Positions 1 through 15,425 are shown, counted from the first letter of the stretch. The stretch: DNA of 15,425 nucleotides from a candidate division WOR-3 bacterium (GCA_965649115.1 CBFGJN010000046.1:1-15425), one strand, 5' to 3'. The notes: a model not told the origin generated them from the sequence alone. Program-made: numbers and translations.

Positions 1-753
1 AGGGCTAGTGGTATTCCACCAAGTGGATGGTCAGCTGTTCAAAATATTGACTTTTCAACAGTTGATAGTAGAACACCAACAGTTCATACTGATGCAAGAT
101 GGCAGTGGTGTCCTGGTGCTACTACAAGTTCAGCAAATTATTTCCATGTTGCATTTTATCATAGATGCCCGAATACTTATGACGGGAGCTTATGTAATGC
201 TCCTTATACATCTTATAATAACACATTTAGGGTTGCTGTTTTAAGGTACAATTGGGATTTAACACAAAGTGGTCCGGAAATATGTGGTAATTTAGTAGCG
301 GACACAATAGCAATTCCTCCACCTCCAAGTTATTCTGGTGGTGGTCTTTGGCAAAATTGGTGGCAAATAAATGGAACAACATTCAGAACGACACAAAGTT
401 TAACTTCACCTTGGTGGTTTGGAGCAATGTGGGTTTATTGTTATAATAGAGGACCTGATGGTATCTGTGGAACAAGTGATGATGTTGATTGGAATATGGA
501 ATGGACAATTTTGAGTTATTCTTGTATTACACCTGTAAGTAAAGATGAATTAAAAGAAGGAAAAGATTTTATTATTAAAGGAAAGCTCGTTGAAATTTAT
601 CTAAATAATGATTGGGAATTTAAAGTTTATGATGTTTCAGGAAGAAAGCTTTTTGAAATAAAAGGAAAGGGTAATAGTAAATTCAATTTGAATCTTCCAA
701 AAGGTGCTTATATTTATAAAATTAACGATAAATTTGGAAAATTTATTTTATAG
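1..753 (+). CDS. Secreted Cys/Trp-rich protein with T9SS type A-like C-terminal sorting domain (5' truncated by window edge)
   Basis: Frame +1 is open from base 1 (RASGIPPSGWSAVQNIDF...) to TAG at 751-753; the listed 427..753 ORF is only its tail. The C-terminus FKVYDVSGRKL...LPKGAYIYKIND...KFIL matches the YDxxG(R/K) and LxxGxYxxK pattern of T9SS CTDs. Confidence 0.8.
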   Translation, partial: RASGIPPSGWSAVQNIDFSTVDSRTPTVHTDARWQWCPGATTSSANYFHVAFYHRCPNTYDGSLCNAPYTSYNNTFRVAVLRYNWDLTQSGPEICGNLVADTIAIPPPPSYSGGGLWQNWWQINGTTFRTTQSLTSPWWFGAMWVYCYNRGPDGICGTSDDVDWNMEWTILSYSCITPVSKDELKEGKDFIIKGKLVEIYLNNDWEFKVYDVSGRKLFEIKGKGNSKFNLNLPKGAYIYKINDKFGKFIL

Positions 754-768
754 GGGCTTTTGCCCCTA
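751..768. terminator. Probable bidirectional intrinsic terminator between convergent genes
   Basis: Perfect hairpin TAGGGGC-TTTT-GCCCCTA. Its outer triplets are the TAG stop codons of the two convergent genes. Confidence 0.55.
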
Positions 769-2520
769 AAACCCAAAAATTTCAATCCATCTTGAAATAA
801 CTAAAAATTCAAAAACATTTAAATAATTAAATTTCTTTCCTTGAAATTCTTCATTTGAAATTTCAATAATTTTTTCAAAGTTTAAGAAATCCAATTTTTT
901 TAATTTTTCTATTTCATTTCTAACGAAATTTTGATTTTCATATAACCAACCCCTTATAGGACCTCCAAATCCCCTCTTTCTCCTCTTTGAAATTTCAGGA
1001 AAATAATCATTTATAACTTCTTTTAATAATTTTTTTTCAATTTTCAAATGATAACTTAATTTTTTTGAAAATTCAATTATCCTATCATCTAAAAATGGAA
1101 CTCTTAATTCAACACTTTTTGCCATAGAAAGTTTATCTGAATAAATAAGATTGTGAAATGGTAAAAATGTTTTAAAATCAAATAAAAGCATTTTCTCATA
1201 AAAATTTCCACTTATTTCATCAAAAATTTTTTGAATTTCAGAAAAAGGATTGTAGTTTATTTTAAATAAATTCTTTATTTCCTCGTCAGTATAATATGCC
1301 AAATAATAATAATATCGTTTTGACCAAACTCTTTTTAATTTTTCAAAATCCCTTGAAATTTTTCCAAAATAGTTTGGAAAATAAATTTTATTTAATGGAA
1401 GAAACTTAAATTTTTCGTAAATTAAATAAGCTTTATATCTTGGATAACCCCCAAACAGCTCATCTCCTCCCATACCTGATAAAACAACTCTTGACTTATA
1501 ATAATCGCACATTAAATATGTTGAAATGCCTGCACTATCTCCAATTGGCTCTTCAATATAATAAACGAAATTGTTTAGTATTTCTTCATTAAAATCAAAT
1601 TCTATTCCTTCAATTTCAAAATTTAGTTTTTGAGATAATTTTTTGGCATAATAAAATTCATCATTTATAATATCTTTTGAAATGTGTTTTTTCTTATAAA
1701 TCAAACTAAATGCTTTTAATTTTTTATATTTACTTGAAAATAATGCTATTAGACTTGAATCAATTCCGCCACTTAAAAACAAGCTAACTTCAACATCACT
1801 AATCAATTGACTTTTTATAACCTTATCAAAAATTTCAATAAATTCTTTCTTTGCTAATTCTAAATTATTAATTTCATTTTTGAATTCATAATGCCAATAA
1901 TAATAATTTTTAATGCCATTTTTTGAAAATTCAAGAATTGAGGCAGGTTTTAGCCTATAAATACCTTTAAAAGCAGTTTCATCATCAAAATTAAATAAAA
2001 AAACAATATGATTTAAAATTGCAATTTCATTAATATCCTTTCTTTTAATAACATCAAAAATGGGCTTAATTTCAGATGAAAAAATAATTCCATTATCTTC
2101 AAAAGCATAGTAAAGTGGTTTAATACCTGCTTTATCTCTAATTAAATATATTTTTTTCTCATTCTTATCATAAAGGACAATTGAAAACATCCCTACAATT
2201 TTATTTAGTGCTTTTAAAATACCAAATTTATGAAATGTATAAAGCAGAACTTCACTATCTGAATTTGTTTTGAATTCATATTCTTTTAATTCTTCCTTCA
2301 ATTCTAAGAAATTATATATTTCTCCATTAAATGCCATTACTAAATTATCAAATTCCATAGGTTGATTTGCTTTATCGGAAAGGTCAATAATTTTTAATCT
2401 ACAAAATCCCAAATATAAATTCTCATCTTCATAATATCCAAAACTATCAGGACCTCTATGTTTTAATAATTTTAAATCTATTTTTCTTTTTATATTGAAA
2501 CTTCCGAAAAATCCACACAT
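766..2520 (-). CDS. asnB: Asparagine synthase (glutamine-hydrolysing) / AsnB-family amidotransferase
   Basis: N-terminal MCG nucleophile, HRGPD, FNGEIYN, RDxxGIKPLYY, LSGGIDSS, SGxGGDELFGGY and ELRVPFLD motifs; 584 aa. Confidence 0.93.
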   Translation of the reverse strand: MCGFFGSFNIKRKIDLKLLKHRGPDSFGYYEDENLYLGFCRLKIIDLSDKANQPMEFDNLVMAFNGEIYNFLELKEELKEYEFKTNSDSEVLLYTFHKFGILKALNKIVGMFSIVLYDKNEKKIYLIRDKAGIKPLYYAFEDNGIIFSSEIKPIFDVIKRKDINEIAILNHIVFLFNFDDETAFKGIYRLKPASILEFSKNGIKNYYYWHYEFKNEINNLELAKKEFIEIFDKVIKSQLISDVEVSLFLSGGIDSSLIALFSSKYKKLKAFSLIYKKKHISKDIINDEFYYAKKLSQKLNFEIEGIEFDFNEEILNNFVYYIEEPIGDSAGISTYLMCDYYKSRVVLSGMGGDELFGGYPRYKAYLIYEKFKFLPLNKIYFPNYFGKISRDFEKLKRVWSKRYYYYLAYYTDEEIKNLFKINYNPFSEIQKIFDEISGNFYEKMLLFDFKTFLPFHNLIYSDKLSMAKSVELRVPFLDDRIIEFSKKLSYHLKIEKKLLKEVINDYFPEISKRRKRGFGGPIRGWLYENQNFVRNEIEKLKKLDFLNFEKIIEISNEEFQGKKFNYLNVFEFLVISRWIEIFGF

Positions 2521-3476
2521 ACCTCACCATTACCTTCTTCAACTCTTCCAAGAACAACATAATCAATTTTTAAATTACTTAATTCCTTTTCATCTAATAT
2601 CAAAACCATACCAATACCCATATTCCAAACCCTAAATGCTTCATTTAATGAAACATTTCCAATTTTTACAAAAAATTTAAAAATTTTCGGAATATCATAA
2701 TTTATTTTAATTTTAGCATCTAAATCGCTTCTTAAAATCCTCTTTATATTATCATAAAATCCACCACCTGTTATATGGCAAGCCATTTTAAAATTAATAT
2801 CTAAAATTTCTTTATAAATTCTTGTAGGTTTAAGCAAAATTTCACCAAGCTTTTCAGTTTCTGAAATTTCACTATAAACGTTTTTTAATTTTAGATGTCT
2901 TTCTTTTATAATTTTTCTAATCAATGTATAACCATTTGAGTGAAATCCATTTGAAGGAATTCCAATTATAATATCTCCCTTTTTTAAATTTTCCTTTTTT
3001 GGTATTTTATCTTTTTCAACAATTCCTACAACAAAACCTGCAATATCAAGTTTATTTTTTTTAAAAATTCCTTTAAGTTCAGCAGTTTCTCCACCTATCA
3101 ATTGACAATCACAATAAGAACATGCATTTATAATTCCATCTATAATTTCTTTTGAAATTTCTAAATTTAAGTTTTCAACTGCATAATAATCTAAAAAGAA
3201 TAGGGGTTTTGCTTTCATTACATAAATATCATTAACATTCATAGCTACTAAATCTATACCAATTGTTTTATAGTTTTTCATTTTTCTTGCTATTTCTAAT
3301 TTTGTTCCAACACCATCTGTTGAACTAACTAATATAGGATGCTTATAATTTTTAACAATTTCTTTTATATCAAATAAACCACCAAATAAACCTATGTTTT
3401 CTCCAACTCTTTTCTTTATATAATTAACGAATTCATTTGCCTTATCTATATCTACACCTGCTTGCTTATATAACAT
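2490..3476 (-). CDS. purM: Phosphoribosylformylglycinamidine cyclo-ligase (AIR synthetase)
   Basis: YKQAGVDI, STDGVGTK, GGETAE, SNGFHSNGY, HITGGG and NMGIG motifs. Overlaps the asnB start by 31 bp. Confidence 0.96.
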   Translation of the reverse strand: MLYKQAGVDIDKANEFVNYIKKRVGENIGLFGGLFDIKEIVKNYKHPILVSSTDGVGTKLEIARKMKNYKTIGIDLVAMNVNDIYVMKAKPLFFLDYYAVENLNLEISKEIIDGIINACSYCDCQLIGGETAELKGIFKKNKLDIAGFVVGIVEKDKIPKKENLKKGDIIIGIPSNGFHSNGYTLIRKIIKERHLKLKNVYSEISETEKLGEILLKPTRIYKEILDINFKMACHITGGGFYDNIKRILRSDLDAKIKINYDIPKIFKFFVKIGNVSLNEAFRVWNMGIGMVLILDEKELSNLKIDYVVLGRVEEGNGEVCVDFSEVSI

Positions 3477-4306
3477 TATTTTATAAATAACATCCTTATT
3501 CTTCTTACAAAGCTTAAATTTGCATCAGCATTTGTGTGATGTTGAATGTAGGCAAAAGCAGTATCAAATGTTGATTGATAAATAATTCCTTTATAACTTA
3601 TAAGTTTTATGCTATCAATCATAAACTTATAAGCATAGTTCTGCTTTGTTGTTGTATCACTTTCATTACAACTCAAATTTTGATTATTTGAAATTTTATT
3701 AAATTTGTATCTGTATTTTACTTTTGAGAAAATCAAATTTACAATTGAATAGGTTGTATCATTGATTTGAGAAATTTTTGAAATTGAACTATCTATGTAA
3801 ATTGTATCAATATAAACCTTTAATGAACAATCAAACATAAAATTCCCAATAAATAAAGAATCGTAAATTGCTTTATATGTGCTTTCCATAGGCTTTAAAT
3901 TCTGATTTAAAGGATAAGGATACTTATATGGTAAGTTAATGCTTATTTCTTTAAAGAAATCAAAAATTTTAACATTTCTTTGAAGATAATTATCAAAAAC
4001 TTTAAGAGTATCGTAAATTATCTTTATTGGATTTACAATAGACCAAATGGAGTCATAATAGGGAAGTGTTAAATTAGAAGTATCTCCAAAAATTCTAACA
4101 AGTGTGTCATAATTTGGAATTATCCAATTAGAAGAATAAAAGCTATACTTATAATAGGCACTATCTAAATAAAGATAAGTTTTTTTGGTTTTTGGTAAGA
4201 AATTCCAAAATTCAAGAGAAGAATAAGGATTTTTGGGTTTGGAAGGCTCAGTGGTTTTTTTAGAGCAAGCGAATAATAAAATTAAAAGTGAAATAACAAA
4301 CCTCAT
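3476..4306 (-). CDS. Uncharacterised lipoprotein rich in D-S/T motifs
   Basis: Signal peptide MRFVISLLILLFA-C with a lipobox-like LFAC. Its stop overlaps the purM start (TAATG). Confidence 0.8.
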   Translation of the reverse strand: MRFVISLLILLFACSKKTTEPSKPKNPYSSLEFWNFLPKTKKTYLYLDSAYYKYSFYSSNWIIPNYDTLVRIFGDTSNLTLPYYDSIWSIVNPIKIIYDTLKVFDNYLQRNVKIFDFFKEISINLPYKYPYPLNQNLKPMESTYKAIYDSLFIGNFMFDCSLKVYIDTIYIDSSISKISQINDTTYSIVNLIFSKVKYRYKFNKISNNQNLSCNESDTTTKQNYAYKFMIDSIKLISYKGIIYQSTFDTAFAYIQHHTNADANLSFVRRIRMLFIK

Positions 4307-4313
4307 AATGATA

Positions 4314-4323
4314 ATTTTAAAGT
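4314..4323 (-). promoter_or_regulatory. Putative extended -10 element (ACTTTAAAAT) 7 nt before the lipoprotein ATG
   Basis: The same motif at the same spacing recurs before hisS, the PCD gene and the FG-GAP gene; no SD is present. Confidence 0.6.
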
Positions 4324-4335
4324 TTGGTTTATAAA

Positions 4336-4487
4336 TGCCTTGTCCAATAATTCTAAAAATATAATTTCTATATTTTGCCCACCATCCACCCTGAATTCAA
4401 GTGGACGGCTTTAAAACTTTGCCCCCTAAAATCCCCCATTAAATCAATTGACAATCAAGGACTTAACGCTATTTGCTGGACAAGGCA
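4336..4487 (+). mobile_element. MITE-like element copy A (152 bp, internally deleted)
   Basis: Perfect terminal inverted repeat TGCCTTGTCCA / TGGACAAGGCA. The body is homologous to copies at 9894, 10108, 15034 and 15247 but lacks the left arms of both internal hairpins. Confidence 0.8.
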
Positions 4488-4523
4488 TAAAATAACCCAT
4501 CTAAATTTGCTTTTTATTTATTC

Positions 4524-4534
4524 TACTTTAAAAT
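4524..4534 (+). promoter_or_regulatory. Putative extended -10 element (TACTTTAAAAT) 7 nt before the hisS ATG
   Basis: TAAAAT at 4529-4534, ATG at 4542, no SD. A possible -35 TTGCTT lies at 4507-4512 (16-bp spacer). Confidence 0.6.
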
Positions 4535-4541
4535 TTTTATA

Positions 4542-5819
4542 ATGTCTAATATACCAAGGGGAACAAGGGACTTTTTACCATCAGAACAAATAAAAAGGGA
4601 AATTTTAATTGATAAAATAAAAAATGTTTTTAGGAAATGGGGTTTTGATCCAATTGAAACCCCAACATTTGAGTATTATAAAACATTATCAGGTAAGTAC
4701 GGAGAGGAAGGTGAGAAACTTATTTATAAATTTTTGGATTTAGGTGGTAGAGAGCTTGGATTAAAATATGATTTAACAGTTCCCCTTGCTCGTTTTTTTA
4801 ATGACCATCAAAATGAAATTGTAAAACCATTTAAAAGGTATCAAATTCAACCTGTATTTAGAGCGGAAAAACCTCAAAAAGGAAGATACAGAGAATTCTA
4901 TCAATGTGATATTGATATTGTAGGTTCAAAAAACCTATTATCAGATATTACAATTATTTTAACGATAAATTCTGCACTTAAAGAAATTGGCATTGAAAAT
5001 TTTGTTATAAAAATAAATCATAGAAAAATTTTTAAATCAATTTCAAAGAAATTTAATATTGAAGGTAGAGAAATTGAATTAGCAAGGATTATTGATAAAT
5101 TAGAAAAAATAGGAATAGAAGGTGTTAAAAATCAACTAATTGAAAAAAACTTTAATAAAGATATTGTAGATGGTCTTATAAACATCATTTCAAGCAAATT
5201 TCAGCTTGAAGAATTGAGAAAATTTTTCAATGATGATGAATTTGAAATTGCTTATAATGAGTTAAATGAAATTTTCAAATATCTTAAAAAATTTAATGTT
5301 AATTTTGAATTTGATATTTCCTTAGCAAGAGGACTTGATTATTATACGGGAATGATATTTGAAACAAAAATTTTGAATTATGAAATTGGTTCAATAGCAA
5401 GTGGTGGTAGATATGATAATTTAATTGAGATTTTTACAGGTTATAAAGTTCCAGCAGTTGGTGGAAGTATTGGAATAGATAGATTATTAACAGCATTAAA
5501 TGAATTAAATTTATTTAATGAGAAAAAGACATGGACTGATATTTTAATAACATTTGTTAAATATGAGGATGAGATCATTAGCTATGGTTTAAAAATTTTA
5601 GAAAAATTACAAAATTTAGATTATAATGTTGATATTTATTGTGGAAATAAGGATTTGAGAGGACAATTGGGTTATGCTAATGAAAAGGGAATCAAAATTG
5701 CTATTATTATTGGTGAAGAGGAAGTTAAAAATAATAAGGTTATTGTTAAGTTTTTAGAAGAAAATTATCAAAGGGAGGTTAGTTTAGATGAACTTGAAAA
5801 ATGTCTTAATTCTAAATAA
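4542..5819 (+). CDS. hisS: Histidine--tRNA ligase
   Basis: PRGTRDFLP, YDLT, FRAEKPQKGRYREFYQCD, ARGLDYYTG and GGRYDNL motifs; 425 aa. Confidence 0.97.
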   Translation: MSNIPRGTRDFLPSEQIKREILIDKIKNVFRKWGFDPIETPTFEYYKTLSGKYGEEGEKLIYKFLDLGGRELGLKYDLTVPLARFFNDHQNEIVKPFKRYQIQPVFRAEKPQKGRYREFYQCDIDIVGSKNLLSDITIILTINSALKEIGIENFVIKINHRKIFKSISKKFNIEGREIELARIIDKLEKIGIEGVKNQLIEKNFNKDIVDGLINIISSKFQLEELRKFFNDDEFEIAYNELNEIFKYLKKFNVNFEFDISLARGLDYYTGMIFETKILNYEIGSIASGGRYDNLIEIFTGYKVPAVGGSIGIDRLLTALNELNLFNEKKTWTDILITFVKYEDEIISYGLKILEKLQNLDYNVDIYCGNKDLRGQLGYANEKGIKIAIIIGEEEVKNNKVIVKFLEENYQREVSLDELEKCLNSK

Positions 5820-8565
5820 TAATTTTAATGAGATTTTCTTTGAAGCAGGTGGAATTCTTTATCTATTTGAACAGGGATTTGTTCCTGATGCAATTATATC
5901 AACATCATTTTCTAGTATAACTTCTGCTTTTCTTGGAAAAGAGCCAACAATAAGAGGTATTAGAGATATTTTAGATTTTTATAGGAATTTAAAAAAGGAT
6001 AAATTTTTACATAAATCATTTTTTGATAAAATTCTTTTTAAAACAAATTATTCGTTTGATAAAATTGAGAGATTTTTGAGGAAAAACTTACCTGAAAGTT
6101 TTGGCTTATTAAAATTACCCGTTTATATCGTTTCTTATGATATTAAGACAAATGAGTTTAAAATTTTTGGTCAAAATCCAAACGATAACATTATAAATGC
6201 TATAAAAAATTCAATTTCAATTCCGCCTATATACAAAAATGAAAACTACATAAGTGCTAACATATTTCCCTTAAAACTTATTGAAATTGCACTTGAAGTA
6301 GAAGCAAACAGAATTTACTATTTTTTGGGTAATTATAATAAGCTTTATGAAATTATTTCAAAAGATTACAAAATTCTATTAAAAGAAAACTACAAAAACT
6401 TTATTGAAGATATTAGTGATTTATCTTCTCGTATATTGTTATTTGAATTTAGAAGTCCTTATAAGCTATTTGATTTTTCAAAGCCAAAGTTATTAATAGA
6501 AGAAGGATATAAGCAAGCAAGAAAGCAATATGTTAGTTATAAATTATTTAGGTTTGGTAGAATTAAAGAAACACTTGAATTATTAAAAAGGCCTGATTTG
6601 GATGATGAGGAGAAAATTATAAAAGCACATGCGATTTATCTTGAAGGAGATATTCCACAAGCTTATAGTCAATTTTCTGAACTATATGAAAAGTATCCTG
6701 AAAATGAAATTGTGGTTGTTGGATATGCTAATAGTTTAATAGATATTGGAGACTTACAAATGGCTGAACAAGTCCTTGAAAGTTATAAGAATAGAACGAA
6801 AAACCCTTATCTATTTGATAGTCTTTCAAGATATTATTTTTATAGAGGTGAAATAGATAAAAGTTTAGAAAATCTAAGAATTGCCATGAATTATGCAAAA
6901 AATGACCCGATTGCTTATAACTTAGCACTCATCCACTATGCAATTATTATGGCAAGTATTGGAAGGGTTAAAGATGCTTATGAATCATTTAATAATGCTA
7001 TTTTAAATTTAAAAAACCTTGACAATGCTTATTATTTATCATTTGCTTATACAAATGTTATGAATTTTTATATGAAACAAAGAGATAGAAAGAAACTAGA
7101 ATTTTTAATAACTGAGATTGAAGAAAGTTTAAATCTTTCTGGAAGTTCAAGAACAAAATTTCTATTTTATTTAAACTATGCTTTCTCAATTCACGAATTT
7201 TTATCTAATAAGTCTATTTCTATTGACTATGCAAGGAAAGCAATAGATATTGCCATTGAAAAAGGTTCTCCTCAAATGCTTTCATTAGCATTAAGTGGAT
7301 TAGGGGATCTTTATTCTAATATGAATGAATTTGAAAAAGCTGAAATTTACTTAAATGAAGCACTTAAAGTAGCATTAGAAAATGATTTAAAATATAATAT
7401 AATTTTAATAATAAATTCCCTCATTCAAGTGAAATTAAAACTTAACAAAATTGATGAAGCAATGAAACTATTTGAATTATTTCCAAGTGAAGAGCAAATT
7501 CCTCCACCTGATTTAATTGTTTTAAATTCAATAAAAGCTTTAATATATCAAAAGATTGTTGATAATGAAAAATTAAAAAAACAGTTAGAAATAACGAGAA
7601 ATTTAATTAAAGAATTTAAGATATTTGATATTGGGAAAATTTTTCCAGTTTTTCAAGGTGAAATTTCAAAAATTGTTTCTTCAAATTTAACAATTGATGA
7701 AATAATTGAGATAAAAAGTGGTGAGCTTTTAATGGAAAAAATTAAAAATGAACCAAAAGTTATTGAGGAATTTCTTGAAAAAATTAATGTTGAAGATTCA
7801 ATAAATTACATAGAAATTATAAAAGCAATTTCAAAAGATGAAAAGAAATTTAAAATTCAAATTGATAGATTTAGTGAGCATTGGAGAAAATTCTGCGAGC
7901 AATATATTACTACATTTGGTGATGTTGTTTATTTCTTCAATAATGACATAAGACCAATTACAATTTTTGGTGATGAAATTAACCTGCTAATTTTACTTTA
8001 TTTAATATCAAATAGAGATAGAGTTATTACTTATGGTAATTTATCAATAACATTTGGAATTCATTCAGAAAATTTGAAAGAAAGGCTAAAACAAATTTTG
8101 GAAGTTATTGAACCTTGGACGATTACACAAACTCCCAAGTACTTAATAATTGAAAATGATAGGATTTTGTTTAAAACTGATGAGAACTTTAAAGTAGATT
8201 TATACTTGTTTGAAGATTATTTAGAGAATGGAGATTTTGAATCAGCTATAAATATATATCATGGAGATTTTTTGCCATTTATTAGTCATCCTTTCTTTTC
8301 AGATTTAAGAAGTAGATTAAAGAATTTGTATTTAGATGCTGTTTATAGTTTAGCACAGAATTACATTTCAGATGGGAATTATGATAGAGCAATAGTTATT
8401 CTTGAAAGTCTTTTAAATAGAGATATTTTAAATGTTGAGCATCTGAAATTGCTTATCTCAGTCTTATATAAAGTAGGTAAGAGAGCATATGCTTATGAGT
8501 GGTATTTAAGATATTTAACCAAGGTTGAAGAACCAAGATTTAAATTTGAAGAAATTATCTCATGA
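5788..8565 (+). CDS. Patatin-like (degenerate) + TPR + wHTH/BTAD (SARP-type) transcriptional regulator
   Basis: The first ~240 aa follow the patatin pattern (PDAIISTSFSSI; AIKNSISIPPIY). The centre has TPR-like repeats (ALSGLGDLYSNMNEFEKAEIYLNEAL). The C-terminus has a BTAD pattern (VDLYLF...AINIYHGDFLP...RSRLKNLY...LAQNYISDGNYDRAI...YKVGKRAYAYEWY). SD GGAGG at 5774-5778. Confidence 0.8.
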   Translation: MNLKNVLILNNNFNEIFFEAGGILYLFEQGFVPDAIISTSFSSITSAFLGKEPTIRGIRDILDFYRNLKKDKFLHKSFFDKILFKTNYSFDKIERFLRKNLPESFGLLKLPVYIVSYDIKTNEFKIFGQNPNDNIINAIKNSISIPPIYKNENYISANIFPLKLIEIALEVEANRIYYFLGNYNKLYEIISKDYKILLKENYKNFIEDISDLSSRILLFEFRSPYKLFDFSKPKLLIEEGYKQARKQYVSYKLFRFGRIKETLELLKRPDLDDEEKIIKAHAIYLEGDIPQAYSQFSELYEKYPENEIVVVGYANSLIDIGDLQMAEQVLESYKNRTKNPYLFDSLSRYYFYRGEIDKSLENLRIAMNYAKNDPIAYNLALIHYAIIMASIGRVKDAYESFNNAILNLKNLDNAYYLSFAYTNVMNFYMKQRDRKKLEFLITEIEESLNLSGSSRTKFLFYLNYAFSIHEFLSNKSISIDYARKAIDIAIEKGSPQMLSLALSGLGDLYSNMNEFEKAEIYLNEALKVALENDLKYNIILIINSLIQVKLKLNKIDEAMKLFELFPSEEQIPPPDLIVLNSIKALIYQKIVDNEKLKKQLEITRNLIKEFKIFDIGKIFPVFQGEISKIVSSNLTIDEIIEIKSGELLMEKIKNEPKVIEEFLEKINVEDSINYIEIIKAISKDEKKFKIQIDRFSEHWRKFCEQYITTFGDVVYFFNNDIRPITIFGDEINLLILLYLISNRDRVITYGNLSITFGIHSENLKERLKQILEVIEPWTITQTPKYLIIENDRILFKTDENFKVDLYLFEDYLENGDFESAINIYHGDFLPFISHPFFSDLRSRLKNLYLDAVYSLAQNYISDGNYDRAIVILESLLNRDILNVEHLKLLISVLYKVGKRAYAYEWYLRYLTKVEEPRFKFEEIIS

Positions 8566-9650
8566 AGAATTTTATTCAAGAGTTTTTGAGAATATTTCAA
8601 TTTTCGGGTTATGTTTTAATTATTGTTTTTTTTATAGCAATTATTTGGGCAAATTCAAGTGATAGTTATTTCTCTATATTTCACAATAAAATAATTCACT
8701 TTTTTATAAATGAAATTTTAATGACACTATTTTTTTTACTTGTAGGACTTGAAATTAAAAGGGAAATTTTAATTGGACATTTGAGTAGTTTCAGAAAAGC
8801 TTTACTTCCTGTAATTCTTGCTTTTTTTGGTGCTATTACACCTGCTATTATTTTTATTGGAATTAATTATAATAATTTTGAAACATTAAGAGGCTGGGGT
8901 ATTCCTATGGCTACTGATATTGCTTTTGCATTCTTAATAATTAGTCTTTCAAATGTTCCATATAGTTTAAAAATAACATTGCTTTCCATTGCTGTTATTG
9001 ATGATATCATAGCAGTTATTGTAATTGGGATTTTTTATTCAAGTGGATTTAATGGTTTTTATTTATTTTTAATTCTTTTATTTGGTTTGATTTTGTTTTT
9101 TGTAAATAAGTTCTTTTATAGGGATTTAATTTTTTTAATTGCTTTAATCCCTGCTTGGTTCTTATTTTATAAAGCAGGCATTCATCCTTCTATAAGTGGT
9201 ATTTTCATAAGTTTATTTGTAAGGATTGAAAATTTAGAAAATTGGGAAGATAAACTTGATAATTTTGTAAATTTTTTTGTTTTACCAATGTTCATATTGG
9301 GAAATAGTGGTATAAAACTTTCCGATTTTGAATTTTCAAATATCTTAAATAGTTTAAGTTTAGGAATTATCTTAGGTTTATTTTTTGGAAAGCAATTAGG
9401 AATAACACTTTCAGCATTTATATTTAAAAAATTAAAAATTGTTGATTTTCCAACAGATATTAAATTATATGACATTTGGGCTATGTCTGTTGTTTGTGCT
9501 ATTGGATTTACAATGTCAATTTTCATATCCGAATTGGCTTTTTATAATGATAAAAAATTACTAGAAATTTCAAAGTTGAGTGTATTTATTGTTTCGTTTT
9601 TAAGTGCTATTTTTGGTTTAATTGTTCTAAAACTTCGTCAATTTTTTTAG
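8562..9650 (+). CDS. nhaA: Na+/H+ antiporter NhaA
   Basis: LMTLFFLLVGLEIKRE, GWGIPMATDIAFA, AVIDD, GLFFGKQLGI and IGFTMSIFI motifs. ATGA overlap with the upstream regulator. Confidence 0.95.
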   Translation: MKNFIQEFLRIFQFSGYVLIIVFFIAIIWANSSDSYFSIFHNKIIHFFINEILMTLFFLLVGLEIKREILIGHLSSFRKALLPVILAFFGAITPAIIFIGINYNNFETLRGWGIPMATDIAFAFLIISLSNVPYSLKITLLSIAVIDDIIAVIVIGIFYSSGFNGFYLFLILLFGLILFFVNKFFYRDLIFLIALIPAWFLFYKAGIHPSISGIFISLFVRIENLENWEDKLDNFVNFFVLPMFILGNSGIKLSDFEFSNILNSLSLGIILGLFFGKQLGITLSAFIFKKLKIVDFPTDIKLYDIWAMSVVCAIGFTMSIFISELAFYNDKKLLEISKLSVFIVSFLSAIFGLIVLKLRQFF

Positions 9651-9858
9651 CGAGTTCATAATCCTTTTGTGTTATGTTGTTTTCTGAATGTGTCCAAGTT
9701 TCAATAACTACCACATTATAATAAATATAAATGTTTGGATGATGATTTAACTGTTCGGAAATTTTAGCAACTTCATTTACAAAGTTTATAGCAGAAAGAA
9801 AATTTTTAAATTTATATTCTTTTTTTAGTTTTGGCGGTTCTAATTTCCAGTTATTCAT
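9607..9858 (-). CDS. phhB: Pterin-4-alpha-carbinolamine dehydratase (PhhB/PCD family)
   Basis: FKNFLSAINFVNEVA, HHP, TH and ITQKDYELAKKID motifs. 44-bp convergent overlap with nhaA. Confidence 0.9.
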   Translation of the reverse strand: MNNWKLEPPKLKKEYKFKNFLSAINFVNEVAKISEQLNHHPNIYIYYNVVVIETWTHSENNITQKDYELAKKIDEVLEQLNQK

Positions 9859-9865
9859 AATTAAA

Positions 9866-9876
9866 ATTTTAAAGTA
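9866..9876 (-). promoter_or_regulatory. Putative extended -10 element (TACTTTAAAAT) 7 nt before the PCD ATG
   Basis: Identical 11-mer and spacing to the motif before hisS. Confidence 0.6.
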
Positions 9877-9893
9877 TTTATTTTGATTATTTT

Positions 9894-10098
9894 TGCTGTG
9901 TCTAGTAATTCCAAAACTATTTATTTTACTATATTTTCCCCACCCACCCTATGAATAAGGCTTCGCCTTATAAATACCCATTTTTCGGCTATGGGGGGCT
10001 TTGCCCCCCATTAGATCCCCCATAAAATCAATAATTTCTTTAAAAATTTTATAAGTTATTGACTATCAATCACTCAACACCATTTACTAGACAAAGCA
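9894..10098 (+). mobile_element. MITE-like element copy B1 (205 bp)
   Basis: TIRs TGCTGTGTCTAGTAA / TTACTAGACAAAGCA (14/15 match). Flanked by the 9-bp direct repeat GATTATTTT (9885-9893 and 10099-10107). Confidence 0.85.
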
Positions 10099-10107
10099 GA
10101 TTATTTT

Positions 10108-10289
10108 TGCTGTGTCCAAAAATTTTGGAATTATTTATTTTTCAAAAGCCTTCGGCTTTAAAATACCCATTTTTTGCTTTGGGGGGGCAGAGCCCCCCTA
10201 ATAATCCCCCCCAATAAATCAATAATTTCCTTAAAAATTTTATAAATTATTGATTATCAATTGCTTAACAATAATTATTGGACAAAGCG
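10108..10289 (+). mobile_element. MITE-like element copy B2 (182 bp)
   Basis: TIRs TGCTGTGTCCAA / TTGGACAAAGCG. Flanked by GATTATTTT (10099-10107 and 10290-10298). Lacks the CCCACCCACCC block. Confidence 0.85.
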
Positions 10290-10298
10290 GATTATTTT

Positions 10299-10357
10299 TG
10301 CTTAGGGGGGACTTTAAATCAATAATTTCCTTAAAACTTCAATAAGTCCCATCAGCA
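10299..10357 (+). repeat. 59-bp remnant or related mini-element, third unit of the array
   Basis: Starts TGC and ends GCA; imperfect inverted ends (GGGACTT / AAGTCCC). Shares TAAATCAATAATTTCCTTAAAA with B2. Followed by GAGTATTAA (6/9 match to the 9-bp repeat). Confidence 0.5.
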
Positions 10358-10366
10358 GAGTATTAA

Positions 10367-11059
10367 TTATATCTTTCTAAATAAACCAATCAAGTATAGA
10401 CCATTTTTATAACCAAATTTAAACATTTGATAATCAATAAATTGATAGATATTTTTTAAAAATGGAAATTTGCCAATGCCTTTTGGTTTTAAATTTAAAA
10501 TTGTTCCAATTTTTATAATTTCAAATTGATTTTGTTTTGCTAATTTTTCATAATCATTAAAATCAAATGCCCATCTGTGTAATGTATAATTATTTTCTTT
10601 AATAGGCATATACCTTTCTTTTAATCTCCCACCAAGCCTATAATTAATAGTTAAAAAATGTCCATTTTTCTTCAAAATTCTTGAAATTTCTTTAAAGGAT
10701 AAACTTATATAATCCCAATTTGGAAGATGTTGGATAACTTGAAAAGAAAATACAAAATCAAATGTTTCATTTTTGAAGGGAATTTAGTGAATACTTGCTT
10801 GAACAACTTTGAATTTATCATTCTTACAAATTTTTACAGCTTCAAATGAATAATCAAATCCAAGGACATTATATTTTTTTAGATTTTCAAGTTTTAAACC
10901 TACACCACATCCAGCATCAAGTATTAGTTTTGGTTTTATAGAGTTAATTATATTTATTAAATAAAAGTTTTCAATATAATTTTCATAAAGCCAAGTTTTA
11001 GGTAGATTTTTACCATTAAGCTTATATTGATCATCAAATAGAATTTGTACTTCTTTCAT
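10367..11059 (-). pseudogene. Class I SAM-dependent methyltransferase with a single in-frame TAA
   Basis: ILDAGCGVG motif. The two listed ORFs are in the same frame and read ...QASIH*IPFKNETFDFVFSFQVIQHLPNW...EISRILKKNG. The only interruption is TAA at 10784-10786. Confidence 0.8.
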
Positions 11060-11089
11060 AAATAGTAAAAGTTTAAAGTCAAGAAGATA

Positions 11090-11108
11090 AGCCCCCCAGA
11101 AGGGGGCT
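11090..11108 (-). terminator. Intrinsic terminator of groES-groEL
   Basis: Stem AGCCCCC/GGGGGCT with a 5-nt loop just after the groEL stop, followed on the minus strand by TATCTTCTT. Confidence 0.7.
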
Positions 11109-11113
11109 AAATT

Positions 11114-12763
<1,650 letters not shown>

Positions 12764-13075
12764 TTATTCTTCTATAATTCCAAGAACTTCATCTTCTCTC
12801 ATAATTAAAAGTTTTTGATCATCTATTTCAATTTCAGTTCCAGCGTACTTTGAGAATATAACAATATCACCTACTTTTATATCAACAGGAATAACTTTAC
12901 CATCATCAGTTTTTCTACCAGGACCGACTGCAAGAACCCTTCCTTTTTGAGGTTTTTCCTTAGCAGTGTCAGGAATGATAATTCCACCTTTCTTTACTTC
13001 CTCCTCTTCTATCCTCTCAACAACAATTCTATCTCCAAGAGGTTTTATCTTTACTTTAAGTTCAACCTTTGCCAT
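12764..13075 (-). CDS. groS: Co-chaperonin GroES
   Basis: [28 protein letters not shown] and FSKYAGTE motifs. SD AAGGAGGT at 13082-13089. Confidence 0.98.
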
Positions 13076-13114
13076 ACCCTTACCTCCTTTTTGGTTATTT
13101 CAGTTAGGGGTAAA

Positions 13115-13125
13115 ATTTTAAAGCA
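13115..13125 (-). promoter_or_regulatory. Putative extended -10 element (TGCTTTAAAAT) of groES-groEL, with a leader and SD
   Basis: Same motif as before the other operons, here 39 nt before the ATG with a strong SD in between. Confidence 0.55.
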
Positions 13126-13170
13126 TAAGTTAACCTTTTACACAAATTGTTAAATTAAAAATGTCATGAG

Positions 13171-13206
13171 AATACCCATATTTATGACTTGGAGGCTTCG
13201 CACCCT
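13171..13206 (+). repeat. Degenerate remnant of the MITE core
   Basis: AATACCCATATTTATGACTTGGAGGCTTCGCACCCT aligns by eye with AATGCCCATTTTTATGCCTCGGGGGGCTACGCCCCC of copy C1. No TIRs are recognisable. Confidence 0.45.
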
Positions 13207-13238
13207 ATAATTAAGCGGAACACTTAAAAACCTCACAT

Positions 13239-14999
13239 TTATAAATTTCCATTTATTAATACTTTGAAGCTCCTATTATTAACTTTTATAATATAAATAC
13301 CATTCCTTAAAATCAAATTTATTTCTTTTGATTGGTAAAAAGTTTTTACATTTTTTCCATCTATCGTAAATATTTCCCAATTTGAAGGTTTTTCTGAAAT
13401 TCCATAAAGTCTGTTTTTTTCAACTAAAATTTTTATATTTATATCCTTTTCTTCATTATAACCCAATGGTGTTATTGAACAGCTTGGCTTAACATAATTA
13501 ATTGTTCCACAATTTGAGCTATTAGAAGGATCGTCAAGTACAACAACCCTTGCATTGTTATTAAAAGATGGTAAGTTTATAATTTCAGAGCATCCATCAT
13601 TATCAATATCTGCAATAGCTCCTCCTTCAAATGTTGCTCCATTAGGTATATAATTTATTGCTCTAAATCTCCATATTATACTTCCATTATCTAAATCTAG
13701 AAGGTAAATTGAATTTTCAGAAGGTGTATAACCAGTTGATATAACCGCTTCCATACCAGGATTTGTAGGAACTAAATCCGCTATTCTAGGAGCACCACTG
13801 TGATAAGAAGGTATGGCGCCAGGAGCATCAGGAAGTTGAATATCCCAAATTACTTGTTTGTTATTTCCTTTCCTTGCTGTCGCTCTTGGTAATAAAGAAA
13901 ACTGAGAATATCCGAATACATAATCATCACATCCATCGCCATCAATATCCCATACACCAACTGATGTATTTACATTATAAGGTGGTGAGCCCCCAAGTGT
14001 ATCAGTCCAAACAATACTAGCAGAACTTCCATTATCTCTTATTAAGTGAATATAACCTTCGTATTGTGTAACCATCATTTCATCACCATTTCCTGCTGGA
14101 CCTATAAAATCAGCAATAGCTGGAGTGCTCCAATATCCTCCACCTGTTGGAGGTAAATTAAACTGCCAAATAACATTCCCATTTATTGGATTAATAGCAA
14201 CAAGAAGTCCTGTATTAGCAAGAACATATAATCTATTTCCATTATTTCCAACATTTCCATAAGCTATTGTACCCAGAGGTGGCATAAAAGCATGCGGAGG
14301 TGATAATGTTATTCTTCTAATCCAAATTTGAGAACAATTTCCATCAAATGCTCTAACAACTAAACATCCTGTAAAGGAAAGACAATTTATATTAGGTGCT
14401 TCAGCATAAGTAAAAACAATATCGGGAATCCCATTTCCATTTATATCGGGTACAATAATAGGAGATGAATAAAGAGCGGCATTAGATAGAGAAACATTAC
14501 ATATTTCAGTACCATTCAACCTTAAAATATGTAATTTGTTTTGTTTATGCTGTAAAACAACTATTTCTGGACCCGAATTTGAGGTGTTTACATCCCCAAT
14601 AGCAGGCGATTGATGAGAACCAAAACCGGTTGGTGCAAAATCCCAAAGTACATTCCCATTTGAACCATTTAAAGCCTTAACTGATGCAGTGTGACTGGAT
14701 AAAGAGTCAGACCAACCAAATATAATATCATTTATCCCATCGCCATTTACATCAAAAATAGCAGGTTATCCTTCGCATCCACATTCAAGGGTATCGCCCT
14801 GTAAGCTTGAACATTTATAGGTATCAGGTGAGTTATTAAGAAAGTTATGATACCATTTAAGAGTAAAACCATTAGCATTATTAGCGAAGTTACCTTTTAA
14901 GAATTGAACGCCAGTGTTTCTTTGTGAGCCTCTTATTTTAAGCCAATTTCCACTGGCTCCATCATTCGGTGCTTGAGATATAAGAATTATTAAAATCAT
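13239..14999 (-). pseudogene. FG-GAP/PQQ-like beta-propeller secreted protein with T9SS-like CTD, interrupted by one in-frame TAA
   Basis: ORFs 14766..14999 and 13239..14519 are in the same frame, and the region between reads GCEG*PAIFDVNGDGINDIIFG...SPAIGDV...HILRLNGTEIC without another stop. Repeated PAIxDxxxDG blades. CTD IFTIDGKNV...LRNGIYIIKVN...KVLI. Confidence 0.8.
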
Positions 15000-15005
15000 A
15001 AGTAA

Positions 15006-15016
15006 ATTTTAAAGCA
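15006..15016 (-). promoter_or_regulatory. Putative extended -10 element (TGCTTTAAAAT) 6 nt before the FG-GAP gene ATG
   Basis: Same recurring motif; no SD. Confidence 0.6.
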
Positions 15017-15033
15017 TAAATTTCTTTCCTTTT

Positions 15034-15237
15034 TGCTGTGTCCAATAATTCTAAAATATAGATTATTTCTTATTTTTCCCACCCACCCTAAATTTAAGCC
15101 TTCGGCTTATAAATGCCCATTTTTATGCCTCGGGGGGCTACGCCCCCCCCATCAAACCCCCCTAAAATAAAGATTTTTAATGAATTTTCACAAGTCATTG
15201 ATAATCAAGGACTTAACATGATTTACTGGACAAAGCA
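15034..15237 (+). mobile_element. MITE-like element copy C1 (204 bp)
   Basis: TIRs TGCTGTGTCCAATAA / TTACTGGACAAAGCA. Flanked by the 9-bp direct repeat TTTCCTTTT (15025-15033 and 15238-15246). Confidence 0.85.
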
Positions 15238-15246
15238 TTTCCTTTT

Positions 15247-15365
15247 TGCTTTGTCTAGTAATTCTAAAAATATGATTATTTCTATATTTTTCCCGCCCAC
15301 CCTATATCCAAGGCTCCGCCTTTAAAATTCCCATTTTTCGGCAGTGGGGGGGGTTTCCCCCCCCC
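15247..15365 (+). mobile_element. MITE-like element copy C2 (partial; sequence degrades into poly-C)
   Basis: Left TIR TGCTTTGTCTAGTAA and a homologous body up to the G/C hairpin. Confidence 0.75.
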
Positions 15366-15425
15366 CACCCCCCCCCCCCCAACCCCCCACCCCCCAAAAG
15401 TTTTTTTTCACTCTTTGTTAACTCC

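Follow-up and report, generated by a model that had tools for sequence, protein, structure and literature searches.

Two places in the genome of a hot-spring bacterium of candidate division WOR-3 carry short elements of one family in head-to-tail order, with the same nine bases standing between one element and the next. What brings separate elements back to a single 9-bp site? The window, by which we mean the whole 15,425-nt stretch analyzed here, is one complete contig (C46) of a 1.85-Mb assembly that comprises 99 contigs and has 27.6% G+C. We describe the two arrays that it holds, follow their units through the genome, and ask what the stacks have in common and which enzyme could have built them.

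Two arrays built around a repeated 9-mer

The first array (array B, 9885-10366) lies at the promoter of a pterin dehydratase gene and reads directly off the sequence as GATTATTTT-205-GATTATTTT-182-GATTATTTT-59-GAGTATTAA, where the numbers are unit lengths in nucleotides (Table 1). This is exactly the grammar, and these are exactly the coordinates, of the original prediction, which had also pointed to a second locus with a different 9-mer. At that locus (array C), TTTCCTTTT indeed occurs twice around unit C1 and is followed by unit C2, the sequence of which is reliable over its first ~117 nt only, as it runs into the poly-C end of the contig. On its distal side, array B sits directly past the stop codon of a methyltransferase-like pseudogene whose translation has H*I where two intact paralogues have HQI. 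An ORF listing returned no open frame of at least 60 aa inside array B, and terminator-like hairpins were absent from the array in a simple scan. With the same length threshold, a 70-aa open frame runs across C1 and C2 (15113-15325).

Table 1. Features of the window, in order of position.
Feature	Position	Strand	Details
Copy A, solitary older MITE with internal deletions	4336..4487	+	nhmmer 85.9 bits
Pterin-4a-carbinolamine dehydratase gene, the promoter of which anchors array B	9607..9858	-	Pfam PF01329, E 5.9e-26; start codon (CAT on the + strand) 9856-9858
Putative host promoter motif, AAATTTTAAAG on + and CTTTAAAATTT on the gene strand	9864..9874	-	likely -10 region; start codon 5 nt away
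Spacer of 10 nt between motif and target 9-mer	9875..9884		L end 19 nt from motif end
Target 9-mer GATTATTTT, copy 1, promoter side	9885..9893		proposed to remain the target
B1, full-length MITE, 205 nt, promoter-proximal	9894..10098	+	model positions 1-205; nhmmer 195.9 bits
Target 9-mer GATTATTTT, copy 2	10099..10107
B2, MITE of 182 nt	10108..10289	+	~180-nt subfamily without model positions 37-61; last base G, not A
Target 9-mer GATTATTTT, copy 3	10290..10298
B3, MITE remnant of 59 nt	10299..10357	+	both termini and model positions ~129-165; two internal deletions; hmmalign
Decayed fourth 9-mer copy GAGTATTAA	10358..10366		6/9 match to GATTATTTT; abuts the stop codon of the next gene
Methyltransferase-like pseudogene with in-frame TAA	10367..11059	-	Pfam Methyltransf_11, E 2.7e-4
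77-aa ORF, the promoter of which anchors array C	14766..14999	-	start codon 14997-14999
Putative promoter motif AAATTTTAAAG for array C	15004..15014	-	followed by a 10-nt spacer, 15015-15024; L end 19 nt from motif
Target 9-mer TTTCCTTTT, copy 1	15025..15033
C1, full-length MITE, 204 nt	15034..15237	+	model positions 1-205; nhmmer 178.4 bits
Target 9-mer TTTCCTTTT, copy 2	15238..15246
C2, 5' part of a MITE	15247..15363	+	model positions 1-117; remainder lost in the poly-C contig end

Repeats of this kind can be collapsed or joined wrongly in a metagenome-assembled genome, and this one breaks at young repeat copies throughout its 99 contigs, with C2 itself finishing in a poly-C contig end. Nevertheless, B1, B2 and B3 differ from each other by more than 20%, so unique words span their junctions. 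A contig from an independent sequencing run spans the gene-to-B1 boundary (273 nt, 0 differences) and another spans B2, B3 and the flank (262 nt, 8 differences). Over 9300-10900, the contigs of four public runs yielded nothing longer than short pieces amid many matches from other copies; two of these pieces cross the outer junctions. Dozens of loci, moreover, repeat the same grammar, and it is found again in a second genome. An assembly artefact is hence the least credible of the explanations that we considered, with next to no weight left to it.

The unit is a MITE with 9-bp target duplications

The original prediction had proposed a nhmmer survey of the genome. Our iterated profile returned 747 matches that together cover 100,777 nt, or 5.5% of the genome, and from these the stack sizes and junction 9-mers were tabulated. 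The family has a 205-nt consensus. Inverted repeats form its termini (TGCYKTGTCYA... and ...TRGACAAAGCA) in the 185 copies that reach both ends of the model, and the two ends pair in a DNA fold. Among the 175 full-ended copies with both flanks available, the 9-mers immediately adjoining the element (offset 0) match at 9/9 positions in 76 and at 8/9 in another 9. Shifting the comparison to offsets +/-2, +/-3 or +1 gave none at 9/9 or 8/9, and offset -1 gave 7 and 3, respectively. No Rfam family matches the MITE or the array. We identify the unit as a MITE: it has inverted terminal repeats and a target duplication of fixed length (9 bp), it is small, non-coding and present in high copy number, and it has an autonomous partner, described below.

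Stacked neighbors are independent insertions

Genome-wide, 96 of 654 neighboring match pairs are spaced by exactly 9 bp, spacings of 8 bp and 10 bp accounting for 16 and 11 pairs, and pairs less than 60 bp apart lie in the same orientation in 243 cases versus 44 in opposite orientation. When the copies are chained, 337 stand alone, 112 chains hold two units, 46 hold three and 10 are longer. Sixty-six junctions combine a complete proximal unit with a 9-bp spacer and are testable for re-use of the target. Their 9-mer equals the one upstream of the proximal unit at 9/9 positions in 31/66 and at 8/9 in 2/66, where shuffling predicts 0.73 and 0.28. In the remaining 33/66, the junction 9-mer is unrelated to the upstream one and random-looking.

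Local tandem duplication, by slippage or by unequal exchange between two 9-mers with the copies then diverging in place, would give the same X-E-X-E-X grammar and the same head-to-tail order, and unequal exchange is easy once a dimer is present. Neighbors in a stack should then be close kin, and they are not. The neighbor is the closest relative of either unit in 0/32 junctions with the same 9-mer and in 0/45 other 9-bp junctions; its median rank is 259 and 184, respectively, among ~746 copies. Neighbors are 0.77 identical, little above the 0.73 background, and the best relatives, at 0.97 for proximal and 0.91 for distal units, are found elsewhere.

The two arrays in the window follow this pattern. 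Aligned over 179 columns, B1 and B2 have an identity of 0.777, and C1 and C2 reach 0.73 over 115 columns, so that neighbors are clearly diverged, as the original prediction had noted in arguing against recent tandem duplication. The nearest relative of B1 lies on another contig (0.923), B2 being only rank 348 for B1, and the nearest relative of B2 is on contig C11 (0.966). B2 belongs to a deletion subfamily that is spread over other contigs, its 25-nt deletion being common to at least four copies at other loci (C11, C17, C70 and C30) with 94-97% identity. Because these dispersed copies have the same deletion, B2 inserted already deleted, and its last base (G for A) is the sole local change. 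Tandem duplication also leaves unexplained the fixed distance to a motif that we report below, and we consider it close to refuted. Stack units are independent insertions. With 0/77 kin neighbors and the upstream 9-mer shared at 33/66 junctions, the predicted re-duplication of the same 9 bp by independent copies is supported.

Ready-made dimers or trimers might instead have arrived through joint use of their outer ends. Such composites do exist: in four stacks (contig coordinates C1:59266, C3:37424, C4:18773 and C27:20296), the outer 9-mers match and the inner 9-mer is different, showing that dimers and a trimer move as composites. Few of the junctions with an unrelated 9-mer are accounted for in this way. 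A composite retains the 9-mer of its donor inside, however, and in arrays B and C, as in 33/66 junctions, the inner 9-mer equals the local outer one, so insertion into the local site is required. That arrays B and C came solely as composites is therefore very unlikely. We also considered recurring junction 9-mers as proof of moving dimers and rejected them, since they are mostly AT-rich coincidences between unrelated units. One junction, AGAGTTAG(T), is found at two loci, which is improbable by chance, yet its units are unrelated. A ~155-aa ORF is repeated near some arrays and, by eye, is not a transposase.

Stacks stand at a fixed distance from a promoter-like motif

The left flanks of the stacks have the motif AAATTTTAAAG in common, and in the flank logo the positions of the 9-mer are uninformative. 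The motif has 573 exact occurrences in the genome, against ~20 expected from base composition, and 330 of these 573 are 4-9 nt from a CAT, the start codon of a gene on the opposite strand. From this position and abundance, we infer that the motif is probably the -10 region of leaderless or short-leader transcripts.

Measured from the L end of a stack to the end of the motif, distances are sharply distributed. Among 296 stacks with an intact L end, 127 stand at 19 nt and 41 at 18 nt (168/296 together), and 54 occupy a minor register at 10-13 nt. The major register is exact to the base, the count falling from 127 stacks at 19 nt to 4 at 20 nt, while 2 stand at 17 nt. The motif is absent within 60 nt of the L end in 60/296 stacks. 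In a mirror test at the R end, 105/126 had no motif and the others were scattered. The position of the target 9-mer is fixed accordingly, 11-19 nt from the motif. Arrays B and C are both in the 19-nt register. Copy A stands 13 nt from a motif at 4312-4322 (1 mismatch), in the minor register; its flanks, GTTTATAAA and TAAAATAAC, show no match between the two sides.

Of the 573 exact occurrences of the motif, 351 are empty and 222 (~39%) occupied: single units account for 142 of these, two-unit stacks for 56, three-unit stacks for 21 and stacks of at least four units for 3. Simple arithmetic on these numbers gives ratios of 0.40, 0.39 and 0.375 for 1-, 2- and 3-unit stacks, above a uniform Poisson expectation. 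The excess of 2- and 3-unit stacks possibly reflects hot promoters or attraction by resident copies.

The same registers appear in 394 kb of a second species of the genus (G002). Of 24 stacks there with an intact L end, 19 follow the rule, 10 of them in the 19-nt register, 2 standing at 18 nt and 7 in the 11-nt register; 1 of the 24 lacks the motif, and both testable 9-bp junctions keep a shared 9-mer. Flanks in G002 are ~90% identical, and the MITEs at matched promoters have different 9-mers and a unit identity of 0.7-0.9, which equals background. The pterin dehydratase promoter is unoccupied in genomes G002 and G001. Where the most closely related genome has an empty site, the 19 nt adjoining its motif have diverged too far for a single copy of GATTATTTT to be recognized.

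An IS5-family insertion sequence mobilizes the MITE

The original prediction had ascribed the arrays to an unnamed transposase encoded elsewhere. Instead, the genome itself holds at least 16 copies of an IS5-family IS, which the assembly has collapsed at contig ends and the interior of which is unassembled here. The final sequence is identical at sixteen contig termini and opens with a terminus resembling that of the MITE (end A), and a second such sequence (end B) is present at 8 contig termini and 2 internal sites. Pairing the ends by their flanking 9-mers rebuilt six IS copies with perfect 9-bp duplications; arithmetic from base composition gives ~0.003 chance matches among the 160 end pairs. 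MITE and IS have 15-24 nt of each terminus in common, and end A is 18-19 nt from the motif in 11/16.

End B opens a reading frame, and a 59-aa stretch of it matches NCBIfam NF033579 (IS5) with E 3.6e-5, a score below the whole-protein cut-off because the stretch is only a fragment. With 92% identity, this stretch corresponds to the first part of a 300-aa protein found in public metagenomes that reaches 245.5 bits against NF033579 (cut-off 140) and carries PF01609 and PF13737. A metagenome contig contains a complete 922-bp relative whose end A stands 19 nt away from the motif; three further contigs place end A 18, 18 and 11 nt away. Among plasmids, the nearest named elements are ISVa1, ISAba10 and ISAcma6 at ~30% identity. 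IS903 makes 9-bp duplications; we take its ends to resemble those found here, and ISVa1 and ISAba10 presumably belong to the IS903 group.

Other searches for the enzyme returned less. The PF01609 model had no match here or in the 4 other genomes of the genus. Where two ends face each other at a distance of 0.3-4 kb, the genes between them are ordinary ones, and the transposase loci of related genera are without these ends. An exact 62-nt pattern had no match in metagenome contigs, and a 37-aa ORF fragment was too short or without match, where the 59-aa reading succeeded. The mobilizer is an IS5-family IS of this genome, with the same ends, the same positional rule and the same duplications as the MITE. 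Two of its copies are exceptions to the rule. Copy C16/C38 has a perfect duplication directly at the R end of a MITE with no motif nearby, and copy C42 sits at an anchored 9-mer in inverted orientation.

Positions just upstream of promoters could in principle be all that survives of random insertion, with selection removing the rest, and in a gene-dense genome intergenic insertions would be those tolerated. Yet selection cannot yield a register of one base (127 stacks at 19 nt versus 4 at 20 and 2 at 17) together with one orientation, and very recent, 100%-identical IS copies already obey the rule in 11/16. We give this explanation as little credence as tandem duplication.

Age order within stacks

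The original prediction read array B as decaying from left to right, from a full copy to a stub. Its last step is sound. The two deletion junctions of B3 are each unique in the genome, from which it follows that B3 decayed in place, and B3 is the oldest unit of the array. The step before it does not stand, as the deletion in B2 is a subfamily trait. In a tree of copies, moreover, the terminal branch of B2 (0.020) is shorter than that of B1 (0.068), the reverse of the genome-wide trend, although a terminal branch is an upper bound only on insertion age. That B1 arrived after B2 is what the promoter-anchored model would predict for this array.

To place array B in context, we collected 111 stacks of at least two units with a motif within 90 nt upstream, irrespective of completeness. 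Units with both ends intact make up 75/111 at position 1, 27/111 at position 2 and 5/35 at position 3, all of these counts being lowered where nhmmer may miss a 3' end beyond an internal deletion. Unit 1 is longer than unit 2 in 88/111 stacks and shorter in 22, and it is nearer the consensus in 75 stacks versus 36. In a 429-copy tree, the median terminal branch rises from 0.046 at position 1 (n=102) to 0.112 at position 2 (n=59) and 0.148 at position 3 and beyond (n=17; Mann-Whitney 2e-6). Paired within stacks, the proximal unit has the shorter branch in 38/61 and the longer in 23/61 (Wilcoxon 6e-5, sign test p 0.07), and 10/59 second-position units look young. These data support a gradient of intactness and terminal-branch age with distance from the promoter that is real but noisy, a tendency and no rule. 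The claim that units are added at one end is thus supported across the genome; at array B it extends to B3 as the oldest unit.

Two stacks rebuilt across contig ends demonstrably have their newest elements on the promoter side. The first reads promoter, 10 nt, AAAAAGAGA, a MITE identical to another copy (branch 0.0), AAAAAGAGA, IS, AAAAAGAGA and a degraded MITE. The second reads promoter, TCGCTTTTT, IS, TCGCTTTTT and a degraded chain of seven units.

This gradient also bears on whether a resident copy, once in place, guides the next. A transposase bound at a resident end could direct insertion into the adjoining 9 bp, leaving the promoter to explain the first insertion only. The IS copy C16/C38, with its duplication beside a MITE R end and no motif in reach, would fit such guidance, as would the surplus of 2- and 3-unit stacks over uniform Poisson. 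Differences between promoters can account for that surplus, however, and solitary MITEs and IS copies follow the same 18-19 nt rule as stacked ones. The youngest units are proximal, as promoter anchoring predicts, and guidance from the R end would add units distally, opposite to the gradient. We judge guidance by resident copies unlikely as the source of the stacks.

Proposed mechanism

We put at roughly 80% the probability that the arrays are independently transposed copies of a ~205-bp MITE, stacked by a promoter-anchored IS5-family transposase, and that this anchoring is why the same 9 bp are re-used. In outline, the IS5-family transposase would move MITE copies and produce 9-bp target duplications, with the 9-mer not chosen by its sequence and the insertion placed at a fixed distance from the motif CTTTAAAATTT. 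Most duplications would lie 11-19 nt from the motif and a minority 8 nt nearer to it, and orientation would be fixed, the L end (or end A of the IS) facing the promoter. After each insertion, one 9-mer copy would still stand where it was, next to the promoter, and because it is left there, this promoter-side copy would stay the preferred target. The next insertion would then re-duplicate the same 9 bp and displace older copies away from the gene, and the older, distal copies would decay. Joint use of the outer ends of a stack would give dimer or trimer composites with a foreign 9-mer at the inner junction.

The distance is presumably measured either by reading the motif directly or by way of promoter-bound RNA polymerase. 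A bolder version of this proposal is that the promoter itself positions the transposase, through direct reading of the -10-like motif or through docking on promoter-bound RNA polymerase or sigma factor, with a 19-bp ruler and a fixed polarity. Stacks would then be a dated, ordered record of bursts, and the enzyme would be a DDE integrase of natural origin that needs no RNA, is specific for site and orientation, and leaves genes intact, possibly with a second, weaker mode beside a resident end in the absence of a promoter. We offer this version tentatively, at somewhat less than even odds.

Relation to known systems

As a family, an IS5-family IS with its MITE is ordinary. Like the IS903-type members of the IS5 family and the MITEs derived from them, the elements described here combine a DDE transposase of the same family (NF033579, PF01609, PF13737), short terminal inverted repeats, 9-bp duplications and an IS of ~0.9 kb. 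IS5-family elements are usually regarded as loose in target preference. Here, by contrast, insertion is tied to a motif at fixed distance and orientation, with stacks as the result, and such a base-exact landing rule is unusual for the family. Our search of the open-access literature found no base-exact, oriented promoter rule for an IS5-family element and no ordered MITE stacks at prokaryotic promoters.

Insertion relative to promoters has a precedent in another transposase family. For TnGBS, PMC3942029 describes elements that "transpose specifically 15-17 bp upstream" of sigma-A promoters, and the same is described for Mutator-like relatives. TnGBS/ISLre2-type elements (Mutator-like DDE) thus resemble ours in inserting at a set distance upstream of promoters, here 18-19 nt in 168/296 stacks from a putative promoter. 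They differ in that their transposase family is unrelated to IS5, and the passages on TnGBS mention neither a MITE derivative nor head-to-tail stacks with shared duplications.

Stacking through a surviving target has a parallel in flies. In PMC5932611, double insertion of the Drosophila P element and of R1 gives tandem dimers with the duplication in the junction, P dimers are placed at promoter-near hot spots, and bacterial IS dimers with the duplication in the junction are cited. Both systems have a preferred site that survives by way of the target duplication, so that a second insertion gives a tandem. The present case differs in its prokaryotic host, base-exact ruler, fixed orientation, stacks of at least three units, ~39% motif occupancy and readable age order, and would be a bacterial counterpart to the double-insertion route of flies toward tandem repeats.

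A likeness to CRISPR spacer acquisition had been suggested for the polarized arrays, and it holds for the logic: new units enter at an anchored end, staggered integration re-duplicates a short sequence, and older units move off. It does not extend to membership. The 9-bp target is not a functional repeat, the inserted DNA is a transposon, the enzyme is an IS5-family DDE transposase and not Cas1-Cas2, and no role in RNA or immunity is implied.

The element inserts base-exactly and in one orientation, with ~39% of the best motifs occupied and genes left unbroken, and anchoring of this kind would explain how ~750 copies are tolerated in a 1.85-Mb genome. How a simple DDE transposase measures distance and direction from a promoter is testable now, as is the use of stacks as ordered records of transposon bursts. 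For annotation, most upstream regions in this lineage are to be read as layered transposon remains.

Twenty-five contig termini of the source assembly (G000) end in one young subfamily of the MITE, the ~180-nt type that includes B2, the 182-nt unit of array B. The contigs end there because copies of this subfamily are near enough identical, so that counts of the youngest elements come out too low. The window's own contig closes on long C runs inside C2, the MITE cut by the window's end (15364-15425), which are probably an assembly artefact at a G/C hairpin of the element. At five G000 contig ends, a repeated unit of ~29 nt, GTTTAAATTCCACTAYGTTCAGATGAAAC, is followed by a common sequence; these resemble CRISPR arrays that have one leader in common and at which the assembly breaks off.

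The junction word AGAGTTAG(T), which is not AT-rich, lies between two MITE units at both C1:59471 and C3:37628 (contigs of G000). The outer duplications differ between these loci, and the MITE units there share an identity of only 0.75-0.81.

Genome-wide, the host motif CTTTAAAATTT, a likely -10 region, stands 4-9 nt ahead of a start codon at 330 of 573 exact sites, suggesting that the majority of genes have a very short leader or none at all.

Beside array B, the methyltransferase-like gene is probably a pseudogene, since its in-frame TAA replaces a Gln found in two intact paralogues (contigs C21 and C23). The C23 paralogue (C23:600-1337) is flanked by two facing MITE ends. Five ~155-aa ORFs in G000 share the conserved motif LHLGGYYRELQ, and MITE stacks directly adjoin two of them.

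Locations of features in the window and on G000 contigs
Feature	Location	Strand	Remark
Host motif with start codon	window 9856-9874, 14997-15014, 4304-4322		
Methyltransferase-like gene	window 10367-11059	-	adjoins array B; in-frame TAA
~155-aa ORF family	C22:10890-11360, C13:7271-7753, C50:3247-3726, C61:5316-5786, C71:3393-3821		
GTTTAAATTCCACTAYGTTCAGATGAAAC repeats	C1 (3'), C32 (5'), C35 (5'), C66 (3'), C74 (3')		contig ends
~180-nt MITE subfamily	C11 3', C61 both ends, C70 both ends		contig termini, examples
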